64,000 bases of DNA from Rhina ancylostomus (Eukaryota), in NCBI GenBank assembly GCA_030265395.1, contig JARFYF010000055.1, positions 20,338,896 to 20,402,895 on the forward strand, in the 5' to 3' direction. The translations under genes and the position numbers were made by a program. The notes beneath the pieces are model-generated. The model searched no databases and was not told the origin of the DNA. It worked only from the letters and a program-made list of their open reading frames with translations. This document shows, in pieces, positions 1 to 64,000 of the stretch (position 1 is its first letter; each line of letters opens with the position of its first letter).

Positions 1-3000
1 TGCCAACTATACTTTTTGCAGCTTTCCCTATCAGCAGCAATATTAAAAGTGCAGCCAGGGCCAAGTCTCGAATTCTGCCTTTCATGTTGTTTAATTTAAC
101 TGTCAAATTCCATTCCAAATTATTTTGGTACCTTCTACACAGGATGATCACATTATAGGGTTGCCTCTGCCAATGTTTTTGCATCTTTAATCAATCTTAA
201 AAAGGTGGCATAAATCACTTACCCACTGACTTAACACATTTGCCAGTCTTTGTTTATGTATCACACTACATTTCATGATGTTGTGATGTTTCATTCATCT
301 TTAGCTCCTTATAATATACTGTACCACTTGAACTCTGTACTTTACACTCTGTGATATTTTGTTATCCACTTTGAAGTGATTTTTTTTGAGATCTTAAGAC
401 AATTTCTTTCACAGGCAAGTTTAATATATGAAAGAGTTGTAATTTTATTGACATCTGTAAAAGCAGTACCCTTTTGGGCTTTAGTTAAATTTTCTTCTCA
501 AGTAATTTTGCTTTCAAAGAATATGGAGCATTATGGTGTTTGAATAGTTCAAGATTATTTGGCACTATGCTGAAATGTATTCTCACAGACTTTTTTTACA
601 GGTAATCTGTACCATGCTTCTATATTTGAACTTTTAATGTCCATGAATAAATATGACTATTATGGAGCAATATTACTATAGGCTGCTGGATATTCTGAAA
701 TTGTTCAGGGGGATTTTCAAGATAGAAGTTGGAGATTAAGTATTAAATGCCTGGGAAGCTTTGGTACCCACGTAATTTTTGATTCTGTAATGAATTGCCA
801 AGCTAGTAGGTTGTTCAGAAAAATGTACAATCTAATGGTTACTGTCCACCACTGTAGGCAAAAATGAGCAATGCTTTTGGCAGCCAGTGAAATTGTTAGA
901 ATATATTTGGCACTTAGAAACACCTGTTATTTCTGAGAGTTTTTGGAATGTGCTGTTTATAGATTTTTATCCTTGAAGCAACTAATATTAAATTTGAGCT
1001 TGCCTTTTAAATGTATTTATTTTGAATTCTGGTGCTTTAAATTCTTGTGCTACTTACTGCTGCAGCAGAAGCTGAGGGGTGGCATAGTAATGGGAATTGA
1101 AGAATTAAGCGGGGAAGTAGCACCTCACTGCCAAATTTATATTGCTGATTAGATAAATCAGAATTATTTTCATTTCAAATAGTATGAATGACCTATATGG
1201 TGTAAATGGAAGAAAGCATTGAAGCTTCTGCAAGGACCTCCATTGTTTTGAAAGACTCCAAAATATTTTACTTGAGCTCTTCAAAAGACATGTTCAGATA
1301 TACCATAAAATTGTTTTAAACTATAGAATTTTTATAGGAGATTAAAATTTTTCCTGGCATTGAAACAACTGATTTTGCAAAGCTTAAGAGTTTCGTGTTA
1401 AAGTTTAATTCTGAAACTTAAAATCAGTACATTGCATTCCTTTAATGATTGGCCAACTTTTGCCATTATATCCTAATTAACATGTTTCAGCTTATTCATT
1501 CATGGCAACAAATTTAGTCTTTTACCTCTACTCTGAAACAAAATACATTAAAATGGTCATTTAAGTCATTTTGTTTTTGGAGAATGCTGCTGAAATTAAT
1601 TCTTTTGCTGTATACAGGGAGTAATAATGTGTCAGGATTTCAAGACGCCTGTAATCCATAGTATATAGGAAATCATTATAACCATTTTAATTAAATGCTG
1701 GTGCAAGGATGTGTAATGGGAGGAACTGTCACGCTGTACTAAATAGTGTGCTTTAATGCTGTATGTGTATTCATTAGACATTTGATTAGTAATTATTGTA
1801 AAGATAGTGAACATGTTAATAAAGTAGGCCAAATTGTGTATGACACTACATGAATTTGTGTTCCCTGGCCCACTTAAACCCTGTGGGTCCAATGAATTGG
1901 AGGCCTCATTCCCAATGTGGTTCCAAAATGCAGTGCAGTCTGCAGTAATCGTCAAGGCCTTGTCAGGCCTACCCCCAGACTACTCTGGTCTTTAAATGGC
2001 TCATTGTTAAGGGTGTTTTCAACTGCCTCTAATTGGAAGTATTTAAAAACAGTTAAAGTGAGTTAATTAAAATAACCTTCAATTAAAACACATAAATGAT
2101 GTAACTTGTTTAAAAACATTAAATATAATTAAAATGAAAAAATATTTCACTTGGCTTTTCCATTCAAGTCAGTGACCCCATTCTTATGAGTGGACTCGCA
2201 CTAGATGTGCCAGCCTTGGCTGGCATAAAGCCAAGGATCCAGATGCAAAGTACATCTGGTCTCGATGCCCAGCAAGTTTGAGTTCTGCCCTTGGATTCAG
2301 CTCTGTCTCAAGCGGCAAAGCAGGAAGTAGATTGTGGCAGCATCTGACCTCCAGCACGTTCCATACTTTAGCGTTGCATGCAGCTGCAGAAGTCTGACCT
2401 ATGTAAAGCCCTCGGCTGGCAGTTATCTACGCAACAATTGGCTGAAGAGCCTGATCCAGGACAATGTAGTTTTTTCCCTAATTTATTCACCAGAATGTTT
2501 GTAGATTAAATCCTGTGTAAATCCTAGAATGTCAGATTTGTTCCTCTGCTTCATAAGTATTCAATATTTAAATATCTGCATCCAAAGCACAGCATTTCAA
2601 AAATCAGACCTGTCTCTAAGTATCATTAAACAATTTCTTGAAGTGTTCTCAGTAGTGATGATGAGCATAATTGAAAATCTGCTCTTATTAATTTTTAAAC
2701 CTCTCCCAGAATATTCAAGTTCAACAAATCTATTTTGAAAGCTGCCTCATGTTTACTGCAATAAAGGTGGAGTTCTGTGACCCATATGGTGTTCTTTTAG
2801 AACAATCTAGGCCAGTGCTGCTTTGCACTTAATTGTTTAGGTGTAACAGGCAGCTAACTACAATTCCGGGGGGAAATGCTAATTCACTTACAGGAATAGT
2901 AACCAATAATGTCTTTACTTCATTCAAATTTGTGTTCTTTTTAAACTGTGAATGGCTAATTCTCCAACAATTTGCAAAAATGTATTTGAACTGAGGGGCA

Positions 3001-3156
3001 TGTTTTTTTTTCCCCTTCTCTTCTCCCCCCCCCCCCCCAATGCCTGCAGTCTAATANNNNNNNNNNNNNNNNNNNNNNNNNNNNNNNNNNNNNNNNNNNN
3101 NNNNNNNNNNNNNNNNNNNNNNNNNNNNNNNNNNNNNNNNNNNNNNNNNNNNNNNN

Positions 3157-4050
3157 TATTTCTATCCTCTTTGCAGTCCACAACACTACCCAATTCTGCA
3201 TTGTGTGTAGATTCAGAAACTGTTACTGGCACATCAATATAGATCAAAGAAAGCAAAGACCCTGACGAATGTTACTATTCACCTTCATCCAGTCTGGAAA
3301 AACACCATTCACCATGACAGAGTATTATCCAATTCTGAGCCAATTTTGTATCCGTACTGTCAGTCCCTTTATGCCACATGCTTCAACTTTGCTGATAAAC
3401 CTGTTATGCACTCTTATTGAAAGCCCATGTACATCGCATTAACTACATTACTCTCATCGACTCCATCCATTGCCTCATCAAAATATTCTAACAAATTGGT
3501 TAAACATGATTAGTCCTTAACAAATCCAAGTTGGCATGCTTTAATCCATTTTCCTCCAGACTACTATTTGCGCTGTCCCTGATCAATGTTTCTCAAAGTT
3601 TTCCCACCACAGAGAGCGAACTGTCTCACCTGAAGCTGCTGGGTTTATATTTACTCCTTTTTGTTTGGTCAAGCAAATAACTTTCAATATTCACCAGTCT
3701 TCTGGGACCACCTACGATTTCCTCCCATACTGCCCTCAAAATCCTAGGATGTATCCCATATGGGTTTGGTGACTTACCTACTTTGGTTCAGCCAACTTTT
3801 CTGAAACTTCTGTGCTATGAATTTTTTTTAATATATCTAGTGTCTCAGCTGTCTACTCCTTTACTATTACTTTGGAAGCACACTGTTTCCTGGTGAAGAC
3901 AGATGCAAAGTACCCATTTAACACATTATCAGTGCCCTCAGCATCAATGTGCAAGCTTTCATTTTTGCCTTTAATTGGACCACGCCTCCATGTGCTACCT
4001 TTTTACTGTTAATATGCCTAATGGACACTTTTGGATTCCCATTTATGACC
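3157..4050 (-). mobile_element. Degenerate CR1-type LINE fragment
   Basis: Reverse-complement matches to CR1 RT region motifs (e.g. ggatttgttaagg, HGFVK-like; cagcttcaggtgagacagttcgc). Heavily decayed; boundaries approximate. Confidence 0.55.
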
Positions 4051-5537
4051 TAACTCTGAATTATTTTGAACCTCTGCTCCAAGGATGAAAATGATGGAAC
4101 CACCGACTGTCCAAGAAAAGCAGCCAAAACTGCTATCCTTCTTGCCAAAGGAGAATTGCAGAGGGACTGCAAAATTACAATGCACATGAAATGAATGAGA
4201 ATGTTCAGAAAATCTCTTAATTCATTGGGTAACTGCCTGCATTATAGCACGTACTCCTGATAAAAACAACCCAAAATGATATCCTCCAAGATAAGGGCTT
4301 TGCAGGAGAATGCCAGCACTTCACTTTGTCCTTCAATAATCTTTAATCAGTGAGCTTTTCAGAGTCAACAAAAAGATTAATTTCTAATGATGATACAGCA
4401 GTAGAATCATCACAGAAATAGCAGCATTTGATATATGGCTCTCAATACAGCCCATTAAAAAAACTTACAATTTTAAAGACTTAATAATTTACAAGGATTC
4501 AGACATATAATGAAACATATTCTGTGCTTAAATTCTCTGTAGGATCTCAAAGGAATTGCTTCAGGCAATCCTAAACTGTTTGCAGATTTGCACATTAACA
4601 GAATAAAATCTTTATGCCTTGTGCATATTAACTTTATTTGTGGCTTTATTTACAACAGTGGGCGTAACTGATCAAGGCTCTACACAGCTGTGATATTAAT
4701 TACCATATGCCAGCTATGAATCACATCAGCTGGGGTACTTTACAACATTGCTGTTTAATTTGAGTGAGCAGTCAGGGAGAGGATTGGAGTCAATATCCAG
4801 GGAATGGACTTTCTTTTAAGTTCTCCAAATGAAAGCTTCAGCCTGACATTCAGCTGAAGGGCATCATGATTAACTCATGACATTGGATATTAATCCCAAG
4901 GCAAAATATTGCTGATGCTGGAAATCCAAAATAAAAACATCCTTAGTAGGTCAAGCCACATATGTGGACAGAAGAACAGTTGACTTCAGGCTGATGACCT
5001 TTTATTGGGTCAGGCATAATGGACAGCACAGGGATTAAAAGAAGTGAAAGAAACCTGCACGATGATATAAATCACAAATACCGATGTTTTGGTCCAGAAT
5101 TGAGTCAGAATGAACTTGGACTAATTTCGAGCATGTCAAACTGAGGAGTATTTCCCAATTTTTAAATTGGCATATCTTTCACTGATGTAATAAACAGAAA
5201 ACAGTACTTTGTGTGACTGGTTTAAAGTAACCTATTCTATGATTGCATATGTACAGAATTTGGGAGGCATTTTGATAAAGGAAAAGTGTTCATTGATTTT
5301 GTGTTGTTTTGGTGGCTTCACTGAAGAAAAGGAGAAACATCTCAATCCTGGTCATGTTTTAGTGAAATGGGCACATACAAGATTTCTTACACTCCATTTG
5401 GGTTGATAAATAATTTGAAAAGTGATGGCAACAATTAGATTACATTGACCAAGAATGAAAGGGAGAGAAGAAACAATCACAATACCACAGAGACACAAGA
5501 CCTTGTATTCCTTGAAATGCTCTTGCTTTATTGGTCT

Positions 5538-6729
5538 ATCAGAATCAGATTTATTATCACTGACATATGACGTGAAATTTGTTGTTTTGCAGCAGCAGTA
5601 CAGTAATAGTGCAACGAAAAAAGAAACAACAAGGCAGTGTTCATGGATCATTCAGAAATCTGATGGTGGAGGGGAAGAAGCTATTTGGGTATTCAGGCTC
5701 CTGTACCTCCTCCCTGATGGTAGTAATAAGAGGCCATGTCCCCAATGGTGAGGGTTCTTAATGAAAGAGGCTATCTTCTTGAGGCACCGCCTCTTGAAGA
5801 TGTCGATGGTGGGGAGGGTTGTGTCTGTGATGGAGCTGGCTGAGTCTATAACCCTCTGCAGCCTCTTGCAATTCTGTGCATTAGAGGCTCCATACCAGGC
5901 TGTGATGCAGCTGGTCAGGATGCTCTCCACCATACACCTATAGAAATTTGTAAGAATCTTTAGTGAATTACCAAATCTCCTCAAACTCCTAATGAAGGCG
6001 GCACACCAGTGGCTCTACTTTGTAATTGCATCGTTGTGTTGGGTCCAGGATAGATCCTCTGAGATTTGATGCCCAGGAACTTTAAGCTGCTCATCTTTCT
6101 ACCAATGACCCCTCAATAAGGGCTGGTGCGTGTTCTCCCAGCTTCCGCTTCCTGAAGTCCACAATCGGTTCCTTAGTCTTGCTGACATTGCATGCGAGGC
6201 TGTTGTTTCGACACCACTCAACCAGCCGATCTATCTCACTCCTGTACACCTCCTCATCGCCATGAAATTCTACCAACAACAGTGGTGTCATCAGTGAATT
6301 TATAGATGGTGTTTGAACCATGCTTAACCACACAGTCATCAGTGTAGAGAGAGTAGAGCAGTGGGTAAGCACACATCCTTGAGATGCGCCTGTTTTGATA
6401 GTCAGCGAGGAGATGTTATTACTGATCTGCACTGACCGTGGTCTCCCGAGAAGGAAGTCAAGAATCCAGTTGCAGATGGAGGAACAGATGCCCAGGTTTT
6501 GAAGCTTGCTTGGAATGGTAGTGTTGAACACTGAGCCGTAATCAATAAACAGCAGTATGTCTTGCAGTTGTCTAGGTACTCCAAAGCAAATTAGAGAGCC
6601 AATGAGATTGCGTCTGCTGTCGTCGTGTTGTAGTGGTAGGCAAAATACAGTGGGTCCAGGCCCTTGCTGAGGCAGCAATTAATTCTAGCCATAACCAATC
6701 TCTCGAAGCATTTCGTCACAGTAGATGTG
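5538..6729 (-). mobile_element. 5'-truncated Rex1/Babar-type non-LTR retrotransposon
   Basis: Broken ORFs [64 protein letters not shown] and FYRCMVESILTSCITAWYG. 3' tail with AATAAA and a (CTGATT)-like repeat at about 5538-5555. Confidence 0.85.
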
Positions 6730-9700
6730 TTGTGATGGACCAGAAGTGCAAAGGAAACTTTTTCCAATGAGGGTTTTCAACAAGGTTTATTCCAATGAGA
6801 TTACAATCAAGGAATAGAAACACTGAAGGGAATTCCTGGTCACATTACATTTACACCAAGATTCTGTCTTCTTGACACTCCCCTCACCAATTAATCTGAA
6901 TAAGCCTGCAAGTTACTTCCAGGCACTTTACATTCTGGGCCCCCCCCCCCACTGCCTGCAGTCTAATAATGTGATTTAGAATCTTTGTTGCCTTTTCTCT
7001 AGTTTGTGGTAGTGATGAGGCTAAGGGATGGTGGGGAGAGGTAAAAATATTTTTCTTCCAAAGCTGCTGCATTACTTTTTTTGTTAGAAATTGTGATTTG
7101 GTTCCTATTGTAGAAAATATATTGCACCAATCTTGTTTACTGTTTACAAATATTGATTCTTATGCCTCATTTTGTCACAATGTGCACAGACTCACAAGAA
7201 AGACAGCTTTGGAACTGGAGTGTGGAGGCAGAGAACAACTGACTGCTGTTATCAGCACATTCAGCTCTACTGGTTAAGGACTAACTTCTAGGCATTATAT
7301 CTGCAGGTCATTTCCATGTATGTCACCATGTGAAATTTCATTGTAGCTTTATGGTTTTGAGGGAGGAATATTTTATTGTAACAATTCCATCGCCTGTAAT
7401 TTACACCAAGATTCCTGCTGCTGCTAGTTGCCCACCCACTGAACTAGCTCTTGGCCTGGAGTGGATTCCCTGGCACAAACATCCACAAACTTCCAAGATG
7501 CTGAGTTCATTGGTGAGGATCTCCACAGTGCAAGACATTTGCAATCATGAAAAGCAAGCCCTGCCTCAGAACGACTTTGATGGCTTGTTAAGACACCTTG
7601 CCAGGCTTATTAATTGTTAAAGACAATGAATGTTTGTAAATGTCTCTGACATTCACAGGCATTCAAAAACTATTAAAAATTATTGTATTACATTCCTTTA
7701 AATTTAAAAACAATTAAATCACTTAAATATTTAAAATACTAAGAGGCAGTTAAATACTTAAATAAATTAAGTGAGAAGTAAAATAACTTTATACTTGCCT
7801 TTGTCCTCGTGGCTGTTCTTCTCTATTCAAATGAATTTGCTTTTCCTACACCAGATCTAAACTGACCCACCTTGAGTGGAAGTTCACGCTTCACTACTGG
7901 ATTCATGAGGAGCAGTTGTTTGAGGGCAATTGGAAAATCTGCAGTGGTCTGTGCAGGGACTTGCATATTTGCACAAGTGTTACAAACCTCTGCACTGCAA
8001 CAGAGGAAAATGCCAATTGGGTCAATATAATTTGTGAGTTATGAAATTGCAGTTTTCTATTTCAAGACCCTGTTCTAGTGACACTTTAAAGATTTGTTTT
8101 CTCTCAAACAAATACAGGAAACTTTGCTATGTTACTGTCTTTCAAACAGAGGTGATGAAGGAATTAGTATGGTCTTGAATGATGTAAAAGCTATTTATAT
8201 TTAGCTAATAAAGTGTAGCATGCATGTCTTTTGTCATTCTCTTGTCTCATAATCCTCAATGAAAGCAAAACACATCTGTTGCTTGCTGCTTATTAACCTG
8301 GGCCATGGGGTTCAAATCATCTTGACTGTTATGTCTGCACATACCTCTCCAGGTTGGCAACCTTGTATATCCTGTTCAAGTGTACCAAAGAATAGGCTTC
8401 TTCACATGTAGCATGGGGTTAAGTTGACTGTTTCCAAGGGGTGTCTGGAGTAGAGCTAATTATTTTTCCCTGAACCAAAGCAATTTCAATTGGTGATGCA
8501 GACATTGGAGAAAAATTGTATGTGAATCTAAATTCAACAAAAAGAGCTTGAACTCTGCTGGTAGCTTCAGCATGCACGTAAGTTGTGGTATGGCACTGAG
8601 CCCCACGGGAGTTTCCTCATTAGGAATGGGGGGGGAATCTGACAAAACGCAAAAGAGAATTTGATTATCATCAAGTAGTGTTGGTACCTGAGCCACTTCA
8701 AACAAAACTGACATGCAGAAGATTTTAATACTGTATAAATTATCTCTGAAGGTAAAATGGCAGCTTTGTGTTTTATTCCTGAAATTCCAACCCATGATTA
8801 GATTTATTATAACAAAAGCAGAAACTAAAGATGTAATGTGACTTGGTTTTATTTTGAAGTTACATAGCCATTCTAGATAAGTTGGGGTAAATTGGTGTTT
8901 ATTTGGAATGGATTGCTGTGATTGGTCAAAAAAAAATTAGTCAGTGAAACTTCCTTCATCAGTATTTTATTCCTCAAATTGTGCCGGCTGTTGGTGCAAG
9001 CTTCTAAAGATTTAATTATGGCTGCTGGGGGTTGGAAGAGGTCCAATATGAGATTAACGCTCCTGCTCCACCGCTCGGTGGGATACTTCCTTGCTCTCTG
9101 CCCGAACTGTTAGCTTGTTTCACCAGATGTCGCAGAGAAACCCATCAATAGTGTGCCTCTTATCTTGTTTGTTTCTTAATTTTTTTTATTAAACTGTTAG
9201 CTCAGTTGTCACGCCTTTTGCTATTTCAGTTTCCTCACTAACTTTCAATAATTCACTTAATCAAACAAATCTTTTTGTTTTGAGTACTGAATACCTTTGG
9301 TGACTGTTCAATTTTTCTTATATATTAAAGCTGGCTTTAGCTGATTGTATATGCTTAAAATTGATACATTGATCATGTATTGTGATTTGGATATGACAGC
9401 AGCTGTTTCCATCTTTGCTTGAGATATAATTGATGGTGTTTTCAACCTCCACGGTTAATTTGTTAACCATCATTCACTTAACTTCTCTTGTTTATTTTCC
9501 TGTGCTGCTCCTATTTCTTTAGATGCTTGAATTTAATATAATCTCTTAATTGGCAGGAAATTCTTTATTCTCAGTATTCAGCATCAGGGAGTTGCTGTCT
9601 AATTTTAATTAACACGGAGAATTATTTTAGAATGATGGAAAATTAATACAAACAGGATCTCTGGATTTTTTTTTTGTAAATAGTACTTTAGAACTGCTGT

Positions 9701-9864
9701 AAAGTCTGTGAAGCCACCCATAAGATGCGTGCAGTAGCTATTTTATGAAAATCATTCAGTGATACATTTTTGGATGCATGAGGGAAATGTTTTGTCATAG
9801 ATCTGCATTAGTTATTCTGCCCGTTTGATCTATTAAGATTTTGGGGCTTGCACAGCCTGTGGAG

Positions 9865-9906
9865 CTGTGAATTGTACCCAATGTATACATCGGGTACAAT
9901 TCACAG
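9865..9906. repeat. 42-bp near-perfect palindrome
   Basis: ctgtgaattgtacccAatgta|tacatCgggtacaattcacag: 20 of 21 pairs complementary, no spacer. Confidence 0.9.
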
Positions 9907-10089
9907 TACATGATGTAATGCAGTACACAATTTGCAGTACATGGTGTATTCAGCAAACCCCTTCTTACTCCACTCTTAAGTTGTAATTATGATTTTCCAC
10001 AAAATACACATTGTTCTGTTGCATCACTTACCTCATAACCTTTATCCCTGTTTACTAGCAACTTTGCTTTACTCAGTATCAAAAATTTC

Positions 10090-10430
10090 ATGGCAGAGGA
10101 AAAAGTTATTCAGCTCATGTCTGTGCTAGTTGAAAAAACTACCCAACCTAATGCCCCCTTCCAGCACTAGCTCCACAATCACAAATCCATTTACCTTTTC
10201 AAGTGTGGCTTGAATATGATGAGTTTCTATTTCTGCCACCATTTAAGGCAGTGAGTTTGAGATCCCAATCATCCCTGGGTGGAGAAAAAAAGTTTTGCTC
10301 ATCTCCACTCTGATCCTCCTGCCATTTACTTTAAATCTCTACCCCTAGTTTGGGCACCTGTGCTAAGGGAAATGGATCTTTCCTATTTACTCTTTTTAGG
10401 CCACTTGTAATTTTATATATTTCAGGTCAG
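10090..10430 (-). mobile_element. Degenerate CR1 LINE 3' end
   Basis: Resembles reverse CR1 3' region (ggcagtgagtttgagatcccaatcatccctgggtggagaaa...tttaaatctctacccctagtt). Boundaries approximate. Confidence 0.55.
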
Positions 10431-11319
10431 TCTCTACCTCATTACTCGTCCTGTTATCTACTATGAATTGTTTGTTAGCAGCTAAAGCCAGGGGAAAAAC
10501 AACACTTTGGACAAATGCAAAGTAGGTGCATGAAGGGAGTGAATTGGAAATGCATGGGATGGTTGGTTAGGTTTACTATGTACATGAACAACTGTAACGT
10601 TTATCATTTTACAAACCCTGCACTCTGGACTGCACGAGCAATATTGACTTGTAAAAAGGTGGATGTAAGAGTGAAGGTTTCTCCCCTTTCATTAAATGTT
10701 AAAGAACAGATGTAATGTACAAGTCATACTTAACCAGGTCATGGATGCAAAGCTCGAGAGCTGTAAACAGTTTTAAATGGGAGATATGTATAACCTTCAC
10801 ATTGATAGTTTTCTCAAGCTTCACCATGAATTAGACCCAGTAGAGCGGTATGGTGCCATTGAAACATTGGTAATGTAATATTTTGTACATTATGCACCCA
10901 CATCTTAAACTTTACTTCCCATTAATAATTAGCAAGAAAACAGCAATATACTTTCTGGATATTGAATCTAAGGGAAATCACAATGATTTATTTTATTCTC
11001 AATATCTGGCATAAAGGGATATTGATTTAAAATAAAAATTAGATCAAAGTTTCACGGCTGCTCAGTTAACTGCTTAGTTGCTGATACTTGGAATAGTTTA
11101 ATTCTGATCAACAATGACTGTACTTATCCAATAACTCTGCTTCCCATAATCGTTTCTTACTGTTAGATGTGCTTCTGAATATTTTCGGTTTGTCAAGAAG
11201 CCATATTAATTCTAAAATTAAAACAAATTGCCTACACTCTAATCTGGATATGAGCAATGCAGCTGGAATGTACTTAGTGCTGCTTATCACAAGCTAGTCG
11301 GTTTGCTTTTGAAAGGTGA

Positions 11320-11592
<273 letters not shown>

Positions 11593-13039
11593 TAAGCTGT
11601 TTTGCATCACAGACTTGGAAATGTTTTCTGTGCAAAAGCCTTGGTTACACCATGATGATGATGATCTGTGGTTGTATTGTTTTTCCTGCAGGCTTGCATT
11701 TTGCCATTGTCAGTCATTGATGACACTCCAATTCTGTCTTGGTCATTTAATTATGCAGATTTAGTCAATATTGACTCCTTAATTCAACAGAACGGTTGGT
11801 CCACTAATTCAATGTTTATTGGGGTTTTTTTAACTTAATCTGTTTTAGTACTTAGTAGCTGAGCAGGGTATAGTTGTTAACTTTATGCCAGTCCAAAGGT
11901 CAGTTTCCAGAAGGAAGTAAATTCTTTCCTCTAAGGCAGCCAATGTAAATTTAGTGAAGCCAGCTGTGCAAAGCTGGTAGAAATCAGTCTTTCATGTACC
12001 AGATAATTTTGAAATTAAGTTGTTTTCCTATTTATGGTAAAATGGTTAATTTGGTTAATTTTTGTGAATGCCCTGTTGGCAATTTAAGTCTTTTTATCAG
12101 CATACAGTACAATCAAAACTGAAGCTGTATAGGTACCTATCATTAAGATATGCGGAAAGATTTTATTTAGAACAGAGGAAAAGGGAAAAAAGAAATTTAA
12201 GAAGTATTCTCACCATGATTTTCTTTCTCCTTAACCCTCTTAAACACACATTATAATCCCTTCATAATTAGAATTTAATCTTGTTTTGTAAATTCCAAAG
12301 TATCTTTGGATGATCCCTCTGAAGCATTTCAAATGAAGGGGAAATAGATTTTATTTGGGATTGTACATATATAATTGAAATTATATTTACTAACAAAATA
12401 AATGAAAAGAATTCTGACCATTAAAATGAATTCTGGAATCACATGTTTCACTATTTCTGGATTTTGAACTAGCTGTGGTCATGATACTATACTCCCTCTT
12501 TTAAGGAAAGCTAGCAAGAGTTTAAAAACCTTGAATTTTTAAAACATTCAATGAATAAAATTGCTCACAATGCGTTAGGTGGAATTGTCTATATCACGGA
12601 TCCTTGTGGCAGAATAAGCACAGGTCTTTGCTCTTAGAAGTAAAAAGCACGTGTCACTTGCATTGATGAATCTAATGCTCAGCAGGAGGCCAGTGAAAGA
12701 AGTGCACTAAGTGCAGCCAGCATCTGCAGATGGAGCTCATTACACTGTTTGTAATAAATTGAATCTAAGAGGTGCCTGTCCTTTTCCCGGGTTTGGACCA
12801 GGAAAAGGAGGCGGATTCTGATGCGTTTCGATTTCCAAAAACTAATTGATTCGTTCCAGCTTGCAGTTTGAGTGGGCCTGATTCTGTTTAAAAACCCTGC
12901 TTTACATATGGACTCTGTTCAGCTGTGAGTCAGATAACTTCTGTTTTCTAGTCTGGACTTTATTTAATTTTGTAAGGGGAGGGGGTGGGGGCTTGTTTTT
13001 ATTTGAGAAGATTTCAAAATTGAAACAATATGTTTGCAG

Positions 13040-13089
13040 ATCTCACGCGCGAAGAGGCAGTGGAGCTCTTGAAGAAATGCTTGCAAGAG
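13040..13089 (+). CDS. PSMB2: PSMB2 penultimate coding exon
   Basis: tttgcag|AT CTC ACG CGC GAA GAG GCA GTG GAG CTC TTG AAG AAA TGC TTG CAA GAG|gtgag gives (D)LTREEAVELLKKCLQE. Phase matches the upstream exon (G|AT = Asp); 50 bp. Confidence 0.96.
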
Positions 13090-13729
13090 GTGAGATCCAA
13101 ATCTGAATGGAATTCTATAGGAAAATTTGTTCTTTTATAAAGACATTATTCACCTCTGGGGTTTCTGAAACTTGCTGCACATGTTTATATTTTCGCACGT
13201 TGACATCAAATGATGAGAATACAGTCTAGCCCTTGTAACTTTCTTCTCATGGTGCTCTGAACAGGTAGCATTAGGTCTGGTCAAGACAGGATTGCCTTAA
13301 AGAGCGCTTCTTAGCTTTTACTGAGTTCTGAAATTAACAACTGCTCTGGATAAACACTAGGGAGGGAACACATCCTTCATTTGTCTAAGTGCATCCTGGT
13401 ATCAATTGAGTGGGAATATAGACTCTCATGTGACCCTTTTGTCCCCATGTAATTGTAATGCTGCTTTCAAGATTTTCTGGGGAAAGAAAAAAACCTCAGT
13501 ACACAGTATGAAGGGGCAGTTCCTGTTTTAAAAACATGGTTCTTCCATACACTGGTGATATGGGGATTACCAAATGTTTATGTGCCCTGTTACTCCATTG
13601 TACCCCATCTTTCATAAATGCTCTTGGACGTTATTTCCATATTGAGCTTGTATATGATTAAAGTGCATCAGTTGACATTAATCACTAGTTGAAATTGTCA
13701 GATTCACTTGTAATTATTTTATCTTTCAG

Positions 13730-13831
13730 ATCCAGAAACGATTTATTCTGAACCTTCCCTCCTTCACTGTTCGGATCATTGATAAGGATGGTGTTCATGA
13801 TATGGCACAGATTTCTGTGTCACAAATATAA
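13730..13831 (+). CDS. PSMB2: PSMB2 last coding exon
   Basis: tctttcag|ATC CAG AAA CGA... gives [33 protein letters not shown] (TAA at 13829-13831), matching the PSMB2 C-terminus. Confidence 0.96.
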
Positions 13832-13892
13832 TTTTACTTAATTTTTTTCTTGGCTTTTTTTTACTTGTAGAAATTTATTATGTATACGAGCC

Positions 13893-13898
13893 AATAAA
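13893..13898 (+). terminator. Candidate PSMB2 polyadenylation signal
   Basis: AATAAA about 60 bp after the stop codon, followed by GT/T-rich sequence. Confidence 0.6.
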
Positions 13899-14061
13899 GC
13901 CTGAGGTTCACTAAATTGTGGAGTTTGTTTGAAAATGTGACCTCACTTATGCACAAACACATGATTTATGCACCACATTTATGTTGGTACAACATTGATT
14001 GGCCACATCAATTAGAAAAATAATTTTGCAGAAAATATGCAAAGTGAATGATTCTGAAATA

Positions 14062-14446
14062 TAGGTTGAAACTCTAGTCTGACATTCTTGGAACCTGACC
14101 AGTGCCGGACCACAAAAAATGCCAGCCCACAGAAAATGCCCCCAGATCATCTTCCTCCGAGGGGGAGAAATGTTCTTTTCAAGTACGGTGGGACAAATGT
14201 GGGAAATGGAAGCTGGAGGGCTCCGAGAACTGTCCGTAACTTAAGTTTCCATATGTTGGAGACACAGCTGGCTGAAATTGTAGAAGTTGCACTGGTCAGT
14301 TAATTAGCTACAGATTAGTACAGATCTTAGTTCATTTTATATCTTGGTTAGATCTTAGTTGGAATTAGTTAATTAGCATCGGTCCATACTACAGATCCAA
14401 AACATGCTGGACTACAGGTGCTGCTGGACCAGAAAGTTTCAACCTG
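14062..14446. mobile_element. TA-flanked MITE (Tc1/mariner-Tigger-like non-autonomous DNA transposon)
   Basis: Termini TA|taggttgaaactct ... aaagtttcaacctg|TA are inverted repeats (12 of 14 match) with a TA target duplication. Confidence 0.75.
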
Positions 14447-17149
14447 TACTCTGCAAAGAATTGTTTTTGCCAGTTTAATCTTTGATTTTTTTTTGACTCA
14501 TTGTTTGAACTAAGTCTTTTACATACACTTATATGAACAATTCTTGTGCTGCATCGTTGCAGCAATAGAGCAAGGTGAACAGGATCAGATTATTGCAGTA
14601 ATATCTAAACTAGGAGTGGTTTGTTGATTGGACATGCTAAAAGTGAATTGTTTTTATGCTGGAGATCGGTCTGCAGTTTTGTAAGCATAAAACTCATTTG
14701 AAAATGTTATGTTCTGTGGATATCACACATGACCAACCAACTGGACACTGCTGATGTACTTGAATCTTTTTTTTAAAAAACAGAAATCCATCAAACAGTA
14801 CAAAAGGATGAATACCTTTGCACTGAAATAGAACTGGATTTCAGGATGCCTGTCCTACCTCAATTCCCCTTTTTTTTGTTGGTTCCAGCTTACTTTACTG
14901 GAAGGTCTAAACACCTGTTTTCTGTTAAATAAAATTTATAAAAATGTTACTCTTTTTTTCTGTTCTGCCACGGGTTAAAACAGAAATATTCAGAATTCTT
15001 GTAAATAAAAGTTATTTTACTCATTTTTTGAATCATTATTTGTTATTGCAGAATTATTTTAATCAAAGTTGAGATTAATTTAAACCTATTAATTGCATCA
15101 GATCCATTGCTTACAATTGGTTTGAAGCTTAAAACAAATAGAAAGGCTGACCATCACAGGCAGATCTGAGTGAGTCTATGGTGTGTGATGTTGTCATTGA
15201 CTGACATAAGATGAACCACAGCTGCTGTATATTACCTATAAGTAAATCATCCCCCTGATGAGGGACTACAAAAGCTAATATATTGAATTTAATTTCTCTG
15301 TACTACTTGTCCCAACATTTTAATGTAAAGGCATTTGTAAAATGTAGAGTGCTGGAATTTTTCTAACATCTAAGAGGTGGTAGTTAAAAATAATAGTTTT
15401 GCTAAAGGTTAGAGGGACAGCTCTGCACTTCGAAGTGCTCTTTCTTATTGAAAGCAGAAGATTTTCCTGTAATTTCCATTTATCTACATGTGCCCTCTAG
15501 AATGCTGTGCATCTGAAGTTCAGTGGCCAGGCTGCAGCATTACTGAAGATTGTTCATTTATATTTTTGGATATTAAGGAATATGGGGTTAGTTAAGGAAA
15601 GTGGCCCTGGGGCAAAAGACCAGCCATGATTTATTCAATGGTGGAGCAGGTGCAAGGGGCCCAATGGCCTACTTCTGATTTCTATTTATGTCGTATCAGT
15701 GAATAAGATTGAACCATTTTGTTTTTTTTCTTGAACTGCACCAACAACAGTTTTTGGCTGTCTGTAGGGCACAGCAGTCAGGATTTTATTGTTGTTTTCT
15801 CTTGTGTATTAATACAACATTTTATCATTTATCAGTCAGCCATGTCCATTGCACCTATTGAGAGCAGTGAACATTGTAATAACCTATTACCAAGGATGCT
15901 TGATTTAGCAAGAACAGGTTTCATCAGGCTTTTCTAAACATCGGGGACAGAGTCACGTCAACCAGTTCGTCTATTGAAACTCCTGCATTTTTCTTTAAAT
16001 TGTTTTCAGCAGCCAGCTTTGTTGCATGATCCTGTGACTGAAGGAAAAGCCACTGCTCTAATGCGAATCTTGTATATCTAATTAATGCAGATGTGTGCAA
16101 AGTTTTTACTGATTTAGAAAATTGTGAAACCTAACCATGTATTTGCATAAAATATGTTTTAAAAGATTCAATAGAATGACTTACTAAAAATTCAGATGCT
16201 AAGAGATGTAGTACTTCTCTGGCTCTTCACCTGTCCCTTTTTTGTGTGTGCCTGTCTCAATGCAGTGATCTTTATTCAGTGGTGCTCATGTGCACAGAGG
16301 TGATTAATAGACATTTGATAATTATTGCTCCAAAATAAACTCATATTAATCAGTTTGAAAGTAACATATGTTTTGCCTGAGGCTGGAAACCCTCCGGCTT
16401 CCCCGCTGAGAGAGAGGCTGCAAGGCAGCAAGGGTATTGCTCCTCTCATCACAGGGACAGGACCAGCCAGCAGCTTTCATTGAGAATTTCATGGCATTCA
16501 GAATATGATGGGGATCACTTTTTTAAAATAAAATGAGATTATTATATAAAACCTCTTTGAAAATATGCAGCTGGAAGATGCTTAAAATATGGTGATTCAA
16601 TAGTGTAGATGAAGAATTAGTTCTTGTGGGTAATTCACCACAAAGGAGCATGATCTTAAAATTAGTTGGGCTATGTGGGGGTTAAATCTGGATGTCTCCC
16701 TCTCTTCAAACAAAGGGTTGTGGAAACCTAGAACTGTTGTCCAAAAGGCTGTGGGTCAACTGAATTTTCAAGGCCTAGGGTTAAATTTTTGTTAGATAAC
16801 AGTATCAAAGTGTATTAAAGCAGTTACATAGAGCTGAGGCATAGACCATTCATGATGTAATTAACTGTTAGAAATAAAGCAGCAAAGGTCTCACTGATTG
16901 GCTCTGTACTCAACACCTGTGTAGACCTCAAAGTCAAGCTTCAGAGTTTAGTATTGCTGCTATCCATAATCACTTAATTTGTTTTCTTTACAGCCAAAAT
17001 ATTTTGATCAGTTCTCAAAAATTAAATGCAAAATGTTAAAAATTGTAATTGAATATAGCTGAAAATGTTGGTGTTACTGGTTCAGTGGGAGAAATTGTAT
17101 TGAACTAATAACTAACTTGTAACAATCTTGCCACAATTGTTTACAAATT

Positions 17150-18350
17150 TTAAAATAAAATCAGAAAATGCTGGAAATATTCAGCAGGTAAGGCAGCATC
17201 TGTGAAGAGACTTAACATTTCAGCTCTATTACCCTTTATCAGAAGGTAAGAAAGGTGAGAATGTTCTAAGTTGCAGCTCTGGGAGAACAAAGGAATGTCT
17301 GTGGTGAGATGGAGAACAAGGTTGTGCAGATGACAATTGCTTTTGATGCTGTCTGAGGGGGAGCTGATCAGTTTGAAGTGCAAATTAAAACAGATGAATG
17401 ATGGAGGCAGAGAAAACAAAACAACATGCTTGTACTTAGAAGCAGAAGGCAGTAGTTGCTGGAAATCTGAAGTAAGAGTGCTGAAGTTGCTCAGCACATC
17501 AGGTTAGCATTTATGGAGAGAGAAAACTAAAACTCAATTATTATTACAATTGGGTGACTGCTTCAGAATAGGGCAGATCTGACACAAACAGGAAAGGGTA
17601 ATTACCTAAAATTTTGATTCCCTGAGGACTACGACATGGAAGTTGAGGTGCTGTTTCTTGAGTTTACATTAGGCTTTGTAAGAATGGGGTAGGAGGTCAA
17701 GGAGTACGCTGGAAAAGTAATGTGAAATAACTGGGTTCAGCCTTACAGACTGGAGATGTTCAATACAGCACAGTCACCCAGTCTGCATTTGGTTCCTCTG
17801 TGGAGGGGAACCATCTAATGAGTACAAGATTCAACATACTAAATTAGAAGTGAATAGCTGTTTCACCTGGAAGGACTCTTTAGGTCCCTGGATGGTGGGA
17901 AAGAGCAAATTAAATTGGTAATTGTTGCATTTCTTGTGATTGTAAGGGAAAGTGCTATGAGGAGGGGAGCAATTGGTGGAGACAGTGAAGCAGGGAGTGA
18001 CAGAGTGATCAGTCTCTTCAGGAAAGCTAGGAGGAGGAGACTGGCTGTGAAATCTTGTTGAAGGTGGTGGAAATTAGAGGTTGTTCCATTGGATGTGGAG
18101 ACAAATGGGGTGGAAGTTGAGGGCAAGGGGAACCCTGGCCTTGCTCTAGGTATGAGGATAGGGATGAAAGTAGGGCAGGAAAGAGCTGAAATATTGTTGA
18201 GGATGCTGTCAATTATGGTAGAGGGGTATTTGTGGATAAGGGGAAAAGAAAGTGACTCATTTACTGAGTCCATCAGAATGGGTAAGATGGAGAAACTGGG
18301 AAACTAGAATGGTCCTTACAGAAAGCAGGGTGAGAGGCGATGCAGTCAAG
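17150..18350 (-). mobile_element. Decayed Penelope-like retroelement (GIY-YIG remnant plus terminal repeat)
   Basis: Minus strand at about 17750-17870 reads like FQVKQ.FT..SNLVYC...GETK.RLGD...EHL.SV. Region 17155-17230 (aaaatgctggaaatattcagcagg...gcagcatctgtg) is the associated terminal-repeat motif, also seen at about 25860-25930, 31380-31480, 41190-41385 and 49445-49620. Confidence 0.65.
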
Positions 18351-21300
18351 ATAGTCTGTGGGCTCAAATCATTTACAAATCCACTAGGTCAATGTAATCC
18401 TGGTTCCAATACTATAATAAAGGATATGTTTCTGTACACCTGGTTTACTTTTTGGCTGCATGTAGACAATGTTACTATTAGAGTGAGAACCAAAACTCTT
18501 CTTTACCATATGTGGCCTTTGAGTATGTTGATTTTTTTGACATACAGGTCTAATGCTACTGGCTACAACTCAAAGGTAGGCATACCAGAGTCGCCTGCAT
18601 AAAGAATCCCACCCAGCTTATCAAACGTGATGGAATTTGATGTTGTGTTGTAATGTGCTGTACAAGTAGTGTAGTTGGAGTCTCGCAAGTAAAAATAAAA
18701 TGAAAAATGTGAATTGGAAGTGAAGGCTGGTGTTGCAGAGACTGGCTGTTACATGAGATGCACGTCCAAAATTTAGGATCTGACTTTTTGTTCTTGAGAT
18801 GAATGTTTGCTGGTCCATAGTGTGGAGGGAAAAAGATGAAGCAATATTTGTAAAGTCTAATGGACTGTGGGGGTACATAAACATTTTTTATGTTGATATA
18901 GAATTAAAACTCGTACACGTTAACTTCCTTGTTGGATAATGCATCACGCATCCTGAGCGGAAAAGGATTTGAACCTAACCCAGCTCCAGAATTATCCTGA
19001 CACTGGGTCGTGTGCACACAACCAGTACTCTCAATACAAAAACTGCAGTAATAATAGTAAGCTGATGCATAAGCCTTTTCCCATGAATGCCTCGACTCAA
19101 TCCCAATAGTCATGAATGGTTTTTAAATCATATCAGTATTTTAATACTATCTTCACGGTATTCTATGTACTAAACGTTGTTAATCTCCATTATATGCAAC
19201 GTACTCAGCAAAACTAGGATACTAAAGAGCGACCTTGCACACTTCTGCTAGTGTGCTTTTGTTAGCTCCAACCTGTTTATTACAATGTTATCCTGACTGG
19301 TCTTTCATCCTCCACGCCTACCTTGCATTATCCCTGACTTTCCTAAACTTTCTTTTAAACCTGGTTATCTATCATTCTCACCAGTCTCTATTTCTATAAC
19401 CACCTCAGTTCTTCAATCAGTCCTCCAAATGGTGGTAGTGATGGAAGTTGTAACTTCAGCCATCTCATTCTCATGCTTTAAAATTCACTCTTCAGCCTCT
19501 GAATGAACCCTAACCCTAAAACCACTTTACGATCAAGCTTTTGGCCAACCTATTTTTCCCTAGGTGGGAAGTGTGGGGGCTGTTGTGGTTGCTTCCTGAT
19601 TTTCTGATGATAGAACGTATTCATCTCTAATTTTGTCTTATGTGGATGTGCATAGTGAGACACAGAATCAATTTGAATTCATGTTGGGTATTGTAGAGCA
19701 TGATTGAGTACTGAAAACTAATACAAACATCTACTAGAATTCAAGTGAATAAATTGTCTGTCCACAGCCTTATCCATCAATCAATTTGCCTTATTATTGA
19801 TATTTTGATAACTTCATATTATTGCCATTTCACCATTTAGCTGTGCCACAGCATATTAAAATAAGATGCTTTTGTATAAAAATCAGCCTTAACATGTTCA
19901 ATTCTATTATAAGGAGAAAAGTTGCATTCACCGTCTCTCCCAAAGCACCTAGAAACAAGGACTTCGACTTCTTCTGAAGTAGTCACTTTTCTATTGACCA
20001 AGTCTTTAAGTTGCTAAAGCATTTAAAGTATTATTTTGGTGTTAATATGGACTAATTGTATAAGATATGTAATGTCACAAGGTACCCGTAAGAATTTGAG
20101 TTAGTGATTTATAATCAAAGTTGAGATCATTCTAATATATTTGATAAGCATATTATCATTAAAGGATTTTTTTACTGAATTCTTTAAAGATCCAAAAAGA
20201 TAAATGAACCTGAAAATTCATAGCCATTATCTCACTGAAATTTCACAACAGAAAATCTCATACACAGAATTTATGCTAACTTTGGTTGACATTAAATGAT
20301 AAAGTTGTAATTAAGTCAATTCCAGTGTACTCAAACCTTTTGTAACAGATTAAAATTCATGGTGATTTAAATTTAAAAAAAAACAGATGTACAATAGATC
20401 AATCAACAAATGACTGGTTAGTACTGAAAATGGAACCACATTTTAAAGTCAGTACTCAATCATGAAAATTGGTTTTTTTTTAAATATTAAAGTTATGGTT
20501 GATTTTTGCCTTCATGGCCCATGGGATGATCTGGCAGGGTGGAAAGAACATCCTTTAAAAGTATATGCAGTACATCCCACCACATTTTACTACCCAGACA
20601 AGCTTGACCTGTTTCAAGCAAATATATGATGACTTTAGCCAATGCTGCTACTATTACCAAAAAGAAACATTGTATTGCAATATATGTATTGATATTCCTG
20701 AAACCTACTAAGTTTTCTTTCTGTGAGGGGTGCAAAAGTGTTTGTTCATTAAAGAACTTAAACAATGTACCAAAGAAATAAATGAACGGCCAAAGCATTT
20801 AATATTGTGTCAAATAGGAGTCATAGTTTTCAGTTATTTTGTGATGGAAAAGAGAAATTTCAGAATGTTTGTTCCTTAAAGGGTTAACCTTTCAGGGGTA
20901 TTAGTAGCAATTGTGATCATTCTTTTGAAAAGCAATCACTGTTTTCCTTAGGTGTGTTGTATTTCCATACTTGAGCTTTCCTGATTATTCTCATTGCTAT
21001 TTGTTTAATTCAGTAAATTATTGCTACAATTTTTTTTATCAGCTATTTTGAATTAAAGCAGTGAAAACATGATGGTTAATTTTGCAATCTATTTGCATAA
21101 AGTTCGTGATAGTACCCATTAATTCATAAACATTTTCTTAGAATTTTCTGCCCATTTTAATCCCTCAAATGTGAATTTAACAGAATCTGACAAGATTTTA
21201 AACTCAGCAAATTCAATCATTTTATTGATTATTTGATAACCTGTGGACTTCAGGCTGGACTTATGCAGTAGCATTGCCAGTGGATAAGCATTTTCACACT

Positions 21301-22219
21301 AATTTTTTGCATGCTATTTCAACCAATGTTACTCTCGTTCTTTTATCTATCTTCCAATGTCTCCAGTATTACCATCTTTAATACTTAACAAATTTCATAT
21401 AAGTAAAATGTCCTCTATCACCATAATATCATTTGCTTATTTATAACTTTGTTAGGCTAAATGTGTGATTGACTTAAGAAAACTTGTTACAACACTGTCA
21501 TTAGTTGACTCAACTTTACCCCTCACGAGTTGTCATACTGACTACAGCTTCCTTTAAAATCATTGAAACTTATTCAAGCAAGATGATGAATGATGCAAAT
21601 AAAAGGGAGCTTTCAGTGCTGAAACAGAGTAACAGAGATTAGGATGATACTTGGTTTGGTTTCCAGTTGTGTTAAGTTAGTTAATCTAGGCTGACCATTG
21701 ACTTTAGTGTTAATGCTAGTTGGTGTGCCCATTCCCCATGCCACAGCTTCCATGCTCAGTCACATGAAAATAATGGCACCATTCTCCGCCATTAAAGAAT
21801 GCACATCTTTAGTTCTCCAAATGGGACTGTTTGGAAATGAAGGCATTGGAAGTGGAGGCATTCACGGAGTTAGTAAAAATGTATTTGTCAAAATGAATTT
21901 TTTAAAAAAACTACAGATAGCAAAGGTGGAAACATCAAACTATTTTAGACAAGTTCACTCAATTTAATTACCCTTTCTGAAGAATAAATATAATTTGTTC
22001 CTCCATGTATGTGAGCGGACATATGAACTTGCTTCCATCTCTTACTCCAAGTAGCCCACCTCGAGTCACCTTTTCAGCAGAATGCAGCTGCATTACCTGT
22101 TGTATTCTGGCATCCTTTCCCATTTAAAGATGTTATTTTTTTGCTGGGGTGCAGTTCTGCAGTGGTTGGCAGTCTCCCAGTCCCCCATTACCTCAATGAA
22201 GCTAGTTCTGTACAATTTA

Positions 22220-22565
22220 GTGTTGGTCTTATTGAAACATATAAGATACTAAGGGGAGCTCCACAAGGTTGACATTAAGATATTTGTACCAGTGAGAGAG
22301 TCTCAAATGAGGAGACATAGATACAAGATAAAGGAGTCGTCATTTAAAACCAAGGTGCATGCAGATTTCTTCTTGCAGAGGCTGGAGAGTGGTTCTTTGG
22401 AGGTAATTAAATGGGAGATAGATACATTTTTGAAAGATCGGAGAATGGAGGGCTATGTGGAACTGGCACAGAAGAGGTGGTGAGGCCTGGAGCAAAAGAG
22501 TCATTATTATATTGAATCGCAGGGCAGGCCTGAGGGGCCAGGTGGCCTTCCATTTTCTTCTGTTG
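22220..22565 (+). mobile_element. CR1 LINE 3' fragment
   Basis: ttattgaaacatataagatac...agacatagatacaagataaagg...gagatagatacatttttg...ggcctgaggggccaggtggcc, the typical CR1 ORF2 end and 3' UTR. Confidence 0.7.
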
Positions 22566-25084
22566 TATGTGGGAGTCCAGATATCACTACCATGCACTAT
22601 GTGAAGGGTGATACACATGAACTCAGCTGTGTCCTTGCTGGATTTCCACACAGATATCACCTGTGTGCAATTAAGAATAAGAGCACTGTGTAGTTTTATT
22701 CCCCTTCCTACTGAAGATAAGTTTAGAACCTAAATTAAACTCCTTTGATATAAGATGAGTAAATGTAGCATTTCAAAATTTAGCTATTCATTTGCTGCTA
22801 GTCATGGTTAATTCATAGCTGCCAAATTTCTCTTTATTCTCTATTACGTCCCTACTGACTAATGCATCAGAAGTTATGTAAACTAATTTTCAGCAAACTT
22901 TAATATGCTTACTCAGCTTTCAAATTGCTAACATCTCAGCTTCACTATTTGTAAAGACAGTAACAGTAATGCTTGGCCTTTGCTGCCTAGAATTTTCTTG
23001 CAAAAGGCGCCATATGTTTGATCCTCAATTGATGAGGAAATCCGAGGTCAGGTTATTGGAGAACATGACTTGGTTTAAGAGAGTGCCAGGCCAAATGATT
23101 CAATAGCCAAACTAAACGTTCGTGTGACTGTGTCTTCTAATTCTGTTATAGTCATGAAATTCATTGGAACTCAAAGCATTAACCTCTTTTTGCTAAACGC
23201 TGAAGTTTTCTCTTGGTTATATAGCATTGTTGATGACAGATTAGGACACGATAGAGTCTGTATCTGTATGTATGTCTGTATGTGTGTGTTTGGAAACAGC
23301 TGCAGCTATCAGCTGCCTGTCCCTATTGTTGGGGTCAGAGGTACTCGGTCATTGACAATACATCTATTATTACCAATTTAATGAAGCACAGAGTGACAGG
23401 GTAATCCTGTCCTGTCACAGTTCACTATTCACTGCACACTCTGGGCGACCCTCTCACATGCCCCTCCACCCACTCCCCCGCCCCCCCCAACACATACGCA
23501 GATATTTATTTCTAAATGAAGTCTCCAAGTGAGCATCAGCCTTCAGAGAGATTATTTGCTAATAATCCCATATAAATGAAATAGGAACTAAGTGATCCCT
23601 GCATTTTATCAGCAATTTTATCTATGTAATGTGTAATAGTAGTCAAACAAAACCACAGTTCAATAGTTTTAAGATGTGGGAATATTTAAGTCCTAGATAT
23701 GTGAATTTCTCTCATTCTGCTTAGTAACTGATAGTTTAAGATTTATTGGGAATTTACTGGAGATGGGAAATGGCATCAATCTTGGGTGCAGCCAAATGTT
23801 TCTAATTTTCCTAACATTGACTACTAGGAAACTTAGCCATTAAATAATGGAACTTCTCAATTCATTAGTGACTTTGATACATAAGTATATTTGTTCCATT
23901 TGTCTCTTGTTGGGTACTGTCTTCTGAGTACATCTCATGCTGATAGGGGAGTTCAAGTCTGATTCTTATCCTTGCATGATGTTTTTATATATTTTCATTA
24001 TATTAAGTGGCCTTAAGAAACATTTGCAACAGCCACTCTCCTTTTTCTCAGTCAGCTCCATATACTTCTAATTTGTCATGTGGGAGAGCATCCAGCTTCA
24101 CGCTTTAAACTTAAGAGAAGTTAACAATTCCCTTTAAAGCGTGAGTTTCAAAATCCATCAGCTCTGCAAAGCTTGGATCTTTAGTGCTATGAATTCTGTG
24201 CATCTACAGAAAGAGCATTCCATCAATAAAGCCACCAGTATACTGGTGCTTCAGGACACTAAAACTCAAGATGAAACCCGCAATTGTCACTGTCCTTGAC
24301 AAAATCACCTCTACAAGGATAAGTAGTAAATGTTCTCCTAACATTTGCCTCCAGATTCATAAAGTGATTAGTTGCAGCTAACATAACAAGATGTAAGTCC
24401 ATTGTCAGTTTTGCAACATAGTTGTTCCTTTTCCTTTTAGGCACTGAAGTTTATCATCTTATTGAAGACCAACATAGAAACTGCCAAAAATCCACAAGTG
24501 AAGTTTCTGTTGAACTGATACAGAAAGCATTCTCCACACAGATTTTCCCATTTTAACTTCTTATTTTGTTATTTCTAGTTAGAAAACCTTGGATCCTCAA
24601 GTATACACAGGGATCGTGTTGAAAATGTAGTGGACTAAATCCATCTATCTTACTAATAAGTACTTTCATGGATCTTCATTTAGGAGCTCTTCCACATGCT
24701 GCTCTTTCTCTTTTAAAAAAAACAAAAAATAACATTATGTTTCATCTAGACATGAAAAATATGTAATAATCTGCACCCCAGGATATTGTTTATAGGAGCT
24801 TTGTATGTTGTGGGATTTGACAATAGGTGCATACACATTAAAGACTAATATCCCCCTTATTTCTCTGAAATTATGTATCATTCTTTGTGCAATTAAAATG
24901 GTAATTATTATTTAAGTATATCTTGTATACGAGCAAAATGTAGATTTCATCATATAACGGAGCAGTTTCACTTGTTCTTAACAAGATCTCACTTTCTTAA
25001 TGTCAATATTACTCAAACATTGGACTTAGCTGTGGAAAAAAATCCCATTAAAGTAATTACAATTGTGAACCAGAATCATTGGTA

Positions 25085-25410
25085 CAGGCAACCCTGGAAT
25101 ACGTAAGGTTTCCATTCCTGAGAACTGTCAGTGAGCCAATTTCTCCATAAGTTAGAAACGTCTGTTTTCGCTATCAGCTATCCATATCATACCACTCTAC
25201 ATGCACTTGCCATAATTCATTCACTTCATCAAAAAATCACCTATAGTTAAACTAATGGATTATACACTGTATATGGTCATTAATGAATACAATGCAACAT
25301 TATTATTATTATTATTACTAGCCTAAAAAGTGCTTTAAAAATTTTTGGGAGAATTTGCATATAGTTGGATTTTCATAACTTAAGTCATTTCATAAGCAAG
25401 GGAGCCCCTG
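25085..25410. mobile_element. Tigger/pogo-like MITE
   Basis: TA|caggcaaccct...tacg at left and cataagcaagggagcccctg at right form degenerate CAGG-type TIRs around an AT-rich interior. Confidence 0.5.
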
Positions 25411-27899
25411 TGCCAGATCACTAACATGGAAGTCTCAAACCAACAATTTAGGAAAAATTAATTTTAAAAATAACAGTTAATATAAGAAGTATAATCAGAG
25501 TAATGATTCTGCAATACAACCAAAACACAGTTATGAATTTGGTTTGACTGAGAAGATTAATGATTTGAGTTCTCACCCATTTCACTGTTGAAATGTGTGA
25601 TTATCCACGTACAATGCACTCGATTTTCCTCACTCCATAGACGCTGCCTTGTCTGCTTGGTAGTTCCAACACCTGCTGAATTCTGCATCTCATGGTTCCA
25701 GCAAGGCACTTAGTTTGCATTCTTTCCCTCTAACTGCCTTTGTTAACTAGATGGCATTATGTCTCCTAGACAACCTTGGGTGCCCATCCTATTATAGACA
25801 TTCCTTTTGTTTTTACAGACCCTCCTCCCTTGAAACACTTCTGTGTTCTCACTTTTGCAGTTCTGATGAAGGATCATTGTCCCTCAACAGCTGCTGCCTG
25901 ATCCACTGAGTATTTCCAGCATTTTCTTTTGTCAGTAATAAATATTGTTTGATTGCAAGGAAGTAAACATTATATGTTGAGGCAAAGTGTAACTGACAGG
26001 TTCATTGTTGTCACATGGCTTTGTGATCACCATGTTCATCTGGATGAAGTTTTCTTAGGCCATTGGCACAAGAAAATTTCATCCACACACCCGTCTCTGT
26101 CCCCCCATAATTCCTTCCATCCACATGAAACCACCATGGCCCATTTAAACAAACACATAGGCAAAATATATAATGATATAATGCTGTGAAACATTTGCAT
26201 ATGACATTAGTAATAAGACAAATCATAATGCAGTGTGCTACATTTCAATGAAACAGATCTCTTAGGAGTTATGTAGAGCTTTATTTATGTTATGAAAAGT
26301 TTTATCAGAGGCTCCATATTTGGGTGAGGTCCCAGCCACTGGCCAGGAAATCCAGGGGATAACCCACTTCATGGTGCATCACATTCAAATAAAACAACAG
26401 TTTCAAATAGGAGCTGGAGACTTGAGATAACAATTGTTGAAAAAGCCAAGACTGGATTATATTGTAAAATGAACATCAGAGTTGCCACAGTTGACTCTGG
26501 AGTGGTCCTCCATAGAGGGTATTGCATTTTGTAATTCACTTTTGTTTGAATCCTTGAAATATTTAATGTAAGAAATGACTGGTAGAGTGATATCACCATT
26601 TTCCCAATTGCATGCACCCTCAAACACTTTTAAATGGTATTCTTAGTAGAGACAAAATGAAACAGTATGACATGTAGCTCCTTTATATGAAATGCTCAGA
26701 TACATTGACCATGACGGCACAAAGAGAAAATGTGTTTAGCGTTAGTCTTTTTTCTTCCTGAATTGCAAAAAGGTCATAATAACGAGAAGCATTGTCCATT
26801 TCTCTGTCATCTCTTTGTTCCAGGCCATACCTCAGATATTCCACATAACATGAAGTTCAGAGTTTGTTACTGGGGCACATATGGTGGAAAGCAGGTCAGT
26901 TCACCCCCAGGACTGGTAGGAAATGATTAACAGCTGTTTGCTAAGTCGATTTTGGATAATGTATTCTACTGCCACTATAACAATAAATTAAAACTTACCA
27001 GGGCAACATGTGGAAAGGATNNNNNNNNNNNNNNNNNNNNNAATTGTTCCAGCTAAGCTAAAACATCTGGGTCCTAGTGCCCACCAGATATTGAGATTAA
27101 TGATCTTGGTGCATAAAAGCAACTGTGTCAGTAATGAAGTAAATTGTGAAGACATCACTTGAGATGCAACTTGTTGGATGATTCTAGTTTTCATTAATCT
27201 TTGCTCTTTATCCTCAGAACAATTAGGTGCCTCTTTCGTCTGTGATCTACCACTTCCAAGTCCCCACCACTTAATATTTTAGGAGTCATGTTATGTTATT
27301 GTTGTGTTCTCATATCTACTCTAATTCAATGAAAATATCCCTTTTAAAAAAAACAGTGCTTAGGTTGTAAGCAGAAGTAATAGATTGCAAGGCAATAAAG
27401 AAGGAGGATTTTACCAAGTAATAAATTGTGCATTTAATTATTAATATGGGAACTAAATTGTCAGAGTTTACAATTTCCATAATCAGACGTTTAGTTTACC
27501 TGGGACAACAATACCAACAAAATGATTACAAGAGTAGGTTACAGTGTGATCTGCTGTCTCCTTCAGCCCCTATTCATCCACAAGATTCAAGGGGTGTAAT
27601 AACATACTCAATACTCAGCTGGATGAATGCAACTGCAGCATCTTGCATCGGGCAGGATAGAACAGTTTTCTGAACTGGAACCTGGCCACTGGTTTACTAA
27701 CCAACCCTTCTTACACCAGCACAATGTACCTACAGTATTTCTAATCTGCCAGATGCCTATCAGCAAGTTACTAAGGATTTCTTGATAGCATCATTTTCCC
27801 CTGGGAACCCCACCAATAAGACAGACAAGAGCAGTTAAGTTCATTTTCAACTCACACATTATCCTGACAGACTGTTCCTTCGCCATCTTGGAGGTAATA

Positions 27900-28170
27900 A
27901 GAACATAAGAAAATAGGAGTTGGAATAAACCGCTTGGCCCCTCAGGCCACAACTCAATATGATCAAGTCTGATCTGCCCCAGGCCTCATTGTCTCTTTTA
28001 TGCCAGTTCCTCATAGTCCTCAGTTCCCTAATTTTCTAAAAATGTATCCTACTTCTTTAAATATCCCATTGATTTAGCCACCACAACTTTCAGGGGTAGA
28101 GAATTCCAGAGATTCACCACCCTCTGCATTTTCTTTGTATCTCAGCCATTAATGAATGCCTCCTAATCTT
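27900..28170 (-). mobile_element. CR1 LINE 3' end
   Basis: taagaacataagaaaataggag...ggtagagaattccagagattcaccaccctctg, a reverse CR1 tail. A similar copy lies at about 33760-34130. Confidence 0.7.
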
Positions 28171-28889
28171 GTCATGAACCAGAATCCATTACTAAACAAT
28201 TGCAAAGACTCCCAGCGTTAAAGAGAATATAGATGCTGGAAAGATTACTTTTTACATTTTCACCAGGAATAACAGCCAGCTTCAATATAAAAGACAGCTG
28301 GATGGGTTGTAATCTGGATGCCAATTCACTGTGGCCAAAATCAGATATCATGCCTGATATTCTGTAAAGCTGGGTTTAGTCAATAAGCTGTATAGCCCAG
28401 GATGCAGCCGCTGCTCAAACTTGCTGCTTGCAGACCCCATCTACCTGGACTTGCTTTATCTAGATGCAAACTGATGTAATGCGCTCGAGAGGCATCCCAT
28501 GACACAGATTGAGCTCCAAGCTTGCCACTGCCAAAGGCCTTTGAACAGATTATATATGTTTTTGATGGCAGAGACATTTAAAAACTATGCAAATACATTG
28601 ACAGGTTAAATGGACACTGTAAACGCTGATGGGAGAATTAGGAATGTGAATGGGTTTATGTAAGAGGATAGCTGACAGAGAAATAACTGAGGGAATGGTT
28701 TTGAAAGAATTGCTCCAAGACCATGGGCTCAATGGGCCAAATAGTCTCCTTCAAATGAAACATAAATCTGATTTATCTGATAAATCTGAATTAATAGAGA
28801 TAATTTATACTAATTTAAAACAGAACCTAATGTGATGTGTGTAAGGAATTGTGGAAGTGCTAGCTGTAATATCAAAATTGTATGGCAAC

Positions 28890-29632
28890 TGTTACGAACC
28901 AGCAACAGAAGAAACACACCAAGTCATGTATAAGTGTTAAAAGCTACTTTATTAATAACTAATGTTAATAAGAAAAATAACAATAAAAATGTTAGATTGG
29001 TAGAGGTAAAAATGTTATATCTTAAACATTAACCCCAAAAACTAAACTCGTCATGTGTGTGGCAAATTCCCAAACTTCAAGTCCAGGAATGGTTCTTAAA
29101 GTTCAGTTCAGCAAGCCATAAGGTGAAACGTAAGCAAAGGCTTCTTCAACAACCACCATTGACTGAAGACAAAACGTAGAGAGAAAATAGAGGTATTACG
29201 AAATCCAAACATTCCACTTTGGAACCCAAACGATACTTCAGTGTCTACTCAGTAGTGACTTCCTCACCCTGAAGGGCACTCGAATTGTGGCCGTCCACAC
29301 AAATACCTGTTTCCTTCTACAGGTCAACAACAAAGTGAACTCCACTGCTTTGTTCCGAAGTATCTGCCACCCCGAAAAGCATCCAAGACGTGGTCATCCA
29401 CACAAATACCTGTTTCCCTCTACAGCTTAATGACAAAGTGGACTCCACTGGATTACTCCAAAAATCCAGATGTCAATTGTAGTGACAGACACAGTTACTG
29501 TTTTTCATCCATCGACAGGGACTAGCAGGCTGTTCTCACTCTGTCTCTCTCTCTCTTTCTCTTCTTCAGACTGACTGCTTCATAAAACGTCATTACATCC
29601 TTTATCTTCTGTTGATGTAAACACGCCCCCCA

Positions 29633-29666
<34 letters not shown>

Positions 29667-29717
29667 CTATGCTCTATCTTAAAGGGACATTCACCAATAG
29701 TAACATAGTTCATAACA
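28890..29717 (-). mobile_element. Solo LTR-like element (828 bp) with 4-bp TSD
   Basis: CAAC|TGTTACGAAC ... GTTCATAACA|CAAC: TG...CA ends, a 10-bp terminal inverted repeat (1 mismatch) and an exact CAAC duplication. Also a minus-strand AATAAA near 28948-28953, an internal ~103-bp tandem duplication and a (CA)n tract. Confidence 0.8.
29633..29665. repeat. (CA)n microsatellite
   Basis: Directly visible CA dinucleotide run inside the LTR-like element. Confidence 0.95.
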
Positions 29718-31084
29718 CAACACAGACGATGCCAGAGAACTAGAGGGTGGCAAACATGTCAGCCCTCTTCAGAACATGATGAGAGTTAGCCAGTCATTCC
29801 TACTTCCCATGTTTGTTAACTACCACTCCATTGGATAAAGAACTATGATTAAAGAAATATCACCACAGTAATAAGATGCCTAGAGGGCAGAAATCTCAGA
29901 ATGAGTTAAAAGCCATTTCTCAGACTGGTATGACATGGAGAGAACTATTACACGGGGTCACTCTTATCTGCATTGTGTAAGAATTCTTAGGAGTTACACC
30001 ATAATGGGGTGGTATGGAAATTGTGATGGAGATGGTGAAGGATTGCAAGAGAACATCAATAGCCTGGCAGGGCAGAGAAAGATGGTAGATAGAAGTCACA
30101 GGGAGAAGGTGTGGATCTTTGATTATGGAAATGAGAATAATGAAGAAAGTTATGTTTTAAAGGGTAAAGTTTTAACTGGAATAAAGCAAAATAGTCCTGT
30201 TGTATAATTTGTTTAATGCATTTGTCTAGTCAAGAGAGCCCACCTTTCCTTTTATTTTGCACGTCCACTAAGCTCTGAACCTGCCCTCATTGTCCCTTCA
30301 GGTTTTTCAAGGTTGTCCTGTTCCTTAAATTCACATTTGAGACCCAGAAACAGGTTCCATTTACTGAGCCAAAATCGGTGAGAGCTGACAGCTCTCAAAT
30401 TATGGCTTGTTGGTGGCACCCAACCAAGAGAGATAGCTGTAATTAAACATCTAATTAAAAGGTTTTGAAGTGTAAATAAAATCTGTAGTGCATGATAGCC
30501 TTACCTTCTCATATGTGACACAAAGCAGAGCAAAGCTCCTGATTGGTTCCAATCCAATATCCAGGCGTTTGATGGCACACTGCAACTCAAGTAGGATCAA
30601 TTATGTCAAAAAGATTTTGTGAGCCTTTAGGAGGTGCCCTGCTGTTTGTTCATCTCTCACTTCAGAATATGAGGAGACCTTCAGAGCCTGAGTGTGTGTA
30701 GCAAATGAAGTAGTTAGTAGTTGACTGCAGCAGCTGGTAACAATAATGGAACAAGTGGCAGCTCAATAAAACAAGCAAGGCTTTGACAAATCAACCCAAC
30801 TCCAAACCAATTCTTTCATATTTCTGTAGGTACCAGAAAGGATTTAAGTTTGTATTATACATTTATTTACCTTTCTCTCTGAAACAGTATGTAATCTTAA
30901 ACATAAATAATGGTAAAACTCTGACTGAACATGCAACCACCTGGTCTCATTCCCTGTTACATGCACTTTTGATTATTGCTGGTTCTGGTTATTTCTGGTC
31001 CTGATTTTTATTTTCCATTCTACCTTGTTTTCATAGGTTTTATATATGTTTATTATTAGAATCTCAAAAAAATAACATTTAAGT

Positions 31085-31695
31085 TTTATATATCTATAAG
31101 TGGCACACACTCATACTTTTAAGAGTTGTTGGTTCAAGTCCTATTCCAGAGGCTTGAACACATTAAAACCAGCCCATCACTCCGGTGCAGGACTGAAGAC
31201 GTGCTGCACTATCTGAATTGCTGTTTTTGTTGGATCAGGTATGAAACAAAGAGCCAGGTGAAAGTGAAGGATCTCATTGTGCTCTCGCCAATGAAAGCAG
31301 GAAAGCTATTTAGACTATCAGAGCTATTCCTTTTCTCCCACCTTTTCTGCAATTTAAAACAAACTTTTCTCACTTTTCTATTTGACCAAGGGTTCTTCAA
31401 CCTGGATTCAATTCTATTTCACTTTCCATTGATGCTGCCCGACATGTTGAGTGTTTCCAGCATTTTCTGTTTTTTTCATGAGTAATTCCCAGGCTACTAT
31501 GTGTTTAGCAATTAACTTTTCATATACAGATGAACTGGGCATTATCGTACTGCTGTTAGAAGAAGTTTCTTCTGTGCAAATTGGCTGCTGCATTTCTTAC
31601 AGTTCAACAGTGACTATGCTTAAAAGATATTTAAATGGCTGCAGAGCACTGAGGTACATACTAAAATGGGTATGAAAAGTGCTATATAAACACCA
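31085..31695 (+). mobile_element. Deu-domain SINE (SacSINE1-like) interrupted by a short insertion
   Basis: 5' part ggttcaagtcc...tgcaggactgaagacgtgctgcact; 3' part tgtgcaaattggctgctgcatttc...acagtgact...gtgctatataaa. An unrelated Penelope-type terminal fragment sits at about 31300-31480. Confidence 0.65.
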
Positions 31696-34600
31696 CTTTT
31701 GTTAAGTTTTTGTAAGTCTCTATGTTTAATCTCAAATGTAATGTATGAATTTAGTGAACTTACTGACTCCCCAGTGCCTGATAGAGGAATGCATAGACTG
31801 GACTCGTGCCAACAGCAGGACTTTAGGGAGAATAAGGAGACCCATGTAAGCTTCAGTCTTCATTGTTTCAAGGATCAGCTAAAAATCATTTCATCTTTTG
31901 TCATGTCTAGGGGTAGATGTGGAATGGGTAGACATGGAAAAACATTTTGCATGCATGTGATTGTATTGGAAGCCAAGTTCTGGTAACTTACTTATTCTTA
32001 GGTCTGGGAACAGAGGAAGAGTTATTTATTAATGATTACTTATATACAACATATATGCTTTATGCACACACATGAATAAATATCGTGGGATGCATTAAGT
32101 GGCCTGAAAGGTTCATCATGGCTTGAATTATTTCCTCATGGATCATCCCTACTTTATAATCTGTAATTATCTAAATCTCCATATCACATGAATGCCATGT
32201 TTTGTTTTACAGCTTCAAGTGGACTCCATCTGAATCACTGTAATTCACAAAGTAAATCCAGGTAATAATCTTATTGTCAAAAAGTTAAAAGAACTCACTT
32301 TTAAGGCCTTAATGCTAACTATATTCAACTTTAAAAGGTGTAATCATATATATTTTAAATAACACCTGTAATTCTTGCTTGGGACAATATTGTCCTTGGC
32401 AGGAAAAGTTTCCAGGATCCAAAATATCATTCCATGAAGAGAGAAAATGAGGAAAGAGAACCATTGCTTGGATTCTCCTGCAGATCTGCTGGAGGAACAG
32501 TGTGCGTGTGAGACAGAGAGAGAGAAAGCAAATGAGGACCAGAATGATAGATGTTGCCTTCCTACCTCATTAGAGAATACTTACGCCATGTAGAGAAGGG
32601 TTAAGACACTAAAAGAAACATCGTATCCAAACATCAATATTTTGTCTTCGGAAGTGATCATGTCTGCATTGGCACATTCACTGAGCCGGAATTTGATGGG
32701 AGAAATGAGCCCATCCACTGCCCTTCCACATTCACCTGTCCAGATGGGGAGGGCAGATCTCACTGGCCCTCTTAGACTGGGAGGTGAAGCAGTGGGTTTC
32801 AGCACTAATGTGGTCTCAGACTACTGGGCCCTGTCCCTGAGATATCCTGACAGATTATCACAGAAGGTATAGCTCCACCTTATGTCAAAACCTGTGATTA
32901 ATTATTTTCTAATATTAATTAAAACATATTAAAATGCATAGAAAAGCATTAAACTAAAAAAAATGAAAACATTATACTAAATTAAAATAATTCTTAAAAA
33001 ATATTACTAACTTTCCCATTTGCTTCCCAGCTTCCTAATCTGTTCAGCTAGAATCCCCATTGAAACTGGGGTCTTTGATTCCACTCCAAGCCTGATGTGG
33101 TGTTGAACTGGAAATCCCAACAGCACTTGAGTGCAGGGATGGGTGTGATTTGTCATTTAGTACATCCCAGTCCTTCAAAGGTCCCCATAAGCCCAGGTCA
33201 CAGTTTTACTGGGACAGCAAATGCCATTAGTTTCCACCATTGAATCTAGAACTTCAGGAATTGCTGTCAGCAATTCCCTACTCCTCCATGGTGCACACTG
33301 TTTTGAAGCCTTCTCTAACTTAACCAGCTGAAGTCAGTGATCTGACCCAAATTAGATAATTGAAAACTATTCTCAGTGCCCAGAAGCCCTGAAAATTTTA
33401 AGTTGTGTTGCAGGATATATGACTGAGTTTTCAATGGTGTACTAAACCTTAACTGCTGCTCGCTGGCCTAAAAATAAAACTCATTTCCTTTGTGAATGAT
33501 ATCCTTTCTTCTAACAATTATCTGATTTTTGTCTTAGAAATAATCTTTGATTGTTTTTTCTTTCTCTTTTAATCTCATATTTATTCCCCCATTTATATTT
33601 TGCACTATAAACTACTAAAAATTGAGCTTTACACTTTTTAATTTGCGCTAGGATTGCAAAATATTCAGCAAATTTACTCTCAGAAATTGACATTTTTGAT
33701 TAAAAGAGAAATATAATTCTTTAGTCTGATTGATTGCTCAGCTTCTGATGTAGTCTTTTGTTAAGAACATAAGAAATGGCAGTGGGAGTAGACATATAGC
33801 CATTCAGATCTGCTTTGCACCCAGTAGGATGATGACTAATCCACTACCAAGTTAATTTTCCCATCCAACCCCTCTGCCTCTTGATTCTGTTAGTGTTCAA
33901 AACCATTGAACTCAGCTGCACATATTCTCAAAGCCTGAATATTCTCAACCACCTGTGGTAGGAGGTGCTAAAGATATTCAGCCCTCAGAATGAAGAAACC
34001 TTGCCCGAGCTAGTGACCTTGAGACTGTCTTCTAATTCCAACATTTCCAACTAGGAAAAAAAAAATTTTCACAAAATGTATCTTGTTATTTCCCTTAAAG
34101 TCTTATAAATTTCATTGCAATCTCCTAGTTTCCAAAAGTTTCTACTCAGTAGAAACAATTAATTATAATTATAATAAGCAATATAACCATAAAACATGTG
34201 GCAAAATCTGAGTTCTGTCTATTAGTATTGCAAGTTTGGGGGAGTGAGTGGAGAAGTCAATGTTTTGTCAACTGCAATGCCCAGGTCTTGCAGGAATCCG
34301 TTCCTTCAACTTGGCATTACTGGAAATGCCAGCAGTGTTGTGCACTTTGTGAAACCCCTGTCACACTTTTAGAGTGTTGAACGTCAGTCGTACACCACAA
34401 AATGACTTTCTGCTGTCACTGTAGTTAGTTTTCAAAGTAAGGCAACTTTAAATCTGATGCAAACTTATTGGAGAATTTGACGTTTAAGCTACATTGAAGC
34501 TGAAAATTACTCCATATGTTCCACAGTGACAGAAAGCTGCTGTTTACATGTTGTGGTTTTACAGTAAGAGAATCAAAGTTGCAACATCCTCCTTTGATTA

Positions 34601-36319
34601 GGAAATTTAACAGGTTTCTTGACAGATGAAGACAGATTATGTGATGCAAACTCATTATTGTGCAGCCAAGTATCAGAGTATTTTGAGTAGCATACGTGGC
34701 AAGTCTCTGCAAATGATTCAAGAAGTGTACAACAGCCACTGGTGTTACATGAGTATTTTTAACATTGATTTTGATGGAGCACCTGGTTGAGCTTTCTGGA
34801 AAATATCTGGTTCCATTCCTGGCTCAAACAAAGTGCAGGGAATATTCTACTCAATGGAAAAATCAGCCAGTAAAGTTAATGCCAACCATCCGACATTCTT
34901 TAGATCCTCCCGGAGTTATTTGGGAAACATTTTGAAAGTTCAAAGTTCACACATGAATGGAAAAGAAAATCTGATGGAGAGTAAAAATGACAGATTCACA
35001 ACCATCTTACTGTACAAGACAAGTTCCTGTTCAACCTCACAACATCACATAATTAAATAGTGAAAAATGAACTTCCTACTGTAAGGTCATGTGTGAAATT
35101 CAACCTCTGCCAGACATGGATCTCATTCCCTCCCAAACATGGACCTCAACCCCTGGCAAACCTGGACCACAAATGGCACCAATCCTGGTCCTCAATCCTT
35201 ACCAGTAATTGTCCTCCACCCCTGATGACCATTGATCTCAATCCCTGACAAACATGGATCTGAACTTCTGCTAATGAATTCTTGAAGTCAAAGCAGCTCA
35301 GATTTCTCTGAACTGATTTTTTTTTATTCACTTGTTTGCCTATTTGAAGGTCTAATGGTTTGGGATGAATTGTGTCCTGTCCTGGTGGATGAATTGTAAT
35401 TAAAAAAAAGTGACATAAATTTAAGCTGTACATGTGGCCTATGAGGCTCCCTGGAGTCAAGAGGAAGAATGCCTCTACTGTGCCTTGTTATTTAACATTT
35501 TGTACAACTACCAATCTTCTTCTCATTTGGAAATGTTTGAACTGGCCAATAAGAAAGATTTTCATATCCTAATTGATATTGATTTGAATTCAGATTTGAG
35601 CAGCAAAAATATTGTGGTATATCATTAGACAAATTATTTAAGAATGTAGTTTATAATATTCTGAGAAAACCATTTAAGTGGAACATTGGATAATAGTGGG
35701 AGAATTATATACCAATAAAGGAGACACTTGGCCCATCACACTTTGCTCACTCCCTGAAGGAGGTTTCCACTTAGTATCATTTATCCCTGTATCTTTTTAA
35801 CTTTTTAATACATTTATATGTTTTACAGTATTATAGATTCTGTTTCCACTATATGCCCAAACAACTGTCTATATAAACCATTTCTTTTGATCCCTATTTT
35901 TGCCCTCTAACTTAAATTTATCCATTCTATTCACCAACTTATCAGCCATTTACTTAAGGCCAAACCATTTGATCCTCTTAACCTTCTCTGCTTTAAAAGA
36001 AAAAGCCCAACTTCCCAAATTGATCCAAGTAAACTAAAGCCTCACTAAGAACATGGCATCTACCTTCACATCATTCTGCACAGACTACAACAAGATGGTT
36101 TTGCACTTGTGTGCAATCAAGGTGAAGTTGATAAGGAGCGCCTGAAATATTATGGCCGAGACCTAATAAATACAAACCTCTTTGTGGTATCCTCAGGAGC
36201 TGCATCAGAAGTCTGGTGCTGATATCCAGGTAGAGTTACTTATCACCCATTTTACCTTTTCTACCATGACCCAATGTTCGCTATATTACCATTTTGACCA
36301 ATAACAGGTCTTTGTTAGA

Positions 36320-36650
36320 CCTGACAGAAATTTATAAAATTATGAGATGGTAGATAATCAGAGTTTTTTTCCCAGGATAGAAATATCAAATACCAGAGGG
36401 CATAGCTTTAAGGTGAGAGGGGAAAGTTTTTTGACAGAAGACTGGTAGGTGCCGGAACCGGCTGCCAGTGGTGGTGGTGGAAGCAGACACAATAGAGGCG
36501 TTTATGATGCATTTAGACAGACACACGAATGTGAAGGGAATGGAAGGACATGGATCATGGATGGAATTAGTTTCCTTTGGCATTATGGGTCAGTGCAGAT
36601 ATCATGGACCGAAGACCCTGTGCTGTACTGTTCTATGTTCTGTGTTCTTT
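36320..36650 (+). mobile_element. CR1 LINE 3' end
   Basis: ccagagggcatagctttaaggtgagagggg...gtggtggaagcagacacaatag...gctgtactgttctatgttct tail. Confidence 0.8.
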
Positions 36651-36679
36651 GATCTTCATCCTCCAAGCCATTGGTCAGA

Positions 36680-37110
36680 TTCAGGTCTTGGGTAACACTT
36701 GCACAGCCAATATTTATTGCCCATCCCTAATTGCCGTGGAGAAAGTAGTGGTGAACCGCTGCCTTTAACCACTGTAGTCCTTCTGGAGAAGGTGCTTCCA
36801 TAATGCTGTTGGGCAGGGAGTTCCAGGATTTAGAATCAGAAATGATGAAGGGCCATCAAATTATTTCCAAGTCAGGATGGTGCGCAACATGAGGGGAACC
36901 TGCAGCTGGTGGTGTTCCCTTGCTGCTCTTGTGCTTCTTGGTGGCAGAGTTTGTGGGTCTGAGAAATGTAGGTGGAGTAGCCTGGGTGTGTACCTACAGT
37001 GCATATTGTAGATGCTGTGAACTGCAGCCACTATGCTTCAGTAGTGGAAGGAATGCTGATTGGTTTGTTTTGGTTGCATTTGATCTGTTTGAGAATTATT
37101 CTCCTTTGGG
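36680..37110 (-). mobile_element. LINE 3' fragment (CR1-group family with ...gggatgggcaataaat tail)
   Basis: atttattgcccatccctaattgcc...gagttccaggattt...tatttccaagtcaggatggtg. Shares its tail with the element at 45970-46280. Confidence 0.6.
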
Positions 37111-40100
37111 TAAGGCCAGAGGAGAATGTTTCACTGATCCTTTGACTTAAACTACAGTGAGACCAAACTTGAAGGCTGATTACAATCAGATGGGAGTTCT
37201 TAAAACTTATTCAAAAAAATTAATAATTGAAAATAAACTAACTTGTAGTGTTTTCAGGTTAATGCTTTTCTGCTTTGCCTATAGGAAAGAATTGCATGGA
37301 TTATAACCTATTCATTATTACATCAAATTTTATTAGAGGAAAAAAATCAGGTCTAAATGACTCTGGGTCAGTACATGTGTATTTATAATCTGTAATTTTG
37401 TACCTAATCCAGTAAAGGTAAATAGAGATTATCTCTAAAAGAAGTATTTACTTCAGTATTAAAAATCAAATTGATCAAGATCCAGCTATAAACAATTTGG
37501 CTGGAAGTAGGCTTGTTAGTATATCCATTCTCTTATTGCCAGCACTAGAAATTAACTGTTGCCTCCAATGGAGTGTTCGTTGGCCCCTCTACTGCACACC
37601 AAAAACCATTTTGGTCTTGGCCTGCAACATGGTAAACTGGTAGTGCCTGAGGCATCAGGCACCACTGGATGGGCCTTACATTAGGGAAGACCTTTCCTTC
37701 ACCATTATGTCAGACCAGGTCAGGGACATCCAGGATTTGGAGGGTTAAAGTAGGGGTGTCTGAGCTGGTGGTTCTGAATATGAAATCAGGTGTCGTACTT
37801 CAATATCACTGTCTTCTTGTTGTTCATTCACTACATAGGGTGCCCTTTCAATTGTAACCAGCACTGTCTTCTCCCTGCAGCTTGGGGCTGTTCACCCAAG
37901 CCCCATCAGCACCCCAGTTAGCTCCTGCTGACTTGTATCATGTGTCATCTTGATCTGCAAGAGAGTGAGTCATGTGTCAGCGAATAGTGCCAATCACATT
38001 TAGATAATTGGCTGTATTTATTGAATGGTTAAGCAGTGTTTGCAAATTGTGATGTAAGTATGAAGGCTGCAATAGTTCCAAGTACAGGATGCTTATGAAT
38101 GCTAGGCATGAATCCTAATTGATAAAGATTGCAGGTGAAGGATGGGTGTGCGGTGAAATGAGCAGTGACTGATATTAGTGGTTGCATTGCTGATATGTGA
38201 TAGTTGAAAGTGCATTCCCTGTGTTCAGTGTTGTGTGAATCCATTGTACTCTTTCTGGTTATGCGTCTAAGTCCTCGGAAATGTACTACTGGCAAAGATC
38301 TCTGTGGGCATCCACTACCACTGCCTTCTCATAAAAGATACCAGGGCATCTCTTTTCCCTTCCGTCCCTTCCACTTTCACCCCCAATTCCACACTTGAAA
38401 ACCTGGGTGCTAGCTCTCTCCCATGTTCCAAAATTTTTCTCTGTTTCCAAGGAAGGATTCAGCTACAANNNNNNNNNNNNNNNNNNNNNNNNNNNNNNNN
38501 NNNNNNNNNNNNNNNNNNNNNNNNNNNNNNNNNNNNNNNNNNNNNNNNNNNNNNNNNNNNNNNNNNNNGAACCATTTGCACCTGCTCCAGCCACAATCCC
38601 CCTACCATCTAAGCAGTGCAGGTTAGCCTGTCATACTGTTAGCAAAGCACAATTTTGGGACCCCTGCTGACTCGTGCAGCATATCAACAGCACAGCTAGC
38701 ACTGCCAACAGTCAGAAACCAGGAAAATGGCAGCACAAAAATCACATGCTGCATGAATTACATGGAACAGGTGTACAATTATTTTTAATCCTGATTTATT
38801 TAGCTGGATGTCTTTGTTGTTGAGCGCAAGACTCAAGTTCACACTGAAGGTGAAGGTTCCCAGAAGAGTTTGTATATTCATTTTGAAATATGTTTATAGT
38901 GATTGAGACTATTCACCAACAGAGTAGGAGAAGAATTTCTAAGTTATGCCACCTGTTCAGATTTCTGAAGTCACCTTTACTTGAAGCACTCTCTGCCAAT
39001 TGTGCAAAGTGTGAATGGGTATGAAATGTGCAGCTTCAGACTAACTGGTGTTAAAGAACAAACTTAGGGTACTGCTGCAAACTCAAGAGATGAGTTAAAG
39101 GTGCCAAAAGTTAATGGAAAATTATTGAATATTTTGTAATTACTGTGTTACAGTTTCAAATTCTCAATGAGATCCCAACACACATTCTGGTCTTGAATGT
39201 CATTCACTACTTGTCTCTGTGCGATGCCATTCTTGGCTTGGTTACCTAGGGCAGCTGGTACCTAGGGCTACCTAGAGGATGAGGAAAGAGTAAGCCTGAA
39301 AATTTATTAAGCAACCTAAGTGTGGTGTTAGCAGATTGAGCAACGGCATTTTCAGGATGCACTTTGGCAGCCAAGAAAAGTACACTTGGGAAGTTAACAT
39401 ACTGGGGATTTGGAAGGAGGAAAGGAAAAGCTCTCAAATATTTTAAGAAAAAATTGACTTTTCCATTTGCTTTTATTATGTAATGCAGGAACCTTGCAAC
39501 TACAGCAGAACATTTTTTGGATCCATAGAGAATTTGCCCTGTAATGTGGGTGGGAGCATATGCTCCAAAACACATAGAATCATGTTATTACATCTCTGGC
39601 TCTGTAATAAAAATTTAACTAAATGATCTGAGGAAGAGGAAAGCTATTACGCTGGTCTGATTGTACACACATTCTTGCAAAGATTTTTAAAGATATCAGA
39701 AGGATAAAATGGCAGGTAAGTCATACTCATATCCAGAGAAATAACATACTATAATCTACTGCTGCAGAAGGTTTGTACAGAACATTTGATTTCACAGAAT
39801 GTAAATGTAGAATATGAACTATCCTTGAATGTCCAAGGGCTGAACTCTCTATAACAACGAGCCCTCTGTGCATGAATGTCTTTCTCATAATCCTCTTTTG
39901 ATTATTAATTTATTCTGTTCCTTAATGTTCTCATGTGGTTACTTCTCCAAAACTATTAGCCATTTGAATGTAAGGAATAAGGCAGAATGGTTTTAGCAGA
40001 ATTGTTATTTTTAAGGTTTTAATTTTCTAAAACGTTTGTAGGGAGGATACATTTCTAAGTTTCCCTTTCTGCAACCTAGCTTACCATTCCCAGTATAAAA

Positions 40101-40784
40101 CTGCACATTTGCTAACCCAGGGCACCACTTAAAGCAGTCTGATTTCATGAGGAGAAAACCTGGGATTTGGAAACAAATTATTTGCATCAGGGTGTTTCCA
40201 GGAATGTGCCCACGTGGCTCTTCTCGTGTTGCTGGATTCCTCTAATGTGACTTTATTTACTTCAGTATTGATACTTCTATCAACGTGCTCCCTCCCAGGT
40301 CATAATGATTGTTAAATATATTTTTTTATGAGACTCCAAGTCTGTCTCTATGAATTAACCTACAGAAGAAGATTTTTTTCTATCTTAACTACAGTTCAAA
40401 ACCGTTCAGAAGTCGACCTCCTTGAAGCATTGTGCAATGCTTGAGATTGTTCTTTCTCGTCTTTCTTTAAAACTGCAGTTTAACTTTAACCCATTCACCA
40501 CCATCCATATTCAGTTAGGGTTGAATAAAATGTCCCCTAAAAGAACATTATCTGAAATCAGCCTTAGGATAGATAATTCAGGCAATAATGTCAGAGAAAT
40601 TCTGGTCTTGAATGCATCAAATTCCTCTGTCGGTTATTATGACCAAGATGTTAATCAGTTCAGAATAAATGAGGTAAAAACACTTTTGCACAGCAGAAAA
40701 TGCAATCTGATACAAGAAATTATTGTACAATAATAAGCCATATGAAACTTCCAAACTAAATTGTTCATGTTTTTCATGAGACAT

Positions 40785-40880
40785 TTTGTTCCTAACTCTG
40801 ATGGAACAGAGCATATTCCGGCATTTATGCCAACCCGTATTCCAAACTTGTTATTCAATGGTTCTTCAGGGATTGCGGTC
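40785..40880 (+). other. gyrA: Bacterial DNA gyrase subunit A-like coding fragment at a contig end (probable contaminant)
   Basis: Translates [32 protein letters not shown], matching the gammaproteobacterial GyrA motif [38 protein letters not shown]. Runs directly into the N gap. Confidence 0.85.
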
Positions 40881-42329
40881 NNNNNNNNNNNNNNNNNNNN
40901 NNNNNNNNNNNNNNNNNNNNNNNNNNNNNNNNNNNNNNNNNNNNNNNNNNNNNNNNNNNNNNNNNNNNNNNNNNNNNNNNNNNNNNNNNNNNNNNNNNNN
41001 NNNNNNNNNNNNNNNNNNNNNNNNNNNNNNNNNNNNNNNNNNNNNNNNNNNNNNNNNNNNNNNNNNNNNNNNNNNNNNNNNNNNNNNNNNNNNNNNNNNN
41101 NNNNNNNNNNNNNNNNNNNNNNNNNNNNNNNNNNNNNNNNNNNNNNNNNNNNNNNNNNNNNNNNTTGTTTTAATTCCACGTTGAGACACAAGAGGCTACC
41201 CAGATCCACCTACCACTTACCAGCTCTTTGCCCACCTCTCCCCCTAACCTCCTTATACTGGCTATGTTCCCTCTACTCTTTCTGTCCACACTGAAAGGTC
41301 TCGATCCAAAACGTTAACAGTCCATTTCCCTCTATAGATGCTGTCTGAGCCACTGAGTTCCTCCAGCAGCTTCTGTTTTGCTCCAATTCCCTGTTGCAAT
41401 TTCTTTGGGGAATGTATTTACTTTATTTCATGACTCCAAAAGTTAGTGAATCATTCTGTAGGTTACATTTATCTAGAAATTTTTTACCTTATGCTTGATT
41501 GTTGGGGGTCCCATCTTTCAGTAGAAACAATAAAACTAAATCTTCTGCCTATGTCAGTGGATCCAAAGCGCCATTCACCAAAGCAGGTTGGCTGGTCATT
41601 TATATCTTTGGCTGTATGTGAGAATTGCCATGCACAACTTGGCAGCTTCAATCACGTACAGAATGCTATATTACAACCATGATTAATTCATGTGGAATGT
41701 CTGCAGATATGAAAGGTAGCATGTATTCAGGGCATATTCTTTCTTTTTGCTCAGTTGTTCAATGGCCATTTCACTTGCTACTGTCATTTTCAACGATTAA
41801 ACCATGTATTCAGCTCCCTTGGATTCTAGTTGTTAAGTATTTGACAAAAATGTTAAAGACTATTTATAATTTTAAAGCATATAGTTGAGAATAGTTAACT
41901 AACTTTAAATCCTGCATTCAGAGTTTTACCTTTAGGGGAGACTAAGTTAATATTACAGCTAATCTCTATTGTATCAGCATCATGCTGTTGGACTTGGCTT
42001 CTTCAAACACAATGAGGGAACTTCCATTCAATACCAATTCTCCAGTCTCACTTTCATCAGCATATCCGGTAGTCATCATGTAGAATAATTTTCCACTTGC
42101 ATTCACATTGGAGCTGATAAACTATTGCTTCTGGAGTCAGAATTGTCTAATGGGCAAGAAGAGGAAGAGCACAGGGAATTACTGGCTGAAAATGCCCATT
42201 GTACCTTTCTGGGCCACAAGTGTACCTAAGGTGCAGGATTGATTGTTACAAAAGTGGGCTGTTTCATCTTGCATACTACAGTCTTGTTTCTGTGAATGTG
42301 CAGTTTCTCCAACCATATGTTCTAATTGC

Positions 42330-42495
42330 ATTATTGGAAGTAAATGAATTTTATTTGTGAGGCCTTGCCATGTGTAAGTTGGTTGCTGCAATTCCCTCCA
42401 ATACATCAGTGAGTGCACTTCAGAGCATTTCAATGGCAGTAAAGTGATTTCTGATGGCCTGAGGTTCTGAAGGGCGTTATATCAATCCAAGTTAT
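42330..42495 (+). mobile_element. Deu-SINE/L2-type 3' tail fragment
   Basis: ccttgccatgtgtaagttggttgctgc...ctgaggttctgaagggcgttatatcaatccaagtt, similar to 31560-31695. Confidence 0.5.
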
Positions 42496-44640
42496 TTCCT
42501 CATTCCTCCCTTCCTTTTAACCACTTCCCAACTATGCCTTTAAGCATTTTCTGGCATTTAGATCAGAGGACCCTCAACCAGTTGTTTAACTTTTCACGCC
42601 TAACAATCAGAAACAGCTGTAGAAAATTTCCCTTTTGTCTTCTTTATTTAATATTACAGGATTCCCTTCTGAAAAACTATGACAAAAATACCAGAGCACA
42701 GATATGCCATTTTGGCAGATGCATCCAACCCATTTCTTCCCAGTACTTCATTTCTAGCCACAATCTTCAAAAGGTAAGAATGGAATGACACTTGCAGCAA
42801 TTTTCTTAAATCTACTGCAGCCCAGAATTAGAAGTTTACAGTTTAAATATTCCTAAATAAGAATGAGAGGTATGTGCAAATTTGTGATCTCCTCCCCAGT
42901 GTCCCTTCACCATTTTAAGGGCCAAAGATTCCCATGCATTTTCAAGCAACCTTTGAGACCATCACAATATATTACCTGGTGTCAAACGTATGAACAATGT
43001 TGCCTGCCCATAGGAGCCAGCTGAGTGTAATTAAGGATCTTGGTCTGAGAGAGGATCCTGAGATTGGTTTACTTATCCTGCCAGTGAATTTGGAGGATTT
43101 TGTGGAGTTAGCTTTGGTATCAACACCAAAGCAGCATCAGTTTTCCAAAAGGAAAATATTCATTATCAACTAGTCAATCTAGTGTGCATCTTAAAGAGCA
43201 AATACTTCCAACTTCAATAGCTTTTGCAATTGGGGAAAGAGGGATAGCTTGTAATTATTTTGTCAATTTTTAAGCTTGGAACAGACTTCCATTGACTCAG
43301 CATCACAAATACCTGAGCTGATCCTCCTGCGGTCCTTTCGGATTATTTGATTTATAAGAATCAAGGAAGTTTCAAAAGTGCTGGGATACATAAGCCCAGA
43401 AATGGTGTGAATTCCACATTCTTGATTCCAATTCCTCAATGGAATGGCAGCAAAGCAGAAATAATATTCCTTAACGTACATTTTTGTTTGATGGACTGGA
43501 TGGTGTTTTACTTTCAAGTCATTTGCTCAAGCAGTCAGGTCAGTTTTTGTCCCATGTATTTGTACCTTAAGGCAGCCCTTGATTGATTGTTCCTTAAGTC
43601 TAATGGACACCATTGGAATGTTACAATCAACCCAAATATGAAATACAAGGGCTGCGCTTTCCCAGATGGGTTAGACAATGAAGCAACAGTAAGGTGGAAT
43701 AGCACAGTCATTTTGTGGTATTTATCTGATCGGCATAATTAAGCAATGTGTTGTTTTAGGTTAAAAAGGAATATCAGTGCAGGAATGGGATGGGAAGGCA
43801 TGTTCTGCCCAGAATTGAAGTAGAAATTGCATGGGGAAACAATGTAACACGACTTTCACAAATGGAAGGTCTCATGCTCTGTCCATTTTACAGCCCAGTG
43901 TTTTTGTTTGGCAAAATCATTTGACCCATCATTTTTGCTATCTTTTGTTCTTTAGTTTAGGAAAATCAATTACAAGGTAGAGAACCGTGTTACCCTGTCC
44001 TGGTTATTCCATATGGAACAGTGGGATATGTCCATTAGCTGCAAAGGGAAACTTCTACCTTAAAGTTAATGGATTGCTCCTATCATAAGATACTGTCACA
44101 TCTTGTAGCATTGTTTGTACCATGCTCACAGTTCAATTGATGACAACTGTCTACAACAATTAAATGTTGTGTTTACTTGAAGCTCCATGTCTAAATGATT
44201 GAATATGTGTCAGTGATGGTCAACTGTAAAGACCACTTTAGGAGAACCTACAAAATACTAACTAGCGACAGGGGAAGGATCTCTGGAAATGCCTTCCTGC
44301 AGGAAGTAATACTGGGTGAGTTTGACCAACAGATAATGAAGAATTTCTGCTGCATTGTGCTGTGTTTAATTGACGTGACTGCTGCTACTGTCAGACTCTT
44401 AAAAAACGAATGCTGTAAGTCCCATCACCTGATGGAAAATCCAAGTCCTTTCCAAAAAGCAGTGTTATTCAATCAAAGTGAGCATTGTAATTTTAGCACT
44501 GTTTANNNNNNNNNNNNNNNNNNNNNNNNNNNNNNNNNNNNNNNNNNNNNNNNNNNNNNNNNNNNNNNNNNNNNNNNNNNNNNNNNNNNNNNNNNNNNNN
44601 NNNNNGCATTGTAATTTTAGCACTGATTAAATTATTTTCC

Positions 44641-45498
44641 TTTATTAACAAGACAGATTGTGAGGAAATTTAAAGCACAAAAATGGGTTCAATTTAAAAC
44701 TTTTTTTGCAGGGTGTTTGGGGTGGGAGAGAATAGGTTACAAAATCTTACAAAGTCCTGATAACCAAGTTTTCATTACATGAAAGAAACATATAATAGAA
44801 TTGTTCTGTATAGCAGCACAATTTATTCAACAATTTATGAAACACTCTAGACAAACAAATTAAGAGATTTATAACCTCATACCTCACACGCCACCGTTTC
44901 AAAATATGGTTCAGGAACACATTCACAAATATTCCTCTGTGCATCACTTCCACAAGAAAATACAATGACCTTTACACAGATACTGCAAATCTGCCCTTAT
45001 CCTGTCCCTGAAACCTCAAGTTTAAAAAAAATCTAAAAGCAAAGTCTTCATCTCCTATCACTCACAGCAGAAAAACCAGGTCAGCAGATAAATAGCTTGC
45101 ACGGGTCTATTTAAAGTTCCCATTTAATTACACATAAATAAATATATACATGTGGAACACTATTTGATTGCTCTGCTGAGGCTGTTGCTCCAAGCTTGTG
45201 CTTTATTAATGTCTTGCCATATTAATGTTCCCAAATTCTGATCAATTGTCCCAAGATAACTCAATGTGCGTGCCATTGATTGAGACAAGCCTGGGTTCAG
45301 GCCTTATTCGATCCCGATAAAACCAGGCTAACTCTTTACTCCTTTCTCGCCTCAATTAGAAAGTTGTCACTGCGCAGCCACCTCAACACAATCCTCCTGA
45401 TGATTATTTTATTTGTCCTTTGTTATTAATTGCACGTTGAATGACTGTTTAATCTCTTTGATAATTAGAACAGTTTGGTCCGTGCCATCTGTCCCCGG
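44641..45498 (-). other. Probable TFAP2E 3' UTR with candidate AATAAA signals (45202-45207, 44822-44827, 44641-44646 on minus)
   Basis: Repeat-free sequence after the stop codon with three minus-strand AATAAA hexamers. The true end cannot be determined from sequence. Confidence 0.5.
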
Positions 45499-45790
45499 TT
45501 ATTTCCGATGTTTGGCCTCTTTGTCTGTGCTTTTAGTCCCGGATTCCCCCGAGGGATGGCTGTTGGATGAGCTCAGGAACATCTTATCCAGCCCCTTTAT
45601 AGCCTCCACCAGGTAATTCTGGAAGGCAGTTAATGCCGCAATGATGGCAGGACTCCCGAAGCCATGTGTAATCAGGCTGAAGTGAGTCAAGCAGCTCTGG
45701 ACTCCAGCTTCAAGGATTGCTGTGGGGCGGCTGTTTCCTAATGGAGACCGGTCCTGAGCTAATAAATCTGTGAACTCTTTACAGATCTGC
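45499..45790 (-). CDS. TFAP2E: Transcription factor AP-2 epsilon, last coding exon (helix-span-helix C-terminus)
   Basis: Minus strand ttccttccttttccag|G CAG ATC TGT... gives [74 protein letters not shown]...EAKHRK*. The GLDKMFLSS and AKHRK motifs plus adjacency to PSMB2 favour the epsilon paralog. Confidence 0.92.
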
Positions 45791-45969
45791 CTGGAAAAGG
45801 AAGGAAATGGGAACAGTAAATGTTGGGTGTTGCTCATATTTGGTTTGAACAATTTCTGCAAAAGTAAAACTTGAGTGTTTCAAATAATTCCTTGACTATT
45901 TTAAATAAGCCATTAATATATAATATTAGTACCTATATCGTCATGCTTTTCTCTACAGTATTTAACATA

Positions 45970-46280
45970 CAGGGCTAGTATCCAGAAGCCCAAACTAATG
46001 ACTCCAAGATGTGAATTCAAATCATACCACAGCAGCTAGAAAATTCAAATTCAAGTCATTAAATAAATTTAGTATGGAACTCTTATATTAGTAATGGAAG
46101 ACCTGCCAACCTTATCCAGTCTGGCCTCAGCGTGACTCCAGGCCTACCATCAAGGTTGATTCCAGATTGAATCAACTCCAAGAGTCTACCAAGCTACTCA
46201 GTTCTGGAGTCAAGTTAGGAGTGGACAATGAATGCTGACTTTGCCAGTAACATCCACATCTTTTGAATGGATAAAAGAAA
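45970..46280 (+). mobile_element. tRNA-head SINE-like element with LINE-derived tail
   Basis: tccagaagccc...gaattcaaatcataccacagcagct...ccttatccagtctggcct..gtgactccag...aatgctgactttgccag...cacatc...A-rich end. Confidence 0.55.
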
Positions 46281-47169
46281 ACAGGCACAATTTTGTTTAT
46301 TATATTCATTAAATATTGTAGGTGTCTGAATCCTACGCCTCTGTTCACTTCACTTTTCACCATAGAAAGCATGCCACCCTTTAAGTTGTTACAATGAACT
46401 GTGAATGACATGCGAGTTTGAAAACTAGTGGCATTGAAGGAGAAATGTCTAGCATCATTGAGGGACCTGAATCAACAACAGCCAGTGAATCCATTGTCTA
46501 ACAATATTAAATCAGCACAAGAGTGGACCATTCTCCTTTCACCAATGAACCATTGAGGCCAATTTTCCTCTTCTCAAACTTCCATGGTGTGCCAATTCCT
46601 AGGGTATTAATCAGGAAAAATCAACTCGTATGACTGTGTCTCCAGCCTTTTAGCTCTTCTATCAGCTTCCTGGAGAAGCTCATGGCTCCCAGCATAGAAA
46701 ATTGTTTGTAAATGTCGATAAAGCTGTAGCATCTTGCTTCCCTTGTCATTTTCTACAAATTCCTTGAAGCAGCTCTCTGGATCTCCACCAGAAGCCATAC
46801 AAGCAGCCAACAGCCATATAGGCCTCTCTTTATGTCTAGGGTTGTCCTGAAGGATTGGAGACTATTTGGTTGCCATTCTCCACAGCTGTTACCAGATCAA
46901 TAAAAGACAATGGAAATTCAAGCTGTGGACTGCCTGTAAGGCCTAGGACATAACTTTTTTTCCACAGTTAGACCATACAGCAGGCTATTTAAGGGAGTTG
47001 ATCTCAGAAATCTTAACTATCACTGAAACACACATTTATAGAAAACACAGCAGTTGACTTATGGCCATAATATATACATCAACTCAGTGACTCCTTAGTC
47101 ATAGGCCAAAGTAATTACTTTGGTACTCATTTTTAAAAGCTTATAAAATTTAACAAAATTAAGGAAAAT

Positions 47170-48078
47170 CATGTAAAACTGCAGATGGCATGAAAATTGG
47201 TGGTGTTGTTGATAGTGAGGAGAGTAATTGATCTGGTAATTTGGGCAGAGCTAGTCATTTGGGCTAAGAAATGGCAGATGGAATTTAATGCCAGATAAGT
47301 GAGAGGTGACATGTTTAAGGGATCTAATAAGGTGGGGCATATACTGTGTATGGTGGCATTGTAAGGAGTGATGAGGAACAAAGGGATGTTGTACAAGTCC
47401 AAAGATCCCTGAAGGTGGCAGCACAGGTAGATATGATAGCACAGATGGCAGCACAGATAGGATAGTGAAGAAGCCATACAGGATGCTTGCCTTCATTAGC
47501 TGGGGCACAGAATACAAATGCGGGGAGGTCTTGGAATATAGCTGGAATATTTTGTGCAGTTCTGATCGCAACATTATAGGAAGGATGTGATTGCACTAGT
47601 GAGGGTGGAGAGGCAATTCACCGGGATTTTGCCTGGGATGAAATGTTTCAGTCATGAGGAGAGACTGGATAGGATGGATTTGTTTTCCTTGGAGTGGAGG
47701 AGGCTGAGGAAGAACCTGACAGAGGTATACAAAATGCATAGATAAGATACATAGTAAGAAACCTTTCCATCTTAGCACAATGTTTAAGACCAGAGGACAT
47801 AAGTATAACATGCAGAGTAAAAGGTTTACAGGGGATCTAAGGAAGAATTTCTTTCACTCAGAGGGTAAGTGAAGTCTGGACAGAATGCCTGAGAAGAGGT
47901 GAAGGAAGGTACTCTCACAATATTTAAAAAGCATCTGGACAAGCATTTGAATCTGCAAGGCATAGTAGACTATGAACCAAGTGCTGGTAAGTGGGATAGG
48001 TAGGTACTTGATGGTAGGCATTAAAACGGTGGGTCAAAATGCCTGCTATTGTGCTGTATGACTATATGACTGTTCTAT
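47170..48078 (+). mobile_element. CR1 LINE, 5'-truncated
   Basis: Decayed (F)AD..KIGG, WAKKWQMEFN..K and QFW/ERV/RRFTGILPG motifs, ending in a (ctatga)n-like tail. Confidence 0.85.
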
Positions 48079-50031
48079 GCCTCTTCAATTTTTTTTGCTT
48101 TTAGATTTTAACGGTATATGGGAAAATTGAAATGAGCCATCAGTCTTTTAAAGTCCCATTTTATTATTTTTACCCCTTTTTTTGCAATGTCTTTCTAAAA
48201 TTCCAGTTATATTTCTTGCAATCTTGTGCCCAGTTAGAAGTTATTAATATAAGAAGCATCCACTTGTAGGCTAAGTAAATTATCAGATTTGTCTATGTTT
48301 GCAGTTACTGCCCTGGCAATCAAGTACTGCCCAGTTGTACCCTGCAGTAAGTCTTTCTATTCAAATTAATTCCCCTGGAGCTGATCCTTCTATGGATGGA
48401 CAGCTCTATCAACTGCTTTGTTCCTGTTTACAATAAAAAAAGAGTGAAGTCTTTCATCCCAAGGATGGAAATCACAATTTAACTTCTAGTCCACTACATT
48501 GTGTTACAGCATCAGTCTATTTGGACAAGGAAGCCTAAGTCTAACACTGGCTGGGTACCCAAAACTAGACATGGGTCTAGATGGTGAACCAAGCAAACAA
48601 TAGTAGCTACTGCTCATCAAGGGAACAGATCAGAGGGGGATGGGTTGGGCTGTTCAAACAGACAGCTGAACAAGGCCCTAAGCCTGGAAACAGCTGCCAG
48701 TTTGATGCCCCGAAGGTACTGTGTGCACTTGTGTCACACGGAAAAATAATGAAAAATTTTGGGAAGCAAATCAAAACAACCAAAAGAAAATGGCCAGAAT
48801 AAAATATGGGCAAGCTTAGGATGGATTAGAACAGAAACAGTGCTCCTGTTGTAAAGTGCAGGGATCATCTGAACAAGCTCCTCTTTAAATGAGTTTTACC
48901 CTGCTCACAATACCCATAGGATATGGAAACAAAATGTGGAATAATTATAGGCTACGTACTATAACAGATACAAATGTCTGGCTGTGAGTTACTAAGCAGT
49001 GATTCAATTAGGAAGTTCTGATGTCACCATATACCACAAGAGTAACATGGATCATGAACCTCAGAAGAATCACAAGATTCAATGGCTACGTGATGTTTAA
49101 CACCAAACAATTGAAATATAATCTACAATTATTTCAGATTTGACATTTCAAGACACTGCCGTGGTCTCACTAAGCACAGTAAATGTGGAATGATATTGAT
49201 TAGGAAGTGATGAAGGTGGGAAGAATTGAAGATTTGAAAGCAGGCAGTGACATGTGATGCTGCACTGTGACTTCACAGCAGCACACTGTAGGGACCACAG
49301 ACCACACTAAAATACATACTATGAGGTATTAATGTATTATGATTTACAACAATGCATATTTGCTCATTGACCTCACATGAGGGTCATGGGTAATATGAGA
49401 TCCAAAGCAATACTCATCTGCTAAGGCAAATCTACCCATAAATCAAAAATAAAGACAGGAAGCTGGAAATATACAGCAGGTCTGGCAGTATCAAGTCAAT
49501 GAGTTTTCTGATGGAAAGTTATCAACCTGAAATATTTCTCTCCACAGATACCGACTGACCTGCTGCATATTTCCAGCATTCTCTATTTTCACTTCAGATT
49601 TCCAGCATCTGCAGGTTTTTTTTTTGCTTCTTGACTACAGCCTATTTCCTTAAGGTCTCTATTCATACTGGGAGGGACATCCATAGGCATGCACTGGAGT
49701 CATTTGGAAGCTAAACACTGGAAAAAGTTCTCCAGTGTAACAGCCACCACTTATAAATTTGTGGCTTCAACACTCACAGAGTCCAGATTATCAGAATCTG
49801 ATAACTCAGCAAGAAGTGGATCATCTTCTTCTTATTCTTCATTTGCATACCTTGGTGCAACAGGAGAAATAAAACAACCAATATACAACCTGCGAATAGA
49901 CTTTTAAGTATAAAAGGTTTAATTGTTAAGTAAACAAAGCCTCAGGCCAGTCAGCTAGTTAATTAGTGTTTGGTCAGCAATTCATAATACAAAACGGAAG
50001 TGTGGGATCTATAAATCACCACCCTTTATCT

Positions 50032-50033
<2 letters not shown>

Positions 50034-50075
<42 letters not shown>
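50034..50075. repeat. (CT)n microsatellite
   Basis: Directly visible run of about 21 CT units. Confidence 0.95.
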
Positions 50076-50077
<2 letters not shown>

Positions 50078-51989
50078 TGATCTCTTTAAATCAGAACAAA
50101 AGGCTGAATATAATTTTGATATAAAGCTCACAACAAAGTTCCTTAATATATTTCACAAGTATTTAAGAATATAGTCTGAGAAATTATGCAATTTAATATT
50201 TGCACTGCCAAAATAAATACTTCTTTGAACAATGATGATTCACGATTTCTTAGCAGAAACCAATGAAGCTCAGGTGGTGCATTCACTACATTTCACACTC
50301 TGAATTAAAAATGAAGCTGTTAAAATTCATTCTCCAGCTTCTTTTCCCTCAACATTCAAATAAACAAAGAAAACCAATTGCAGGATGAGGAAAGACACAC
50401 TTCCACTAAGAAAATCATACTAATGCTAGGAAATTCTTCACACTGTGCTAGGATTGTAACATCATGGGAATCACAGGCACAGATGTAGTTGGATTAATAG
50501 ATTGATTAATAGAGTGAGAGCTTAGGGAAAAATATCAGCAGCAAAGCCCTGATATTCGACAGAGGCTGAAGTTCCTGAATTAAATCTGGAACTCTAAAGC
50601 ACTAAAGACAATTTTATAGCTAACCTTGAGTATAATATTGGGAAATATGCAATTTTAAAAAAGGTTTTTAAAACACCAGAAATTTTGAGCCCACAACCCT
50701 GTAGCATAAACAAGTTAACAAATGATGGTGTAAGAATTGCTGCTTCATACTCTGGAGAGGTTTATATTTTACTATTTTTGATTAGAATCTTCTGACTTAC
50801 TATTTAAACCTGGTTGGTTTCATAAATTCTATATCACTGCATACTACGTATTGCTTAATCCAAAATAGTTTAAGTGTTGCTTTACTATATGCCAGGTAGC
50901 AGAGAGTGTTTTGGTCATTCAGAATATTGTGCTCGGGGTTGAAAGGAGCGGGGGTGGGTCCTATCATGATCTCCCTACTGCAAGAGCTTCAGAAATTAAT
51001 CAAGTCACAATTAAGTTTCTTCCACACAGGAAGGTTGGGGATTTGACAGGTGGGGAAAGCTGCCCAGAAACTCATGTCAGTGCATTGTACTCTACTTCTA
51101 AATTGAAATAAAGGGAATGAATTTCAGGGGCAGAGTACAATGCTGAAACCTGATTATACAGAACATTTAGCAATACTGACTGACTGGGGATGAATTTCTA
51201 GCAGCTTCCACTAGTCTCTTTCATTGTTATTTTTCTTCCTGACATCTTTATAGTTTTCTGTAGATTCATCATTCACTTATCTGAAAATATTACTCGGGAA
51301 GTCATTCTTGATACCCACTTCCAGTCAGTCTTTCTAAATCCAAGTCAATCACGTGGATAGATGACATGTCAGATGGAGCCTAAATGCTCTTGGCTCCATT
51401 GAAACCAGTAATGGATCCCTGGGCAAAATTGCAGTACTCACCATTGCCTGGAGTGGCAACTTCCTTTTCAATGATTGTGTTAAACAACCTAGAAAGCTTC
51501 ACAGGGGAAAACACCACACTCCAGTGAAACCCAAATACTGTCATTTCTTGCCTAGTGCCTCTTACTAGCAGAGCTGTCAAATTGATGGTGACAGTAACAG
51601 GGATTCAATGCAACACCAACTGTATGAAATATTACAAAGGTTATTCTTCCAAGAAAATTTAATGATATCACAGTTCTAAGCCCTGTGGGTTCAAGGTTGT
51701 TGGCAGGTGTGCAAATTCCAGTTTAAACAAAATATACCCTGATGGCAATACTCGAAAAACATTACATCATGACCTATTAATTAACACCAGACAGGGAAAT
51801 TTGCCAGTTATTCCCCCATAAACACACGCACATCAGATACTACACTGACGTATCACCAGGACAAAATATCACTAACCTAGAGTCAATCCTGTAGGCAAAT
51901 AAAAACACACCAGGGTCTAAATGCAATAGCCCCTGAAAATCCACAAGGGAATTCAAGATGTGTAATCTACCTTTGCTCATTTAGTGTAA

Positions 51990-53868
51990 TGCTGGCAACA
52001 TGTAAGATTGTATTAAGTGCTGCCCCTCAGCAACATCTTCCGGAAGCACAGAATCAATTTCCACATGAGCATTGATGACATCTGCCTCACCACTACTTGA
52101 ACCCCTCCATTGTCTCTAAACCGCCTATCATACATACTCAATAGAACATAGAACAATACGGGACCTTCAGCCCACAACGTTATGCCGACTTATATAAACC
52201 TACTCTCTGATCAATCTAACCACTCCCTCCTACACAGCCCATAACCCTCTATTTTTCTTACATCCATGTCCTGATTTAAGAGTCTTTTAAATGTCTCTAT
52301 TGTATCAGCCACTACCACCACCCCCGGCAGTGCATTCCAGGCACCCACCACTCTCTGTGTAAAAAAACCTACATCTCCCCTAAATTTTCCTCCTCTGACC
52401 TTAAACTGATGTCCTCTGGTATTGGCCATTGCCACCCTGGGGAAAAGATGCTGGCTGTCCATTCCATCTATGCCCCTCATAACCTTATACACCTCTATCA
52501 AGTTGCCTTTCATCCTGCATCACTCCAAAGAGAAAAGCCCCAGTTTGCTCAACCTTTCTTCACAAGACATGTTCTCCAATCCAGGCAGCATCCTCATAAA
52601 TCTCCTCTGCACCCTCTCTAAATCTTCCACATCCTTCCTCTAATGAAGCGACCAGAACTGAACATAATCCTCTAAGTGTGGTTTAAGCAGAGTTTTATAG
52701 AGCTGCAACATTACCTCGTGGCTCTTGAACTCAATCCCCTGACTAATGAAGCCGAACACACCAAACGCCTTCTTAACCATCCTGTCAAATTGCACAGCAA
52801 CTTTGAAGGATCTATGGACTTGGACCCTAAGATCCCTGGGTTCCTCCACACTGCTAAGAATCCTGCTGTTAACCTTGTACTCCGCCTTCAAGTTCAATCT
52901 TCCAATGTGTATCACTTCACACTTTTCCAGTTTGAACTCCATCTGCCACTTCTCAGCCCAGCACTGCATCCTGTCCATATCCTGTTGTAACTTACGACAA
53001 CTTTCTACACTCTCCACAACACCACCAACCTTTGTGTCATCTGCAAACTTACTAATCCACCCCTTCACTTCTTATCCAAGTTATTTATAAAGATCACAAA
53101 GAGCAGGGGGTCCCAGACATATCACTTTGGAACACCACTAGTCACCGACCTCCAGGCAGAATACCCTCCATCTACTACCACCCTCTGCCTTCTGTGGGCA
53201 AGTCAATTCTAAATCAATGAACAAAACTTCCTCTGATTAAATATTGAGAGGCCTGAAACCATCACAAGCCCATTCTCTAACCAATTACTTCATCTTCCCT
53301 TATAACTTTCTGAATCTGAACCAAACTCTGCACAATCTTGGCATTATACTTGACCCCCTGATTACCTTTAGAGCACATATTTTCTGAGTCTCACAAACTC
53401 TGTTCATACCATAAAACCTACCAAATCTGATTCAACAGTCACTCTGTATTTTTTAACCCACAGCAGCTCCCAATTAAGCAACACCACACTTTTACAATTT
53501 GTTTGGCTGTTTTCAAATCTCCTCTCTTTATCTCTGTAATTTCCCAAGCCCTATAAATTTTCAAAATCTGCCTCTCTAGTTTCTGCCTCTTAGTTATCCA
53601 CAGCTGTAATCGCTATGTTGTTGCTGGCCATAGTTACAGCTTCCAAGCCCTAAGCTCTGGAATTCCTTCCCTAAATCTGTCTGCCTTTCCACCAGTTTTT
53701 CCTCCTTTTATAAGATTCCTGAAAATTAGTTCTTACACCAAACCTTTGGTATCAGTTCTAATATCTCCACATGTGGTTATGAGTTAAATTTTTGATTGAC
53801 ATTGTGATGAAATGCCTTGGGACATTTCACTATTTTTAAAAGCACAATAGAAATGGAAGTTATTGTTA
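51990..53868 (+). mobile_element. Old L2-type LINE remnant split by the CR1 insertion
   Basis: Left of the CR1: ttccacatg..attgatgac (FH.YADD-like). Right: aacttcctctgattaaat...gaaaccatc (NFL.LN..KTE-like), then the L2 3' end ccctaagctctggaattccttccct...tgccttgggacattt...aaatggaagttattgtt. Confidence 0.6.
52140..53215 (-). mobile_element. Relatively young CR1 LINE (RT C-terminal region plus 3' UTR)
   Basis: ORFs ISKFADDTKVGGVV...WAEKWQMEF...LYKTLLKPHLEDYVQFWS and GNLIEVYKVMRG...FFTQRVVGAWNALP, with an atagaacatagaac tail. Confidence 0.92.
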
Positions 53869-54914
53869 GAAGGCTTATAACATCCTTTAGTGTTTCAATA
53901 GGAAACTATAGAGTAAGTGGCTGCCTCCACGTAAAGCCAGCCTGCACTGTTTAAAGCCCTGTGAGGGTATGGGCTTCACTCTGTGGGATTGAGCTTGTTC
54001 TAGTAATTACAAATTTATTTTTGCAAATTAAAATAAAGTTCACAAACTCCACATCAATGTTGTTTTAAAGCTGGTGGGGTAGGTGTGTGGCCAGGTTCCT
54101 GAAGCTGATGAACAGTGAGCAGGTCCTTGCAGGTCAGGCAGGAAAATTGCTGCATGTATTGTGAGTGGCCTGGCATTGCAGAGCAGAGCAAAGCAGATAA
54201 TGCACTCAGTCAAAGGGCCAGGCCAGCTCAGACTGAGCCAGGATGGATCCTGCGGCCTCTTTTCCATTGTTGCTGTCATGGTTCTGGGTTCTGGCCCTCA
54301 ATTTGGCTCCTTTAATGCCTTGTTGTAGAGCACATGGATTCCATGCTGGACTGTTTGCATAATGACACGCACCTGAGCGCCATCAGGGGCCTAGCATAAG
54401 TACCTGGGTTTCTCTAGCACTAGTTGCCAGGGTATTGGTCAACCTTTGGGTATACTTTGGCTCCTGGCTGCTTAGTGGTCAACTCTAGAGCAGTCCTGTG
54501 TTCTGTTCCTTTTTGGATATCCAGTTCGTGCTGGGATTCCTCCTCAGGTCCCTGAGGCAAGATTCCTTCCAGTTGCTGCCCGTGTTTGGTCCTGAGGCAG
54601 TATCCTGACTCCAGTCCTATACCAGTGTGCTGCATTTGGGCTCTCTGTGAGCTTGCTCTTTGCTCAACATTGTGACACCACTACTGACCTTGTGATGGAA
54701 GAAAGATCACTGATGAAACAGCTGAAGCTGGCTGGCCCTGGGCCACTGTCTGAGGAACTCTGATCACTGTAATGATTAACCACCTCCAATTACAGGCATT
54801 GCTATTTGCATGAGGTAGCACTACAAGTATTGGAATGTTTTCCCCTTGATGCCCAGTGACGTTTCAGTTTCACCAGTGTTCCCTGATACCACACTCAGTC
54901 ACATCTGCCTAAAT

Positions 54915-55040
54915 TTCCTCTGGGTGCTCCGGTTTCCTCCAACATTCCAAAGATGTACGGGTAGGTAAATATGGGTTTAAGTTGGGCAGCACAGACTCGT
55001 TAGGCTGAACGGGCCTGTTACCACACTGTAAATAAAACTT
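54915..55040 (+). mobile_element. V-SINE (HE1-like) fragment inserted in a decayed LINE (about 54680-55420, minus)
   Basis: V-domain core gggtgctccggtttcctcc..cattccaaaga followed by a CR1-like tail ggctgaacgggcctgtt...ctgtaaataaaa. Confidence 0.7.
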
Positions 55041-58019
55041 CAAAAAATCTTTTTAAATTTTACCTCCCTTATGGATTTCAGCTCTTTGGTCTATGCTTCA
55101 ATCAAGACTGAGGTCTGGAGCCAAGTGATTCTGGAGAAACTCAAATTGAGCAGGTTCTTGGTGAGTTAGTGGGGCTTGGCAACACTGTCAACAATAGCTT
55201 CCCTCACTGTACTGATGACTGTTCAGTGAGTAATTAGCTGGACTGGATTTGCCCTTTCTGTGGACATATCTGGGAAAGTTTGCACCTTGTCGGTTAGATG
55301 CCGGTGTTGAAACTGTACTGGAATACCTTGAATACATCACAGCTAGTTCTGGAGTGCATATCTTCAGTACTGCAGCTGGGCTCTCATCTGGTCCCTCAGC
55401 CATTCCTTGGTATCACCTGGAGTAGGTAGATGATTGATAAATGTTCATGCACTTTAGAGGATTCCTTCTGGAACCAAACTACTAATTTGGTAAGTGAGAC
55501 ATTATTAAAAATCTTATTTAAAACCACTGGTGAGGAACAACTGAATTTAAACATTCATCATCTGGCTCAGATCTTCATTTCAAAACCATGGGCAATTGGA
55601 ATATGTTTGCTAATCTGGCTAAGTTACAGTATCTAAGAGGGACAGCTTCACCTGAACTTCATAGACCACAGATTGGCAGAGATATTTTGTACCTATCTTT
55701 TGAAAGCATTTAAACTCATTCAGAACAGGAACAGACTGGGTAGGTCATTGCATAAACTCTACACATGCAGTTAAATCTGTATGAATCATACATGATTAAA
55801 TCCAAGGTTGTCAAGACCTTTAAAATGCTTCTGTAAGTGCATGATTTTATTAAACAAGCTGCCAGTATTTCACACACAGTGAGACGGAAAAATTAACCAC
55901 TATTTCTGAAACATGGCAGATGAACTGAACAGATTGGCCTAAAAGGTTAACTTGTTAATTTCCGTTAAGATGACTGTGTCATCATTAATTACTCACAAGT
56001 GCTCCTTTAATACAATCCAGCAAACTAAATTTTAAAAATGTTGGGACTGCTTAATACACTAAATTAAAATTTGGTCCCAGTGATGGACTGTAGTATCCAC
56101 CTGAGTCATAGAGCACAGACAGGCTCTTCAGCCCACCATATCCATGCCCAGCATGTTGTGTAAGGTCATAAGTGGTGGGCAGTGTGTACTCTCATCCAAG
56201 GTGAGAGGTAGACAGTCAGGCCAAATAGCCCTCTTCTCAGTGGAGACACAACAGACTCTAGATACTGGAATCTGGAACATCAGACAATCTGCTGGAGGAA
56301 CTCAGCGGGTCGAGCAGCATCAGTGGGTGGGGATGAAAGAATTGTCCCTCTTAGTGACTGCCTGGACCTGTGGGTAACAATCATGGGCTGCAGCAATCCT
56401 GCCAGAAGGTCAACTGGCCTTCCTGCTCCTCTTGGCACCAGAGCATAGAACTGAAGGGCACCCCCTCCAAAAAGCAGGAGGTGAGCTGCAACACCTTGCT
56501 GTCCACAGACATGGACCACTGTCTCATCCAGAGAGCAGAAATGGTGAGCAGCCTTTTGGTGCACACTGAACCTATGATAAAGCACTGCTCTGCAATAGTA
56601 GTCCACGCCAGATCGCCAAGNNNNNNNNNNNNNNNNNNNNNNNNNNNNNNNNNNNNNNNNNNNNNNNNNNNNNNNNNNNNNNNNNNNNNNNNNNNNNNNN
56701 NNNNNNNNNNNNNNNNNNNNTCCTGACTCCAGTCTTGTATCAGTGTGCTGCATTTGGGTTCTCTGTGAGCTTGCTCTTTGCTCAACATTGTGACAGTTGC
56801 TGCCTCCTTTTGTGCTATGGTCGCTGTCCTCTCCTGCAGAACCACACTCATCCTTGTAAAAGGTACAATTAATAGTAGATGTAATACAAGGATGGAGTTT
56901 CACTCCGATTATGGCATTCCACTACTGGGAGTAGAATGCAATCTCATTTAATTCATTCACTCCTAAAATATTACACTGAATGAGCCCTCCACAGCTGCCT
57001 TGAGCCCATCTCTCTTATCACCACTACCACAGCCCCTGGCTCTCTGATGCTCTCTCTGGCCCACCAACTGCCTGGATCTCTGCCAACATGACTGGGAAGC
57101 CATTGGAGTCTTTCAGAGCTCTAGAGATTGTTGGACAAATGCCAGCCTTTATCTCCGACCCCGAATTCATTCCGCCCAGAGTGGGGACTTGTAAGTCAGG
57201 ACTATCCCAACTAAACAGTGACAGCAATTCTTAACCACAGTACTGTCCTCAGCCTCATCAATTTACCATCCCCTCCCTTCATTCACCTACCAACTCTCCC
57301 TATCCAGCATCAAAATGCTCCACCTCACTGTCACACACTTAAACCTGCTGTAGGCCTCGTACCCTGCTAGTTAACTGCTGCAGCCACTTCACACGAATAT
57401 ATTGGACAACAGTCACTGTTACATCCCTCTTTCTTTCTGGACAAGGAGAGAGGAGGAGGAAACTGGAGAAGGGGAGTCATTCATGCAAGTCCCAATCCCC
57501 ACAGGAAGGGACAGTGTTGGCCATCATCAAAACAGTCAATGTTGTGGTCCTGACCTAATGAGTGTCAGGGACAATCCATGATAACTGTATCTTCATTCTG
57601 AATTCTTGTGCTCAAAACCCACTTTCCATTCATCCCACAGAGTCTTCTGATTAAAGATCTGCAGACAACATAGGCAGCTCCTCTTCTTCCCCCCCCCCAC
57701 CAAACATCTCCCATTACCTCCCCTCCCACCACCCACCCCTCCCCATCCAACCCTCTAAGCCTTCCCACACAATTTTCATTTCAAATACCCAAGAACTGCA
57801 ATCTGGCATGATAATGTGGAAAGAAGAAGAGACATAAACAGATACCACCGCATCATTTCACACTTGCAGCCATGAGTTCAAACACTGACACTGATTGCCA
57901 CTTAGATTGCAGAAAGTCAGGATTTGCATGTGACATGGGACTTGGAGACTGTCCTTTCTAGTACATTGGCCAGCACATTGGAGTAGTTGTTCCAGTATGT
58001 TGGAGATGAACTCTTGGTC

Positions 58020-58204
58020 CTTCCACTTTATTTGTCTACCTGTACTACACTTTCTCTGTAACTGCAACACTAGATTCTGTATTGTTTTTTCTCCCTTTTG
58101 TACTACCTCAATGTACTTATGTATGGAATGATCTGACCGGATGGCATGCAAGCCAAAGCTTTTCACTGTATCTCAGCACATGTGACAATAATAAACCAAT
58201 TACC
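58020..58204 (+). mobile_element. Rex/Babar-type LINE 3' UTR fragment
   Basis: ctttctctgtaactgcaacact...aagcttttcactgtatctcagcacatgtgacaataataaaccaattacc tail. Confidence 0.6.
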
Positions 58205-60337
58205 AGCTCCGTCTGTGCACACTATGGACCCAATCCTGAGGGAACGTCTGATAGTCACAACTTCACTGACAGCACAAGGAACTCGATGGCTGAGTGCAAT
58301 AGTGGAAGCTGAAACTGCTGCCATCATGGTTGTGGACTAGAGTAAGCAGAGGGGTTGTGGAGCGTCACAGTAGTCCAGCAAACTGCCGTCCAATAGAGTG
58401 CTAGAATTGCTAAGAATCACCACAGGGCAAAGGCAGTGGCTCCATAGATTTCCAACCTATTATCTTCTTTGAGGAAGTCACTGTTTAATTCTTGCCCTAA
58501 CACATATACTGGTGTCTTTGCCCCTTGGAAATGGCTGATAGTCAACTTGCCCAGACTGCTGCAGCCCAAGTCAAGATGGGCTTTCAAGGCCCAGAACTGT
58601 TTGCTCCTTCCATCAGCCACATTGAAGCTCATGTCACCCAGTTTATGAGCACTATAACAGGTAAAGACACTTGAAATGTAGGCACAAAGACAATGCTCAA
58701 AGGTGATTGACTTTTGCACAAATATGGCATGATTTAATTTATCATTTTGATTTATTTTGTGGCAGCTTTTATTTTTGTGGGTGGCCGCATCTTGAGATTG
58801 TGTCGCATAAATTTGACCGCTCAAACCATGCCAGCCAGCCCACTGAGTGCAGCAGAGATCCTTCAGAGATCCCACCACACAGCAGAAGTGCCTGTGGTCT
58901 ACTCTGTCACATTTGGTCTGGCATTATGGGTTTCATCACATGCAAGTTGCTCACAAGCCTCATGAGCAAAGACATCAGCAGAAGTGCCTTGTCACCCAAT
59001 ATCCAAACTTTGGTCTTCCATGGAGGTCAAATGCAGCCAGTACTGCGGACTGGCACAAAACGAGGGCAACATGACCACAGCTAAGAAGTCAGTGATTCAC
59101 TGACAATGGCAACAAGCCTGATGAACATTGGAAGGAGAGGAACTCTCCTTCATCTCGAGTAATAGGGCAATATGGTTCCCGCAAACAATTATGTATGCAG
59201 TCAGTGGTGGGTTCTAAGGAAAGCTGGATAGGGTGGGTCCCATTCAAGGTAATGCTGAGGCAGGCTTCAGGAGTGATGTGGCCTGTGGGTGGCAGGCAAG
59301 TATTGCACACAACTGGACACCACTGCCTATATCTATAGTTCTTTGAGCATTAGTACATCAAAAGCACAGGGAACTTAAGATGAAAAAAACACAGGATGTT
59401 GCATCTCACAAAAGTAAGATAACTTAGATTTCCTATATTCCAATCTAAATATTATTTGGTGGCAGTAGTAATTCTAATCGAGAAGAAAATTTCCACATAT
59501 TCATTTCTAATCATTTTTCATGTCATTGAATCATGAGATTATTGGAGAGAGTGTTAACTTCTTTCAAGTCGCATATTTTAGCTCTGTGTTACTTGTTTAT
59601 ATAACTGTTACTTAGGCCCTTCGAAGAGAGCTTTTCACATTTGAATTTTGGAACATTAAAAATTACTGTGTTCCAAAGATACTATATTTTGTCTATTGAA
59701 ACTGCATTTCCAGATTGCTGCGTAACCTCACCAGCACTGTGTTTGCTTTGAATGCCTCGTTAAAGTATGTACTAGAATAAGAGACCTGAAAACGAAGCTC
59801 TTCGATATTTAGAGCAGTACACTGCATTGTGAAAATACTGGCAGATTCAACAAGATTATTGTTAATAAACATAAAAACCATAAGTTACCACAGTAACTTT
59901 TCTAACTGCAGGACTCTTAGATACAATTCTAACTTAAGTAATGTTGCACATCCTGAATATAATATTTAACAAGACTCAGTTAACCAACAGTGAAAGAACA
60001 TGCTTTGAAATTCTTTGCTTTTCTATAAATTTGCCTTGGCAAAAGTCAGCTTTAGATGTCCAGAGGATGTTAGTCTTGAAGGGAATCAAGAGATAGACTA
60101 GAAAAATGGATTCTAGAAGATAGGTTATTATTTTATTGAGTGGCAAGGCAAGCTTGGATAACTGAACGGGCTACTCCAGCACCTATTCCTTATGTTCAAT
60201 TATCCTTGCTGAATTTTTACAATTATGTATGATATTCGTGTTCAAAATGGTTCTTTCTGAACAGCTGGAGTCCAGTTTAAGTAGACTATACATTCTGCTT
60301 GAATGAAGAAATATGACTATTGATCTCTGGTACTCAC

Positions 60338-60379
60338 TTGGTAGCAAGAAGCATATTTTTTCGGGCATGGAGCTCAGCT
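60338..60379 (-). CDS. TFAP2E: TFAP2E penultimate exon, visible 3' part only (5' part is in N gap 60380-60621)
   Basis: Minus strand GCT GAG CTC CAT GCC CGA AAA AAT ATG CTT CTT GCT ACC AA|gtgagt gives AELHARKNMLLAT(K). The split codon AA|G joins the last exon in frame (ATK-QICKEF). Confidence 0.93.
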
Positions 60380-63300
60380 NNNNNNNNNNNNNNNNNNNNN
60401 NNNNNNNNNNNNNNNNNNNNNNNNNNNNNNNNNNNNNNNNNNNNNNNNNNNNNNNNNNNNNNNNNNNNNNNNNNNNNNNNNNNNNNNNNNNNNNNNNNNN
60501 NNNNNNNNNNNNNNNNNNNNNNNNNNNNNNNNNNNNNNNNNNNNNNNNNNNNNNNNNNNNNNNNNNNNNNNNNNNNNNNNNNNNNNNNNNNNNNNNNNNN
60601 NNNNNNNNNNNNNNNNNNNNNATTTGCCTTTCAAAGCACTCACCCTGTCCAATACTAAGACAGCATACCTCACCTCATCACCACTGCTGCAAAGATTCAA
60701 ATCATTTAACATTTCCAGGCACAAGTTCTGCAGCATTTTCTTACCAAGTGTCTAGATCTTCAGTCAATACTCCAGCTCTTTCAGGTCTACATTTTGCCAT
60801 TCACCAGTTGCTCTGCCTTTATTAACCTTCTGTTCCTCCTCCTCCTCTCCCAGCAGGTTAATTTCAAAGACCTGATGCTTGTCATCATGTTCCTTTGTCA
60901 TTCCCAAAAATCCATTTTCCATATCTGTATCTGTTTATCCCAGCTCATCCTTTCCACACTTCAGTGGTATTGTTCAACTCTTCTCCCGGATTTCTTCCCA
61001 AACACCGAGTCAGCTAAGGTTAGGATGAATTATTTTGTTTATAAGAAGTGCAAATGTATCTTAAGATTATATATCAAATCATTTCGAGAGGACCAAAGGG
61101 AAGGAGGAAATAGATTTTGAAATCCGTAACGTGAATATTATCTTCAGTAATCTTCTTTAATGCTTCACCTCAGTCCTTTTTCCTCCTTCCCTTCGGTCCT
61201 CGTGAAATGTTTTGATATATAATCTTAAACTATATTTGCGCTTCTTTATAAACAAAATGATTCATCCTAACCTTAGCTGCAATGCCAGCCTGTAGGATTT
61301 TCACAGCCCATTGTAGAAGATCCCAGCCTTGAACTTGCCCTTGCAAGTGCACTTAATGCAACACCCTGTTGCCTCAGATAAGTATTAGTCACTTAGTGAA
61401 TTGCCCTGAAGTACATAAACAGCCAAGAGCAACTCTGGGATTGCAACAAGATTGCAGAGATTTAAGTCACAGGAAACAAAAAAACATGCTGGTTTATATT
61501 AAGAAAGAGGCAATGATATTTCCTATTAGCATTGAACCTGTATATCAGTTCAGACTTCTTACGCAAACTGAAGTGATGTGACGTTTTCCTTTAATCAATG
61601 GGACTAAAACTCATATGCAAATTTTGGAATTTTGAAAAGTCTTATCTGGTATCTGAGTATACCAAACTAAGGAAACTAGGAATTTTACGCTCAAAAGAAA
61701 CCTTAAGAGCTGGGCGCCATTCAATGAGTATTCATTTGCCTCCATTGGACCTTAAGGAAGAAAGATTATTGGATATTGGTTGCTTTTCATATAGCAAGAG
61801 CAATTTATTCTCAACAAATTCACAAGACAAGAAGGACTTCACCAAAGTCTGTCTTCCTGGAAAGTTCATATTTTGCCCAAAAGCGTCATTACCACAACAT
61901 TTAGAAATAGTTATAAATTTAGTAATAAAAGAGGGATACTTATACTATCATTACATATTTTCTCATGCAGACTATATTGTATACTTGCTGCATGGTGTAA
62001 AGGAACCCAGGTCCCCAGAAGTGATTATGAGTCCTTCTGGATATTTGACCTACTGTGGTACATGTCATTTTGATCGCTTGGTTAGATATGGAACACCCTC
62101 AGTTTGGAGAAGGTGCATTAGCGACAATGAAACCAAAACTGAGGAAAATGAGAATTTTACATCCAAGGAAGGAAGGCTTGAGAGTGCACTTCACACATCT
62201 TCAGGATTCCATGAGTTAATATAATTGGTACTAATAAACCATTTGATATCTCTGTCCATTACAGAGAAGAGAGAGGGCAAGCAGATCATTCTGGTTAACT
62301 AAATTCACTCAAAGCATAGTGAATGTGAAGAAATGGCATGCACAGAGCCAATGAAGGCAAAACATGCTGGAAAATTTATATTTTTTGACAGAAAAGGTTG
62401 AGGGTGTAAGGTATAAAATTACGTTTTCCAAACTTTGGGATGGCAAATGAATTTTACATTTTCTAAAATATGCATTTCAATTTAAGGTTTAGTTCACATC
62501 CCTTGGTCCTATCTTTGAAGATCTGAATTGGAAGCAGGAGTAAGCACCTTGGACCCTCAAGCCTGTTCCACCATTCAATTAGACTAGGGCTGATAAAATG
62601 CCTAAGACCAACTTTACTCAGAGAAATCATCCTCTGACTTACCTTCATATACTTTGAAAGGTTAATTTGTTTAAGACAGGTAGCTGAGCAAGTGACCAAA
62701 TCATTTATATGAAACAGCAACATTTTTTGTGTTTTTACTGATAGTCTTTTTTCAAAATAAACAAACACGTATTTAATTCTGCTGTCTTGGTCACACTTGA
62801 AAAGGCACTGTACAAGTTTCCTCTTCAAATCCATCCTTAAACTTTTTCAGAAAGACAAGAAGACCTTACATTTGGTATGGTAATAAAATGAAAATGATGT
62901 TGAAAAAGAAAAACTTCAATGTTCTAATTTTAGACAGTGTATATAAACAATTCATTATTCCAGTTACTTGGGGCAATTGTAACATTTAACCACCACTCTA
63001 AAAATATATCATGTATTACTGGCATAATCTACATTTTGCTTTACTGCTAAATCAATATGTTTTGTAGTTAAACTCTAAGTCAAAGTCTCATTGTCTTGCT
63101 CTGCCATCTTCTCAAGACAAAATTGATTATGTTTGAACACATAATGAAAGCAATGCCTGAAATTTACTGCTTACGGTTCTCCACTCATTCTTTGGACACC
63201 CTTCATATTTAGTTCAAGTCTGGACAAATGAAATCATTGATACATAAAACTCACCTACAAGAGCAGTTTGAAAAGCAGACTTCTGGAGATACAAAGAATA

Positions 63301-64000
63301 AAGACTGGCTGTGTATGCTTGGGGAATGCTTGCAGTCCACATGGAACTGCCAGCTGTTCTCTGTGTAAGTGAATCAGGTGCAGGATTCCTTCACGATCGT
63401 GGAAGTCCTGAACTAGCCGGCTACTCTTTAACAGCTTTTCCTGACTCCACCTTGACTTTCAACTCCTCAGGTTCCACATGCAGAAGCAGTGAGTCCATTC
63501 TTTTCAGGGGAGAGGAATAGCTATGAGATACCATTATTATTATTATTAGGTAATTTTTTTTTAAATTAATCAAGTTTATTTGAATGCTTAAAGTGTTTTT
63601 TTAATGTTTTGGCTGTTTCTGAATTCCTGGATTATTCAAGGACATTAAAAAATGTTGCCTCATTTGACAGCCAGATAAGCTGAAGTCATTGCTTAGCCAG
63701 TTATCAAAGTGTTTTCAGCTCTTTTGTCAATGGGTCCCCACCTTTGAGGATTGGGTCTGTGCCAAGCAGCATGTTGACAGCAAAAATGTTCAAAAGACCT
63801 ACTTCATAGTCCAAAGCCAAGTGTGTAGGCAACTGACTACAGATAGTAACTTCGAGCTCATTATGTTCTTACATTTCTATTTTGTTTTCCTATTTTTCAT
63901 TCTCTCTCACCCTCCCTCCCACATTCTCTCTCTCGCTCCCTCATTTTTTTCTCTTGTTCCCTCATTTTCTCTCTCTCCATCTTATGCCTATCACAAGTTT

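Follow-up and report, generated by a model that had tools for sequence, protein, structure and literature searches.

A Proteus myxofaciens-like gyrA segment at a gap edge of a vertebrate contig, very probably a contaminant joined through a chance 21-base overlap

How does a stretch of bacterial gyrA come to lie in a vertebrate contig, directly against an assembly gap? The window (the whole stretch of 64,000 nucleotides analyzed here) is vertebrate DNA, because it holds an exon resembling proteasome subunit beta type-2 (PSMB2-like; 11340-11510, + strand; E 1.8e-30 against solved chains) and the terminal exon of a gene for an AP-2 transcription factor (45499-45879, - strand; E 1.5e-41), and because it is depleted in CpG throughout (observed/expected 0.07-0.31). 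The gyrA piece sits between these two exons, and PSMB2 is, we presume, a neighbor of TFAP2E in other vertebrates.

The reading in question consists of 32 stop-free codons at 40785-40880 (+) and halts at a gap of 284 N (40881-41164); translation and gap coordinates agree on this, as an earlier note on the same DNA had described. That note assigned the reading to GyrA and placed it nearer to bacterial GyrA than to eukaryotic TOP2, and both assignments hold. The translation matches Pfam PF00521 (E 2.8e-7, profile positions 114-145 of 432), with a score of 30.2 bits that lies slightly below the whole-protein cut-off of 31. Among solved chains the best match is 3lpx_A (E 1.3e-12), and GyrA chains, with E-values of 1e-12 to 5e-9, precede the best ParC chain (1.9e-6); GyrA chains align with the 32 codons at residues 145-176 of the solved-chain numbering (E 4.4e-9). 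With the segment as query, this search listed 48 sequences at E <= 1, and eukaryotic TOP2 is not one of them. A TOP2 remnant was also considered as a candidate and rejected on these solved-chain matches. At the DNA level, the gyrA of P. myxofaciens matches over 40783-40880 (97%, E 3e-40), and thus begins two bases before the start at 40785 given earlier. Upstream of this position the likeness stops at once, with 36 of 45 bases differing from gyrA in the locus comparison. The match extends over 98 bases only, and no start codon, promoter or remainder of the gene was found with it. The catalytic tyrosine, which we take to be at about residue 122 of GyrA, would lie upstream, leaving the piece without the catalytic part. 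Judged by its sequence, the segment comes from a GyrA gene but does not amount to a gene.

The earlier note proposed finding the donor by sequence comparison, and this identifies a P. myxofaciens-like bacterium. A 27-base exact pattern from the segment matched eight stretches among 185,579 prokaryote species (one genome each), and all eight are titled Proteus. The gyrA locus of P. myxofaciens ATCC 19692 (NZ_LXEN01000025.1, hereafter L003) is identical at 95 of 98 bases over 40783-40880 and at 29 of 32 residues, and the remaining Proteus loci at 85-92 of 98 bases. At the third codon position the segment agrees with L003 in all 32 codons, as against three to eight differences for the other Proteus loci. 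Among 151 genomes of the family that were searched (27 matched), that of P. myxofaciens was best at 97%, followed by one at 91% and then 80%. Proteus mirabilis, the initial match, was rejected as donor at 85 of 98 bases. A 4.09-Mb P. mirabilis record that carries gyrA (L001, NZ_OL790812.1) is filed as a plasmid, although it is chromosome-like.

Nine sequencing runs hold parts of 39900-40880, all as assembled contigs, which can show the presence of a sequence and not its absence. Four of them (X8, X9, X1, and X7) were compared over 39000-40880, and X2-X6, with small shares, were left out. In X8, record 6 is the host flank over 39000-40728 (1,729 of 1,729 bases identical), and the run may be the window's own source sample and hence not independent. 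Record 7 of the same run is a separate contig of 4,583 bases that covers 40783-40880 with three differences, the same number as L003 and presumably the same ones (at least one T>G is among the differences listed). Before 40783 it carries a 30-letter loose end which, compared by eye, equals the upstream gyrA of L003 at 30 of 30 positions. Bacterial DNA therefore occurs in run X8 as a separate contig with its own flank. The depths of the two X8 contigs, 5.5 (bacterial) and 8.0 (host), are not to be read as a share of cells, and the length of the bacterial contig suggests that substantial bacterial DNA was present in the library.

X9 (study P5) and X1 (study P1) represent two other, related organisms from two studies, and so display the ancestral state rather than this individual's chromosome. 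X9 aligns with the window to 40803 and X1 to 40801, after which they continue for 335 and 519 more bases, respectively, of other letters; these loose ends start near-identical to each other and unlike gyrA. The comparison of related genomes at this site, which had likewise been proposed, thus finds no gyrA piece shared by the relatives. The X7 contigs stop short of the junction, those listed for X8 leave 40729-40782 uncovered, and neither hole counts as evidence. No listed contig of the four runs compared bridges the left junction, and on the right side lies the N gap.

Because the window is matched by X9 as far as 40803 and by X1 as far as 40801, while the bacterial contig of X8 matches from 40783, the host and bacterial sequences overlap at 40783-40803, and the first 19-21 bases of the gyrA match are host sequence. 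The overlap matches L003 at 20 of 21 bases, with 40798 as the sole mismatch; the letter at that position is likely a host base and not a read error. The locus is accordingly composed of the following features:

39000..40782, no strand: host flank of non-coding vertebrate DNA (equal to an X8 contig over 39000-40728; parts of it align, with substitutions, to contigs of X9, X1, and X7)
40783..40803, + strand: overlap, host sequence that differs from P. myxofaciens gyrA at one of its 21 bases (ends of X9 and X1, start of the X8 bacterial contig, comparison with L003)
40804..40880, + strand: purely bacterial part of 77 bases, P. myxofaciens-like gyrA (75 of 77 as in L003, both differences being T for G)
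40785..40880, + strand: 32-codon reading matching GyrA residues 145-176 (translation, PF00521, solved chains)
40881..41164, no strand: assembly gap of 284 N adjoining the bacterial letters (sequence composition)
41165..41400, no strand: resumed host sequence with no gyrA continuation (P. myxofaciens genome search; Pfam on gap-edge frames)

Is a 20-of-21 match between host and bacterium more than coincidence? When the other window positions (61,736, N included) were compared with the P. myxofaciens genome, 24 matches were listed at E up to 1, and 12 of these are 20-26 bases long at 95-100% identity, approximately one per 5 kb of window. For this particular 21-mer, 2.6-3.1e-4 chance matches with at most one mismatch are expected in 7.4 Mb. 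Chance matches of the size of the overlap occur about once per 3-5 kb of window, and the overlap is nothing beyond chance. Where an assembly has very many gap edges and every one of them is extended stepwise, such overlaps would be met many times. This match of 20 of 21 bases between host and gyrA is the likely cause of the join, and the earlier note overlooked it.

The same anatomy (a 20-of-21 overlap, the host base kept, a short piece, a gap edge, and the bacterium present in X8) also fits a chimeric library molecule, in which a host fragment ending at about 40803 was primed on or joined to contaminant gyrA during amplification and the resulting read entered the contig. Such a product would still be an artefact, made at the bench rather than by software. 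We consider it unlikely, since a partner of 21 bases would seldom be found among billions of library bases within a few cycles, whereas software searches all reads.

Three differences from L003 fall inside the match, at 40798, 40824, and 40854, and the window piece differs from all Proteus loci at three amino acids. Those within the bacterial-only part (40824 and 40854) are both T for G and both change Val to Phe, and there are no transitions. Across the loci, the first of the two altered codons encodes Val in 19 of 19, and the second Val in 18 of 19 and Ile in one. Changes of Val in an essential gene with no neighboring synonymous change would fit uncorrected errors of a single read, and both are likely sequencing errors. 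The earlier note had counted four error-like single-base changes. These two stand; the change of D to H (40782) involves a base outside the gyrA match, and that of Y to S (40798) lies within the part that the relatives identify as host, where the letter is likely the host's own.

The three amino-acid changes relative to all Proteus loci could also speak for an old horizontal transfer of gyrA that has since been decaying in the host genome, the alternative that the earlier note had put second. The signs of host-type neutral decay are absent, however: none of 32 third positions has changed from the type strain, no transition occurs, and all three CpGs in 40804-40880 are intact relative to L003 in a window in which CpG observed/expected is 0.07-0.31. 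The relatives X9 and X1, moreover, continue into other letters at the site. We regard an old transfer as almost negligible in probability, and the earlier suggestion of a decaying transfer does not survive these comparisons. The presence of several CpGs, which the earlier note had remarked on, is borne out by the count of three, but the count alone is a weak marker of foreign DNA, as 1,513 of the 62,444 77-base windows here (2.4%) have at least three.

A different genuine event would be that Proteus DNA entered the host chromosome very recently, in the individual or its lineage, when microhomology-mediated repair used the 21-base match; the gap would then conceal the remainder. A junction match of 20 of 21 bases is one that we take to be usable by such repair, and the junction comparison rests on contigs rather than on raw reads of this individual; if true, the assembly would have caught the left bacterium-to-vertebrate junction with the donor still in the sample. 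Against this, the gyrA stretch lies in X8 on a contig of its own that continues upstream as bacterial sequence, no gyrA letters appear beyond the gap, the piece ends exactly at the gap and is under one read length, and both differences are T for G at conserved Val codons. A recent insertion is, on this evidence, very improbable.

The remainder of the window was also searched for bacterial sequence. No P. myxofaciens match was found at E <= 0.001 in the host flank (39000-40782), none better than E 0.17 in 41165-56620, and, across the 61,736 other positions, none better than E 0.0049. At the right edge of the gap (from 41165), six stop-free frames of at least 25 amino acids gave no Pfam match; the stretch at 41280-41385 is repeat-like and, we presume, resembles the short interspersed repeats of sharks and rays. 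At the 14 gap edges of the window, 78 frames of at least 25 amino acids lie within 240 bases: one matches PF00521 (the gyrA piece), one weakly matches a retrotransposon peptidase, and the other 76 have no Pfam match, so that no further bacterial coding piece was found at these edges. The weak match (44267-44503, +; PF12382, E 0.0039, below cut-off) lies at the left edge of the gap starting at 44506. Across this 100-N gap (44506-44605), an identical 20-base word flanks both sides within 44482-44625, a sign of overlapping contig ends that were left unjoined. Elsewhere, broken frames at 5650-6680 (-) and 52210-53070 (-) resemble remnants of LINE reverse transcriptases by eye, and two of the LINE-like broken frames had no Pfam match at E <= 0.001.

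The reading that we prefer, and hold to be very probably correct, is that the segment is a P. myxofaciens-like gyrA contaminant which software joined to the end of a host contig because 21 bases happened to overlap. Contig extension or gap filling would have reached 40803 on host reads, and an extension step would then have accepted one contaminant read through the 21-base overlap, keeping the host base at 40798 inside it. The overhang of the bacterial read (40804-40880) would have been added with its two uncorrected errors, after which extension presumably halted and left a gap where the true host continuation belongs. This explanation is built on assembled contigs, from which the joining read itself is deduced, and we infer the software step from the anatomy of the junction. 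Two marks of a contaminant chimera are present, namely near-identity to a living microbe (95 of 98 bases, third positions unchanged) and donor DNA that stands by itself in the sequencing data, with flanks of its own (X8 record 7). The earlier note had favored a contaminant read joined at contig extension, and the separate bacterial contig of X8, together with the departure of the X9 and X1 orthologues at 40803 and 40801, bears it out.

The gyrA piece is an instance of a known assembly artefact. The Conterminator report describes contamination as "flanking regions on longer contigs" (PMC7218494), and the FCS-GX report includes a TRIM action and class for terminal chimeras (PMC10246020); as in the cases described there, the window has bacterial DNA that shares more than 90% identity with a species whose genome is sequenced, and this DNA terminates a long host contig beside Ns (PMC7218494; PMC10246020). 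It differs from them in that the joining overlap is itself visible in the window. The minimum given for Conterminator is 100 bases (PMC7218494), and the match in the window, at 98, falls just under it; this size, together with the position on a host contig, may be why a screen could miss the piece. According to the RegCloser report (PMC10265787), methods that close gaps tend to produce false overlaps and local mis-assemblies; it blames repeats and chimeric reads, whereas the present case would be one of a chance match to a contaminant. Microbial-like regions are reportedly widespread in eukaryotic references (PMC12491943), and the FCS-GX report names Wolbachia in insects and nematodes as bacterial integrants in animal genomes (PMC10246020). 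These resemble the window in having bacterial next to animal DNA, but here the donor is no demonstrated endosymbiont, neither a second junction nor decay is seen, and the relatives X9 and X1 are negative.

Compared with the gyrA of P. myxofaciens ATCC 19692, which it equals at every third codon position, the window piece has no start and no catalytic part, and of its three differences one is likely host-derived and the other two are likely read errors. Among the literature listings, nothing was found on P. myxofaciens in a vertebrate assembly, nothing relevant on horizontal transfer of bacterial gyrA into a vertebrate genome, and nothing on contaminant joining through a chance overlap.

For quality control, the locus provides a clean example of a contaminant of under 100 bases that was fused through a chance 21-base overlap and lies below the limit of one standard screen, as that limit is given in the Conterminator report (PMC7218494). 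Other parts of the assembly may contain further Proteus pieces joined in this way, and in view of the finding it would be sensible to mask 40804-40880 and to screen the assembly's gap edges for such pieces. For the biology of the animal the segment has no significance: it would be without function there, and the animal's genome very likely lacks it. Were the insertion true instead, bacterial DNA would have been caught in the act of entering a vertebrate chromosome, a rare direct observation.
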